Part shown: one piece after another, positions 1 to 64,000 of the stretch
Numbering within the stretch: the stretch's first letter is position 1
Layout: every line of letters begins with the position of its first letter
DNA from: Dimorphilus gyrociliatus
Lineage: Eukaryota; Animalia; Annelida
Reading direction: 5' to 3'
Assembly (NCBI GenBank): GCA_904063045.1
Contig: CAJFCJ010000028.1
Coordinates: forward strand, 62,001 to 126,000
DNA length: 64,000 nucleotides
Position numbers and translations under genes: made by a program
Notes under the pieces: model-generated
Told to the model about the DNA's origin: nothing
Databases searched by the model: none
The model's input: the letters and a program-made list of their open reading frames with translations, nothing else

Positions 1-1
1 T

Positions 2-247
2 ATGGCTTTAGAATTAATAAAAACTCACGTACTAGGTCTAAAACTGGAAAAACTTACTGGTTTCTTAGCAATGAGAGAGGATTTGAATAAGAGTGCTGCC
101 GAGGCAGTAAGTATAATTTTTATTCAACATGCGAAACAAATATCATTGTTTTACTTTTTGCAGAAAATAAAGGAAATTATAGAGGATAGCGCCGGAAAAA
201 CTGATGACAAATATCTGAACACAGATAATTTCTTCTCCAAAATCTAA
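2..247 (+). CDS. 3' end of a gene entering the window; possibly exocyst EXOC3/Sec6-like C-terminus
   Basis: Exon to 106, phase-0 GT-AG intron 107-163, last exon 164-247. Spliced peptide ...KLEKLTGFLAMREDLNKSAAEA/KIKEIIED...FFSKI* loosely resembles the Sec6 C-terminal LLAxRGD segment. Too short to be sure. Confidence 0.35.
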   Translation: MALELIKTHVLGLKLEKLTGFLAMREDLNKSAAEAVSIIFIQHAKQISLFYFLQKIKEIIEDSAGKTDDKYLNTDNFFSKI

Positions 248-558
248 ATTTTCCAAACTGTTATCACTCTTTATATTTTTGAAAGGCCATCTATTTATTC
301 TCATTAAATGTTTTAAATTTTATATTTGTAATCATGAATGAGCAAATCTTTAGTTGCTTCGCTTTTTCAATATTAAATTATTGTTAACTTTCAATTAAAA
401 TGAATAACGAATGTACAATTAGAACTTTTATTTGTTCAAAAATAAATTTCAATAAAGAATTCTACAAATATAAAAATATAAGAGAATACTGAATAAATCT
501 ATTATTTAAAATCAATCGAGTAATATTTAGAAATCATTAGCAATTAGGGGAGAATTTA

Positions 559-1698
559 TTAGCTAATTTTCCATAATTTTATAGATCCATCATCACTACA
601 ACTCGCTAACAAGTCTTCATTTGGATGCCATGCAACACAATTGACATCTTCGTCATGTGCCCGAATTTGATTGCTTTGCAAATTTAAAACTAATTCGGCG
701 TTTTCATTAGAAAATTCCTGAACTTTGAAAACTTTTACAGAATCGTCTCCGCAAGCAGTTGATATTAGTTGCGATTTATGTTTCCTGATGGGTTAAAACT
801 TGATATTATGACAAAAAAGAAAGAAAATCTGATACAAACCAATCAACACAATAAATTGGTCGACTATGACTTTGAGGTAAGTTGGAAATACATGTCCAGA
901 TATCAGGTTCTACTTCTTTCCAAATTTTCAAGCTTCTGTCGTCACTACAGGACACCAAATATTTACCATCGCCTGACCAGGATATGGACCATACAGTTGA
1001 AGTGTGTCCTTCCAAAGTACAAAATGGTAGCCAATCATCGGCTCCTTTTCGATAAAGCTTTATACTATTGTCATAGCTGCTAGAGGCAAATATCTCAAAC
1101 TTTGGATTCCATTTTATACATTTTACATCTTGTGAATGAGAATTCATCACAGAAGCACATTCAAAGTTTTCCTCATCATCAACTGAGAAATAAAGAAATA
1201 TGTATAAGCTTTTCGAAGAAATGAAGTTTCTTACATTCCCACACCCATACGCTTTTGTCTCTGCTGCATGTTGCAAGGTATTTCCCAGTGGCGGCCCAAG
1301 AAACACTTTTAACTTCATTTTCATGTCCTTCTAAGGTACCTATACAATCCCAATCTTTGGCTTCACTCCAAATACAAGTTGTTGCATCAAAACTTGCTGA
1401 CGCTAAATATTTACCACATGGAGACCAAGCAAGACTTCTAATCGTCCTTATGTGTCCATTTTCTAAAGTTTGTATGCACCGAAATTCATTTTGAGAATCT
1501 GAAGGAGAAACTATATTATCGCTCAGCATCTTCATCAATCTTCTTTCAATTAAAATAAAATATAATACTTTTTTCCCATAATCGTATTTTCTTATCAGAA
1601 CCACAGGAAGCTAATATCGTCCCAGAAGGATTCCAACAGACAAACCAAACTTTAGAATTACAGTTTTCAAATTCTCGAATGCAACTTAATTGAAGCAT
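559..1698 (-). CDS. CIAO1: WD40 cytosolic Fe-S assembly protein CIAO1
   Basis: Exons 1698-1569, 1498-1235, 1182-840, 784-559 with GT-AG introns of 70, 52 and 55 nt. Motifs [77 protein letters not shown]. Confidence 0.96.
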
Positions 1699-2169
1699 AT
1701 TTCTTCACAAGGCAAAAAAATCATGCAGTTAACACTACTCAACAAACGGTATTACTAAATCGTATGTGGCGGTTACTTCAAAATCTTCAACCATACTTTT
1801 TATGCATTTTACCACCAAAATTCACACTAAACTTATAAATTTTTTTCGTAAGTATTTCTAAATTAAGTTTGGAAAAATTTTATCCAAAAAAATTTCATAT
1901 AAATTAGTTTGAAAAAAATTATTGTTGCATTGGTCAAAGAACCACACTTTTCACCATGCTCGTCACTTGGCGCACGGTTTTCACATAGCATTGTGTGAGC
2001 TCGACGCTTTCTTTTTTTTTTTAAGGTATAAAAAGTGTTCACCGCAAACTTCTATTAAAGCTCTTTGATATAAGAACATTAAAGGAAGTTGTTGAAGGTG
2101 CATTAATAAACTTAATATAGCTTTTAATTATGAACATGACGTTTTATAATAATGAAAACTGATTTCAGA

Positions 2170-5100
2170 ATGACTGATTCGTTGAGACTGCAACAAAAGT
2201 TTCAAAAAGGACAGAAGCTGACAGGAATAGTTAGTCATGTTGATAGCTTATCTTCTTTCTACGTTCAGGTATATTATATTGTGAAAATATTGAAGTAGGT
2301 CAAACTTAATTTGCCCACCGTAGAATGTTCTGAGAAGTGTCAGATGGAACATTCAGTATAGACTGTCTGTTCCATTGACGGTAAAAAACGATTTTAAGTA
2401 CAATAATGATAATGAGTTCTTAGACATTCTTTAATTAAAATATCTATTGTATAAGAATGAATAAAAATGCACAATTTGAGACCACGAGACATTTTCTCGT
2501 CCATTCATTTTAATGGTTTTTGTTTTCCTTTTTCTAGAGCATTTATGTATAATGCTCTGCCAGACAGACTAACTAATGATAAACAATTTTGTAATAGGTC
2601 AGCCCCTACAACGAGTTTGAAGATCTTCAACAGAAAATTCAAGCCTACTGTGAAGGCATAACCAGTAGATGTTTTCTAGCGCCAAAAAAGGGCTCTATAG
2701 CTCTGGGGCAGTATGAAGGAAGTTGGTATAGAGCGAAGATTCTAGGTATGTACTATCAAATTTTATTTAATATTTCACTTTTAATTTTTCTTTTTTTTAC
2801 TTTTAGATGCTTGCTCGAACAAATCCGAAATACTCTTTGTTGACTTTGGTAATAAGAGCATAGTCTCTCAAGACCAGATGATAAGTCTACCACCACAATA
2901 TAAGGAACTTCCTTTTCAAGCTATTCATTGTAACTTGAATCTATCTCGTGGCTTTGACAAACAGGACGCAAAAGCGATCGATAAACTTGTACATCTTACA
3001 GAAAATGACGAAATAACTCTAGAAGTCAGAGAGGTTGGCTCGAAGTCCTCGTTACATCTGATAGATATGTACTTGAAAGGAGAACCAGTGGCTAACCAGC
3101 TATTTGAGGGTCTGTGTAATGGAAAACCACCCTGTACTCTAACGTGTGAGGATGAGATCACAGATAGCTCCAAACCAACAAAAGAATCCTTAGAAGTTGT
3201 TGATAACGATCAACCGGATAGGAAAATTTCAAAAGGCGAACAAGAAGATGCTGCAACAAGTAACAAATCAGATAAAACTACACATCCTGCATATGCGCTA
3301 TTGAAACTTCCTACTCCTTGGCTTAATGGACTAACCAAACGCGTTATTGTTACAGCCTATGAAAACCACTTTTTATGGTGTATAGATGAAGGAGATGCTG
3401 AAGCTGTTAATAAGCTATCGCAAAATATAAACAAGTACTATAAAGAATCACAGGAGCTACAGAGTCTTTCAGCAAAAATTAAGGTTGGAGATGTATTTTG
3501 CGCTAACGATGGCGATAACTGGCTGAGAGTGACAGTACTGGATGAACTACCAGGAGGAAATTATGAAGTACAAGATATAGATTTTGGCAAGCAGTTTATA
3601 TTAAAAAAAGACCGCTTATATATTTTGGAGGAAAATTTTGTTTGGCAACCTCGGTGCTGTAGAAAAATGATGTTATTCAATCGAGGGCTTGTTCTGAATG
3701 AAGATATTGTTCAAAACATAATGAGAAAACTGATTTGTTCCAGAAGCAGGGTTCAAATTAAAATTGAAAAAACAGAGGAAGATATTCACTTTGTGAGCGT
3801 AACTATCAAAAGCTTGGACTTACTTAATGACATCTTGGCTTTACCCAAGGCAGTTTGCACTCTGAAAGAGTTGATGGAAAAATTTAAAGATTTTGCCATT
3901 GACTGTACACTACCAACCAACCTACCAAGAAAATTAAACGCCTACGTGTCGCACGTTGAATCTATGACTGAGTTTTACATTCAACCGTCTACATGGGAAA
4001 AGAAATTGGAAGAAATAACTAACACTTTGAATATTATTTATACGAAACAAGGTCAATGTTTGCAACTGCTTAAAGCAGAAAAAGGGATGTTTTGCGTTGC
4101 TCGATATTCTGAAGACGACTGTTATTACAGAGCAAAAATTCTTAGCTGCGAAGAAACAAAAGCAATTGTACATTTTATCGACTTCGGCAACTATGATGAA
4201 GTTTCCATTTCACAGCTATTTGTCCTGGTTGATCAACTAACTTCACGCTCGCAATGCATAAAATGCAGCCTAAACAACGTAAAAGAGTCGGTACCAATGA
4301 ATACTATACTTGAAATGATGAACGAAAAATTATTAAAGTGTGAATATTATATTGGTTCGGATTGTTTTGTTGCCGATATGTGGGAAAATGAAAAGCACCT
4401 TAATCACATCTTTTCACCAGATTTAGCAACTGTGAATGAAATTCAAGCTAAAAAATCCTCGATTGACTTATATCCTGTCGAATATAGTCTAGATAGACAG
4501 AATGCTAAATTACTGCATGTTGACAACCCATCAATTTTCTTTGTGTCTCCGCCACCTGCAGAAAAGCAAAAAGCTGAAGTAAATAATCTTTTTGAAGATT
4601 GTAATATGACGAGAGCTCCTGTTCTAGACAATGCATCACCGGGCCAGATTTGTGCTATAAAAGTCGTTCATCCGGATCTTGAAGGCGTTTGGTTCCGAGG
4701 GAAAATTCTTGAAGTTAGAGGAAACAAATCTCGTGTTAGGCTGTTAGATGAAGGAAAGGCGTTTATATGTAATAATGATGAAATCAGAGTATTACCACCA
4801 TCGCTGTTGGTGAAACCAGCATGTGCAGTTGAATGTCATTTAATTGGTTTGCAAGTACCCGAAAACGGTTGGACCAAAACTGAAAAGAAATCTTTGATAT
4901 CTGCTTATCCTCCTGTTCATAGCCAAGTTTTTGTGGTCTTCAAAAATAAAGCAGGCGGCCTGTTGCGAACCGATTTATATTCGTCAGATGGTAAAAATAC
5001 TGCTAGAGTTCTTGAAGAAATTCGCTTAAGTTTGTCTGAGAATAAAAGAGAGAAAATACAAGCAGAATCTACAGGTTCACATAAGAGTTCAAAGTCGGGC

Positions 5101-7995
5101 CAGAATGGGTTGTCCCAGTCTTTAGTTTCCCAACCACTTAAAAAATTGATGCTTAATGTAAAGTATGAAGCGTTTGTTAGTCACTATGAAAATCCAGCAA
5201 ACATTTGGATTCATTTGCAAGAAGACGAAGAAAGTATTGCGAGTTTAAATGCAAAGCTTCACACTGCTTGTAGCAAAATTGATTCAAATCAACAATTTAA
5301 GGAAGGGGAGCTTTGCTGTGCGTTCTCTGTCGAATTTTCCGCTTGGTACAGATGTGTAATAATACGATTGGAAGACCAAGAGGCTGATGTTAGATATATA
5401 GATTTCGGTAACAGAGAAAAGGTGAGCAGTAAACAGCTAGCTCCAATAGATAAATCGTTTCTGGCTATACCCCCGTATGCCACAAAAATTTGCATCGTAA
5501 ATGAATATACTGAAGATGAATCGAACAAATTGAATGAAACATTGGGTGAAGAATGTTTAATTGTGAAAATTTTAACAACTGACGAGCCTTACAATGTTGA
5601 AATAAGCACTGAGAATATATCAAATATTAGAGAAGCTGTGTTTGGTTCTCCAGCCAAATTGGGCCAGGAGAGTTCAGCAGTTACCCAAGAGATATATCCT
5701 GAGGAAGAAAACAAAGCAAAAATGGATGACTTGGTAGTTCAAGATCATAAACCATTGTCTTGTGATGTCCAAGTCTACGTTAGTTATGTTGAATCTCCAA
5801 CAAAGTTTTGGATACAATTAGTTTCAGAAACTGATGAAATAGAAAATATTCTAATTTCTTTGCGTGATGCTGATTCAATGGAGAATCTGAAGGATATTGA
5901 AGTTGGAATGTATTGTATAGCAAAATCTAACGCTGACGGCACTTGGTATAGAGCACAAGTTATTAAATTTGAAACATCCGCTTATGAGGTTATTTATATT
6001 GATTATGGCAATACGGAAATAGTACAACTTGAAAATTTAAGAGTAATTAATAGTTCTCTGACAGAGACATATAAACTGGCAATATCTGCATCATTATTGT
6101 CAGTAGTCGAACCTACAGGAGGTTGGAAACCAGAGAAAATAGCCTTGTTTGAAGAAAAAGTACTAGGTAAAGAGCTGACTTGTAGAGTGTGCAGCACCTC
6201 CTCTCCCATTGAAGTAATTCTTGCTGATGGAGATGATTGTCTAAATGCATTGTATTTAAGCTCTTCTGATAGTGAAGAGACTCTTTCAACATATCCCTGT
6301 CAAATCATACCATCAACAGAGGAGAAAGGCCGAATTGTTCATGTAAATAAGAAAGGAGATATATTCTTCCAACTGTATAAAGATGATGATGACCTGAATT
6401 TGATTTTTGGTTTACTCGAAGATATAACGAAATATCCTGTTGTTGAAACAGTCGTTAATAATAGTCCTGTTCTGGCGCTATTTGAAGGAGAATGGTTTCG
6501 CGCTCTAATAACTAGAAGTGAACCAGTCATTGATGTCTTTTTCGTTGATTATGGCAACTCGTCTTCTGTAGAACCAAGAGATCTGCGGATGGTTAATAAT
6601 GAAATTTTAAGCTATCCTCCTTTAGCTTATTGCTTTAAAGATTATGCATCGGCGCAAGTAACTGATCAAACAATAGAAAATTTATTAGAAATAGAAGATA
6701 TAGATGTATCGTTTTCGGAGAAACCAAGGATTCGTCTGGATGACATGGAACTTATGGAGGCGATGTGGTTAAAGGACAAAAATATATGTTTGTAACGTTA
6801 TTATTTTCTTTAATAAATTGTCGTGATAATAGTAATAAAATTGTTTAATAGGTACACTAAGAAACAGCTTAGAACGAGAAAACAGCTTAAGTGGCAGTAA
6901 AGGTATTATTTCAATACTGAAATCGCATGTTAGTTATCAATCAAAAATTCCCCCTAACTAGTAGAAGAGAGCGAAGTGAATGAATCTGAGCTAGAGGAAA
7001 AGATAAGGATTTTCGAGAATACTTACGAAGGTAATTAATGAAACAATATGGATAGTTACCTATTTATGTCTGTTTTAGATATAAGTGAGACGAGCATCTC
7101 ACAAAATGCTGTTGTGAATAAAGGACCTGTGTTTTTAAACGAAATTGATCAATATCGACAAGCTAGTGCCATTCCAAATTCACCAAATTATGAAGCTTTC
7201 AAAGGTTTAAAACTTGAAGGGAAATAATTCTCATCAATATATTTAATTCTATTCGACTTAGATATGTCATGCATGGAGAGTACCCGGGTTGATGAAGTAA
7301 ACTCTACTAAGGAAGAATCGTGTGTTACCAATGAAACAGGGAAAACTCTAGACATTTCTGAAAATACCGAATTTGACGTAACAGAAGAATATCTTGTGAA
7401 AGAGCTGGTTTCGGAAGCATTAATTAATGTATATAATTGCTTAACTCTTTTCAACGCAGCTCATACATTATCAACCTACAAAAACTTTCCGTTGTCTGTT
7501 GGACAGCAATTTGCTGTGGAAGTTATATCCTTACCAGGCGATAATATTCTGATTTTGAAAAGTCTTCAAATTCCTTCACAATTGTTAAATATAGATGGTG
7601 AGAATATGGTTAATGTAACGTTTGAAATGTCCATACCAGCCCTAGCACTAACTAAAGATAACAATTGGGTAAGAGTTACAATTCTACAAGCTAAGAACGG
7701 TATTTGTCAAGTATGCTCGGTCGACCATGGATATATATTTGAAACTGAAACTAAGGCCTTAAAGGTTATTGAGGACAAAGAAATCTTATCGATTCCAGTT
7801 CAAGTATTTGTCTGCAAAACGGACGTAAAAAGTAAAAAATTTCAAGAAGTCATTTGTGCTTTGAATGAAAGAAAGAAATGCTTAATTGATATCAAGGTAG
7901 AAGCTGTTGATAACATAGCTACAGTCTCAATCGCATCAGTTGTAGTCAAAGACGAAGTGCAACAATTAAACAACACAATCAAGATCGAATTTTAG
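2170..7995 (+). CDS. Multi-Tudor-domain protein (TDRD6/TDRD15/Tudor-like, about 1,740 aa, 8 extended Tudor domains)
   Basis: Exons 2170-2268, 2598-2745, 2807-6787, 6852-6902, 6962-7030, 7079-7204, 7262-7995 join in frame. Repeated WYRA...(F/Y)(V/I)D(F/Y)GN motifs preceded by VS(H/Y)VES-type strands. Confidence 0.88.
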
Positions 7996-8292
7996 AGATT
8001 TTCTTTTAATTCTTGTGTACGGGTTTTTCATCTTACTTCAACTCTTCATTTGAAAATTGTGTAAAATTTTATTTCTTAAAGTAGTCATTATAAACTTTTC
8101 ATTAACCACTTTCTGAAAGAATATATGTACGGAAATTTTATATAGTTATATTCTCTGAATCGCATTCTTTTAACTCAAATTATAAAAACTGAACTTGTGT
8201 AATTCAATGTAAGAAAATAAATCATTAGGAATCAATTCAATAACTATAGATTTTATAAAAAATCTACACTGCGAAGCAATGAGAGAATAATG

Positions 8293-10368
8293 CTAAAACT
8301 TGGTTGTTTCCCCATCATGTGGATTTATATGAAGCATTGTTCCTTCAGTCCCTCTAACTTCACTTATTTTATCTATTTCTTCAGAACTTTCATCCAACTT
8401 CTCGAATTCTTTTTCTGACAACTTTGCCACTATTCCGGCTCCAACAGAGTCTCCCCAAACGTTTATCATAGTCCGGAAACGATCCCTATGTTTTTTTATA
8501 AATCATTCATTATATGCTATTTTTTAGTAAGTTAATGAACCTACAGCATCCAGTCAACAACAATTATTTTTGCAACATCATCAGATGGTAAACCGAGAGC
8601 TGTCAGAACAATAACCATAGTTACAATGCCAGCTTGGGGTACTGCTGCAGCTCCTATTGAGGCTGCTGTTGCCGTTATACTTGCAGCTACTATTTTACCG
8701 GCACTGAGAGATATTCCTGTTGGTTAGACAGAATTTGTATTTATGAATTCATATTGAAATAAAGCGATTTACCTCTCAGTTGGGCAATGAAGAGAGCAGC
8801 AACAGCTTCGTAAAGTGCTGTTCCATCCATATTTATTGTTGCTCCTACTGGAAGTACGAATCGGGTTATTTTTCGGCTTACTCCAAGTTTATCTTCCAAA
8901 CACTTATAAGTCACCGGCAAAGTAGCAGAACTGCTAGAGGTTCCAAGAGCAGTTGCTAATGCTTGAGCCACACCGGCCATGTATAAATAAGGATTCTTTC
9001 GTACGAATAGGTAATAAATAAGAGGTAGAACAATAAAACCGTGAACTCCTAAGCCAGTTAAAACGGTTGCTATGTATAAACCAAGAGCCTTTAATTCTTC
9101 AACAGGATCTTTCATTTTTATGATTTCAGCAGCAACTAGGAACATAACACCAATAGGTGAGTACCATATAATTAATGTAACAATTTTCATGGAAGCTTCA
9201 GCAAGACATTCCATTAATTTCCTTATAGGTTCACCTTCGTCACCCATGATGCTGACCACCACACCAATTGCAATTGAAAATACTACTAGACCCAAAGCAT
9301 TTAACCCATTTTCTTTGCGAACTTCGAACGTATACTTAATCTCTGGTGGTGAGATAGTTGTGTTTAAATCTGGCGCTAAGGTTGTTAAATTACTTTGAAC
9401 AGGTTCATGTTCAATAGGAATTTGTTTAGTTTTAGTTTGTTTGAAGCAGGCTTCGACAATATTGTCCGGGAACATATTCCTGAAATGTTTGAAATTTTGC
9501 CAAAATCATGAATTGAAAGGATTTTGTTTTTATCAATTTATTGGTACTTAAAGGAGTATTAACTACACATTTTCAAGCGTATAGGAATGTTTAAATCTAT
9601 GTGATAAATCCTAAATAAATTCGTCATTGAATAAATCTAAAAAAATTAAACATAAAAAAAAAGACCTGTTTATTTTACACGGTTTCCTCTTTTTGCAATT
9701 TAAATTTTTCTCTATTTAAATATAGGATTATAATTAATAGCGCTAACAAAAAAGAGGATAATTTACGTCCTATATAAAATTACATAATATACCTTAAAAG
9801 ATCGAGAAAAGAATCTGCAGTGTTGGCTGGTTCCGGTTTACTTCCTTCATTTACGGGACTAGCATCCTTACCAGGTTTTATAGCCAATACCAATCCGATA
9901 CCGATAACAACAGCAATAAATGTTGTTGCCATATAATATATAACCGCTCTACGACCAATTCTTCCACACGTTGCCGCATCGACACTGGAAACTCCCGCAA
10001 TTAAAGTTGAAACAATTAGGGGAACAATCATCATTTTGAGCATTCTCATTAGCAGTTCGCCTGGAAATCTTTAAAAATAAATATTAATATTTATGTTTTT
10101 TATGGGAAAACGAAATAAATTAGAGAAATTTTACAAATTAAATATTTTACCTAAAATACATTTGCTCCCGAGTGGTAAGTGGAGGATCTTTGCTCCGAAC
10201 TCCTGCTCCTATTCCTATACCAACAACTAAGCCACACAGAAGCAAAATTAACAGAAGGTTGTCTTTTAAAACTTGAGCAACTTTTTTAAGAATTGTTTTC
10301 TTCCTTGAGATAGGCTTTTCATTATTATTTGAAACTACAGCGATATTATTAAATCCGTTCTCCTCCAT
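8293..10368 (-). CDS. SLC1A: SLC1A/EAAT sodium-dependent glutamate/aspartate transporter
   Basis: Exons 10368-10151, 10068-9793, 9479-8773, 8716-8545, 8485-8293. Motifs [42 protein letters not shown], and TM8 DWMLDRFRT (Arg typical of acidic-substrate members). Confidence 0.95.
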
Positions 10369-10971
10369 TGTTACAGATCGATTGATAAATAGAATAGTTG
10401 ATAGGTTGATCGTTCAAAAAATATATATATATATATATATTTTTTTTTTTTTTGCGCATGTCCACGAATGGTCTATTTGCTTTGACCTACTAAAAGCTGT
10501 TTGAATTTCAATTTACAATTCCAAACAAACTATGCAACTATATTAGAATGACAATGGATAGAAATATCCTTAAGAAAATGAATTCATATTTTTTTAAGAT
10601 AGTAAACTTAAAACTTTAAATAAAAAACAGAAAATTGAAATAAAAATCATTTTTTTTTTTAAAAAAAATTAATAAAATTGAAAGTTTTGAAAAGGTTACA
10701 ATTAAAAAGGAAATGTTTGATATATTCTTGTTTTCTAGCAAGTAAATATTAAGGAGAAAAAGATCAATTATCAACTTTATTTGTTATGTCTACTGTGTAA
10801 TCGTAAAATTAAACTAGAAATTTGAATGCGTTCTTCTACAAATTTCATTTATAGGCTCAATATTCCAGTGGATAAAGTACTAAGCAAATGACCATGACAT
10901 CAATTTAGTTTTATTCCACAGTAGTATAAATTTTAAAAGTACAATTATAAAATATCGTTTTTTTTTCTTAT

Positions 10972-12495
10972 CTATTTCGCAAAGCGATCTTTAAGAGGAG
11001 TTGATATATCTTTATACATAAAAGAGGTTGTTGGCGGTATGGTTGGTTTAGAATCACTATTACTTGAACCTATAACTCTTGTTTTCCATTCAAGCCATTT
11101 ATTTAACGCCAATAACGTCTCGTACGTGAAGGACTCAAATCCATCTTTATGACTTTTGCAATTTGCATTGTACTTGTTCATAAAAGAACAGTTTATTGTT
11201 TTTTCTTGAACCTTTCCATTATTTAACACGTAAAATCTACAAACAATAAAAGAAAAAGAATGAAAGAGGAAGAGTGAGAGAGAGCTCGAGAAAAAAAGCG
11301 ACAAGATATTTATATAAATATACAATAGAGAAAAAGATAGGAATAAATTATTAGTAAAAAACAAAACTACAAAGATAAGTTTAATTTACGTTACTTGAAG
11401 AATTTATTCAGGTCCTTCGATAAATTCATAACACCGGAAGTAAGATTAGGTAATTTATTTCTTACTAAAAGTGACTGAAAAAAATTTAAAGCAAAATTAT
11501 TAAAGATATTGAAGAATATTGTTGTAAAAATTTGTAACTTACAGCAACGAGCTCAACATTAACGAATGAAAATGCGTCGAAATAATCCAAATCAGGTTGA
11601 AAATTTAATGATAATTCTCTAATTTGTTGACAATCTTTTAACTTTAACCAAGTAAATACTATTGCATCGTGCCGTATTGGATAGCCTTCAGTAGAATTGA
11701 ATGGATATATCGATTCCCAAATATATAATAATGGTAAATTAACATCATGTAGAAGGTCTTTATTTAATTGGATACCGCAATTATACTTGAAATTTTTCAA
11801 AGCACATTCCCATACAGTTTCGTTTGCCTCTAGAGAATCTATATAGTATTTCAAGTGTTTACATTATTAAAAAGTTAACTTTGTCAACATTCAAGTATAC
11901 ATATAAATTTATATACAGTATATATATATATATATAAATTGAGCTTTAACTATGATCTAATAAACCTCCTGGTAAAGTCCATGTTAAAGGATAAATATAA
12001 TTTGCTAAACTTTTCCTTTGCAGTAAAATTTTATTCTCTGCAGTTTCCATTAACACATTTAATCTTACAGTAACATATTTTCTGTTGTGTATAGTCTTCG
12101 CATCAATGTGAGAATGATCCCAAGCGTTACATGGATAATTATGCTACGTATGATAATCGTACAAAAAATAGTTTATAGGCTTAGTAAAACTTTTTTTTTT
12201 GTCTTCTCACATGCAATTGAACTTTAGCTGCGTCGTAAAATCTATGTTTGCTCAGTACTAACTTATTACAAGTAATTTTTGCATAAATTTCCATTTCGCA
12301 GTGACCTTGTCTCTCTGTCCATCCGAGTTCGGCTAGTAAACACTATAATAGGTTTTTCTTTTAAATTATTCCCTTCTAAAGAGGGCAAATGAAAAATTAT
12401 TTGCTTTTATTGTTTACTTTTCCAAAAGTTGCTGGTATTTCTGGTGATTTCTTGTTCTTAACGATATAAACTTTAACTGTTCTACTATCCTCCAT
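10972..12495 (-). CDS. NUDT17: NUDT17-like Nudix-fold protein with degenerate Nudix box (about 342 aa)
   Basis: Exons 12495-12418, 12342-12211, 12143-11966, 11838-11543, 11474-11395, 11236-10972 join in frame (1029 nt). Segments KLVLSKHRF, KILLQRK...WTLPG, WESIYP and LALNKWL line up with recalled NUDT17 (RLVLSSRPF, VLLTRR...WVPPG, WESAYP, FALKLWL). Confidence 0.8.
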
Positions 12496-12665
12496 GCTAT
12501 ATTTTGAAATTTTAAACTTATAAAATGGCGACTACTCTTTGTCTTATAGAATTATTAGAAAAAGATGAATTTAGTTCGTATTTTGTATTCAAACTGTCCG
12601 TTGATTTCGTTTCTAACTATATAAGCTAGCGCCATCTATCGTTTATCATATTGTATTGAGGAGTC
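12496..12665. promoter_or_regulatory. Candidate bidirectional promoter between NUDT17-like and FNTA
   Basis: Only 170 bp separate the divergent ATGs. YY1-like motifs AAAATGGCG (12522-12530, +) and AGATGGCGC (12629-12637, -). Confidence 0.6.
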
Positions 12666-14064
12666 ATGACCGACAGCGACTCAGATGCCAATTTCGATAT
12701 AGTTAATCCATACATTTTCTACAAAGATAGGGATGAATGGAAAGACGTTCAACCAATTCCTCAAAATGACGGTCCTCACGCCATTGTCAAAATAGCTTAT
12801 TCGGAGAAATGTAAGTGATAGAGAAGATTTTTGAGAGATTCCTTTATTTCGTAATTTTCAGTTTCCGATATCTTTGACTATTTTCGAGCTGTTTATCAAA
12901 AAGAAGAATTTAGTGACAGAGCTCTTAGCCTCACCAAGGATGCTATCAAACAAAATCCGGCGAACTACACAGTCTGGTAGTAAACTATTTGTTTTATTCA
13001 TTATTTCAAATAAATTGTTCGATTACAGGCAATACAGACGCAAGATTCTGAAAGCAATGAATAAAGATCTAAGGGACGAATTAAAATATTTAAATGATGT
13101 TATACTGGATAATCCAAAAAACTATCAAGTGTGGTAAGATGATTAAACGCTAATCAAGTACAATAATATAAAGAGGATAATTTGTAGGTTCCATAGACAG
13201 GCAGTCGTGGAATGGCTTAATGATCCAAGCGAAGAAAAAGATTTTATTGATGCAGCTTTAAGAGAAGATTCTAAAAATTATCACGCCTGGCAATACCGGT
13301 ATAGATTTAATAGCAACTACTTTTACTGTAGTTGATAATTTAGTAATATTCTTGTTAAATGAACTTTATAATTCTCCAATTAGCCATTGGCTTAATAAGA
13401 AATTTTCTCTATGGGATGGTGAACTTAAATTTACGGAGAATATGATTAGAAATGACGTTAGAAACAATTCTGCATGGAATCATCGCTATTACGTTATTAA
13501 TAGTACAACCGGGTTTAATCCTGTTGTTTTAGATAGGGAAGAAAAGTAAGAATAAATTATAACTTGGGAGTTATTACTTTAATTAAATAATTATTAATAG
13601 GTTAACCATGTCATTTATTGAAAAAGCACCATCGAATGAAAGTCCTTGGAGTTATCTAAGAGGGTTAGTCGCTTTATTGATCAATGTCTTTTCATGGCTA
13701 AAACTATACTTTATTCCAAATCATCGTTTTTAGACTACACTTAGTTGAACCTATTCATAAAAGACCTGGTCTAAAGAACTTTTGTACAAGATTGGCGAAA
13801 GAAAATACCAATATGCATATATTGTCCTTTATGGTAGATATTAATTCCAGTTCTCTTGAGGAAACATTCGATACAACTATCTACGACGAAACGTTAAGGG
13901 TAAACATTTACTTATCGGCATATACTAACATTAATAATCAAACTATTGTATTATGAAAACAGCTGCTTGATGAACTAGCCAGCTTGGACACCATCAGAAG
14001 AAAATATTGGAAATTTATTAAGGACAGTTTAATTAAGAAATTCGAAGATGGAACTATCAATTAG
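12666..14064 (+). CDS. FNTA: Farnesyltransferase/geranylgeranyltransferase-I alpha subunit
   Basis: First exon 12666-12810, last exon 13963-14064, short introns. PFTA repeats [40 protein letters not shown] and C-terminal DTIRRKYW. Confidence 0.95.
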
Positions 14065-14647
14065 GTCTTAACGGAATGATTTAGCTTTATACAAATTTTC
14101 GTTTTATACACTGTAAAGTTTTTTCATCTAAAAATAAATTAAGTTGGTGTTTTTATATGACGAAAGAGTGTTTTCTTTCTAGGCCTCTTTTGAACCTTTT
14201 AATATTGAAAGGGATATAAGCTTAATCATGATTCACAAGTGCCAGCTGATAAAAGTATTTCGGTTTGGCCGATAAGAGCGATATGATTTGATAAGAATAA
14301 AGAATTATAGATACTTCAATAAAGCTTATTACAGTAGGAAACGAAAAATAATTTTTGAGAAGATAGGACAATTATAATAATATATTAGAAATATTCAAAA
14401 TTAGAAAGAAATAAAGAAGGTTAGTTGGTGTTTTTTTAGATAAATGATAATAGATAAAATTAACGAATAATTTAATCTTTTTGAATATGTTACTGTAATT
14501 AGAAAAACAGCTATACTTGTTATTCAGACTTTGATATAGTTGAGTAGTGACATACCGGCCTATAATCAATACAAAACCAACTATATATGCTTGTTTTTTT
14601 TTTTTTTTTTTTTCAACACAAGTTGTTTTTGAAATAAGGAAAGTTAA

Positions 14648-16798
<2,151 letters not shown>

Positions 16799-16897
16799 TA
16801 TATGTTATTATCTCTTAATACAAAACCATAAAACATTTTTTTGACCAAATTTCTAATTCGATACTAGCGTCGCCTAGTGTCGTGTTGTTATTATTAC

Positions 16898-16907
16898 GCG
16901 CATGCGC
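16898..16907. promoter_or_regulatory. NRF1/EWG-type palindromic site GCGCATGCGC
   Basis: Exact palindrome in a CpG-rich patch upstream of a likely untranslated first exon of the CCPG1-like gene. Confidence 0.55.
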
Positions 16908-17314
16908 ACAAGAACATCAACTAACAGTCGAAATAGAAGTAGAAAACGTTTCAAGGTATTATTTACACAGATTTTATGAATTTAAAATCAAATTATTATA
17001 ATGTTTTGTTAAAATCACTAATAAAAATTCATGTTTCAATCTTTTTAAGAGACAAGCAATTATTAGAAATGTTAATTTTGATATTTACTAGAAGCTATAG
17101 TAGTTGGGTTAAATATTTCAATTTCTCAGTAAACTTAATCCCTATATCAGCTTTTCAGAGGTTTTTTTGTAAATTAACTTTTTATTTTCTTCTTTTTCTA
17201 AAACTTTTAGATAAAATACAACAATAATAACATTGTAGGCCTGTAATTACAGTATTATTTACATTGATTAGCGACTTGATTCTTCAAACTACAATTTGCA
17301 GGTGACATAGTGTC

Positions 17315-19487
17315 ATGTCAAACTCGTGGTGTGTTCTCGATAACGCTTTGGATTCGAATACTGATAGTTCTTCTTACGAAAAACTTGAAATATCCGATGA
17401 TAGCAATGGTATGATATATTAGTTTACCCTTTCATAAATACTATATAGAATTTTTCTTCTATTAATAGAAAGTCAATCAGAATTCAACGATAACCAGTTT
17501 ATAAATCATAGTAAGCGAATACTAATTTGATACTTTATTTGTTATTCTTTACTGTACTTAACGACTTTTCCCACTATTTTATCCGTTTAGATAATGATAG
17601 AAATGATCAAGTAGAAAGAGATCAGGCCAGCGATGAAACAGGTAATTCACTTTTAAATAACAATAAGATGGATCAGTGGATTAGCATTCGATATTAATTA
17701 ATATTCCAACATTTAAAAAATGTAAAATGCAGTGTTTACAATTTAAAAATAATTCTGTCTTAATACACGTCAGTGTGACCTTGAAAGTAAGCCTATTGCA
17801 ATAGTTATAACATAGGTATGTATGTTGATATAAAAAACATGTAATTATACAGGTCTATAAAGTTGAGTGCCCCTGGTAATAATCTATCCATTTTCTTTTC
17901 TTGGAAATGTTGCTCTTTATAAAATTCTCACCTAAATGTATAATATTTCGTATAGATTCGGATATTGTTTGCTTGGATGCTCCTTCTGATTCTTCGAGAG
18001 ACGTTAATTGTTTCTCTTCATCATCAACGACCTCATCTTTTGCAATGATAAATTTTCGCTTTGACGCTCCACCACCAAGAACTACTTACATGAGGAGAAG
18101 AATAGTTAATCCTATCAATAACATCGAATCCGATGATGACCTTCCAAGCGACGTAGATGATCGTTGCGAGAGTGACATATCAGGAGTGGCTACATCGGAA
18201 GACGAAGAGGCCAGACCGCACGAAATTGTTTTCGTTGGGGAAAAGAGAAGGATTTATAAGCATTTCCCAAATTCTACGTTGAATACAATTTTAACGCATA
18301 TTGCGCTTGCCGCCCTCTTTACTGCTATGGGAACAGGCATTGGACACTGGATCGGATCAGCAGCCTGTATCAAACTCAGGTCAGAGAGGTTAGTTCAACT
18401 GAAGAATCTGCAAGATGATTTACTCCTTTGCTTTCACGAGCAAAAACGTTTGGACAGTCAGGTATTTCTACCTAGTAAAATTTTACTTACATATAACGGC
18501 ATGAAATAAATTAACCTTATAACCATCTTATAATTTCATTAGGTTTTAAAATCTAAAGACATTGCTGCATTATGGAGAGACGCCTATGAAGAATTATTAG
18601 TGGAACGTTCAAATAAAAGACGAACAAAACAAGACGCGGAGTTAGACGTTCTAAAAAATCGCGTTCAAACCCTTGAAAAGGAAAAGGATAACTTTAAGAT
18701 AAAAGCTAACGAGCTAGAAATTGATAATTCGGAACTTCGTAACATTGTTGGTAAAATGCGCTATTCACCTCCTTTTATCAAAAATTCCAATGATTCGGAT
18801 ATTGAGGATGTAAAAGCTGAAACAATTCATGATTTTAAACAAGAAGAGACCGGTGAAAGTATTAATCGGCAGCGACACATATGGAGAAACCATAAAGCTC
18901 CGATACCATCCTCATCTTCCAAATTTGAAGAAAAATTTGTTAGATATCCAAAACACAGTTCCAGTAAAGATGGAGTAAAACTCCATCAAAACATTGATTT
19001 AGAACGAGTTTTAGACGAGTTGACAGATGTCACGGCTCCAGCCGATGTGCGAAGAATTGCTACAAAAGCCAAAAGATTGCTTATTAGAATAGATAAACTG
19101 TCAGAACTGGGCGATGAGGACGAAGATGAACTAAATGATATTGCTGATGAGATGGAAAATTTATTCGAGGAGGCTGATGATGGAGATGAAGAGCCTAGAA
19201 GAGTCTTAGCTTGGTTATCGTGCCAAAAACGTTGGTGGTTTTCAAGGTTGCGTTATAACGAAAGACGACCTTGGGAATCCTGCTTGGAGAACCTCAATGC
19301 GCTTTTAAGAAAAAAGCCAGATCCCAAATCTCGGACAAAGGAAGAGGGATTATTCAACTCGGAGCAGGACGTCACCAATTGGATGCTGAAAAGAGCACAA
19401 TTTAGAGGTGATGCTAGAATTGGTATAGAATCGCATTGGTCCTTTCTTCGAGCCGTGGGTAGATCCTATCTTCGGGAGCTCAATTAG
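17315..19487 (+). CDS. CCPG1/PBXIP1-family type II membrane protein
   Basis: Exons 17315-17408, 17469-17510, 17591-17641, 17956-18461, 18543-19487. Acidic N-terminus with SWCVL and DSDIVCL, TM ending MGTGIGHWIG (cf. CCPG1 MGFGHFYG), coiled coil, and C-terminal W-x3-RA-x2-R repeats. Confidence 0.72.
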
Positions 19488-19698
19488 ATTTCGTTCTTCC
19501 CTGCACATTGTGTCATTATAGAGAGAATGACTAGTTATATTATAACTTTCTTATATGTATCAGTTGACAAAAACTGTTGTCGAAAGAGAATATATAAATG
19601 TTTTTGAAGTTATTGATGTGTTTTCATTTAAAAACGGCGCCCTAACAAAACGGGTAGAATAAATATTTTTTGTACCAGGTAGCCATACTACGCTACGA

Positions 19699-19728
19699 AA
19701 AATGGCGGAACATAGAACAAACAAGTCG
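19699..19728 (+). promoter_or_regulatory. Probable first (untranslated/uORF) exon of ATP8B with YY1-like AAAATGGCGG
   Basis: Strong donor TCG|gtaagt at 19729, 200 bp downstream of the CCPG1-like stop, in a CpG-containing patch. Confidence 0.45.
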
Positions 19729-20364
19729 GTAAGTAAATTATATATCGATTTTATAAATAATATGTTATGTAATAAGAAACAATACGTCCTTAAAATGAAT
19801 TAAATTTTCATGATTGTTCATGCAAAGTCATATATACATATTTTCGTTTGTTTATTGAGTAGCAAGCGATCGTTCAGTTGGACGGAAGAAAAATTTCTGA
19901 TTAAGTCAGTATTCTTTTCATTAAGTCTTCTTCTAAATAGACATTAAGTCATATATTGTAATGAAGTGACTCTTACATAGACAGTCAATTAAATGAGTTT
20001 CCGTTGCTAGTTAAATAAGTCATTCTTTACTTCTTCAAGTACAGGTATTATCATAGGTAGTGTTTTTGTGATTCATAAATCGGTAATGACTAAACTTCAT
20101 AGGCGTAAACATTGACCTACGATGCTAGATAATATGTTGTTTAAGTAAAACTGTTGTCTTGAAGGAATTACTAGTTTCCTGACAATTTTAAAATCGAATA
20201 ATTATGAAAATATCCCAAGAGGTTATGAAAAGTTCAAAGGGTAAAAATTAATTTTCAATAAATAATTTAGACCTAAGTAATAGTTTTACCATCATCGGCC
20301 TTCGTGACATGTACGATAACTTATCTGTTCAGATAATTCTGCTGACTTATCATTTGTGGCTTTG

Positions 20365-20366
<2 letters not shown>

Positions 20367-20406
<40 letters not shown>
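20367..20406. repeat. (TA)20 microsatellite
   Basis: Read directly; the longest of many (TA)n tracts in the window. Confidence 0.95.
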
Positions 20407-20408
<2 letters not shown>

Positions 20409-20699
20409 GTATCATCTGTTGATTATAAAAATTACTGTAAAGTCTAGCGGACTGCAACATGTGTTAAAATTTAAGGTCAATATTAAAGCAGGATACGTAT
20501 GTTTATATTATATACATTTTTATTCACCATAAAGACTTATTAGCCTATGCATGCGTGTCTTTATTTGGCCGTTTTCATTGTTTATATCCAAGATATACAA
20601 TACTCTTGTTATAACAACCTTTGAAATTTTAATGTATTTTTTATTTAACAGTGACGTTGGACAGTTTGATATGTAGAAAGGAAGGAAAAAGCGGAATTG

Positions 20700-23600
20700 A
20701 TGGCACCAAAACAAACAGGTTTGATCCTTTACATTCTTAATTTACTTACGGAGAATCCAACGATCCCTTACCAGATAGATAATCGATTAACAATCTTTAA
20801 TTGGTAAATTTACAAATTAATTGAATGACAATTGGGATTTATTCGTTTCTCAGAATATTTATATTTGTTATCTGACAGTAGTAGGTTAAATGGATTTCTT
20901 CTCCACGTAGATCAATACGTACCCGTGCTATGAATGACCGATATATAATTTAAAAAAACCTCACTCCTTATAATGATTTATTATGACATTCTTTATGAGA
21001 AAGTTGAGCAATTTTCGAATACTTTCAGTATTTCTTACATATGCGAATAGCATATTTAAATACATTCGACTCGTTGATATATAGCAGCTACTTTCCTGAT
21101 TAAAGTGTATACGCTTTCGTCTTATAAGCTTTTTGTGTGTACTGCTCCCATTCAATTTGTTTTTTGAGATTTTCAGATGAATAACTCGTATTTATTGACC
21201 TCTTTAAATTCGTTATTAAACTTATAAAGCTAACATTTCTAAATATATTGATTTAACGATAAAACTATAAACGTGAAAAGAGGAAAAAATAGATAAACTT
21301 TCAACATTTATTATTTATCACAAATGGAAAGAATATATAGGCAGATATAAAGTTTTTCCTATTCGCAAACTCGAACAAACTATATATACAGTATAGCTAT
21401 ATATTTAGATGTAAATAATACAGAAAAATAAAGAAAAATACTCACCTGGAGTGTTTTTCTAGTAGTGAATCAATACTAATTGTCCTCAATAATATTAATA
21501 CCTTTTTTTTTTTATTAATTAACTAACTAATTAATTTATTGTAGAATGATAAAGAGATTTTCTTGTTTTGACAAATATGAACCACTTATATCTTGAAGAT
21601 ACAAAAAAAATCATAAAAAAGCAAATATCTGTTAAAAAGATGAGAATTGTTTGTCTCTCTATTTTCATACTCTATTGTATATTACTGTTCAGCGGCACAT
21701 CTGTCAAGATTGTTTAAATTGGTTGTATTAAATTTAATTAGTTTACTTCCCTTAGCAACGTGGAAAAATTCAATATTTCTAACATGCTTTCTTTTCTGTC
21801 TGCCTTGCCCCTACCCTCCCCTCTTTCTCTTGATCTGCCCCAGCTCTCTTATTTTCCACCACCCCTTCTGTCTTGTATTTTTCTTAATTATTTCGTATAT
21901 AATGAATTATTTAACGATCCAATTCGATTTCCATCTCATTTGCTTGAATAAAGTCGAGCGAACTATGACAAAACAAAAAGAGGACAGAAGCCCGTCCTTA
22001 TCGAGCGTCACGTCATCGAGCGTCCTGTTGAACAACGATCAGTTAACACCTCGTATTGACGTCGGTTTGGTAACGTCTGATCAAAACGATATTCCTCTTA
22101 ATCAGTTAGTTCGTTCAAAAGCGAGCTTAGATAAAAATCATTCTCGTCGTCGATCAAAGAAATTAAGAAAAAAGGCTTCAGTCAAACTTGACAGTTACAT
22201 AGACGATCTAAATTACTCAAAAGTCGTAAAGACACTACCTAAAACTAACAACACAGTGAAAGAAAGAGGAACTCAAACTCTTAACAATACTCCATCCGAG
22301 AGGAACATCTTGGACATAAGAGATTATTATAAACAACTCGATGAGGAAAAACGAATAAAAGAGGAAGAAGAAGCCAAGTTAGCAAAAGAAGAAGAGCAAG
22401 AGCAAACTGAGAAAAACGAAAAAGATAGCCAATTAAAAGAAATTATTGAAAGTATAGCCAACCACGAAAAAGGAGTATGTAAAATTGAGCTAGTGCACCA
22501 ACTATTAGGCTTAAAATATGATGATGGATGTCTAAACATAAAAGTTGAATGTGCCTGCGAAACTTGTACTTATAAAATCGACGAAATGCCGTCTAAAATG
22601 GATAATAAATGGACTCAAACCCGAATAAAAACGAATAAAATCATTCCAATTTTAACCAGTACACGCAATTAATATCAATATAATATAATATTATTTTGAC
22701 TTAAGTTTTATCTATTGAATAATAATTAAAATATTTTTTAATCTAAACAGAACAACAAAGACATATTAGAGCTAATGATCCTGTATATAATGCTTCATTT
22801 CGATATGCAGTGAGTATACTCTTAGATTATTATCATAAACAGGTACAAAATGATAATCATATCGTCTGTCTTTAAAATTTATTTTTAGGTTTTATTAAAC
22901 TTGTAAAATATTTATAGTCAATAGAAATAGTGTAGCTTTTTATAATAATATTCATATTCTTCATCTAACACGTTTTAAAAGGTTCAAATAGCGTATACAT
23001 TTACTTGGCTTTTTATTATGCTATTATAAAAAATACTACATGATTGCGAGGTAGATAAAGCATAGCAGGTTATATAGTTATAATTGTGCTTTATGCTTTA
23101 TATAGTATATAGTGTATATAGAAAGTAATATATTACGTTATTATACAGAGGTGCTACCACTGGCAATTGAAATCTAACAGATGATTTTATACATCTAAAT
23201 ATTAATTATTTAAATATTAACATAGTGACTCTTGAAAAGAGTAGGGAAGAGGAAAATTTCTTCTTTTTTTTACTTTTCCTAAAATTTTAAAATACTAATA
23301 TATTAATAATAGAATTTCTTAAAGTATTAACTAATTAATTAAATATTTTATAATTTTTTGTTAAAAACGAAAGTATAAGCTGATTGATTAGCCTAAAATA
23401 TTTAAATACAATGTATACTGCACATATAAGTAAATATTATATTAAACTAGTATATATACAGTACAATAGGTATGAATAATCTAAATCTAAATTGAAAATT
23501 CTTAATTGTATAATTAATTTATTTATATATTCAATTCGTATAGCGCTATACTAATTAAATCATTTAATTAAAATATAGATAATACTTAACTATCTCAATA

Positions 23601-26600
23601 GAATTAATTTAAAATATTCATAAGAGAAATAAAATTCAATAAGAAAGGGATGTCCGTTAAATAGTGTATTTATTTTAAGTAACGATTTATAGATGCTGTC
23701 TTGTTTATATATATATATATATATATATATAAACCTAACCTTCTCACATACACTTTTAACATTTTTCCATTGAAAATCTACATATATATACATTATATAT
23801 ATAAATATATCTATCAGCATGTATATATCTTTTTACATAATGAAATTAACCATACAGAAAAATTAAAATATGTATTTCTATACTTGTTTACTAATTTTAT
23901 TTAAATATTTTCTTTCTTTTCTAGAATAATCATATATCCACATCAAAGTACAACTTTTTAACTTTTATACCGAAAAATTTATTTGAGCAGTTCCAGAGAT
24001 TGGCAAATGCCTATTTTCTTGCTCTTCTTATCCTTCAGGTATGTTTCTCTCTTTTTGAAGCTATTAGTATACTTTTATAAAGTTCCCTTTACATTTATAC
24101 TAATGTATACCACCTATATCTTTAAATAATTAAGAAATGATTCTTTATCAGTAGGTTAAGTATGTTTAGTTAATTATTGCAGCTTATACCACAAATCTCG
24201 TCATTAAGTTGGGTGACAACAATCTTACCTCTAGCTATAGTTCTAATTCTGACGGCAACAAAAGATGCTGTTGACGATTTTGTAAGCAAAATCCATACCC
24301 ACGCATTGTATAATATTTCTATCCTTATGTTGAAAGGAAACTGTTTAGGACGGGTTTATGGGTGTTTTTAATTGTAATGGTCTTATCTTTTTTTAATGGT
24401 TATCGGTGTATTATTACAACGTTTTTTAGTACAGTACCCAAGGTATTATTGCATATTAAATACTAATATACTTGTATATGCAGTATATATATTTTCCTAT
24501 GCAAACATTGGTTTCTTTCTACATCTATAAGTTACTAATAATACAATTAGTTAAGTACAAAATTTTATAGGCTGTTGTTTATTAGTTTTTATGATATTAT
24601 TTAGTGATATAAATAAATGCCTATTATATATGTCAGTATATTAAAGTAGGAAATGTATGCATATAACATATATGTATGTATGATTTTTTTTATATATAAA
24701 ATATACTGTAGTAACACAGCAAGAATCTACAAACACGCGGGCATACACACATATATAGTGTACAAACAAATATGCAAATACTGTATATAAATTTATACAT
24801 TGTATATATTAGTATACGCTGTATATATATATATATAAAATATTATATTAATAAGTATTAATATACAATTATTCTTAAAACATTTATACATTTATTGAAA
24901 ATAATTTTTTCTATAAATTACAAAAAAAAAAAATAACAATAGCTGATACCCGCTATATCATCGTTAACACCTGCTACCACAATAGTACCCTTATTTGCCG
25001 TTATATCTTTGACGGCATTGAAAGATATTATTGATGATATTGTAAGTCTAATAATCAAGATTGTATTAAAAAAAATGAATTAAATGTGTTTTCTTTTGCG
25101 CACCCATTTTTGTAACGAAATATCATGTTCATAGTGTAGAATTTTTGTTTTAAATATTCATCATTGCTATATTTGTAAACTCACGTTTATTGAATCTTAT
25201 ATTTCTAATTATTTTCTTCAATGTTGTGTTGATATTATACAGTTAATTCCTCAAATTTCATCTCTCACTCCACTTACGACCATTGTTCCTTTGGTGGCCG
25301 TGCTAACCGCAACGGCCATCAAAGATCTCTTAGACGACATTGTAAGTTTATTTCGATAGATTAAAAATAAACTATCAGCTAAAAGAGTATAGCAATATGA
25401 TTCAACTAATTATCTTGTTGTAACTTTTGTTTCAAAGATATAGTTTTTTTTCCAAAGGTTTACTTATTAAATATCCTCTATCTTTCGTTATTTTATTGTT
25501 TGTCCAATATTAATAGGAATGTATACAAGTAAAGGATTTTACAACCAATTTCCTAATATTAGTTCACTTCTAGAAACTTAATCTTGCTTAATGAGAAGTG
25601 TGAAAGTGATAACAGATACCAAACAAAGCAGTTGATATTAATAGTATTGAACTTATGGTATTTATACATATTTTGAAAACATTCTATAGGATAAAATAGG
25701 AAAACTGGACAAAAAACAAAACGAAGATATCTAGTCGTTTTGTATTCCTTTCATTCTTATGTCTAGTTAATTGATTACTTTATTTTTCTTTCTCTCTGTT
25801 TCTGTTTTATTCCTTTCTTTCAATTCCATTCCTCTGTATTTCAAATTTCAATAAACTTTTTTTTTTATCTCCAACATAAATTATGTATAGTACCGTTAGT
25901 TAATTGTAATTGTTTAACAGGGCCTGTTTCATTCGCATTTTCATCGACTAGCTAAAAGTTGTCATATATATATAATTAATCAAAATTACCTTTAAGTGGG
26001 CATAAACTATTTTATACGTCATATATAATTTTAAATTGAGATTGAATAGTGGCTAAATTAAAAATATTTTAGATAGATTGAAATTAGCATTTACTTCTAA
26101 TTGAAAAATCCTCTCTAATTAAAAAAATGAAGAATTCCATTTAATACATCTAACATTAAAGTATTACATGAATTTATTATATTTCGAATTCAAACAGGGG
26201 AAAAAAAGTAATAACAGCATTTTTCAATTAATAATTAATATTTATTAATGAATATATGGACTTATTAATAACTGATTCTTTCTAAAACAGTTCTAATGCT
26301 GTTGGTAATGTAAGAAAAAAAATTTCGTACGAAATAAGCTTGTACTAAGTCATCGTTTTTCTTGTTAAGCAAGTTAGAAAATGTTGTTTATAGACTTTTA
26401 TTATGATTCTTAGTGTTTTTACAAGTAATTGAAAGGTAAAATTGTATTATTGAATTATCTACTACCTTTTTTCCATATTCAACTTCTATTCTTTCGACAG
26501 TTCAATAAAGTAGACACAATAATATTACATTATAAAGTTCACTTTTATTCAAACATTAACGAATAAAGTTCATAGAACTTTTTAATGAATGCTTATTGTT

Positions 26601-29600
26601 CGATTTTCTATACTAGAAACAACGAAAATGAAATCTATGAATAAGGCCTAGAAAAAAATATTTTTTTATTCAACACCTTTTCCTTCGCTTCCTGTTGAGG
26701 TCGAATGATTTCGATCTCTTCCTCGCCACTTTGTTTACTCGTCATTTCCTACAGTAATAGTCTTTTTAAATTATTGATTATCTGATTGTCATTGCTAGAC
26801 TACAGCTATTCAGAAATATTTCTCGTTAGCGCTTAATTATTTACTCTTTTGAAAGAAAAGTAAAAAGGCTGGTTCAGTATTATAAAATTATAATATCATT
26901 TAAAAATAAGGGTTTTTTGGTGAATTTTCTTCGTTTTTCCTAATAAAAACAGTCTATTATTTTGACAACTGGAGTATTTTTGATACCGATTTAGTACTTA
27001 TAGATAAATTAACAGTTGTTTAATCATCAAATATACTAAAAGTGGATCAATTTAGATAGTTGGCTATCTTTCAATAAATGTATTTCCACATCAGAATATA
27101 AGGTAGGTGTAGAATAGGAAAGAAGAGACTCTGAAATCGAAGTATATGAGTAGATTACTACTTTATTTGCGTGTTCTATTTATATTAATATATATATACT
27201 TATACGCAATGGTATCTAGTCACACAGTATTTGGACAGAAGGAGGAAACTGTTAAATCTTGATGATAGCTTTCATCTATTATATTAAATAATTCTTGCTA
27301 TGGATTTACTCTGCAAGCAATTTCTTCTCCCTTTTATTTCTTTTTCTTCCCTTAATATTGTTTATTTATATCTTATTTTATTTCCATTAATTACGTGTTA
27401 GTTATATACAAAATTGAACTATAATTCATGGTTGATAACAAGCTTTTATAAATATAAATAGGCGAGACAAACAAACTTCTTATTTCTACAATACTATTTA
27501 TATCTCCCTTTTATTTAGTGCTTAAATACGAAAACAAAATATTAATACTTAAACCTTTGGAAATATTAACTCTTTAGATAACTATTACTTTTATTCTGGC
27601 CATTAATAGTAGAGCAACTGGCTAAAATATAAACAAAATTAGACCAGTTTGTTTTAGCACGTGATATGTTTATTAAAAGAGAATAAATTGGTCATCTTTC
27701 ACTGGCTTTCTAGTTTTGTTTATATATATATTTGTTATATTGTCCTGTATGCTAGTGATACTAGTTTTAATGCTTTGAAAAATATTGAAATTATAAGGAA
27801 AAAATATAAAATCATTAAATATCTTAATCATTCCTCACGCTTGTATAATTACTTTATTGAAATATTTCTTTAGTATTTTGTTGCATGTCTTTTTGAAAAC
27901 AAAAATAGTACATACATCTTTTAGATACCTATCTACGAGTATGTAATACAGTATATATATATACATATATAAATATATTTGTATATATGTATATAAATAT
28001 AGATATACATATAATTGCTATTCATTTATAACAATGGCTTATGTAATAGTAATCATCTAATAGATAACTTTAAAAAAAGAAAATGTATTGTATTAATTAA
28101 TGCTTAGAATGCTTTATAAAAAATTTTTTTTCTATTCTTTTTCAAGCTTCAATTGTTAAGTTTCTTTTATCTTTTTTTCTTATGATTTTGATATGGGCAC
28201 CAGTCTAATTATCCTTAGTTATGCTTATTTCGTTCAATTTTCTTCACCTCTATTATTATTTGACTTTTCTCTATAAATAACTTTAGTATTATCATTATAA
28301 ATCATTTTGGAAATTATTACTTTAGAGACGTCATAGAAGTGATAGTCAAGTAAATAATAGGGAATCATATGTACTGAGAAATGGAGAATTTGTTGAAGAA
28401 AGATGGCACAAAGTGGTCGTTGGAGATATCATCAAAATGGAAAACAATCAATTTGTCGCTGCCGATTTGTTTCTTCTATCTTCTTCCGAAGAGTCAGAGT
28501 TGATTTACATCGAAACTGCCGAATTGGATGGGGAAACCAATTTGAAAGTTCGACAATGCATTCCTGATATATCCTGCTACAAAGATGACCAAACAAAATG
28601 GGGGAATTTTAATGGCGAAATAACTTGTGAACCTCCAAATAATAACTTGAATAAGTTTAATGGCTATTTAAGCTACAACAATAGAAAGTTTCCAGTGTCC
28701 AATGATCATATGCTTCTAAGAGGGTGCGTCTTACGTAACACATCATGGTGTTACGGTATGGTAGTCTATGCCGGTAAAGATTCAAAGCTGATGATGAATA
28801 GCGGTCCGTCAAAATTCAAAAGAACACACATTGATCGTTTAATGAATATCCTAATAGTTGGAATATTTTGCTTTCTTGCGTTGATGTGCCTTATATGTAC
28901 CGTGGCTTGTGGAGTATGGGAGACAATTATTGGGTATGATTTCCAAAAATATCTTCCTTGGGATAGTTATGTTCCAGGATCTATTGCGAAAAGTGACAAA
29001 TCTGGGTCAAAGAATGCAGGAGCGGCAGTCATCGCTCTATTAGTCTTTCTCTCTTACGTGATCATTTTAAATACCGTAGTGCCTATATCGTTGTATGTCA
29101 GTGTGGAAATTATTCGTTTCGTGCACTCACAATGGATCAATTGGGATATAAAATTATACCATGAAAAAACCAATACTCCTGCATTAGCGAGAACAACAAC
29201 CCTTAACGAAGAATTGGGGCAAATAGAATACATATTTTCCGATAAGACGGGAACGCTAACTCAGAATATAATGACTTTCAATAAGTGTACCATTAATGGT
29301 GTTTCGTACGGACTACCATATGATGATGATGGAAGACCTATGGAAAAACCTAAGCTTGTAGATTTTAAAATCAATAACAAATATGGCGATACAAATCTGG
29401 AATTTTATGATCATCGTTTGTTATACAAGATTAAGAGGGGCGACGAGAGTTGCCAACTATTTTTTAAACTGTTATCCCTTTGCCATACTGTTATGGCCGA
29501 AGAAGAAGATGGTGAAATTGATTATCAAGCTCAGTCACCTGACGAAGAGGCCTTAGTTAGTGCTGCTAAGAATTTTGGTTTTGTCTTTAAGGTAAGTCAA

Positions 29601-32600
29601 ATATAATTTTGTTTTCTATGTCTACAATTACATTTTAATTGCGTGTGTGTTGAAATTTATAGTCAAGAGAACCTCGACAAATCGAAATAGAAGTTGGGGG
29701 AGAAATCGAAGTACATAAGATCCTTGCTATATTAGATTTCAACAATGTTCGTAAAAGAATGTCTGTTATTACGGAAAAGGATGGACAAATTAGATTATAC
29801 TGTAAAGGAGCGGATACAATGATTTTTCAACGACTTTCCCCGGAGTGCGAAGAACTAAAGACAATCACAATTGAACATCTAGATGTAAGTTTGCTGATCT
29901 ATTTTAAAAAGAATAGTTTTTTTTTTATAAGTCTATAAATCGAATAACAGGAAATAAATGAGAGGAAATATGCAAATTTATACTTTTATCTTTCTTTTCT
30001 CAGGAATTCGCTGGGGAAGGACTGAGAACTCTCTGTTTGGCTTATAAAGACATCGATAAGCCCACTTTCGATGAATGGATGGAAAAGTTTGATGAGGCTG
30101 CATCAGCTTTAGAAAATCGAGAAGAACTCCTCGACGAAGTTTACGAGGAAATTGAGCAAAATATGACGCTTATCGGAGCGTCTGCTATTGAGGACAAGCT
30201 TCAAGACGGTGTTCCAGAAACGATTGCCAATTTAGCCCTTGCTGATATCAAGATTTGGGTTTTGACAGGTGATAAGCGTGAGACCGCAATCAATATTGGC
30301 TACAGTTGTAAACTATTAACGGACGAGATGGCAGATATATTTGTTATTGAAGAAGATGATGAAAATTTAGTGAGAGAGGGTCTCAAATCGGCGTATAACA
30401 AAATAAAAAACTTTAATAGTAAAACCAACCAAAAGCCTGGTCAAGAAGGAAATCATTTCACCAATCCCCAAATGAACATTGGCGATTCACAGGCTCATGG
30501 AGGTTTCGCACTAGTCATAACAGGAACAAGTTTATATTATGCATTACAAAAAAATATGGAAAAGTTGTTTTATGAAACTGCTTCTTCATGTAAAGCTGTT
30601 GTTTGCTGTCGAGTTACACCAGGTCAAAAAGCTTTGGTTGTATCCCTTGTTAAGAATTACAAAAAAACTATTACACTTGCAATAGGAGATGGAGCTAATG
30701 ACGTTTCAATGATTCGAGGTTAGTGGACGTTTCTTTCTTCTGTATTTAGAAAGATATGTCTTTCACCTATCTTCTTTCTTGTCCGTCTTACTTCCTATAT
30801 TATTTATATAAAATGGAAATTTTACATTCCTCGAAAGATTTTCATCATTCTGATAGATCATGCGATGGAGCGTGTTATTGTAGCCATTATAGTATCATAT
30901 GAAATGTCTAGCAATATCTCTAAAGATATTGTTACCTTTATCTATTTGACTTTAATTATTTAATTTATTACTTAATCGTTGAAATAAATTATTAATGCTT
31001 TCTTTTTTTTTATTTATATACAGAAGCCCATATCGGAGTGGGTATAAGTGGACAAGAAGGAATGCAAGCCGTCTTAGCATCTGACTTCTCCTTGGCGCAG
31101 TTTCGTTTTCTAGAACGTTTGTTATTGGTTCATGGACGATGGTCTTACTTGAGAATGTGCAAATTTATGAAATATTTCTTTTACAAAAATTTCGCATTTA
31201 CTTTATGCCATTTTTGGTTCGCCTTCTTTTGTGGATTTTCTGCACAGGTATTAAGAATATATAATCTCTTTCTTTCTCGATTTTATTACATAAAAAAACG
31301 TATGAAACTATTTTCCTTCTTTTTTTCACTAAGTGAAGTCAAAAAGTTATCACGAGTGATATATTTTTACCGGATTATATAAAGAATTAGGCACAATCAA
31401 TATTTATTATCATTGTCATCAATTTTAAGTGCATGATTTTTTTTTTAAGATGTAAAATTTTAATTTCCAGACGTTATTCGATCCGTTTTTTATCTCCTTC
31501 TACAACGTTCTCTACACATCTTTTCCAGTTTTAGCATTGGGGATTTTTGATCAGGTAAAATAAATGAAAATATCGGAAATTGGAACGTTGTCATGTTTTT
31601 TTCTTTTCAATTAATATTGAATTGCTTTGCATATTCCTTCTTTTTAATTTTGGGAATGTGATTGCTCTTTTCTTCCTTCTTCTATTTGATTTTATTCATT
31701 TACACTTATTTTTTTTTACTTACTTTCAGTTTCTACTAAATGAGTCTCTTCTCATTTTTAATATTTATTTCCATTGTAGCTTTAACTATCCCTTTTCCAG
31801 GCTTTTTATGACGAAGTGTTTATTTCTCTCTACAATGTCTGCTATACTTCTCTTCCTATCCTTGCTCTTGCTGTGTTTGAACAGGTTTCCCTTGTTTGGT
31901 TCCCATCCCTCTCTTTATTCCGTACACTTTTATTCTTCTTTTTTTTTATTTTTTTTTTGCAGCATGACAATAATGGCTCCAGATAGCTTACCCCTAAAGA
32001 ATAACTGTCACTTTCTATTTAACAATGCTTTCTCTTTACTTTTCTTTTTCTTAGAAACTAACTTTTTTATAAGCTTGTCATCTTTTGTATTGTTTCCCTT
32101 GCGAAAAAATATAGAGAAAGAAATGATTCTAAAATTTAATTACTGTCACTTCTTTCTTTTCAAGGGAAAAATTATTTGAAAATCTTTAGGAAAGAGAGTC
32201 TTTTCACTAGTTTTTCTTTATTTTCTGGTAAAAAATTTGAAATCTCATAAATTTTTTATAGTTTTCGATAGAGTTTGTATAATAAGACGTTCTAATTTAT
32301 TTAATAATGCAAAAAGAAAGCAAAAATACCGATTATAGACTTTAATAGATTTCTCTTTTCTAAGACATAAAATCAAAAGATAAACAACTAAATTGGATTA
32401 ATTTTAAGATAAATATCTTGAGCTAACGAAAACGAATAACTTATTTGCAGGATGTAAACGAACGCTACTCTCTGCAATATCCGAAATTGTACAAACCGGG
32501 ACATTTGGATTTATTATTTAATAAGAAAGTCTTCGCGCAATCAGTTGGTGAAGGAGTACTTTCATCTCTTGTACTTTTCTTTATTCCATACGGAGCTTTT

Positions 32601-33236
32601 CACGATGCTATTCGACCGAATGGCCACGATCTTGATTCTCATAATGTGTTAGGTGTTGTCGTAGGTCCGTTTACTTTAACGATAATTGAAGGAGGGTAAA
32701 ATAATTGATTATTTTTCTTTGAAGGCTCAATTTTAATTGTTGCCATGACGATACGATGTGCTTTGGATACTGCGTATTGGACTGGGCTTAATCATTTTGT
32801 GATCTGGGGATCGATTCTTTTCTATTTTGGATTTACTTTCCTATTTTATATCGATACCTGGGGATATTCTTACTTGGGAACAGCACGTCAATTGATGAGC
32901 ACTGGTCTTTTCTGGTTAACTCTATTGCTTACTGTGGTCATTATAATACTGCCAGTAATAGCTGAGCGGTTTTACTACATCGACACCCGTCCGACATTGA
33001 CAGATAAAATTAGATTGAAGCAGAAGATTAGCAAGAGTAAGTCAGCATCTAAAGAATTGACCCGAAGTCAATTCTTGAGACGTTCTAATAAAACGCTGCG
33101 AAGAAGTGGCTATGCATTTGCCCACGAAGAAGGTTTTGGAAAACTTATCACATCCGGTGTAATGAGACCATCAACTGCGGGATCTTTTAGATCAAGAAAA
33201 AGCGCGAGACGGAGAACCTCAGTTGCCGTCAATTAA
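20700..33236 (+). CDS. ATP8B: P4-ATPase phospholipid flippase, ATP8B subfamily
   Basis: Exons 20700-20718 (probable start), 22751-22809, 23925-24038, [one of 24183-24281 / 24943-25041 / 25243-25341], 28326-29591, 29663-29884, 30004-30718, 31024-31247, [one of 31471-31554 / 31801-31884], 32451-32664, 32725-33236. Motifs [33 protein letters not shown], and C-terminal [13 protein letters not shown]. Confidence 0.95.
21965..22672 (+). CDS. Orphan 235-aa ORF inside an early ATP8B intron; alternative N-terminal exon or nested gene
   Basis: Coding-like composition from ATG 21965 (the ORF-track start at 21647 adds low-complexity sequence). A phase-1 donor at 22659 would join ATP8B exon 22751 in frame. 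Confidence 0.55.
   Translation: MTKQKEDRSPSLSSVTSSSVLLNNDQLTPRIDVGLVTSDQNDIPLNQLVRSKASLDKNHSRRRSKKLRKKASVKLDSYIDDLNYSKVVKTLPKTNNTVKERGTQTLNNTPSERNILDIRDYYKQLDEEKRIKEEEEAKLAKEEEQEQTEKNEKDSQLKEIIESIANHEKGVCKIELVHQLLGLKYDDGCLNIKVECACETCTYKIDEMPSKMDNKWTQTRIKTNKIIPILTSTRN
24183..24281 (+). other. ATP8B TM2 alternative exon A ([33 protein letters not shown])
   Basis: 99 nt, phase 0/0, ttgcag acceptor, gtaagc donor. Confidence 0.9.
24943..25041 (+). other. ATP8B TM2 alternative exon B ([33 protein letters not shown])
   Basis: 99 nt, phase 0/0, caatag acceptor, gtaagt donor, homologous to exon A. Absent from the ORF track. Confidence 0.88.
25243..25341 (+). other. ATP8B TM2 alternative exon C ([33 protein letters not shown])
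   Basis: 99 nt, phase 0/0, atacag acceptor, gtaagt donor, homologous to exons A and B. Absent from the ORF track. Confidence 0.88.
31471..31554 (+). other. ATP8B TM6 alternative exon A ([28 protein letters not shown])
   Basis: 84 nt, phase 0/0, ttccag acceptor, gtaaaa donor. Confidence 0.88.
31801..31884 (+). other. ATP8B TM6 alternative exon B ([28 protein letters not shown])
   Basis: 84 nt, phase 0/0, ttccag acceptor, gtttcc donor, homologous to TM6 exon A. Confidence 0.85.
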
Positions 33237-33963
33237 GCGGTTTGTTGTAAGAAGAATATTGTTCTGTTAGAGGAAAAATCTAAGAAAGTAAGCCATGAAT
33301 ATAATTTACTCAATCTCTTTCCTCTCTCGAATTTTTTCTCAATATTTTGGGAGAATTGTACAAATGCTATAAATAATAAACTTATTCATTTGTTAAAAGA
33401 AAACAATCTAAAAAAGTAATTTAAGTGGGAGGGGAGGGAGTTTATAATCCAATACGGACAGCTACAAAAAAAATATATTTAGTTAATTTTTTTTTTATAA
33501 TATTGTTAGTTTTTCATTGGTTAAAGGTCAGTTTTAAGGGCATTTTAGCGGAGGAAAGTCCATTAATAGAGAATTAGCATAAAATAAGTTCGTATGTGAA
33601 TGTACATATATATTTATATATGGACATACATATACAGTATAATATATATTACATCTAGCAACTAATGTAGTTGGAAAGAAAGAAAAAAAGGGACGAATCT
33701 ATATAATCTTTCTTCTTTTCTTTTTCTCAAATGGCCATAAAACTTTAGTGTGATTTCTTTTTTAAAACGAATAATTCCTTTTTTTCTAACTGTGATTTAT
33801 TTCTATTGCTTTGTTTCTTTTTCGTGTTAATCTTTGAATAAAGAAAAACACGGTTTGGCAATTACTTTCAAGCACGTAAGCAACTTTTTGTGATTCACTA
33901 TGCAAATTTATAAATAAACTTTATAATATAGTTCTTGTTCTAAATATGTATATGTATATATAG

Positions 33964-33983
33964 TATACTGTATATACAGTATA
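33964..33983. repeat. Perfect palindrome TATACTGTATATACAGTATA; member of a dispersed TA-CAG-TA/TA-CTG-TA motif family
   Basis: Read directly. Related perfect palindromes at 15997-16014 and 50577-50598. Confidence 0.85.
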
Positions 33984-34568
33984 TATATATATATATGTAT
34001 ATATATATTTAAACAATTGCATTTAATTTTTTATAATGAAAGATTTTTTCTGAACGGAATGACTTATGAAATAGTTATTTGAAATATTTAAGAAAAAGTA
34101 TGTACATATAACAAGCATGTTTGTACGTATTGAATATGTATGAGTTTATAGAAAATCTTATATGTATATGCTTGCAAAGTTTATGAAATGTGAATCTTAC
34201 GTACTATACATAGTAATGCAGATAATAAACTAAAATATACTATTTTCTCGTCTTTCTTATACATACATAATAGATGTACGTAAACAATTTTATTCAAATA
34301 TAATTGTAACAAAACTAGTGACCTCTCATGGGGATTTCCCTTTTTCCTCCCAACCGCAAGGTTTTTCATAACGTTTTCTTATAGGCTAAATTGTGCTATT
34401 GAGAAAGAAATAACGATCTGATTTTAGAAAATAGATAAAATATTTTATCATTTAGAAAAAGTAAAAACTTGATATTTTATTTAATATAAAAGAAATAAAT
34501 GATTCATTGAAATAACATTTAATCATGACGTAAGCTTAGGAATTGTCTTAAATAAAATGTCTTTTCTT

Positions 34569-37500
34569 TTAAATTATTGTAGTGTCTTGCGGTTGAACGA
34601 TTCGCATGTTTCGTCGTCTTCGACGTCTCCTCGAACCAGTTTGAGACGTAAAAGTCACTTTTCTTTCAACTATTTCAAACGGCCTTAAACAAAACGCCTG
34701 TAATGATAAGAGAATTTAAAGGGAAATTGTAAATTTGCAATTCCAAGGTTTTTCGTTTAAGCTCATACTGTATTTGAATTAATAAGTCGAATAATCCCTA
34801 CATCTATTGAGAATTAAACAAGAGATTGTAACCGAAATTTATACAGAATAACCTTTGTTGAGTATTTTCAATTAAAGAGTCAAGTTAATTAGTTATCTAG
34901 TCAATAATTATCCCAAACGTCATCAATTTGCTGCCCCCTTAAAAGGAAAGGCTTCTCTTTTGGGCTTCTCAATTAACCGTAAAACTTGCTTTTTTTTTTT
35001 TAATTCAGTATAAGCCTAAAAGTTTCTTTATCTTGATATTTTGCTAAATTGGAATACACTTAGAAAGAAATCCATTCCAATAGGCGGTAGGGGGTGGAAA
35101 GGAGAAAATAGACAGGGGTTATAGAAGTACGAAAAAATAGATGAAGAAAGAATGTTTTCAACTTTGAAATTTTCACTAATTGCATTCCGAATTTCGTTGG
35201 AACTCTTGGTAGTTTCTAATTGACTAAAATGCCTCATCTTCACTTGAAAACCGTCGTTTTATTAAACAAATAAAATTTGTACGCTATTTATACAAATCGA
35301 TGGAAAGACTGGAATAGATTAACTCTCCTACTTGGACCTCTATAAACAACTTTTAAAAGCGACCGAGAACAGCTTTAGCAAGTCGTATTTCGTTTCATCA
35401 TTGGTAAATCGAGATAAAAATACAGAAAATTCTCTTACCCTATCCGATGGAAGGAGTATAAAATTATGCGGTGGATTCGTAATAACATATCTCTTAGTGG
35501 TAGATGGCTGTCCAGGATCTCTTAATCTATAAAGCCCAATACATAAAATACTATAAGTCCTTAAGGCGGCAGTAAATAAATCCCCATATCTGCCATTATC
35601 CGCAAATTTGACCAAAGGCCCGTCGTAAAGTGACAATTGAGCTACTCTGCACCTGTGTCTATTCGTGAAAGTTGTGAGATCGCATACTCCTCCCCTCATA
35701 CCCATTCCCTCGGCTAGAATTTGCTCCAATTCAGGCGTTGCTCCCCCAGTTATTAGAGTTCTTATTAAAGTCAATGCATTGTCGTTGAAATAAGTTGTTG
35801 ACATGAGAGAATCTAAGACAGAAACCGCAAAAGCATTTCCACAAGCAAAAGGCTGAGTGATGTACAATTCCGTATTCGGATCGTCGTCATCGTCCTAAAA
35901 ATAAAATAATGAAAAAGCATTAAATTTCAAATTGGTTTAACGGAATAAATCAATTACAGACTTTGCAGGACAAATTAACTTCTTTTCTAATATCTAAACA
36001 AACATTATTACTATTATATAATGACGTTTCTATTCAAATATCAAATATACCGACAAAAAGAATTTGTAAGAATACTAAAAACTCCTTCTACGATCTAGCC
36101 TCAGAACATGGAAAATGAGAATAACGAACAACTACGTTACATAGATTAAATATACCTTCTAGTCATTCGGTTTGCAATTTTAAAACCTTTATTAGTTTAT
36201 TATGTTCAGTTACATATCTAAGTACATAATATAGATAATCTAGTCGTTTAGATCAAGATCTTCATCGTTATTTTATCTTCTGTTCTCTTTCATATCATAA
36301 AATTCGATGCAAAGATTATCCTTACCTGATCTAAGAATTGTACGTTCGCATCATTTCCTAATTCAGTTATCATAGGTATATCGATTCCTTTTTGGTCTTC
36401 AAATGTCATTGCTTTAATATTTAAAGAACATAAAATAGCTTCCTTGTCTACAAGACTAGAATCATCAACAGCTCTCCTAGAACTTAGAATAACGCACATA
36501 TCGCATAGATGTACGTTTACTGCTCTCAAATTCGCCCTATTCAAAGGAGATCCGTCTAAAATCACTATTTTCGGAAAGTTTGATAAAGTTTTCCATTCTT
36601 TTCTTATATATTCTCTATCACCAACAAGAATAATTTCCTTTAATTCGTTGAGATGAAAATTCGACGCTCTTAATGGCATAACAAAATTTCTCAGACCTAT
36701 GAATTTGGAAAGAAAACATACAAATATTATTCAAACGCAAAAATAAACGATTGCCTTCAAGAAACTTATGTTATCTTTTATTGTTTAATTTACGAAAATA
36801 CTTATATATATATATACTGTATTTATGGAATAACTGCATAGAAACAACTGTAAGCTTCTTACAAGGAATAGGCCTATTACGATTTGCAAATCCTAAAAAG
36901 GTAGTTCGTATACTAAGTCTTATTCTATTTCCCTCGGCACTTTATCAAATAACTAGGCCTAACACCAAGAACCGTCAAATCAGCACTACGATTTCATCGT
37001 TAAAAAGCTACATTGCCTTTGGTTGCAATGATCACGGCTTCACAGATATTAGAAGAAAGAAGAGAACAATAGAATGAATAAAAAAGACAAAAAAGCTAAA
37101 GCTTTGTACTGGGAATACCATTTGGAGATTTATATTTCTCATATAGCCATAATTGAAAGAACTTTAAAGTTTTTTTCCCCTATTCAGTTTATAGAAACTT
37201 TTCCATATTTTGACTTTGAAATATAAACCAAATATAAAGAACTAGTCGAATTATCTGTTTTAAGTATTTTAGCATTAAAAAATTATACATATACTAGTAA
37301 TATAGCAATTATATTATCTATGAAACAAAAGAAAAGAAACAGAAAGAAATAGAGCTGGAAGATTAATAGCTTGAAAAATTAAAAATAGGAATCATAAGGG
37401 CAAAAGGTAAAAGTTCAGTGAAAGATAAATGAGAAAAAGGAAAATTATCTATAAATCTTTGAAAATGTTTGTTGTTCTTTCTATTTCTTTTGCGTCTTTG

Positions 37501-40500
37501 ATTCTAAGCTTTATGCGGAAAAATATATAGACATTTCTCTTGATCCGCAAGAGAGTGTAGATAATAGATGTGCGCTATGTAACAGATGCTGTAAATGTAC
37601 TATTTATTAATGCTATAAGATAGTATATGGCATTTGGGAAAGAAATGATATATAACTTATCTTCTAACCTTAAAAAATGTTTAGCACCGATAGGTAAAAA
37701 CATCTACTAATTGGTAAAAGAGTATATCAACGTAAACGTAACTTACCGATTAGCGGAGAAGTAGCATCGGCAAATATACAAACGACAACGTGATTCCTAA
37801 AAGAAAGATTAGCAGCCTGTTCTCTTTCTATGATGCACGAGTGAATTGCTCGTTCTTGGCACCAATGGAACATTCCGGTTGAATCCAATAGCTTTGTATC
37901 AACGGTAATATCTTCGTGCGTAGTTGAGGTTTTCGTTTGTGTCGTGCTATCTATAACTTCGTAATCAAATGCAGGTACAGAGGCTGTCTGACCAGATGGT
38001 ACACGGCACTTGCATCTCTTTATAGCTCTTTCCTCTTCAACATCAAAATGACATTTGACGCAATAGTAGCAGGCTCTTTTAACCTCGTCTGCGCTTTCGG
38101 CGATAAAGAAACCCTGCGTATCAGCCTCAATACGTACATTTACGCCTGGATTGATAGCTATACATGAATCTGTTTGAGTTTTAGATCTGTAATTCCTCGC
38201 TTCGATCGCTATTAATAACAATTTTAGTTTAACAAAGCAGAGCTCCGCAGCCTCTGGAAAGTTTAGACCTACAAAAGCTGGACTGAGGTATTCTGTATAC
38301 ATTTCCATGCCAGTGCCTCTTAGGTAATCGTTTTGCCAGTGTGCTCTATCAGACCCAGATTTAAAGGCTCGCATAGTAAATAAATTAGCCATCAGTGTCG
38401 AAAAACCGGGAGCTAAGACTGATTGCGCAATAAAACCCAACTTAAGTTCCGCTAAGCAAACAGCGTCGTCACCCCTTTTCCAATCCCAACTAGGAATGTT
38501 TAAAAGATATGCTTTGTTATGATACTGCAATAGCTGAATGATAACTTTTATATCCGAATGGTAATTTTTTATTGAAATAACTCTCATTATGTTAGTTGCA
38601 TCTTCAGAATCGGGATCATCGCAGTATTTATTAGCTAAAACTAGGCAAGCATCAGCAGCCTTAATGGAAACTCTTTCCAAATCGTTCGAATCCATAACTG
38701 AACCTTGAAAGAATTCTACTTGAGTGAAATGTCGTTTAAATAGACCTTCCAACTCTAAATCAGGCTCTTTGCGGTGCATAATTACAAGTTGAACATCAAC
38801 ATCTTCACGGTCTTTGTGAAGAAAGTCTGACATAAAGTTGGATACTGATTCATAAGTTATATGACCACATACGATAATATGGCTGAAACACAAAAGAATT
38901 GTTAATTAGTACGGCTCTGTGTATGCTTGTGCACAAAGCATAAATCTATTCATCTTCTACAGCTGAATAAACGGTTTTCTAAGAAAAAATTGCGTTTCTA
39001 CTAATCAATAATTCTCTTGTCCCCTCTTTTCTATCTCTCTATGCGTCCTAAAAAAAATACCGTACAATCTCAAGTTTTTTAAAGTTAATTGTTGAGTTGA
39101 GACTATTTGATTTTGTTTTATTATTGTAGCATAAAAGATATCGCTACTTTGCTGTCACTCTTGGTCGATTCCGGATATTAAGAGATTAATTAAATATGCA
39201 AAAGAACGGTGTATACATAAACTATAGTGGCAAATTCGTACATAATCCTAGATAGTTGCTTTTTCTTCCTCTTTTCTCCTTTCTAAATTTTTCGACTATT
39301 CGATCGCCTGTATTTAATAGAATTGTGCAAAAACAAATTTTCCCCTTTATCTTTCCTCGACTCATCGTCTTATCTACTCTGTTAATAAAAGGTTATATTT
39401 ATAATATAATATATATATATATATTTATATATTATACATATATACTAATATATGGTATATATTTCTTATACACTTCGTAAATATTAGTCTGTTTGCCTAA
39501 TGTTTTTTTTCTCAAGTCCTATTCGTATAAAAAAAAATTAAACTAACTGATCTCAATATAAGCTATGTTTTCTATTAATAATACTATATGATAAATCGTC
39601 AACATTGTCGTGTTGATAGGCGTAATTCAAAATGGATCACGTGATTCTATTAAATACACTGGATTGAGTGAAAAAGCAAAGGTCGAAGGGTAGATTATGA
39701 AAAAAAAAAGCAGGAAGTTTATCTTACCGTTTTCCATGTTCCTTCTTATATGTGCCAGTATATTTACTAAAAGTGAATGATATATTTAGACTAAAATTAT
39801 TATTGTTGTGTACTTTACCTTCTAGTTCCTAGAATGTTTACGATTTCTGGAATTAAGTTAATTAAAGAATTTTAACAATCTATTCTCTAAAATTAAGCCT
39901 ACCTGGAACGAACGATGCGAACATAGCCTGCAAATAAAAACGAAATCTGTATAAATTATATATGGCAAACAATGTGGATGCACTTTTTAAACGATTCATG
40001 TGCCTGGCAAAAAAAATTTATACACTGTTGTATTTTTTGCAGTAGAAACATTATATATCAGTTTTAAACTTCAAGATCAATTGAATTATAAAAAGAAATT
40101 AGGTCGAAGTAGCTAGTTTTCTAAAAAGGGCCTATAAACTGGATAGCAGCTGGCGTGGCCTCCTAAACTTATATTTGTAGATCTATGTATATGTTATGCA
40201 GAGGACTAACCAGCATTTTACAAATTTATATATATATTGTATTTAGTTTATTCATGTCATTAGCTACTCTAAAATTGGTGACTAATTAAATTCTGTTTTT
40301 TTTTTTAATGGAACATTTCGAGATGGAAATTCTATTTGCAATGTGTTGAATATTAATAATTGTTATTAAACAATTTATTAGGTTTAATCACTTTTAACAG
40401 CTTGTTAATCCTTAATAATTGTTTCTTTTGGGAAGCGACTAATTGGTTTCCTTAAATAAACAAAGCTAGAGTAAAATTTTGGCTAATTTTGCAGTAAAAC

Positions 40501-43500
40501 TAAAATCTAATTTCTTTTATTAATTTCGCTCTTTCTCTCTCTCTTTCTGTCGTTTTATAACGTGAATAAAAAGTTAAAACAGAATTATTCCCATTCCAGT
40601 TTGTCTTACAAATTAACCTGGTAAACATTTGTTTTGTGTCGTCTTTCGTCTATTTTATATATACGAAACGATAAACGGTTCTTGCAAACTTGAAATAAAT
40701 AAATAAATAAAATCCTACCAGAGCTCCAAGGATGAAAAATATCATGAAAAATCTTCCCAAGCTTGTAACGCATTGTATATCTCCAAATCCAACAGTTGAC
40801 ATTGTAACTAACATAAAGTAGACACATTCCCAATAGGTTAAGTCTTGACCATTGCTAAAATTCTCAAATGGATCCCCGGAATTTTCTAATAAATGTATAA
40901 ATCCGGCAGCAGTAAACCAAATTGATATCAAATTAGAAAGTAATTGAGATAATCTTATTGAATTGGATGTTTTCAAAATATTTAAGTATTGCAAAACATC
41001 AGGGATTGACATTAGTCTTAGCACTCTTGTGAACCGTAGGCCTAGCCAATTTCGATTCAAGTAGATAGCAACAAAAGATGGTGGAATAGTAAAGTAGTCG
41101 ACGAAAGAATATAATTCGAATAGGAACCAGAGTTTGTCCGGTGCGGCGACTAATCGAATAAAGAAGTAGACCATGAAAAAGATATTGAACGCCAGATCGA
41201 CTTGTTGTGTTGTAGACTGCGACCATCTTTCGCAAGATTCCACTTTCTCCCTGTATAATAAATAAGTATATACTTTTAATCTAGGACAAAAACATTAAAG
41301 ATTGCGGTAATTGTTATTTTTGCTGAAGCTAATCGCTGGAAGGCGCTAGGATTGTAAGAGTTAAAAATCTAGTCTCGTTATCTATGAAGAGTAGATAGAC
41401 AGGATAAAAAAAAGTAGGAATAGAAAAAATTGAGAAGAAGGTTGTTAGATTGGCCAGCAATTGAAGGGATTTTCTTAGACGTTATTTTTACGTGCTGGCC
41501 GAAAAATTTAAATCAGATGTAGGATATCCGAAAGGTTTATATTCTTACGAATGCAACAGTTTTTCATTTATCAACTTTCCCCCTAGAAATTGTATAACTG
41601 GCTTTCTAAGGAAACTTTCTTTTTATTTTTCTATCTTTTCCTTACCTCTATCCATACTTTATCCCATCTCTCTCTCTCTCTCTCGCTCTCTCTCTCTCTT
41701 TCTCTATCAGACATTCCTAATAAGCTTGGCAGAATGTAAATAAATATAATAGAATAACCTTAGAAAGAAAAATCATCAATTTTCACTCCTTCTTAATATG
41801 TTGTAACCTATTATATTTCAAAATTGCATTCTTGATTTCTATCTTAAAAAAATAGCCTCTAGAAATTTTTAAATTTTCTAAGGCTAAAGAATTCTTGCAA
41901 GAAAATTATAAACAAAAAATTACTTTATCGACCACCCCTAGGTAAAGGTCAAACGAATGAGTGAAATACTTAAAGTTGATCTATTTTGCAAAACAGAAAA
42001 GATAGAATGAACCTGTTAATTACTTTATTAATTAAACAAGTGACATAAATAAACGCTTTTTGTTTCGTAGTTTCAAAGGTTGTATCTGTTATACACCTGT
42101 AGACCTATAATTAGGTCAGTACATTTTTTACAATATATGCTAAACGTCTTTTAAAATAAGAAGCGTCTCTTTTTGAAACTGTATCATAAAAATTTCTTTT
42201 CTTTGTATACTAAATTCTTCAACCAGAATTATTTTGTTATTTTTTATACAGAAGTAATTTGTCAATATTATGATAAAATTCAAAAGTATGTTAATCCCTT
42301 ATTGTATTGAGAATAATACTTTCTATAATAGCTAGCCATTTTCTGCTCGAAGTTCTACAGGATTGTTTAAAAAAAATTACACCTGTCTAGTCTGAAGAAA
42401 AATAGCATTGAAAATAGAGAAAGATAAATAGAGAAATGTAGGAGTTAAAGGGAGGAGAGCAGAGAGTAGGAGTGAGAGAGATAGAGATAGAGAAAGAAAT
42501 AGTATAATCTCAGAAGCAGAGAATGAGCAATTAACCATTTATTTATATCGATTTTCGATATTAATCCTCTATAAACGTTTAATTCCTACATTTATGAGTT
42601 TTACTATCAACTTTTTAAAAAAATACTAAAAGAATATTTCAAAGTTTCAAGTCAAAATACGGTTATGACCTTTAGAAAGCGGCTGCCTTTGATTTTCCAA
42701 ACGTCGAGAGAATAAAAATAACGGTGAGTGGAAAGAGAGAGAGAGAAAGTATGAAGGGAGGGGAGAAATAAAAGAACCAATGCCTATCAAAATTTCAAAA
42801 GTTTCAAATAGTTCTCTGTTTGAGCAATCGTTCATTTTAACTTATCAACAAAAGATTGAAAGTTTTTGTTGATATACTGTAACTTATTTCAGTTATTTCA
42901 ACATGTTTCAATAATAATCGATTGCATTTGAAACAATCAACGAGCTGTTGCAGTTGTACTATAAAAAAAATTGACTTGTGTTTTTTATTTTTATTGTAAA
43001 AAGTTGATATTTTTTTTCTATATTATTATTATTTTTTTAATTATTTCCATTATTATAAATTTGATGCGAATTATATAAGAAAATAAAAAGTGTTAATGCT
43101 AAATCGTAATATAAGAAAAGCTGAATAAATTATTAATATAGGATTACTTAGCAACAGTAGTACAGCCACTTACTAAGGACCTTAGTGAGAGTTGTTGAAT
43201 CATACTAATTACCATTAAATTGTGAAAACAAGTAATAACTTATAAATTGTGTAAATTTAAGGCCGATAGGATTTGCTTTTTTTGTTTACGAAACTGCCTA
43301 ATACATTCTTTTTTTGTCTAAATATTCTAGTATACTTCCGAAAAAACTTACGTAGAAGCATCAATAAAGTAAATTATTAAAGATGAAATGCTCAAGAAGA
43401 ATACTAGGACAACCTGAAAGAACAAAAGGACTATTTATAATAGTATTTGATTAGTTTAACACACAAACCAGTATCCGACCAGTCGTTGTCTGACCCGATA

Positions 43501-43783
43501 TCAATTCTCCAGCCCAATCTTTCGCTTCTGTTAACCAACCTATTTCTGCTTCCGCGGAATGATTTCTTGAAGATATGGAATGCTTCCGTCCAATTTTTGA
43601 ACTTAATAAGGTTAAACGATGCTGGTATATCCATGATACAATTCGCCAGGATAAAACGAGGACGAGGCCAGCAAAGAAAGTAATGAGGGAAGAAGATAAA
43701 AAAGCGTACCAATGTCTATCAGCTAGACAATCAACTGGACTTGGAGATGTGAACGGTACGGACTGGTTGCAGTTTACCGCCAT
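34569..43783 (-). CDS. KCNMA1: Slo1/BK calcium-activated potassium channel alpha subunit (about 1,030 aa)
   Basis: Exons 43783-43469, 43413-43352, 41250-40719, 39927-39903, 39846-39819, 39766-39728, 38882-37747, 36696-36326, 35894-35439, 34697-34569 join in frame (3093 nt). S0 and [13 protein letters not shown]4 [10 protein letters not shown], pore [12 protein letters not shown]1, and Ca bowl QFLDQDDDDDP. Confidence 0.95.
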
Positions 43784-44391
43784 CGGGAATTCTTCATATC
43801 CAATGCGTATTAACTATCCTGCTTTATAACTCGTCGCTTTATGAATTGTTGGACGTTTCGTAATCCGCACTAGGTACCGCCATTTAACCAACTAGTCTCC
43901 CGTAGCACATTTTCGTTCTCTCATTATGAATACGGAACAATGTACCAGGCTAAGAAAATAAAATGGATAAAACCCAAAGAAAAGAATGAAAAACTTTAAC
44001 ATCTTTTATTTGTATATAGATATAGTTAAATAACAGTATTTCCAAGGTAAATGAAAGGTTTTATGTAATTTCTATAAAATATTTAACACGTTTTTCTTAT
44101 TAGGTATTATTTATTGTTGATTTTATTATAAAGATATAAAACGACGTTAGTAACATTTACTTTCATAGTAAAAGGACATACATTTATATACTAATACATA
44201 TATTTGCTAATTATTCAAGGCTATTCACTTTGAACTCGATAAAAATCAAAAGAACCATTAATTGAAGTATCTGTTTATTTATTTAGACAAATCCACGAAA
44301 AAATTCTATATTTAATGACGTCATCAGACAATTCAATCTTAATGTGTTTGTACAAATAAATGCACTGTATAAAGATTTTATATATTAAATA

Positions 44392-46228
44392 ATGCGTCTA
44401 GTGTACATCATTTTTACGACAATCTTTTACAAAAGTGTACAATTCAGCCTAGTTAATGCTGACAAATGTGCATGCACTCAAAAAGCTGGTATGATTTTGA
44501 TAAATTGTTATCCTGATCATAGGAAAACTAAATCACAAGTCTGTTTGCATGAAAATGAAAGATTCCTGGAAAAGGTTGAAGCTATAATAATAAGGTGTGA
44601 TGGTAATAGACGACTAAACAAGCGAAGAATGGATATAAGTGTTAATTTTAAGATTATTCATTCATTATATGTGACAAACTGCGGTCAAACCGAAATTCGG
44701 TTGTCTGGAGCCGATAATAGTAGTGTTCTATCTTACAAGGAAGGAAATCCTGTAAGCGTATCTTAAGAAATACGATAAATTCATTAGATGGCGCCACCTG
44801 GAAGTGTTAGCCAATTTAAATAATTAGAAATGTATATTATTACAAGGAAATGGCCTAACACCAGTCCAAAATGAGCTATTTTATATAAATAGATAATATA
44901 TCTTTTCTTCGTTTTCCATTTAAAACAAATAAGTAAATCTCTTTGATAGAAATCGGCAAGGATTCATGTTATTGATACCTACAAACTCCCTTGCATACCG
45001 ATTGGAGATGTGAATATAGAAATTTATTTTACCTTTACTACGGCTTTTGCGAGGAAAAGAGCAGACTATGATAAAAATAAAGATGAATACGAAATAAATT
45101 ATGATGTTCTATTTACAACCAATTGCCCATATCTAAAAAATAGCTCAAGAATTAACCTTATCAAAGTACGTTGCAAAAGATTGTAAGCTCGTATAATATA
45201 AAAAGTAAAAATAAAAAGATATATTTGAAATAGCCTTACACAACAGTATTCAGTATCTATTCTATTCAATTTATAGTATATAGCATAGATAAATAGCGCT
45301 TTTCTTTCTTATAAATTCATTCAAGGCACTTTTTATAATTAAAAATCAGGTGGATGTAAGTAGGACGTATGTCAGATATTTACTTCTCCGTTTGGATAAT
45401 ACTGAAAAAATATCTCATTTTAAAGATATTCGATTTGGTTTTTCTACAATAATTAATTTGAAAATTGATTCAGAAAAGAAGGAAAAAGAATTTAAAAGAA
45501 TATTTGTTAAGAATGTCAACTCCGTTAGATCATTTTTATTCCATAATTGTAGTTATAGTAAAGTTTATACGATAACTCAAGCCTTGGGAAAGAAATATAG
45601 AAATTTGAATAAGCCATCGTTATGGACAGATAAATGTAGTTATGACTTTTCATATTTACGCATTTTGAGAAACTGCAGTACTCATTTTTATCATTATCAA
45701 CGTAAAATGAATAAATTAAGAGAGAACTTTATTAATCACGAAGTTAACTTCTTACTTCGATTAAGACGAAATAGATACGATTTTGCAAAAACTATTGACC
45801 TTGGTAGAAATTTCGATAATCAAGCAAGTCAACTGAGACTTAAAATTCTACAAGATCTTCCTTCCATAAAACGTACATTTGAATATGAATATGCCGTCAA
45901 AACGATGGATGATCGTCAAGATATATTTTATTTTTTATCTCCATCATTTTCTGACGAAAGTATAAAATATATTTCGAGATGCTGCCAATCAGGAAAGCGT
46001 GCTTGTATTGGAAAGGACAGTTCTCTATGTTGGTCATTAGCAAGTTTCTACTTTAGTATGGATTTTTACTTTCCTGATAGATATTTTTCCACAAATGAAA
46101 GCGAATTAAGGCGGCTGAGAATGTTACGTGCAGAGGCATATGATTACGAAATTGCAATGGCGAATAAACCTAATTCAAAATTATTCAAATTGATTAGTAC
46201 TTTCTTAGTGATTTTACTTAGTCTTTAA
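44392..46228 (+). CDS. Orphan secreted, probably GPI-anchored protein (about 484 aa)
   Basis: Exons 44392-44751, 44950-45165, 45350-46228 (phase-0 joins). Signal-peptide-like N-terminus, scattered Cys, and hydrophobic C-terminal tail LISTFLVILLSL with no cytoplasmic residues. Confidence 0.7.
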
Positions 46229-47694
46229 ATATTAAATTAAGAGTTATATAAATAACTAGTATAAAAGTAAAATAATTAAAACTGTTAGGTAAGTTAATTA
46301 CTTCTCAACACCATTCAACTTTTAAATTAATCTTTAGTTAAAATAGATGATTAACCTCAAACTCAAATTTATCCACTTTATTGATCTTACAAGAAATATA
46401 GGGCGAGGAAATGAATGAGTACATCTTCTAAAGTAATGTATATACCTCCACTAATAAAGTTAATAGTCTATTCGTAATAGTTTTTACTTCTAACACAGAC
46501 ATTCTGTTATCTTTGGGAGTATTATTTTCTTAGTAAAATTATATAAGCATCAGTAGAAAAATCACTTAACATTAAAATTCGTTTATCATATATAAAGATA
46601 TATGAGAAATATTTGTATTTTTTTTGTATAGTTTTTGTTAAATATAATAAATAAGATTCTATCAAAAATGATATAGAAAAAAGCCTATTTACAACATAAA
46701 AACGGATTTGAGCCATCAAAAAGAAATTAGATACAAATTAAGCATCAAAAGATATATTCAAGAATCTTTCTAAATTAGGTAGGAAAATTGATTTCAGAAG
46801 AGAAATTAATTAGGATGAAGTATTCTTGGAAAATTAATCAAACGGAAACTTCAATAGATAGTCAAATACGAATGACATTAAATAGTCTTTGGCTTCTTGA
46901 AAAGAGAATATTTTTTATGCGTTGTTTATTCTTAGAATATATATAAATCAAGGCAGGATCCTATATATATACTATGCATACCAAAATGAAATACCTTATC
47001 TCCAACTGCAGCATCAGGGTATCGCTATATCTCATAGTAATAATCGTAAAAAGGAATTGGAAGAGAAACTGGATAAGTGCCAAATTTATACGTATTTCTA
47101 TGATTGGAATGGTGAAAAATTTTTTGGATAAGTATCATAAATTCAGCTTAAATGAATAAAACAGAATTAGGTTAATATTACAAGTATTTAGGATACAAAA
47201 CCCAATTTAAAGTGTATAACATTTTCATATTTAACCTAATGTTTACTGAAACACAACTTTAGTCAATAGCTGTTTCTATCATCGATAAAATCTTTGACAA
47301 TTACCTAAAATATGTTAGAATAGGTTCAACTATTGGATATATCAATGGTAATATCCTATTCGGTCATTGGTTTAATGACCTCAAATTTCCCCCATTCCTC
47401 CCAGCTATTAAGGGAACTATTTGGGGTAAAGCACAAAACAGAAAATCAAAAATACATGTTAATGTAGTCAATTAACATCGGAAAGACTTTAATAATTGAT
47501 GATTTTAGTAAATGGACCATTGGTGTAGGTATTTTTATTCCTTTTTTTCTATAGCATTTTATAAGCAGTGAAAAGCAGGTAATGTATAAAGAAAGTTTAA
47601 AAAAATAATAATCATTTAATAGATTTATAAATAATAAAAGTCTCATTTAGAGGTAATGCCCTTTATACACCTCTGAGTTCATTCGATCTCAATC

Positions 47695-48492
47695 ATGCAA
47701 TCCGATCACGAATTGATAAAAGCTCTCCAGAATGATAATATACGCAGTGTTGACAATTTTTTCCTATCAATGTCAAAGATAAAAATTACTGGCCCTACTT
47801 TGTTAGCTGCAGTAGTTCATAATAATTATGAAAATTCAATTCGTACTTTGAGAAATATGGTTCGCCACAAAGTTGATATAAACTATCAAGATGAACAAGG
47901 CAAAAGTGCACTAATGTTTGCCGTCGAAACGGGAAGAATTGAAACTATACGCTTACTAGCTAAATATGAAAATTGCAATCCTAATATTGAATGTAAAGAT
48001 GGTACCAGAGCAATACATATAGCTGTAAAGAAGGACGATGATAGAATCCTCAGCCTACTTATAAATACTAATTTTTATCCTTACTTATTGGAAGTAAACT
48101 GTCCCGATAAGAGAGGAAAAACGCCACTAAATTTGGCATCTGAAAGAGATCATTCGAAATGTGCTGTAATATTATGGAACGAAGGTCTCGCCGATACCTC
48201 CGTACTCTGCCGTGAGTTTCCTCGGAAATGTTCAATTCAATCAATTACGTTAGATGGATTGCAAACAGTCGATCCAGAATCTAAAAAATCTACAATTGAC
48301 AATTGTCTACTATCTCCTAGATCTATTCACCGCAATCCACCAACTGAGAAGAAATCCAAAAAGTTGAATAGAAGTAATACAGAAAATCATACTGTCTATT
48401 TAAGTAAAAAAATCTTAAATCGAGTCAAGTCTGTAACACCTAAATTGGAGAAAAAAGAAACTTTATACACTCGAATATCTGTCGACGATTAA
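47695..48492 (+). CDS. Ankyrin-repeat protein (ANKRD34/ANKRD63-like layout)
   Basis: Single ORF with about 4 ankyrin repeats (QGKSALMFA, DGTRAIHIA, RGKTPLNLA) and a low-complexity basic C-terminus. Confidence 0.8.
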   Translation: MQSDHELIKALQNDNIRSVDNFFLSMSKIKITGPTLLAAVVHNNYENSIRTLRNMVRHKVDINYQDEQGKSALMFAVETGRIETIRLLAKYENCNPNIECKDGTRAIHIAVKKDDDRILSLLINTNFYPYLLEVNCPDKRGKTPLNLASERDHSKCAVILWNEGLADTSVLCREFPRKCSIQSITLDGLQTVDPESKKSTIDNCLLSPRSIHRNPPTEKKSKKLNRSNTENHTVYLSKKILNRVKSVTPKLEKKETLYTRISVDD

Positions 48493-48924
48493 GTACTCTA
48501 CAAACTGTCAGAAGATATCAGTCATTTTATTTATATTATACTGTCATATTTTCGTAGGTAACGAGGAAATTATAGACATAAAAATAAATTAGATTGTATC
48601 TTTGAGATTATTAATGAGGCTTTATAGACGAGAAATACAAATGTTTCAAACGGCTTTAAAATGTTTCATTTTTTCATAAAAATGTAATATATTTATTGAT
48701 TTAATTAAATGTAATATTGTCTATATGTCTAACAACGATAACAATTGATTTATTGATAGAATTCGGAATACGGATGAAAATACGAAAACATCTAGACGAC
48801 TTGTGTACGTACCTTCGTCTCTATAGCAACAGGCCGCTTTGCTGTGTTCACTAATAACTACATGTTTTTTTTCATATTTTCCAAATAAATCAGTTTAAAT
48901 TAATAATCATCTTAAAATTAAGGA

Positions 48925-49608
48925 ATGGAAATTTTATCGGCTGATATCATCCAGGAATTTAATGATTTAACTCTCAGGGCATTATACGCCTGGATTGATG
49001 GAATTCCAATAAGTAAACCAAAAAGAAATTTTGCAAGGGACTTTTCAGATGGTGTTATGGCGGCAGAGATTATTAAGCACTTCTTCCCACTGCTAGTCGA
49101 ATTACATAATTATACACCAGCCAACGGTACAAGAACCAAAGAAAGTAATTGGACAGTTTTAAATAGAAAAGTTCTTTCCCGATTAAAGATTCAAGTCGAC
49201 CCTGATTTAATCCGGCAGATTGCTCAGTGTAAAGCTAGAGCAGCTGAAAGTTTTCTCTTGTGTCTTAAAAGACGTGTGGAAGCAACTATGGCCGAATACG
49301 GACCAAATTTTTCAGTATACACAAAACTAAAAGCGGAACCAACAACAAAAGGGAAAAAGGCACATAATAACTATAATGTATCCAACAATACTAACAATCA
49401 ATTTGAAATGGAGCCAAAAAGCTTTGAAAGAGAGATTCCGAAACAGCAATTAATAGATAAAGAAGAAGAAATTCGACGTAGAGACGAAACTATTAAAGTT
49501 TTACAAGCGAAAGTTAATAAACTGGAACAGTTGTTACAGTTAAAAGAATTAAGGATTGAAGACTTAACAACGAGACTGAAAAATACGAAAGGCGTTCAAA
49601 TTATATAA
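48925..49608 (+). CDS. SPEF1: Sperm flagellar protein 1 / CLAMP (CH domain plus coiled coil)
   Basis: LYAWIDGIPISKPKRNFARDFSDGVMAAEIIKHFFP...HNYTPAN...NWTVLNRKV and C-terminal ETIKVLQAKVNKLEQLLQLKELRIEDL. Confidence 0.93.
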   Translation: MEILSADIIQEFNDLTLRALYAWIDGIPISKPKRNFARDFSDGVMAAEIIKHFFPLLVELHNYTPANGTRTKESNWTVLNRKVLSRLKIQVDPDLIRQIAQCKARAAESFLLCLKRRVEATMAEYGPNFSVYTKLKAEPTTKGKKAHNNYNVSNNTNNQFEMEPKSFEREIPKQQLIDKEEEIRRRDETIKVLQAKVNKLEQLLQLKELRIEDLTTRLKNTKGVQII

Positions 49609-49787
49609 TAAAATAAGTAGAATAGATACATTTATTATGAGAATAAATATATCATTCAAACTATAAGTTAAAGCTTACTTTAGACTAAAATGTTTATTGA
49701 ATTAAAATGAGTTCCTATAGCACACATTCTTTCATATTACATTAATAACAAGTCCCATACTATAAAGGTCATCGTCATCTAATTCTT

Positions 49788-51075
49788 CTAGTGTAGAACT
49801 TTATCTAGAACTGCCTCGTAGGACAAAGCAGATAAGTCATTTGCCTGTACTTCTTTGAAAGCCAATTGACTAAGCTTATTTTTAATCGCATCTTTAGAAG
49901 AAGCGTAAAGCATCTTGTTGCGAACGCTAGCAGAATCCGGACACCTAGAATGCAATATAAAAAAAAATCTATCAAATAAAAGAATATTTCAATCGAAATA
50001 CCAAAATAAAAAAATCTAAAAATTATCACGTGATATAAATTTACCTGTTCAAAATTTTTCTATACTACAATATGTTATTCAAGTTATTTACTTAATAGCT
50101 TTTTAATGCAAACATATAATTGATAACGATATACGATATATATATATATAACTTATAAGTTCCATGTTGTACTGTCTTTTTACGACTATTTTACCAAATA
50201 AAAAGAAAAGACAAGAATTTTGTATAATTAAATACAAGCAAAATCTTTTTAATGTGACATATATATATACACAGTATATTTAATATTATAGAAGTATAGA
50301 AAAAAATTTCAAATAGGCCTATAGAGGAATTTTGTAGATTTTTTAATATTAATGATTTAATCTTTTAATAATAAAATTTTTTTTAAAGTTCTTTTTTTTT
50401 AAAAAAAAAAGTTTTCTTTTTCTTTAGATTCTTATTTATTGTTGTCGATGTTGTTGTTAGCATAAAAAGAAAATAGTTAAGACTAGTTAAATATTGTCTA
50501 TGGTTTATATATATAGTATATATATATATATATATATATCTCTGTACAATTTTTACTTCGGTATTATATATATTCATATACTGTATATATACAGTATACT
50601 CTATCAAATACATTAACTAATTTTGTCCTTTAGTTAAATCTACTTAATAAGCTAGGCCTATAACGCCCACGATGGAAATTGTTTATACAAACCAGACGAT
50701 AAATAATAATTTATCGGTAGCTTGTCCACTGCCAGGCACATATCCAAAATCGTATAAAATGTAGCAGCAATCCTTGTCTGAGAGAGTATCTGTTAATTCA
50801 TTTAACAATCTTTTTTGGCCTTCCTCGTCGCCATTTTCAGTTTTATCTCGCTCCTTCTCCTCTTGAATTTCAATAAATGTTCCAACAGAGTTTATAACGA
50901 ATCGCAGATATCTAAGAAATATATAAAAATTACACCAGAGTTTGTTTGCTTCCGGGTTTTTTAAAAGATTAAATAGAATTATTAATACAATTTACCTTAA
51001 GGGTGTACCCTTGTGTAGATTCATTTCAACTGCTCTGGTGACGACATCATCGTTAACTTTAACACCACTAGCCAT
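49788..51075 (-). CDS. CFL: ADF/cofilin (151 aa)
   Basis: Exons 51075-50996, 50911-50693, 49944-49788. MASGVKV N-terminus, [42 protein letters not shown]. Missed by the ORF track. Confidence 0.93.
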
Positions 51076-52062
51076 TTTTATTCAAGAATCAACCGTTGAG
51101 AGTTTTCAGCTACGAGAGAAAGAGATGTTGGTCCCGGCCGATTATATGTGCGTTTAAGTACGAATAATTTTTGGCCTGTATTATATTGCTTTATAAGCAG
51201 ATCTATGAGGTTTATTTTTAACTCAGACTATGTATGGAGTGCTCTTTTTTACTCAATTTTAAATTAGACAGTCTTAAATTTTCTTTTACTTTATATTGAT
51301 ACCTAGGCTAAATTCAAGGACAAATTACAAAACAATTGACAAACTACTCTTTTTAAGATTTAAAAAGGAAACCCTTTGTAAAATGTTTTGTAGAACTAAA
51401 TTGGCCGATTGTTTGCGATTCTTATCAATGTACAATTCTATTGATGCTTTGTATTATAGCTAATAGCAATAAGTTAACTAAGATACTGATCGTTTCTAAA
51501 AGTACTCACCATATATGGTCAGTAACACTGGATATGTAGAAATCTAGATTGTTAAAAATACTATTTCTTGATCACTTTCTTTGAAGCGGCATTTATAAGA
51601 CTATTTTATAGTAAAAAAATCAATGAATATAGCATATATCCTGTTCATACAATATATACCAAATATACAATATGTACTATATAAGAAACGGTTTTTAGAA
51701 TAACAAATATTGCTTACCCTTTCTGTTCTTTCAGTAATATTGAATGGTTAAAACTCGAATTTATACAATATATATATAGAATGTTGGCCTCTTGGAAAAC
51801 TAGGTAAGAAAATTGGAGATTAGAGATAACGGGTAATCTCCATGGGAAAGAGAAACTGTGAAATTGTATTCTATTCAATACTTGAAATATAAATGAGATT
51901 ATTTAGAAATAGCTTTTTACTTTAAGTATTTAACGGTTCTATATTATCGCTTTGTTTATTTATTGAGAAAATGACGAATTTTATGATATAAGTTAAACAT
52001 AATGTGTATATACTATATATATATAGATTCATAGATTGGTTTTAATATTCTTATACTATATT

Positions 52063-52332
52063 TCACCAATAGCAGCTCTTACAGACAATTCCATCAACTT
52101 CAAAGCATCTTTTACAGTTATAAGGTGAGTTTGCTTTCCTAAAATCCGTCTCATGGGGATTCCAAAAAGGAATATCAACGTCTGGAATGAAACCATGACA
52201 ATAGCTTTCACTTAAACAATTAACACATCTCTCTTCGCACTGAGCCTCCAAAGTTCCCTTATGATAAACCAAACATACCGAAATATCGATAATAAGAGTC
52301 AAGTTGAGTAGAATAATTAGTAGTTTTCCCAT
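52063..52332 (-). CDS. Small secreted 8-Cys peptide, paralog 1 (89 aa)
   Basis: Signal peptide MGKLLIILLNLTLIIDISVC, then C-x3-CxxC-x5-C-x27-CxxC-x7-CxxC. Confidence 0.8.
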   Translation of the reverse strand: MGKLLIILLNLTLIIDISVCLVYHKGTLEAQCEERCVNCLSESYCHGFIPDVDIPFWNPHETDFRKANSPYNCKRCFEVDGIVCKSCYW

Positions 52333-52962
52333 AGTTTTAATTCTATATTTTAGAATTTCATTTTTAATTTAAAATAAAGACTGAATATAATTTAAATAAA
52401 ATATACTAATTAATTAATTAATGAGCTGAATAAATGAATATTTGACAAACAATTAATTTTATAGTAATAATATATTAAATATAAATTATATTGTAAACAT
52501 CCTATATAATCTTTATGACTCAGTAAACTTTTACAGATTTTCTTTTTCTTTCTCTAAAAAGAATTATATTATCTCTTTATATATAAATTGTTTCTATTTA
52601 ATCAATATCCTCTTATTAAAATAATTGAAGATTTTACAATTTGCATCATATATGTACAGTTAAAACTTTGTATTTGTCTAATAAAATACAATACGGATCT
52701 TTGTTGCTATCGGGTTTTTTTTCTTTTCTTTGTTTTTTTGTTTTTTACAGATTTGCCAATTTAAGATAAAAACTAAAAAAAAGTGAGAGTTCTATACTTG
52801 TTTTTTCTTTCTGGTTTTGTTTAACGCTTATAAGAATACAATTAAAATATGAACACTTTTAAAAATCGAATATGAACATAAAATTTTTCCATCTCTCTTC
52901 TTCTTTCCTCCTTCATTTTTCTTTTTCATTCATTCACTCATTACTTTGCTTCTTTTTTTCAT

Positions 52963-53211
52963 TTAAATACATAGTTCACATATTCTTCCTTCTTCGTCTT
53001 TAAAACAATTTCTACATCTTTCGTCCTCAAGGAGAGAAGGATCCCATGTGCTCGGCGGCGGGGCGATTATACTTTCACATTCCTTTGAATGGATACATCC
53101 GAAACATTTGTTCTGAGGACAGATCTTCCATATTTCTTGTGGAATTATAGCGCTTTGGTACGAAACATTCGCAATAAATATAAGACAGAATAAAACGGCC
53201 AACTTTCTCAT
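52963..53211 (-). CDS. Small secreted 8-Cys peptide, paralog 2 (82 aa)
   Basis: ATG at 53211, signal peptide MRKLAVLFCLIFIANVSYQS, then C-x4-CxxC-x5-C-x20-CxxC-x8-CxxC. Confidence 0.8.
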   Translation of the reverse strand: MRKLAVLFCLIFIANVSYQSAIIPQEIWKICPQNKCFGCIHSKECESIIAPPPSTWDPSLLEDERCRNCFKDEEGRICELCI

Positions 53212-53817
53212 AGTTCCTCTCTTTATAAGCTTTACTGGCGAACTACTCAAGTACAGAGATAGGACTTAATATATCGCGCCGCACTTGCGGAAATATATAG
53301 CAAAGCAGCCTCATTATAGGCCTATAAACCGTGTTTATTTCTACGATAATAGCCCTAAAGGATTTTATATTGACTGAAAATATGTGATTCATAGCCTTGA
53401 CTGTGACGAAAACGTTGTAGACGTATTACATAAAAAACTTTCAAACAAATGACTGAAACACTTCCGGACGCTGGAGAAATATAGAATGTATTACTAACCT
53501 ATTTAAAATAACTCTATTTCTTAATATTTTGATGAGTAACAAAGAATTGGAGAAGAACGAGGGTCTCTTACTCAAGATAAATAAGCAAAAATGGAGTTTG
53601 TAACATATTTATGTTCCTTTTATATAGAATTATCTGTATCTAATGAAAAAAAGAACAAAAAAGAGAGATGGAAAAACAGAAGAAGATCCTTATCGTAGAA
53701 ATCTGTTTCACCATCACCCTATACCCACGCACTCCTTTCCATATTCTCTTCTCTGTTTGTCCATTCCTCTCTAACACTCTCATCCCCTCTCCATTCTCTT
53801 AGTTTTGCTCTCGCTCT

Positions 53818-53841
53818 CCCCCTCCCCTCTACTCCCACCCC
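53818..53841 (-). other. Canonical G-quadruplex motif GGGG-T-GGG-AGTAGA-GGGG-A-GGGGG
   Basis: Four G-runs with loops of 1, 6 and 1 nt on the minus strand, inside a C/T-rich (plus-strand) tract at about 53700-53870. Confidence 0.55.
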
Positions 53842-54216
53842 TACACATAGTCCCTCATACTCCATTATCAATTAAACTGCTAATAGACGTCGTTAAAATC
53901 GTTACATATTGTAGATAAGTCTACACATTTATTTCAATTATTTAATGCCATAAATTGGGGAAATTTTTCACTATAATTGTATTAATTTTATTAATCGTTT
54001 ATATATAGCAGTACTTTATAGTATATTGCACAAGACTTTCATACAAATCATTGTAAGAAAATAAATGATTTTTGAATCAATTTATTACAAATTTCTACTT
54101 TTTCTTTTTCATTTTTCTTCTTCTCAAATAGGAAAAATTTGTTCATTTCTAATCTTTTTCTTAGACTATTCTTAACCAACTTGGTTAACTCAAATATTTA
54201 TTTGAATTAATACCTC

Positions 54217-55402
54217 TCAATTCATATTAACAGTCCAAAACATTGTATAAATAAAGCCAACAAGCGCGCCAAAAACACTTGTTAACCACAATTTATTCGC
54301 ATCGGATGTTGTTCTATATACGGTTGCGACGTCGACCTATATATTAACAGTGGGAAAAGAAAATGAAAGAAAAATAAAAGCTTAATTTAATATTGAAATA
54401 GAAAAACAAAAAATGATTAGAAAAGGAAATTGAAGAGATGAAAAAAGAAAAAAAGTAATGTTTATCAAAATTTTGGTTTGTTTTTACGTAGAATTTTGAT
54501 ATATAGTTAAGACATGTCAAGTTTGTAATTTACGGTACAAGTTTGTTCAGTTCTTTTTTTATATAACGATAAAAAAAGCTATTGCAATATGTTCCACGAG
54601 TAATAAATTATTAGTTGCACAGATTTACTGTCATAAAATAAGAAGGAATGAATATTTGATAACAAACTTGCCCTTTCAATGTGTGAGTTTACTAAACAAA
54701 TAAGATTTTGAGAAGTTAGAGAGATTTTTTTTTCTTACTTACCCATCCACCTCTTCTCTTTATCCAGTCTAATAGGGAATCTTTAACGAATTCTGTAAAA
54801 CTATCTATAATCACTGGTACGAATTCACTTCTATTCTGTCTAGAACAATCGCAAGCGAAACTTCCCGACAAACAGAATAATGCTATCACTTTAGCCCATG
54901 TAACTGATTTTCGTTCTTTAAAAAGGTTTTCGGCAACATTTCTGAACGTTTCCCTAACTGCACTTTCGGATGTAAATGGAATACCTAATTGCTCACTAAC
55001 GTCATTAAATAATTGCCCGTAATATTTTTCTAGTTTTCCCGCCAAAAATTCAATTTCTTTAAGGGTATCTGAAGGGATAAACTTTGAAGCTTCGTATTGC
55101 TGTTTAGCATTTAGCTGGGATGCTCTAGAGGAAAAATAATAGTAATTAATACAGTACAATTAAACAAATTATCGTTAGTATTTTAAAGAGAATATAATAA
55201 GCATATGTTACATAAATGATTGATAGGTTTACCTATTTAGCCTAGTTGTAACGAATTCTGTGCACAATATTCTAGCCTGACTGACAATATCCTCTTCTGC
55301 AGGTTTATTTCTTCTGATTAGCCCTAAAATAATTGATTTATCATTAGTGTCAGCATCTTTTCGTTGTCCAACAAAATAGCTAAATCGTCTGTCTTGATTC
55401 AT
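54217..55402 (-). CDS. BOK: BOK-like Bcl-2 family protein
   Basis: Exons 55402-55233, 55124-54743, 54336-54217. BH4 IVSQARILCTEFVTTRL, BH1 VTWAKVIALF, BH2 WIKRRGGW, and C-terminal TM. Confidence 0.85.
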
Positions 55403-56764
55403 TTTATTGATTTAAAAATGGCCTTTTTGTTTTTCAATAAATATTGAAAAGAAATTGATAAAAAAAAAAGAAAAAAAAACCTTTTCTGCAGAATCTCTTT
55501 ATCCATTTTATATAGTTGTAATATTTCGTGTTGAAAAATTGCGTCCAAGTTGACGGTTGTATTTTACCAGAGATCAATCGTTCTTCGTATTTATTCAAAA
55601 ATATTTGGCACGCCAATTTATCCTTCTTCCGTCTTATAAGAGCATACGAATTCATCCTGTTACAAGTCTTATCCTGGGGTGAAGAAAATAAGCGCCTGGC
55701 TTAGAAAATCATATAGAAATCGAGCTCGATATATACAATTGCCTGGCCTGCAGCGCTATTAAGTGTATATACGGTTTGGGGGGGTTCATGCATGCTCATA
55801 CAGAAACAATCAATTCTTAACAATACTTTATCAATTGTTCGATGATTTAAGTCTATACGCTTTCTGAGAATGGCTAATCATCCCTATAAAGACCAAATTA
55901 GTCTTATTTTAACTAGCTTAATTCACTTTTAAAGAGAATAAGCTTAAAAAGAAATATGCGGGACATTAGGCCAATTATTTAGGAACTATTCTCTAACGAT
56001 AGTACTCAAAAGCCGCCATCTACCGATTATAGAATAAAAATCAAATATCATTATATATTGGATATTTTCCTTTAAACTCTATTCTATTAGTTTTGTAACG
56101 TTCTGAAAGAACTTATTTAATTATTCATAACTTGATCTATTTCGAGTTTAAAAAAGCGTCTATATTTATCCATAATATTAATAATTCTTATAAAATATTT
56201 AAAATTAAATAAAGAACATTAGAAAAAAAGAATACCTTCGTTTTTTCAATAAAGTTTCACATGTATTCTTAGGCTCTAAACCACAAAATGTTAGTAAGAT
56301 TAACGTTATAGTGCCTCTAACATTACAACGTCATCTACGGTACACGGTACCCCCATAGCAATCCTAAAGGGAAAAGAATCCATTTTCCCTTGAATCTAAT
56401 AATTCCAGGATCAAATAGGGCTGCAAGATTTATAACAGTTCCTTGACAAATTAAATTCTGATCGTAACTGTATAGAGACCTTCTATAGCCTTCTATTTAT
56501 ACTTTTTACATATATACAATATATTAAATACTTAATAGCTAAAGTCTCTCTGTCTACAGATACGAAAAGAACGCTAAAGAGATAAAATCTATAAAGATTC
56601 TCCCCAAAATGGAATAATAAATCATTTATTTAGATTATTGCTACCAGGAAAGGATACATTAGATATAGGCATATTGTGTTTAACAATACAAAATATATAC
56701 ATGTTCATTTCTTCTTTATGATCTTCTCTTATTCGAAACAAAAGATACCATAATTTACATCTAA

Positions 56765-58043
56765 TTAGAATATACAAGTCTTTTTATATAATTCAATATT
56801 CTTTTCAATATTAAAAAAACAACGAAGAAGGCTACTGGAATAGATATGCTTCATGTAATTTTTATGTGTTTGTCTCCATTTTGTCCTGTATAGTTTGTGC
56901 TTTGTAAAATCAGCTAAGAAATTAACTATTTTCCCTAATCTTATATGATAAGAATCACCGTGAACTCTTTGTAAATAACGAGTGAACGCCAACATTACAC
57001 GATTATAATTACTTTCGAAATGAGGATGATTCGGATCGGGATAAACAAGATTTAACGCTAATATTAAGGTTAACTCTTCAAATGTGAATTTTAAATCGTC
57101 AATATAAAGCAATAGCTCTCTTAGCATTGATGAATAAACTTCGTCAGTTAGATCGGAAATACTGTTCTTCTTTAAAATATACTCTTTTTCATTAAACCTT
57201 GCCACAAAACCAACGTCTTTCCATGTATGTAGGCCAGAAGTCATAAGGATAATATATATTTCATCAACTCTTAAGCGAACCAGTTGTCTCAGCTCAAAGT
57301 CGCTTAATTGAGCTATTCCGGGGAAATTTCTTGCAATTGTTAACCAACGTTTACCAGTCACCTCCATAACTTTCTCTATTAGTTTCCAGAAAGTTTTACG
57401 ATTGTCCAATTCAATTCCTGTAGCTTCAAACACCTCCATATACATTGACATAGGGAATGTACCTTCGGCCAGAAGCGTCGAAGCTTTCTCGTATTGCTCA
57501 AATATATTATCAATTTCTGACGGCCAATAAATATCTTGAATCTTGGACAAGGCGCAACAACATCGAACTAACAAATCATCAGTGTCTGTATGCGCGAACA
57601 GACTAGGCAATTGTAATTTCTTCTTTTGGAATACAGTAAATTGATGTTTCACGAGTAAACGCTTTTCTTTTGAATATCGTCCGTGTTTAATGTGCTTTAA
57701 AGACATTCCGGCTGAAACGCACCTTATATATCTACATAATCTGCATGGAAAAGCAAAATCTAGCGTTGGACTGCAATTTCTCCTTCCGTTTTGACACTTG
57801 TAATCTTTGTGCTTTTGTATACTTCGACGGAAAAAAGTCTTGCACGCTTCGCATGAATACGTTCCATAATGACGTCTACAAAAATATTGTTATCATTGAA
57901 TAGTATAAAGGAACAGTCAAAGTAAGTTGAATAAGTTACCCAGTTGATTCTATTCCACAAACCAGACACGGCGGTAATATTAAACGTTCATTCGAGTTAT
58001 CTGATGGCGGTTTTAGATTGATTTCTTTATTGTTAAGGGACAT
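56765..58043 (-). CDS. Orphan nuclear receptor (C4 zinc-finger DBD plus divergent LBD, about 404 aa)
   Basis: Exons 58043-57940 and 57875-56765. [28 protein letters not shown]...CRLCRYIRCVSAGM, T-box IKHGRYS, LBD signature ARNFPGIAQLSDFELRQLV. Confidence 0.9.
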
Positions 58044-58359
58044 TATAGTCTCAAAAGCCAAAAAACTGGTAGTTTGAATGTATATTAATTAGTTTGGCTA
58101 AGATATTCAACTTCAGGTCAGAATATAGTGTTATCTTCAGATAAGATATTTTTTAGACAGGTTTAGTGTCCAAATTGTTTATTCAATTGTTTATTACCCA
58201 AAAGAAAAATAGAAATAAAATGGCAAATTTTATTAACAATCAATTCTTAGAGAAAATGGATAAAATGATTAATAGAATTAAAAAATTTTTAACAACTAAT
58301 TAACATATTACGCAACAAAGACAGTTTTTTAAAATAATAACATAAATGAACAAAAAAAA

Positions 58360-59097
58360 TCAATTAATTGATCGATACCTTTTTGAACTTGATTCATCGT
58401 TGTTATCTGCAGATTTACGTTTTCTTTCTTTTATCACTTTTGAAGTATTACTATTCTGTCTATTTCTGTGATTAGAAAACCATCTCTTTACTTGCTCTTT
58501 AGAAGAATCGGTTAATCTTGCTAATTCCAAAACTTCATTTCGATTTGGATAAGGATATTCTGAATGACTGTTATACCATTCTTTCAATATCGTTGTACGC
58601 TTTTTAACTTTCATTCTTTTTTTCTCACTAGGTGACGAATCTTCTTCTTTCATTAGTGTTATTCCATCGAAGAATTCGCTGAAATCTGGTACGACTATTT
58701 TATCCGCTTCTTCTTTCAAATGTATTAAGACAGGTAGCACTTTGTCTAATGTCATCTGCTTTTCAACGGCAAAATAACGATTAACCGAACCTAAAAGCCA
58801 ATCGTCCTTCACTAATAGATTTTGTATAGCTAATCGACGTTGATCTTCCAGAAGTTGTAATCTAAACAGGAGAGGATCCCTTATAGCCTGAATGGAAACT
58901 TCAGGATATATTTTCGATAAATGTTCAAATTCAGAAAAAACCAAATTTTCGGTTGGAGAAGACACAGTGATATCATTGAGAGTCAAGTAATCGGGAGAAG
59001 GAGAAGGAGGCGAAGAATTCTAACGAATAAAATATGAACATTTAAAATTAACAGAACTTATAAACACTATAAATCACTTACTGCCATTATCTTAATT
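58360..59097 (-). CDS. Divergent TALE-class homeobox protein
   Basis: Exon 1 59097-59092 (ATG GCA), exon 2 59019-58360. Homeodomain ILKEWYNSHSEYPYPNRNEVLELARLTDSSKEQVKRWFSNHRNR with the TALE PYP insertion. Confidence 0.88.
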
Positions 59098-59592
59098 GTT
59101 GTATAAGGTATGTGTAGACTGTATCCTTGTAATCCGTTAATAGTGGAATGACTTTAACTAATGATTCCTATCGCCAGTTATATATACTTCTATAGAAAGG
59201 AGTATTCAATCAACCACTCTCTAAACAACACTCAGAGTGGCAAATTAACTCAACAAGGAAACGAAGATTTCGGTGAAACCGGGGTTGGGGCTTTAATGTT
59301 GCGCCAACTATATAATCAGTACGAAACGAAAGTATACCTTCGGTTTATAGCTATTATATAATACGCTTGCTCTTAAGTGATTTTCAATGTAAACCTTAAG
59401 CCTAAAAGTTAGTTCGTTAATTGTAAGCGATTTTTTTTTATTTCAATTGGTAAGTTTTTACTGTGAGAGTTAAACATTGAATTCATTGAATACAGTATAT
59501 TTTTAGGCTAAAACAAACAGAAAGGATATACATTTAGGATTTAAGTGAAAGGAATATATACAATAATATATCGTTATTGATTAGAGATTTTT

Positions 59593-61141
59593 TTAAGACT
59601 CTTGCAGTGAGAATTCAGATAATTTTTTTGGATCTATTAGAGATTTTTCCAGTGAATACTCTATATCATAGTCGCGGGCTTGATGCATATGACGTAATTT
59701 TTTACTTGACCTCGGTGGAATAGGTAATTCAGAATGATGAGCTGGTAATGGCTCAGTAAAGAAATATGGATGTAAGAGAGCCTGATAAAGAGAATAAAAA
59801 ATGCTTTATGGAAAAAAAAAAGACCAAATATTATTACAAACCTCTTTTGCAGAAATTCTTCTTTTAGATGAATAGACGAGAAATTTTTTCAGTAGATCAA
59901 CTGCTAAAGGAGAGGCGTCAGGTACAATTTCTTCTAATGGTATAGGAGCTTGAGGTTCAAACGAAATCTTATGATAGTCAGGTAATTCGGTAACACCCTT
60001 TGATGTCAAAATGTAAGTTTTAAAAATTCAACAATATATTTTAGGACATTACTGGCCAATTGCTTTCAGAAGGCGTTCCAAGAACCTGAGTTACTCTACA
60101 TAATTGAGGAATATCAGTTTCAAGCTGCAAAGAGTGAACTTTTATAAATAGTATTAAGTTTTAACGAGCTATTTTCAAAGATCTTACTGGAAATAAAGGT
60201 GAATTATTTAATAATTCTCCAAATATACAACCAACAGCCCTACAAACGGAAAATATCATATTTAATGGACACTATATAATTTTTATAATAATTTACCATA
60301 AATCAACGCCTTCATCATAATTTTTTGCGCCATATAACAATTCAGGAGCTCTATACCACCTGTAATTTTTAAGAAATTCAACTGTAGTATCTTATCGAAT
60401 AACATGATATTTATGTAATAAATTATTTATACCTCGTAGCCACTTGATGACTGTATAATCTACCATCATTTCTAAATAATCTGGCTAATCCAAAATCAGC
60501 TAATTTTAAATGTCCTGTTTCGCTTATTAGTAAATTTGCTGGTTTTAAATCCTATTGAATAGATATTAACTAGTAAACTAAGTTGTTTTATTTATATTAA
60601 TTTTACCCTATGCATTATGTTGTTTTCGTGACAAAAGGCAACACCTTTTAGTAGCATCAGAATATAACTCTTTATTTGACTCTCTGTTAATGGCCTTTCT
60701 GTATTACGAATTACTTCAGATAAATCCGAAAGCATATAATCGAACACTAAGACAAGACTTGTACTATGAGGAAAGACATCTCTTAATTTAACTACCTGTA
60801 ATATGTAAATATAATCGATTTAGAACTCGGAATATTTATTTTCCTATGTTTAAAAAGATGAAATTACAAACATAATCGTTTTCTTCTATTTCCTGAAGAG
60901 TTTTTATTTCTCGGAGAGCCGTATTTGGTATACCACTATCCAATTTTGGCAAGGATACTTTCTTTATTGCTACTACCTCCCCTGACTATGTAGAAAGTTA
61001 TTAGCATTCATATGTATAATATTTTATATTTATACAGTAGGTACATTTAAAACTTTGGACTCTTACCTCAATATGCTTTGCTTTATAAACGAGACCATGA
61101 GCACCTTCACCAATATTCTCGAGAATTGTATATTGATCCAT
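59593..61141 (-). CDS. CDK20: Cyclin-dependent kinase 20 (CCRK)
   Basis: Multi-exon. [39 protein letters not shown]...YSHQVATR, and C-terminal [22 protein letters not shown]; stop at 59593-59595. Confidence 0.94.
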
Positions 61142-61571
61142 TTTGAAAAAAAATATCTTCCACGAAATAAACGAATTGAACGATATAACAATCTTAATCC
61201 GAGATATTAAAGGTACTAATTAATGAATCAATTATAGAAATATTGCATGAATATTATATTTTAGCAAAATATAATTAATATTTTAACAGCTTTACCGAAA
61301 TTATCGTCTTTCTAGAAGATAAACTATGTAGATGCTTTAGCGTTCATAGTTACGAGTGGTATTACTAAAACTGGAAATTGGCATTCCTTAAGTGATTTAT
61401 ATATTATAGTTTTTAAATAGGAACAGTATAGATTATTCATCAATGTTATGTTATAAGAATGCAAAGTTTTTTTAATTTAAGCCGTAGCATAAACCTGACA
61501 AATAATCAAATAGTAGTTTTCGACAATATATATCACGGTTTATAGCCAACCTTAATTACGAAAATAAAAAA

Positions 61572-64000
61572 ATGGCTGTCACTGCTCTTCGCGCTCTTAA
61601 AAGTTCTAATTTAGCAGCTATTAGGAACGCGTATTGTTTGACTTCTATCGTAAGTGTTTAGTTGTATATTTTTGATATTTTGATGAAAATTTTTATAAAA
61701 ATTAACTACTCATGGGTTACCTATTATTGTGCAATGTGTTACAACCTCCCTAGAGGTCGACTATCACGACTACTTTTAATTCAAAATTAAATCTTTAGTA
61801 AATATACTGTCAAAGAACATCTAAGTAGGCAAAGGTCGATGGCTAGTTCAGCTGATATTGAAGCTATAAGCTCTTTAATTGACCAATTGAGAGTTGTAAA
61901 GTAAGTTTTACATTTGTGTGCCGGAAAATTGACTAACAGCCAATTTACAGGAAAACTGAATCAAAGGATCACCTAAATTTTTTAATTAAAGAGACAGACA
62001 AATGTCTTGAAAATACAGATCTTTTGTGTTCTATATTTGAAATTTTACGAAATTCATCAACCGACCCAAGCATTGTCAATTATCTTGTCAAGTCAGTATT
62101 TTATTCAGCAATAGTCATTTAAAATTAAAAATGTTCATTATTTTTCAGGCAAGGGAAACCAACAATTTATGAAATCGCTTACAAAATCTTGATAAAAGGG
62201 AATCTCAATCATGAAATACAAGACAAAGAAATGCTTTTGTACAGAAGAATTTTGCAATTTGTTGGAAATTCTTCAACATTTGATGAAGAGAGCATTTTAT
62301 TAAAATTATTTCAAGAGAACTTCAATCAGATCACATTAATTGAGGATACGAAATGTATTATCTACATTCAAATGATGACGAATAACTTTATTGAAAAACT
62401 CCTCAAAATGGACAACTATCTTGAACAATTAAAACCTATTATGGACTTTATTTTTAAAACTTGGGAATGTTCAGAATGGGCGTAAATACCTTTTTCTCTT
62501 AAAGCTTTGTATAGAAAATGTAATTAAACTATTTAATATTTATACGCAGAAAGTATGTTATAGAAAAATGCTGCGCCAACGAAGATTTTCTCATGTTATA
62601 TTATCCAACAATTGAAAGTCAAAATAGGTATAAAGATTTACATAATATAATATCAATTTATTAAATTCATCTCTTCTCTACAGATATATACTGCTTGATA
62701 TGATGATTTGCCAATTGGAAAGTGACAATGAACCATTTATTCATTTGAAAAATGTACTATTTGTATCATCCCAATTTACTGATCTTCAAATAACTTCCGT
62801 CGATATTTTGACATATGCAATCTATTTAAGGAAGTATTTGGAAATATTATGTAAAGCATCATGTATGGATAAGTATAATATGCTGAAAGAGGAGAAAAGC
62901 TTACTTTTAAAAACTATAGGTTTGTATACAGTTTTAATAAAATATGTCAAAATTTGAATATATCATTTATATTTGACTTTCAGATTTTCTCAAGTTTATT
63001 TATGAGTGTTCAGAATCAGGAAAAGAGGAGTTTAAGACTATATCGAAATTGTCTGAATTTGACAAGGAATCAGATGATTTTCGAGTTCATGGCTTGAAAA
63101 GAGATCTAATAAGATTAATAGCGAACTTTGTGTATAAACACAAAACGAATCAGAATCTTGCTAAAGATGTTCTGCCGATTATTCTTTGTCATACGCAAGT
63201 AGATGCAAGAAATCCCTGTAATAAAATTTGTTACAACATGCTCACACATGTTTAAATATATTTTAATAAATTTTTCCTTATGTTTCAGTTTGCCAAAACT
63301 GGGCTATAGTGGCTGTTCGAAATTTACTTGAAGATAATGACGAAAACAAAAGCTTTCTATCATCTTTATCTTTGCAGCAAATATCACAAGATGTAAATGA
63401 TTTTAGAAAGTATGGTATTGAAGCTGAAGTCGTTGATGGACGAATTGTCGTTAAATCTATTGATTGACATATTGCACAATATAAGAAGGGCCAAATTTAT
63501 AATCTTTAGAGCAATGAATACATTCTTATTGTTTTTTTTTATAAACAAAACACAATATTGAAAATGTCTTTTCTTTTCAAAACGATTCTTTCAGAATAAA
63601 CTATTTCACTCTTCTACTCCCCGTCTCGATGAATACGGAGGACGACATACGGTCACACTTATCCCAGGTGATGGGGCTGGTCCTGAGTTAACAAATTACG
63701 TCAAAACAGTGTTCGCAGCAGCCAATGCCCCAGTTGATTTTGAAACTGTAAAATTGGATCAAACAGTTACTGATCCTCGTGAAGTCGACAATGCTTTTCT
63801 TAGTATCCAAAGAAATGGTGTGGCTTTAAAAGGCAACCTTAGATCATCCAAAATACCTAGGATGAGCAATGTTGAATTAAGATCTGAATTGGAACTGTAT
63901 GCTCATGTTGTGCGTTGTAAAACTATTCCTGGAGTTCCTGCCCGAATGGACAATGTAGACTGCGTAATTATCAGAGAAAATACGGAAGGGGAGTATTCAC
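61572..64000 (+). CDS. IDH3G: NAD-dependent isocitrate dehydrogenase gamma subunit (5' part, truncated by window end)
   Basis: Exon 63595-64000: NKLFHSS...YGGRHTVTLIPGDGAGPEL...RNGVALKGN...RENTEGEY. No in-frame ATG locally (in-frame TGA at 63559). Presequence-like exon 61572-61649 (MAVTALRALKSSNLAAIRNAYCLTSI|gtaagt) joins it in phase 0. Confidence 0.85.
61839..63467 (+). CDS. ATXN10: Ataxin-10
   Basis: Multi-exon (61839-61900, 61951-62091, 62149-62481, ..., 63289-63467). C-terminal GLKRDLIRLIANFVYKHKTNQ...VDARNPFCQNWAIVAVRNLLEDN is the Ataxin-10 domain. Confidence 0.9.

What the first reader, a model, noticed from the sequence alone, without database searches (positions are those of the whole stretch)
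24183..31884. Combinatorial mutually exclusive splicing of the lipid-binding pocket of a P4-ATPase flippase (3 x TM2, 2 x TM6)
Seen: one ATP8B gene has two separate clusters of tandem duplicated exons, three for the TM1-2 loop/TM2 and two for the TM5-6 loop/TM6, all intact with canonical splice sites; every other exon is single copy. Established: in P4-ATPase structures (ATP8A1, Drs2, Dnf1) TM1, TM2, TM4 and TM6 line the exoplasmic head-group entry site, and residues there tune PS/PC/GlcCer selectivity. Inference: only pocket-lining helices were duplicated, so one locus could yield up to 6 flippases with different lipid specificity or CDC50 coupling. This would be a splice-based counterpart to the vertebrate ATP8B1-4 gene expansion. 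I do not know of a description of this arrangement, but could not search the literature.
Basis: partly seen in the sequence, partly recalled or inferred. Interest (0 to 1): 0.92.

Follow-up and report, generated by a model that had tools for sequence, protein, structure and literature searches.

The report
Flippase gene with swappable membrane helices
One lipid-flipping pump gene carries three alternative copies of the exon for its second membrane helix and two for its sixth, an arrangement I also found in molluscs, ribbon worms and an annelid, so one gene can make pumps that differ only in the walls of the lipid entry site.

Summary
An ATP8B-type P4-ATPase gene (+ strand, about 20700-33236) has three 99-nt exons for the TM1-2 loop plus TM2, and two 84-nt exons for the TM5-6 loop plus TM6. 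All five have AG/GT borders and are in frame. No other exon is duplicated.

The copies are old. Synonymous sites are saturated while the proteins stay 57-73% alike.

The arrangement is not private to this genome. Gastropods, bivalves, octopus, two nemerteans and the annelid Owenia hold 2-4 TM2 copies. Owenia and the nemertean Lineus also hold two TM6 copies. Millipede, rotifer and amphioxus have one of each.

RefSeq already lists equal-length isoforms that swap only this exon in more than ten species. Lineus has four TM2 variants and one TM6 variant. That supports mutually exclusive use.

In this animal's public RNA, the main transcript uses TM2c plus TM6a. The TM2a acceptor is used at roughly a fifth of the TM2c level. 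TM2b and TM6b were not seen spliced.

A change in lipid specificity is plausible from published structures but untested. I found no paper describing this. The nearest precedents are human ATP8A1 and ATP10B entries in a supplementary table. It is a new variant of a known kind. The scan's other notes on these exons lie on this same window.

The parts
20700..20718 (+). Probable first coding exon (MAPKQT, ends before GT)
   Evidence: Matches the N-terminus of P0298, a transcript-derived protein of a close relative. Inferred only; no joint was seen.
22751..22809 (+). Coding exon 2 ([20 protein letters not shown])
   Evidence: tblastn with P0298. RNA contigs of X1 and X6 carry its last 30 nt directly before 23925.
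23925..24038 (+). Exon for the N-terminal segment and most of TM1 (single copy)
   Evidence: tblastn. RNA joints run from 24038 to TM2a and to TM2c.
24183..24281 (+). TM2a: alternative exon 1 of 3 (end of TM1, TM1-2 loop, TM2). It has the 'SLSW' loop found in vertebrate ATP8B proteins.
   Evidence: 99 nt with AG/GT borders. The joint 24038->24183 appears in run X6 at depth 125. The joint to the downstream exon was not seen.
24943..25041 (+). TM2b: alternative exon 2 of 3
   Evidence: 99 nt with AG/GT borders and an intact frame. It is 79% identical to Owenia TM2 copy 1. No RNA cover in 4 runs. Only a DNA run holds its words. The acceptor is A-rich.
25243..25341 (+). TM2c: alternative exon 3 of 3, the default form ('SLTPLTT' type)
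   Evidence: Joints 24038->25243 and 25341->28326 appear in X6 (depth 582 and 1280) and in X1. The same type is used in the relative's transcript P0298.
28326..29591 (+). Large exon: A domain (DGET), TM3, TM4 (PISL) and the phosphorylation site (DKTGT)
   Evidence: ORF listing, tblastn and RNA joints.
29663..29884 (+). N-domain exon
   Evidence: RNA joints and tblastn.
30004..30718 (+). N/P-domain exon (TGDK, GDGAND)
   Evidence: RNA joints. Pfam Hydrolase hit.
31024..31247 (+). P-domain end and TM5 exon (single copy)
   Evidence: RNA joints and tblastn.
31471..31554 (+). TM6a: alternative exon 1 of 2 (TM5-6 loop and TM6), the default form
   Evidence: 84 nt with AG/GT borders. Joints 31247->31471 and 31554->32451 lie in the X6 main contig at depth 1280. 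The same type is used in P0298.
31801..31884 (+). TM6b: alternative exon 2 of 2
   Evidence: 84 nt, AG acceptor, weak GTTTCC donor. Its best match anywhere is Owenia TM6 copy 2 (0.68), in the same order. In RNA it was seen only inside an unspliced contig.
32451..32664 (+). TM7 exon
   Evidence: RNA joints.
32725..33236 (+). Last coding exon (TM8-10 and C-terminal tail, stop at 33234-33236)
   Evidence: RNA joints. Pfam PhoLip_ATPase_C hit. Frame check.

Best explanation
This is the animal's ATP8B-type (class 1b) P4-ATPase lipid flippase gene. Two of its exon positions hold arrays of tandemly duplicated, homologous exons, and I read them as being spliced one at a time (mutually exclusive exons). 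Three versions encode the end of TM1, the exoplasmic TM1-2 loop and TM2. Two versions encode the TM5-6 loop and TM6. Every product has the same length and the same catalytic core and differs only in two helices that wall the lipid entry and occlusion site. The default product is TM2c+TM6a, and the other versions are minor or restricted to tissues or stages.

Shown here: the exon anatomy; the age of the copies and the purifying selection on them; the same arrays in molluscs, nemerteans and an annelid; annotated one-exon-at-a-time isoforms in those relatives; use of TM2c, TM6a and the TM2a acceptor in this animal.

Inferred: TM2b and TM6b are spliced in somewhere in this animal (about 0.75). The two clusters combine freely (about 0.5). 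The variants change which lipids are flipped, as opposed to changing rate, regulation or membrane context (about 0.4).

How exclusivity is enforced is unknown. Frame and nonsense-mediated decay cannot do it, because 99 and 84 are multiples of three. I found no U12-type sites and no competing RNA pairing. Regulated splice-site choice is the likeliest mechanism, backed by selection against proteins with an extra or a missing helix.
For: Anatomy and intact frames.

P4-ATPase identity: best hits are ATP8B / 'ATPase ID' / TAT-2 proteins. The full Pfam architecture is present in the 93%-identical relative P0298. The exons map to human ATP8B1 residues 132-164 and 978-1005.

Old copies under constraint: pS is 0.59-0.90 against pN of 0.21-0.30. 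Each copy is about as similar to orthologues of other phyla as its sisters are.

Comparative arrays, all with AG/GT borders and identical exon borders: Candidula 2 TM2 copies, Lottia 2, Tubulanus 4, Lineus 4 TM2 and 2 TM6, Owenia 4 TM2 and 2 TM6.

Equal-length RefSeq isoforms differ only in this exon in Patella, Haliotis, Littorina, Pomacea, Biomphalaria, Crassostrea, Mytilus, Octopus and Lineus.

RNA in this animal: joints exon 3->TM2c->next exon, exon 3->TM2a, and TM5->TM6a->next exon.

Structural role of TM1, 2, 4 and 6: PMC12424579 and PMC10657443.
Against: No spliced read or contig contains TM2b or TM6b in the runs available. The TM2a-containing contig runs on into the intron, and no joint from TM2a to the next exon was listed. 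TM2b has a poor acceptor tract and TM6b has a poor donor. The residues known to touch the lipid are identical in all copies: the TT pair of TM2, and the Asn and Thr of TM6 that correspond to ATP8B1 N989 and T993. Differences therefore lie in second-shell and loop positions. No functional data exist for any isoform in any species. Only assembled contigs could be laid, not raw reads, and contigs hide minor forms.
Confidence: 0.72

Rival explanations
1. The alternative exons are used, but they tune something other than head-group choice. Candidates are turnover rate, coupling of lipid occlusion to dephosphorylation (TM2 is the mechanical link to the A domain), autoregulation, fit to bilayers of different thickness or compartment, or contact with a different CDC50 subunit.
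For: All lipid-contacting residues named in the papers are unchanged between copies. The differences sit in the TM1-2 loop and on helix faces. PMC10657443 proposes allosteric transmission through TM2. It also reports that ATP8B1 already accepts most glycerophospholipids, which leaves little room for sharper selectivity.
Against: The loop position that differs most (W/Y against P at exon residue 10) lies at the mouth of the entry groove. Chimera and point-mutant work summarised in PMC12424579 places specificity determinants in TM1-4 and TM6. Nothing here separates the two readings.
Confidence: 0.3
2. In this species TM2b and TM6b are silent relics. The gene in practice makes one main product, plus a minor and possibly unproductive TM2a form.
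For: There is no RNA support for either exon. TM2b has a weak acceptor and TM6b a weak donor. The TM2a contig continues into the intron. Decayed copies do occur in such arrays: two TM2 pseudo-exons with stops lie in Lineus.
Against: Both exons keep frame, exact length, borders and all family-invariant residues despite saturated synonymous divergence. TM6b and Owenia TM6 copy 2 are reciprocal best matches (0.68), and TM2b is 79% identical to an Owenia copy. That is as conserved as, or better than, the rest of the protein at about 66%. Only one deep run, probably of whole animals, was available.
Confidence: 0.1
3. The exons are not mutually exclusive. Several are included together, or all are skipped, in normal transcripts.
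For: The lengths are multiples of three, so tandem inclusion or skipping keeps the frame and would escape nonsense-mediated decay.
Against: The main RNA contigs join exon 3 straight to TM2c and TM6a straight to the next exon, and no a-b, b-c or 6a-6b joints were listed. All RefSeq isoforms of the relatives that carry this segment hold exactly one copy. An extra or a missing helix would invert the topology of the rest of the pump.
Confidence: 0.03

Closest known systems
ATP8B-orthologue isoforms annotated in RefSeq for molluscs and the nemertean Lineus longissimus ('phospholipid-transporting ATPase ID-like isoform X1-X7')
   Same: Same gene, same exon borders (99 nt and 84 nt), and same kind of exon swap. 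Lineus has four TM2 variants and two TM6 variants, which matches the two-cluster layout seen here.
   Different: Copy numbers differ: 2-4 TM2 copies, and molluscs and Tubulanus have a single TM6. In Lineus the default TM6 is the downstream copy, whereas here it is the upstream one. These isoforms are database entries only. I found no paper that describes them.
Human ATP10B TM1-TM2 exon with a predicted mutually exclusive partner, and the annotated human ATP8A1 mutually exclusive exon pair (Hatje et al. 2017, PMC5740500, supplementary tables)
   Same: These are P4-ATPases with homologous alternative exons. The ATP10B pair covers TM1-TM2, the same part of the pump. Both pairs are listed with tissue-dependent usage.
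   Different: They belong to other P4-ATPase classes. ATP8A1's pair lies in the A domain, not in a membrane helix. The ATP10B pair has unequal lengths (195 and 249 nt) and is only a candidate. Each gene has a single cluster, and neither involves TM6.
Bovine ATPase II (ATP8A1) splice isoforms (Ding et al. 2000, J Biol Chem 275:23378)
   Same: By its title, isoform variation affects ATPase activity and phospholipid specificity of a P4-ATPase. That is the functional idea proposed here. The paper is cited.
   Different: I could not read the paper. Which segments vary in those isoforms is from my memory only and is not verified.
Mutually exclusive exon arrays that swap pore or pocket segments in channels and motors (Dscam, myosin heavy chain, CACNA1C, SLC8A1; reviewed in PMC5740500 and PMC7954323)
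   Same: These are tandem homologous exons of equal length and phase. One is chosen per transcript, which changes a functional surface while the fold is kept.
   Different: Here the protein is a lipid pump. Two separate helices that face the same substrate site are swapped from two clusters. No docking or selector RNA pairing was detected.
Vertebrate ATP8B1-B4 paralogues
   Same: Diversity within the same protein family. TM2a has the 'SSLSW.TT' loop found in every vertebrate ATP8B sequence checked.
   Different: Vertebrates diversify by whole-gene duplication. All their copies have the W-type loop, and none has the 'TP' type that is the default here and in arthropods and amphioxus.

Membership tests
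P4-ATPase (lipid flippase), ATP8B / class 1b | P-type ATPase core motifs: DKTGT phosphorylation site, DGET in the A domain, TGDK and GDGAND in the P domain | tested here: met
   The exon translations hold [30 protein letters not shown] and [12 protein letters not shown].
P4-ATPase (lipid flippase), ATP8B / class 1b | P4-specific domains PhoLip_ATPase_N and PhoLip_ATPase_C, and the PISL motif in TM4 | tested here: met
   [11 protein letters not shown] lies in the large exon. PF16212 hits the last exon of the window, and PF16209, PF16212, PF13246, PF00122 and PF00702 hit the 93%-identical relative P0298.
P4-ATPase (lipid flippase), ATP8B / class 1b | Closest relatives are ATP8B-type rather than ATP8A, 9, 10 or 11 | tested here: met
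   Best named hits are 'ATPase phospholipid transporting 8B', 'ATPase ID/IM/IC' and TAT-2. The best solved structures are all human ATP8B1.
P4-ATPase (lipid flippase), ATP8B / class 1b | ATP-driven lipid flipping with a CDC50 partner | not testable with these tools
   Needs biochemistry.
Cluster of mutually exclusive, tandem-duplicated exons | Neighbouring exons of the same length, same phase and same splice-site type, with sequence homology (criteria of PMC3228551) | tested here: met
   3 x 99 nt and 2 x 84 nt, phase 0, AG/GT borders, 57-73% amino-acid identity.
Cluster of mutually exclusive, tandem-duplicated exons | Each copy is a maintained coding exon | tested here: met
   pS of 0.59-0.90 against pN of 0.21-0.30. 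Conservation against Owenia copies and against other phyla.
Cluster of mutually exclusive, tandem-duplicated exons | Exactly one exon of the cluster in each mature transcript, and each exon used in some transcript | tested here: inconclusive
   In this animal, TM2c alone and TM6a alone are in the main transcript, the TM2a acceptor is used, and TM2b and TM6b were not seen. In the orthologues, the annotated isoforms that carry this segment hold exactly one copy each.
Cluster of mutually exclusive, tandem-duplicated exons | A known enforcing mechanism: frame/NMD, U2/U12 incompatibility, steric hindrance or competing RNA structures | tested here: not met
   The lengths are multiples of three. All donors are GT of U2 type. 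Introns between copies are 201-661 nt. Intron-intron duplex energies are within 1.1 SD of shuffles. This does not exclude membership, because many such clusters rely on protein regulators.

The most novel reading that the evidence does not exclude
Lophotrochozoan animals share an old, conserved module-swap system in their single ATP8B flippase: up to four TM1-2 loop/TM2 modules and two TM6 modules. With it, one gene toggles its lipid entry gate between a 'vertebrate-like' W-type loop and an 'arthropod-like' TP-type loop, and so makes pumps with different lipid preferences in different tissues. Evolution would then already have performed the helix-swap experiments that the field used to map flippase specificity.
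Probability: 0.3. Interest if true: 0.8.

Novelty: new variant of a known kind. Interest (0 to 1): 0.62.

Why it matters
Which parts of a P4-ATPase decide the lipid it flips is still debated. The evidence so far comes from artificial chimeras, point mutants and a few structures. This gene, and its orthologues across molluscs, nemerteans and annelids, offer natural variants of exactly the TM1-2 and TM6 segments on an otherwise identical pump, and selection has preserved them. Expressing the variants side by side would test directly what these helices contribute. It would also show how animals with a single ATP8B gene cover the roles that vertebrates divide among four paralogues. On the practical side, several genome annotations use only one copy of these exons, for example Tubulanus, Lottia and Owenia.

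Tried and rejected
1. Docking/selector RNA pairing. The inverted-repeat scan gave only AT-rich chance pairs. RNAduplex between the introns of both clusters gave z-scores of -1.1 to +0.7 against shuffles (an earlier script timed out).

2. Tandem inclusion in predicted proteins. None of 150 family representatives holds adjacent double copies.

3. An arthropod origin of the arrangement. It was rejected. Lobster, prawn, tick and horseshoe-crab isoforms do not vary in TM2. The millipede locus has single copies. The gene does not group with arthropods in a tree.

4. An origin in the bilaterian ancestor. It was not supported, because amphioxus has single exons.

5. Cross-phylum orthology of individual TM2 copies. 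A 33-residue tree resolves only within-phylum groups.

6. A junction search in JGI metagenomes for exon 3 joined to TM2a or TM2b gave one chance match, L008.

7. Fetching a close relative's DNA failed. P0162 returned no DNA, and P0001 and P0002 are not on record. The Panulirus gene is too long to fetch.

8. Literature. No paper links mutually exclusive exons with P4-ATPases or flippases. Ding et al. 2000 could not be read.

9. My second run search was made with kind 'any'. It therefore does not count as a search of RNA runs for TM2b.
Full report
WHAT IS THERE

The window is AT-rich (about 30% G+C) and comes from an animal. A P4-ATPase gene runs on the + strand from about 20700 to 33236.

I built its model in three steps. 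First, tblastn with homologues. Second, RNA contig joints. Third, a frame check. The model has twelve exon positions, and two of them hold several copies.

- Position 4 has three 99-nt exons: TM2a 24183-24281, TM2b 24943-25041 and TM2c 25243-25341.
- Position 9 has two 84-nt exons: TM6a 31471-31554 and TM6b 31801-31884.
- Every copy is bordered by AG and GT, starts in phase 0 and has no stop codon.
- No other exon has a second copy in the gene.
- Each of the six possible combinations gives an intact frame of equal length.

There are two small reservations. The TM2b acceptor follows an A-rich tract, and the TM6b donor is GTTTCC. Both are weak sites.

WHAT THE EXONS ENCODE

The best database relatives are ATP8B-type flippases ('ATPase ID/IC/IM', 'ATPase phospholipid transporting 8B', TAT-2). 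The core motifs DGET, PISL, DKTGT, TGDK and GDGAND are present.

P0298 is a transcript-derived protein of a close relative. It is 93% identical over the constitutive exons and has the full P4-ATPase Pfam architecture.

Against solved structures, the 99-nt exon aligns to human ATP8B1 residues 132-164. That covers the end of TM1, the exoplasmic TM1-2 loop and all of TM2. The 84-nt exon aligns to residues 978-1005, which cover the TM5-6 loop and TM6.

The review PMC12424579 states that substrate binds at an entry-gate site formed by residues of TM1, 2, 4 and 6, and that a conserved TM6 Asn binds the phosphate. PMC10657443 reports three things for ATP8B1:

- The head-group cavity is formed by TM1 and TM2.
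- TM1-2 close over the lipid on occlusion.
- N989 and T993 of TM6 line the canonical site.

One qualification matters. The TT pair of TM2 and the Asn and Thr of TM6 are the same in all copies. The copies differ in the loop (SW-V, TP-A or TP-L) and in about a dozen helix positions.

AGE AND SELECTION

Between copies, the proportion of synonymous differences is 0.59-0.90, which is saturated. The proportion of non-synonymous differences is 0.21-0.30. Each copy is about as similar to orthologues from other phyla as its sister copies are. These are old duplicates, and each has been kept as coding sequence.

THE SAME ARRAYS IN OTHER ANIMALS

This result changed the picture most. I fetched orthologous loci and searched them with the exon peptides. 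Copy numbers were as follows.

| Species | Group | Locus | TM2 copies | TM6 copies |
|---|---|---|---|---|
| Candidula | snail | L002 | 2 | not in locus |
| Lottia | limpet | L004 | 2 | 1 |
| Tubulanus | nemertean | L005 | 4 | 1 |
| Lineus | nemertean | L006 | 4 intact, 2 decayed | 2 |
| Owenia | annelid | L007 | 4 (the fourth lacks the KD..DD motif) | 2 |
| millipede | arthropod | L001 | 1 | 1 |
| rotifer | rotifer | L003 | 1 | not in locus |
| amphioxus | chordate | L009 | 1 | 1 |

The intact copies listed have AG/GT borders. The 99-nt and 84-nt exon borders are the same in every species.

TM6b of the window and the second Owenia TM6 copy are each other's best match (0.68), and they lie in the same order. 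The TM6 pair is therefore older than the split between those two lineages.

In a tree of the 33-residue TM2 segments, one gastropod variant groups with an octopus variant (support 98/91). The nemertean copies at equivalent positions also pair up. The TM2 arrays are therefore old within phyla. Orthology across phyla is not resolved.

The organism itself is not named by the tools. Its protein is closest to Owenia (66%) and Lineus (65%), and it falls outside arthropods in a tree. It is a lophotrochozoan, perhaps an annelid.

ARE THE EXONS USED ONE AT A TIME?

In relatives, yes, by annotation. RefSeq isoforms of equal length differ only in the 33-residue TM2 segment in these genera: Patella, Haliotis (two species), Littorina, Pomacea, Biomphalaria, Crassostrea, Mytilus and Octopus (two species). 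In Lineus, isoforms X1-X4 carry four different TM2 versions and X5 carries the other TM6 version. None holds two copies.

Arthropod isoforms do not vary in this segment.

In this animal I could only lay assembled contigs of public runs.

- Run X6 is deep, with exon depth of about 1300. It joins exon 3 to TM2c (depth 582) and TM2c to the next exon (depth 1280).
- X6 also joins exon 3 to TM2a (depth 125). That contig then continues into the intron, and no joint from TM2a onward is listed.
- The low-depth coral metatranscriptome X1 shows the TM2c path too.
- For the second cluster, the X6 main contig reads TM5 exon, TM6a, next exon. TM6b appears only inside an unspliced contig at depth 96.
- TM2b has no cover at all in four runs, and only a DNA run holds its words.
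- The relative's transcript P0298 also uses the TM2c and TM6a types.

So the default isoform is clear and TM2a is at least partly used. TM2b and TM6b remain unproven in this species. Contigs drop minor forms, so this is absence of evidence only.

MECHANISM

Shown: a single flippase gene whose TM2 and TM6 segments exist as conserved alternative modules.

Inferred: one module per cluster is chosen in each transcript. This gives up to six pumps with the same catalytic machinery and different walls around the lipid entry site.

How exclusivity is enforced is open. Frame and nonsense-mediated decay are excluded, because the lengths are multiples of three. The donors are ordinary U2 type. The introns between copies are 201-661 nt. 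No intron pairing stands out from shuffled controls. Regulated splice-site choice, with weak sites on the minor exons, is the likeliest answer.

What the variants change is untested. A shift in lipid preference is plausible, and I put it at about 0.4. A change in rate, regulation, membrane context or CDC50 contact is about as likely.

One suggestive detail concerns the TM1-2 loop. TM2a carries the 'SSLSW.TT' loop seen in every vertebrate ATP8B sequence I checked. TM2b and TM2c carry the 'SSLTP.TT' loop, which arthropods and amphioxus also have.

WHAT IS KNOWN

Full-text searches found no paper that links mutually exclusive exons with P4-ATPases or flippases.

The supplement of Hatje et al. 2017 (PMC5740500) lists two relevant human entries, both with tissue-dependent use. 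One is an annotated mutually exclusive pair in ATP8A1, in the A domain. The other is a candidate partner for the TM1-TM2 exon of ATP10B.

Ding et al. 2000 reported, by its title, that ATPase II isoforms differ in activity and phospholipid specificity. I could not read that paper.

The invertebrate isoforms sit in RefSeq without comment.

The kind of mechanism is therefore known, and the data for relatives are public. The two-cluster swap of entry-site helices in ATP8B, and its conservation across Lophotrochozoa, appear to be undescribed.

VERDICT

- It is a new variant of a known kind.
- Interest is moderate to high, because it offers natural, conserved helix swaps for a question the flippase field still argues about.

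The scan's other notes on these exons (s1-080839, s1-081884) lie on this same window. A further note reports exon arrays in other genes of this genome (s1-080181), which I did not test.

Noticed in passing
window 21647-22672 (+): A 341-residue open frame, Lys/Glu/Ser-rich and with no Pfam hit, lies inside intron 1 of the flippase gene on the same strand. It could be a nested gene or an alternative 5' exon.
   Followed up: partly
window 24816-25239: The deep run X6 has no contig at all over TM2b and both its flanks, although the neighbouring intron parts carry 11-56x and a DNA run holds the TM2b words. The stretch may be divergent or missing in that individual, or a filter may have removed it.
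   Followed up: no
window 31555-32450: Unspliced cover of the intron after TM6a, which contains TM6b, is 96x in X6. The intron before TM6a has 7-17x, and the long intron after TM2c has about 37x. This may reflect slow or regulated removal.
   Followed up: no
window 25449-25470 and 27542-27563: A 22-nt inverted repeat, 91% complementary, lies inside the 3-kb intron after TM2c. It could shorten the intron by looping. It is not a selector for the exon choice.
   Followed up: no
L006 23830-23928 and 23959-24057 (Lineus longissimus): Two decayed TM2-type pseudo-exons with stop codons lie next to the intact third copy. This indicates birth and death of copies within the array.
   Followed up: partly
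L005, L004, L007 (Tubulanus, Lottia, Owenia): The public gene models of these species use only one TM2 copy. The Tubulanus and Lottia models use the last copy, and the Owenia model uses the second. The extra intact TM2 exons, and in Owenia the second TM6 exon, are unannotated.
   Followed up: yes
L007 35091-35189 (Owenia): The fourth TM2 copy has good splice sites but lacks the conserved K-D..D-D end (SALWALLADI). It is either very divergent or decaying.
   Followed up: no
window 35340-35867 (-): A 175-residue open frame on the opposite strand looks, from my memory of the family, like part of the C-terminal region of a Slo/BK-type potassium channel. I did not check this with any tool.
   Followed up: no

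Follow-up and report, generated by a model that had tools for sequence, protein, structure and literature searches.

The lipid choice of P4-ATPases is set by residues of transmembrane helices TM1, TM2, TM4 and TM6, as mapped by mutagenesis and by comparison of paralogs. In the current structural picture, an entry gate admits the substrate to a binding site made up of TM1, 2, 4 and 6; the lipid head group is thought to move along a groove between TM2, TM4 and TM6, and the gates open and close as TM1-2 tilts (PMC12424579, a flippase review without mention of splicing). Mutually exclusive exon clusters that stem from tandem exon duplication have been reviewed separately (PMC9013439, PMC9741552), and an evolutionary model has been presented for docking/selector competing RNA structures (PMC6071210). 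The sole mention of a P4-ATPase that we found in this connection is a predicted exon cluster in human ATP10B (PMC5740500). A census of mutually exclusive exons in C. elegans does not contain tat-2, and we found no paper on mutually exclusive exons in ATP8B, in CG14741, or in TM2 of any P4-ATPase. This kind of exon cluster is well known; its occurrence in TM2 of an ATP8B-type flippase appears to be undescribed.

Here we report on such a locus within a 64-kb stretch of DNA (the window), whose sequence is spiralian-like and comes from a compact, AT-rich genome. An ATP8B-type phospholipid flippase gene of this spiralian worm holds three versions of one exon, and we consider it likely that they form a tandemly duplicated, mutually exclusive cluster.

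Gene identity and anatomy of the cluster

Judged by domain, subfamily and structure matches, the gene is a P4-ATPase of the ATP8B type, closest to ATP8B and not to ATP8A, 9, 10 or 11. Homology searches were run exon by exon or with the protein of a related species. The N- and C-terminal domains of P4-ATPases (PF16209 and PF16212) were both found on exons of the window, the former (PhoLip_ATPase_N) at E 5e-19 on the constant exon upstream of the cluster. The constant exon downstream scores 435 bits against the flippase subfamily model TIGR01652, and its product is 93% identical to the related species' protein (P0289), which itself matches that model over its full length at 1235 bits. The nearest named proteins are labelled "phospholipid-transporting ATPase ID / ATP8B" in many animals, at about 65% identity. 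The best matches among solved structures are ATP8B1 chains, with ATP8A1 far weaker. Together with the DKTGT site, the Pfam domains, TIGR01652 and the ATP8B1 structures bear out the ATP8B assignment of the first-pass annotation.

The exon chain is fixed by a 4.4-kb transcript contig of the related species (L003), which maps to the window as eleven exons: 20651-20718, 22745-22809, 23925-24038, exon C, 28326-29591, and onward to 33223. Both flanking exons are thereby found where they had been predicted, the upstream one also by its Pfam domain and the one from 28326 onward also by translation. The intron that follows the cluster is far longer than the remaining introns downstream of it (about 70-560 nt). 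Farther along, on the minus strand at 35340-41243, lie big open frames that look potassium-channel-like, with a pore-loop "TVGFGD" recognized by eye; they stand tail-to-tail with the flippase gene.

The three variant exons (Table 1) have the structure that had been proposed for them. Each measures 99 nt, is in phase 0, translates into 33 residues without stops, and is preceded by AG and succeeded by GTAAG. Protein identities are 20/33 for A and B, 21/33 for A and C and 24/33 for B and C (61-73%), and pairwise DNA identity is 56-62 of 99 positions. When each exon was compared with the 64-kb window by tblastn, only the three copies were returned, at E 1e-8 to 1e-13, and the next best match had E>0.04; the similarity is therefore far above chance. 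The same tblastn searches found no fourth intact copy anywhere in the window. A segment at 25552-25629 that reads "FPNISSL", starting 211 nt past exon C, was considered as a fourth copy and set aside: it has an in-frame stop and an E-value of at least 13, and it is taken as a chance match, a relic of a fourth copy being the other reading.

All three peptides align to residues 133-164 of human ATP8B1 (PDB 8ox4 and others), a segment that starts with the final turn of TM1, crosses the exoplasmic loop and takes in the entire TM2. The earlier label of "TM2 exons" was thus nearly right: the exons do encode the whole of TM2, but they also hold the end of TM1 and the loop. The entry-gate Gln of TM1 is the final residue of the upstream constant exon, and the variable exon begins directly after it. 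The motifs TT, PL, KD and DD are invariant across A, B and C. They differ at positions 9-11, in the loop and where TM2 begins, at 18-23 in the middle of the helix, and at 26, 29, 30 and 33 toward the cytosolic end.

Table 1. Features of the worm locus, in window coordinates, and TM2 exon copies at orthologous loci of other animals
Feature	Position	Strand	Remarks
Upstream constant exon	23925-24038	+	N-terminal segment and most of TM1; Pfam PF16209, RNA contig, L003
Variant exon A, aromatic "SW" type	24183-24281	+	33 codons, AG/GT; upstream joint in RNA contig
Variant exon B, "TP" type	24943-25041	+	33 codons, AG/GT; weak A-rich acceptor
Variant exon C, canonical "TPLTT" type, major form	25243-25341	+	RNA joints on both sides
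Candidate selector, A-B intron	24886-24900	+	44 nt upstream of B; 15-bp predicted helix with 27069-27083
Candidate selector, B-C intron	25183-25194	+	49 nt upstream of C; 12-bp predicted helix with 27069-27083
Second, weaker complement	25847-25856	+	10 bp with the C-side selector; complement search
Candidate docking site	27069-27083	+	Complementary to both candidate selectors
Long intron 3' of the cluster	25342-28325	+	2984 nt; L003 exon chain
Downstream constant exon	28326-29591	+	A domain, TM3-4, DKTGT phosphorylation site; translation, TIGR01652
Homologous 84-nt exon pair encoding TM6	31471-31554 and 31801-31884		AG/GT sites
Tubulanus polymorphus (nemertean), 4 TM2 exon copies	L006 21700-21798, 23287-23385, 24632-24730, 25955-26053		All AG/GT; two aromatic type, two proline type
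Lottia, Candidula (gastropods), 2 TM2 copies each	L005 7303-7401, 9895-9993; L001 25408-25506, 27213-27311		Each gene model uses a different member
Plectus (nematode), 2 TM2 segments			Gene model P0290 reads through proline-type, then aromatic-type
Owenia, a millipede, Diploscapter, amphioxus, a sea cucumber			1 TM2 exon copy each

Use of the variants in RNA

The RNA data are contigs of one public run (X1), which show presence, not absence; the run behaves as RNA, because GT..AG joints occur in it. One contig spans the upstream constant exon, and among the joints present are 24038>24183, from that exon to A, and 24038>25243, from the same exon to C. A single upstream donor thus serves two of the variant exons. 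Exon C is joined to the next constant exon as well (25341>28326). The contig that bears A runs past the donor of A into the intron, up to 24378, and no joint from 24281 is listed. Depth is zero across 24824-25131, the region of exon B. A further joint, 23922>24683, has AG..TG ends, 21 nt on one side and low-complexity T- and TA-rich sequence, and is probably spurious.

Joints between variants (A-B, A-C, B-C) were found in none of the run's contigs, and rare double inclusion may still occur. The data thus support the use of at least A and C one at a time. The first-pass annotation had predicted mutual exclusion for all three exons, and had named junctions that never include B or C as evidence to the contrary. 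Its prediction is supported for A and C, which occur singly and in no two-variant contig, and C is joined on both sides; it does not extend to B, which is absent from the contigs. Exon C is the main form: it is the version in the transcript of the related species, where it is identical at 32/33 residues, and it has the best pyrimidine tract.

Under the proposed arrangement a given mRNA would contain a single variant, since a second one would add a further in-frame helix of 33 residues and invert the topology of the protein. We would expect B to be a third variant that is used rarely or locally.

The uninterrupted A contig may be read differently. If the donor of A were idle and A-containing RNAs read through to an intronic stop, A would be an unproductive decoy, and the one contig that bears it, which continues to 24378 with no joint from 24281, is what such a decoy would leave behind. 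Minor branches, however, are dropped from De Bruijn contigs, and A has a consensus GTAAG donor. Constraint on A at the protein level and its identity to vertebrate ATP8B2-type exons at 25/33 residues make no sense for a non-coding decoy, and we regard this reading as very improbable.

Selection on the copies

The divergence of the copies had been described as mostly synonymous or conservative, and the estimates agree: among the paralog pairs, pS is 0.59-0.94 (saturated for A-C and B-C) and pN 0.21-0.30 (NG86). Exon C and its counterpart in the related species differ with dS 0.37 and dN 0.01, giving dN/dS 0.04. Of the 39 differences between B and C, just 3 are at second codon positions. When all of these differences were treated as neutral hits on B, 0/20,000 simulations kept an open frame and at least 24 identical residues; with half of them neutral on B, 2% of simulations kept the frame and at least 24 identities. 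Neutral decay of B is rejected on this basis (P 0 to 0.02), and the copies do not behave as the neutrally decaying duplicates that had been named as the outcome to look out for. B also keeps all 19 positions that are common to A and C, the near-invariant ones of the family among them. With pS near saturation and proteins still 61-73% identical, the substitution pattern of B indicates that it was a coding exon, kept by purifying selection, through most of its past, and a recent loss of use is possible.

That last proviso leads to a narrower account of the locus, in which only A and C work as alternatives and B is recently out of use or negligibly rare. It would fit the zero coverage of B in the run, the weak, A-rich acceptor, and a search for exon B in protein fragments by reading frame, which returned insect fragments only, so that no matching fragment was found. 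The history of the exon argues otherwise. Its frame has stayed open despite an AT-rich context, the positions common to A and C have been retained, second codon positions are spared relative to C, simulated neutral decay has P<=0.02, and other spiralians retain two to four copies over long times. On balance we think the account unlikely, if by no means negligible, and continue with three variants in the cluster.

How one variant may be chosen

Several routes to mutual exclusion are closed at this locus. Every donor reads GTAAG or GTATG and every acceptor AG; the sites are thus U2-type throughout, which rules out U2/U12 incompatibility. Steric exclusion, for which the distance from donor to branch point would lie below about 50-60 nt, is ruled out by introns of 661 and 201 nt between the variants, as the first-pass annotation had argued. 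It had also pointed out that double inclusion keeps the frame; with exons of 99 nt any combination does so, and NMD therefore cannot enforce exclusivity. The acceptors differ in quality in the order C > A > B. A branch-point-like site lies about 35 nt before the acceptor of C, and a run of A precedes the acceptor of B.

From these constraints a regulatory mechanism had been implied, with docking/selector pairings in 24039-28325 as the place to look. Within this single genome, the search brought out one statistically supported candidate pairing for the proposed mechanism, but no duplex above controls by energy. The candidate docking site lies in the long intron, where 27070-27081 is the top 12-mer with partners in both inter-exon introns in a multi-partner scan. 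It is the exact complement of 24888-24899, and the complement of 25183-25194 with one G.U pair. Its multi-partner score was reached by 0/150 docking-shuffled and 1/150 target-shuffled controls (P<0.01). The two candidate selectors are the same 12-mer with one A>G transition, a shared motif that would arise by chance with P about 0.05, and the motif is enriched in the cluster, which holds 4 of its 10 matches in the window (whole-window expectation 3.4). The predicted helix between 24886-24900 and 27069-27083 has 15 bp and -15.6 kcal/mol. When 100-nt flanks were aligned, the only intron sequences that proved conserved were GTAAG and the 12-mer preceding B and C.

Other searches gave less. Global and windowed comparison of the four introns yielded no intron-intron duplex better than Markov-shuffled controls, and the candidate helices, which are short (10-15 bp), AU-rich and known from one genome, rank below the thermodynamically best intron-intron duplexes. 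The same multi-partner scan found nothing above the null in the four-exon cluster of Tubulanus. A search of Rfam returned only a sub-threshold, miRNA-like match on a TA palindrome, and the listing of inverted repeats is dominated by TA-rich low-complexity matches.

A model that these elements suggest is simple. The docking site would pair with one of the two near-identical selectors at a time. Pairing with the selector in the B-C intron would loop out C and favor B; pairing with the selector in the A-B intron would loop out both B and C and favor A; and where no pairing forms, the choice would fall on C, which has the best acceptor. Such pairing is the likeliest control of exon choice that we can propose from the intron sequences, and we hold it tentatively, with clearly less than even confidence.

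The chief competitor is a choice made by splice-site strength together with tissue-specific RNA-binding proteins, not by RNA-RNA pairing. In that scheme a strong pyrimidine tract would make C the default, inclusion of A or B would depend on activators or on a factor that represses C, and the 12-mer shared by the selectors would be a protein-binding or branch-point element. The strong inequality of the three acceptors speaks for it, as does the failure of any intron-intron duplex to beat shuffled controls in energy; a common motif 44-49 nt upstream of acceptors lies in branch-point territory, and protein control is documented for mutually exclusive exon pairs of C. elegans (PMC4165533). What protein control leaves unexplained is that, in the downstream intron, the multi-partner scan ranked an exact reverse complement of the motif first, and on its own it does not explain how in-frame double inclusion is prevented. 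We give it about the same weight as the pairing model, below an even chance. Should the docking/selector model hold, the worm gene would provide such an RNA switch outside arthropods and vertebrates; to our knowledge, no proven docking/selector system exists beyond those two groups.

TM2 exons in other animals

Orthologous loci were searched with the exon peptides, and more than one TM2 version was encountered in several of them (Table 1). In Tubulanus, RefSeq isoforms X1 and X2 use the fourth copy only; in the third, the "LIP" start no longer has its conserved Pro. In the two gastropods, the exons group by copy and not by species (support 89/85 and 96/74), and the pair therefore predates the split between Lottia and Candidula. 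As in the worm, the clusters of Tubulanus, Lottia and Candidula precede long introns (4-12 kb). Exon C represents the very conserved "SSLTPLTT" form, which takes the final place of the cluster in the worm, Lottia and Tubulanus alike, and A comes nearest to the "SW" form of vertebrates. The statement of the first-pass annotation, that SSLSW belongs to vertebrate ATP8B2/4-like proteins and SSLTP to invertebrates, is confirmed by protein comparison, SSLSW being the rule in the former and SSLTP in arthropods and spiralians.

A phylogeny of the exons had been put forward as a check on the three copies. With 33 columns, only the gastropod ortholog pairs and a nematode aromatic group received support and most forks did not, a resolution too low to date A, B and C or to tell an old A from a convergent one. 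No second TM2 version was seen in the isoform sets of Panulirus, a tick, a horseshoe crab, amphioxus and a sea cucumber, and scans of metagenome DNA for exon C and for exon A gave no matches.

Some protein records deserve a remark of their own. The Plectus sambesii model P0290 (residues 78-143) probably results from the mis-joining of two alternative exons, and P0254 has an exact internal repeat of the TM2 segment that is probably an artefact. At exon position 10, two orthopteran proteins (P0320 and P0319) differ, Gryllus with the aromatic "TW" and Anabrus with "TP", and millipedes have "TY"; given this variation in arthropods, hidden alternative exons may be worth a look. In current gene models only one of the four copies is present for Tubulanus and one of the two for each gastropod, while that of Plectus runs through both of its segments.

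The worm gene also carries a homologous pair of exons for TM6, the helix with the conserved lipid-site Asn. The upstream member is the canonical form, and the one in the transcript of the related species; among ten loci compared, the duplicate is present only in the window. A bolder scheme would join these observations: an old spiralian, possibly older, TM2 cassette which gives one ATP8B gene both aromatic-type and proline-type versions of the entry loop and TM2 and, together with the TM6 swap, yields up to six flippases under docking/selector control. If it were true, six flippases of differing lipid preference would come from one gene. We rate this composite scheme as doubtful.

Implications and comparison with known systems

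A swap of the variant exon would replace the TM1-TM2 loop and TM2, parts which, jointly with TM1, TM4 and TM6, make up the entry site and groove for lipids. As the swapped segment would line these, the isoforms would be expected to differ in lipid selection or in transport kinetics. They are natural, matched proteins that would differ only in the TM1-2 loop and TM2, plus TM6 in the worm gene, and their expression offers a direct and cheap test of the role of this segment in substrate choice. Gastropods have retained similar cassettes over hundreds of millions of years, and nemerteans possess them too. For research on splicing, the locus offers a compact three-exon spiralian system with an explicit, testable docking/selector candidate.

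Set beside described systems, the gene is a familiar P4-ATPase with an unfamiliar exon arrangement. With human ATP8B1 (PDB 8ox4, 7py4 and 7vgh) it shares the N- and C-terminal domains and the DKTGT site. Unlike vertebrate ATP8B genes, which have a single aromatic-type exon and owe their diversity to the gene paralogs ATP8B1-4, the worm gene would hold one aromatic and two proline types available by splicing. Known mutually exclusive clusters (PMC9013439, PMC9741552) resemble it in their tandem exons of equal length and equal phase, in purifying selection and in the placement of the variants in a functional core segment; they differ in gene family, and in the worm two of the three exons have RNA support. 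The candidate pairing has its closest likeness in insect clusters (Drosophila Dscam, 14-3-3 xi and Mhc; PMC6071210), with the same downstream-docking geometry and one pairing at a time, whereas the candidate helices of the worm measure 12-15 bp, are AU-rich, come from one genome and reside in a spiralian host.
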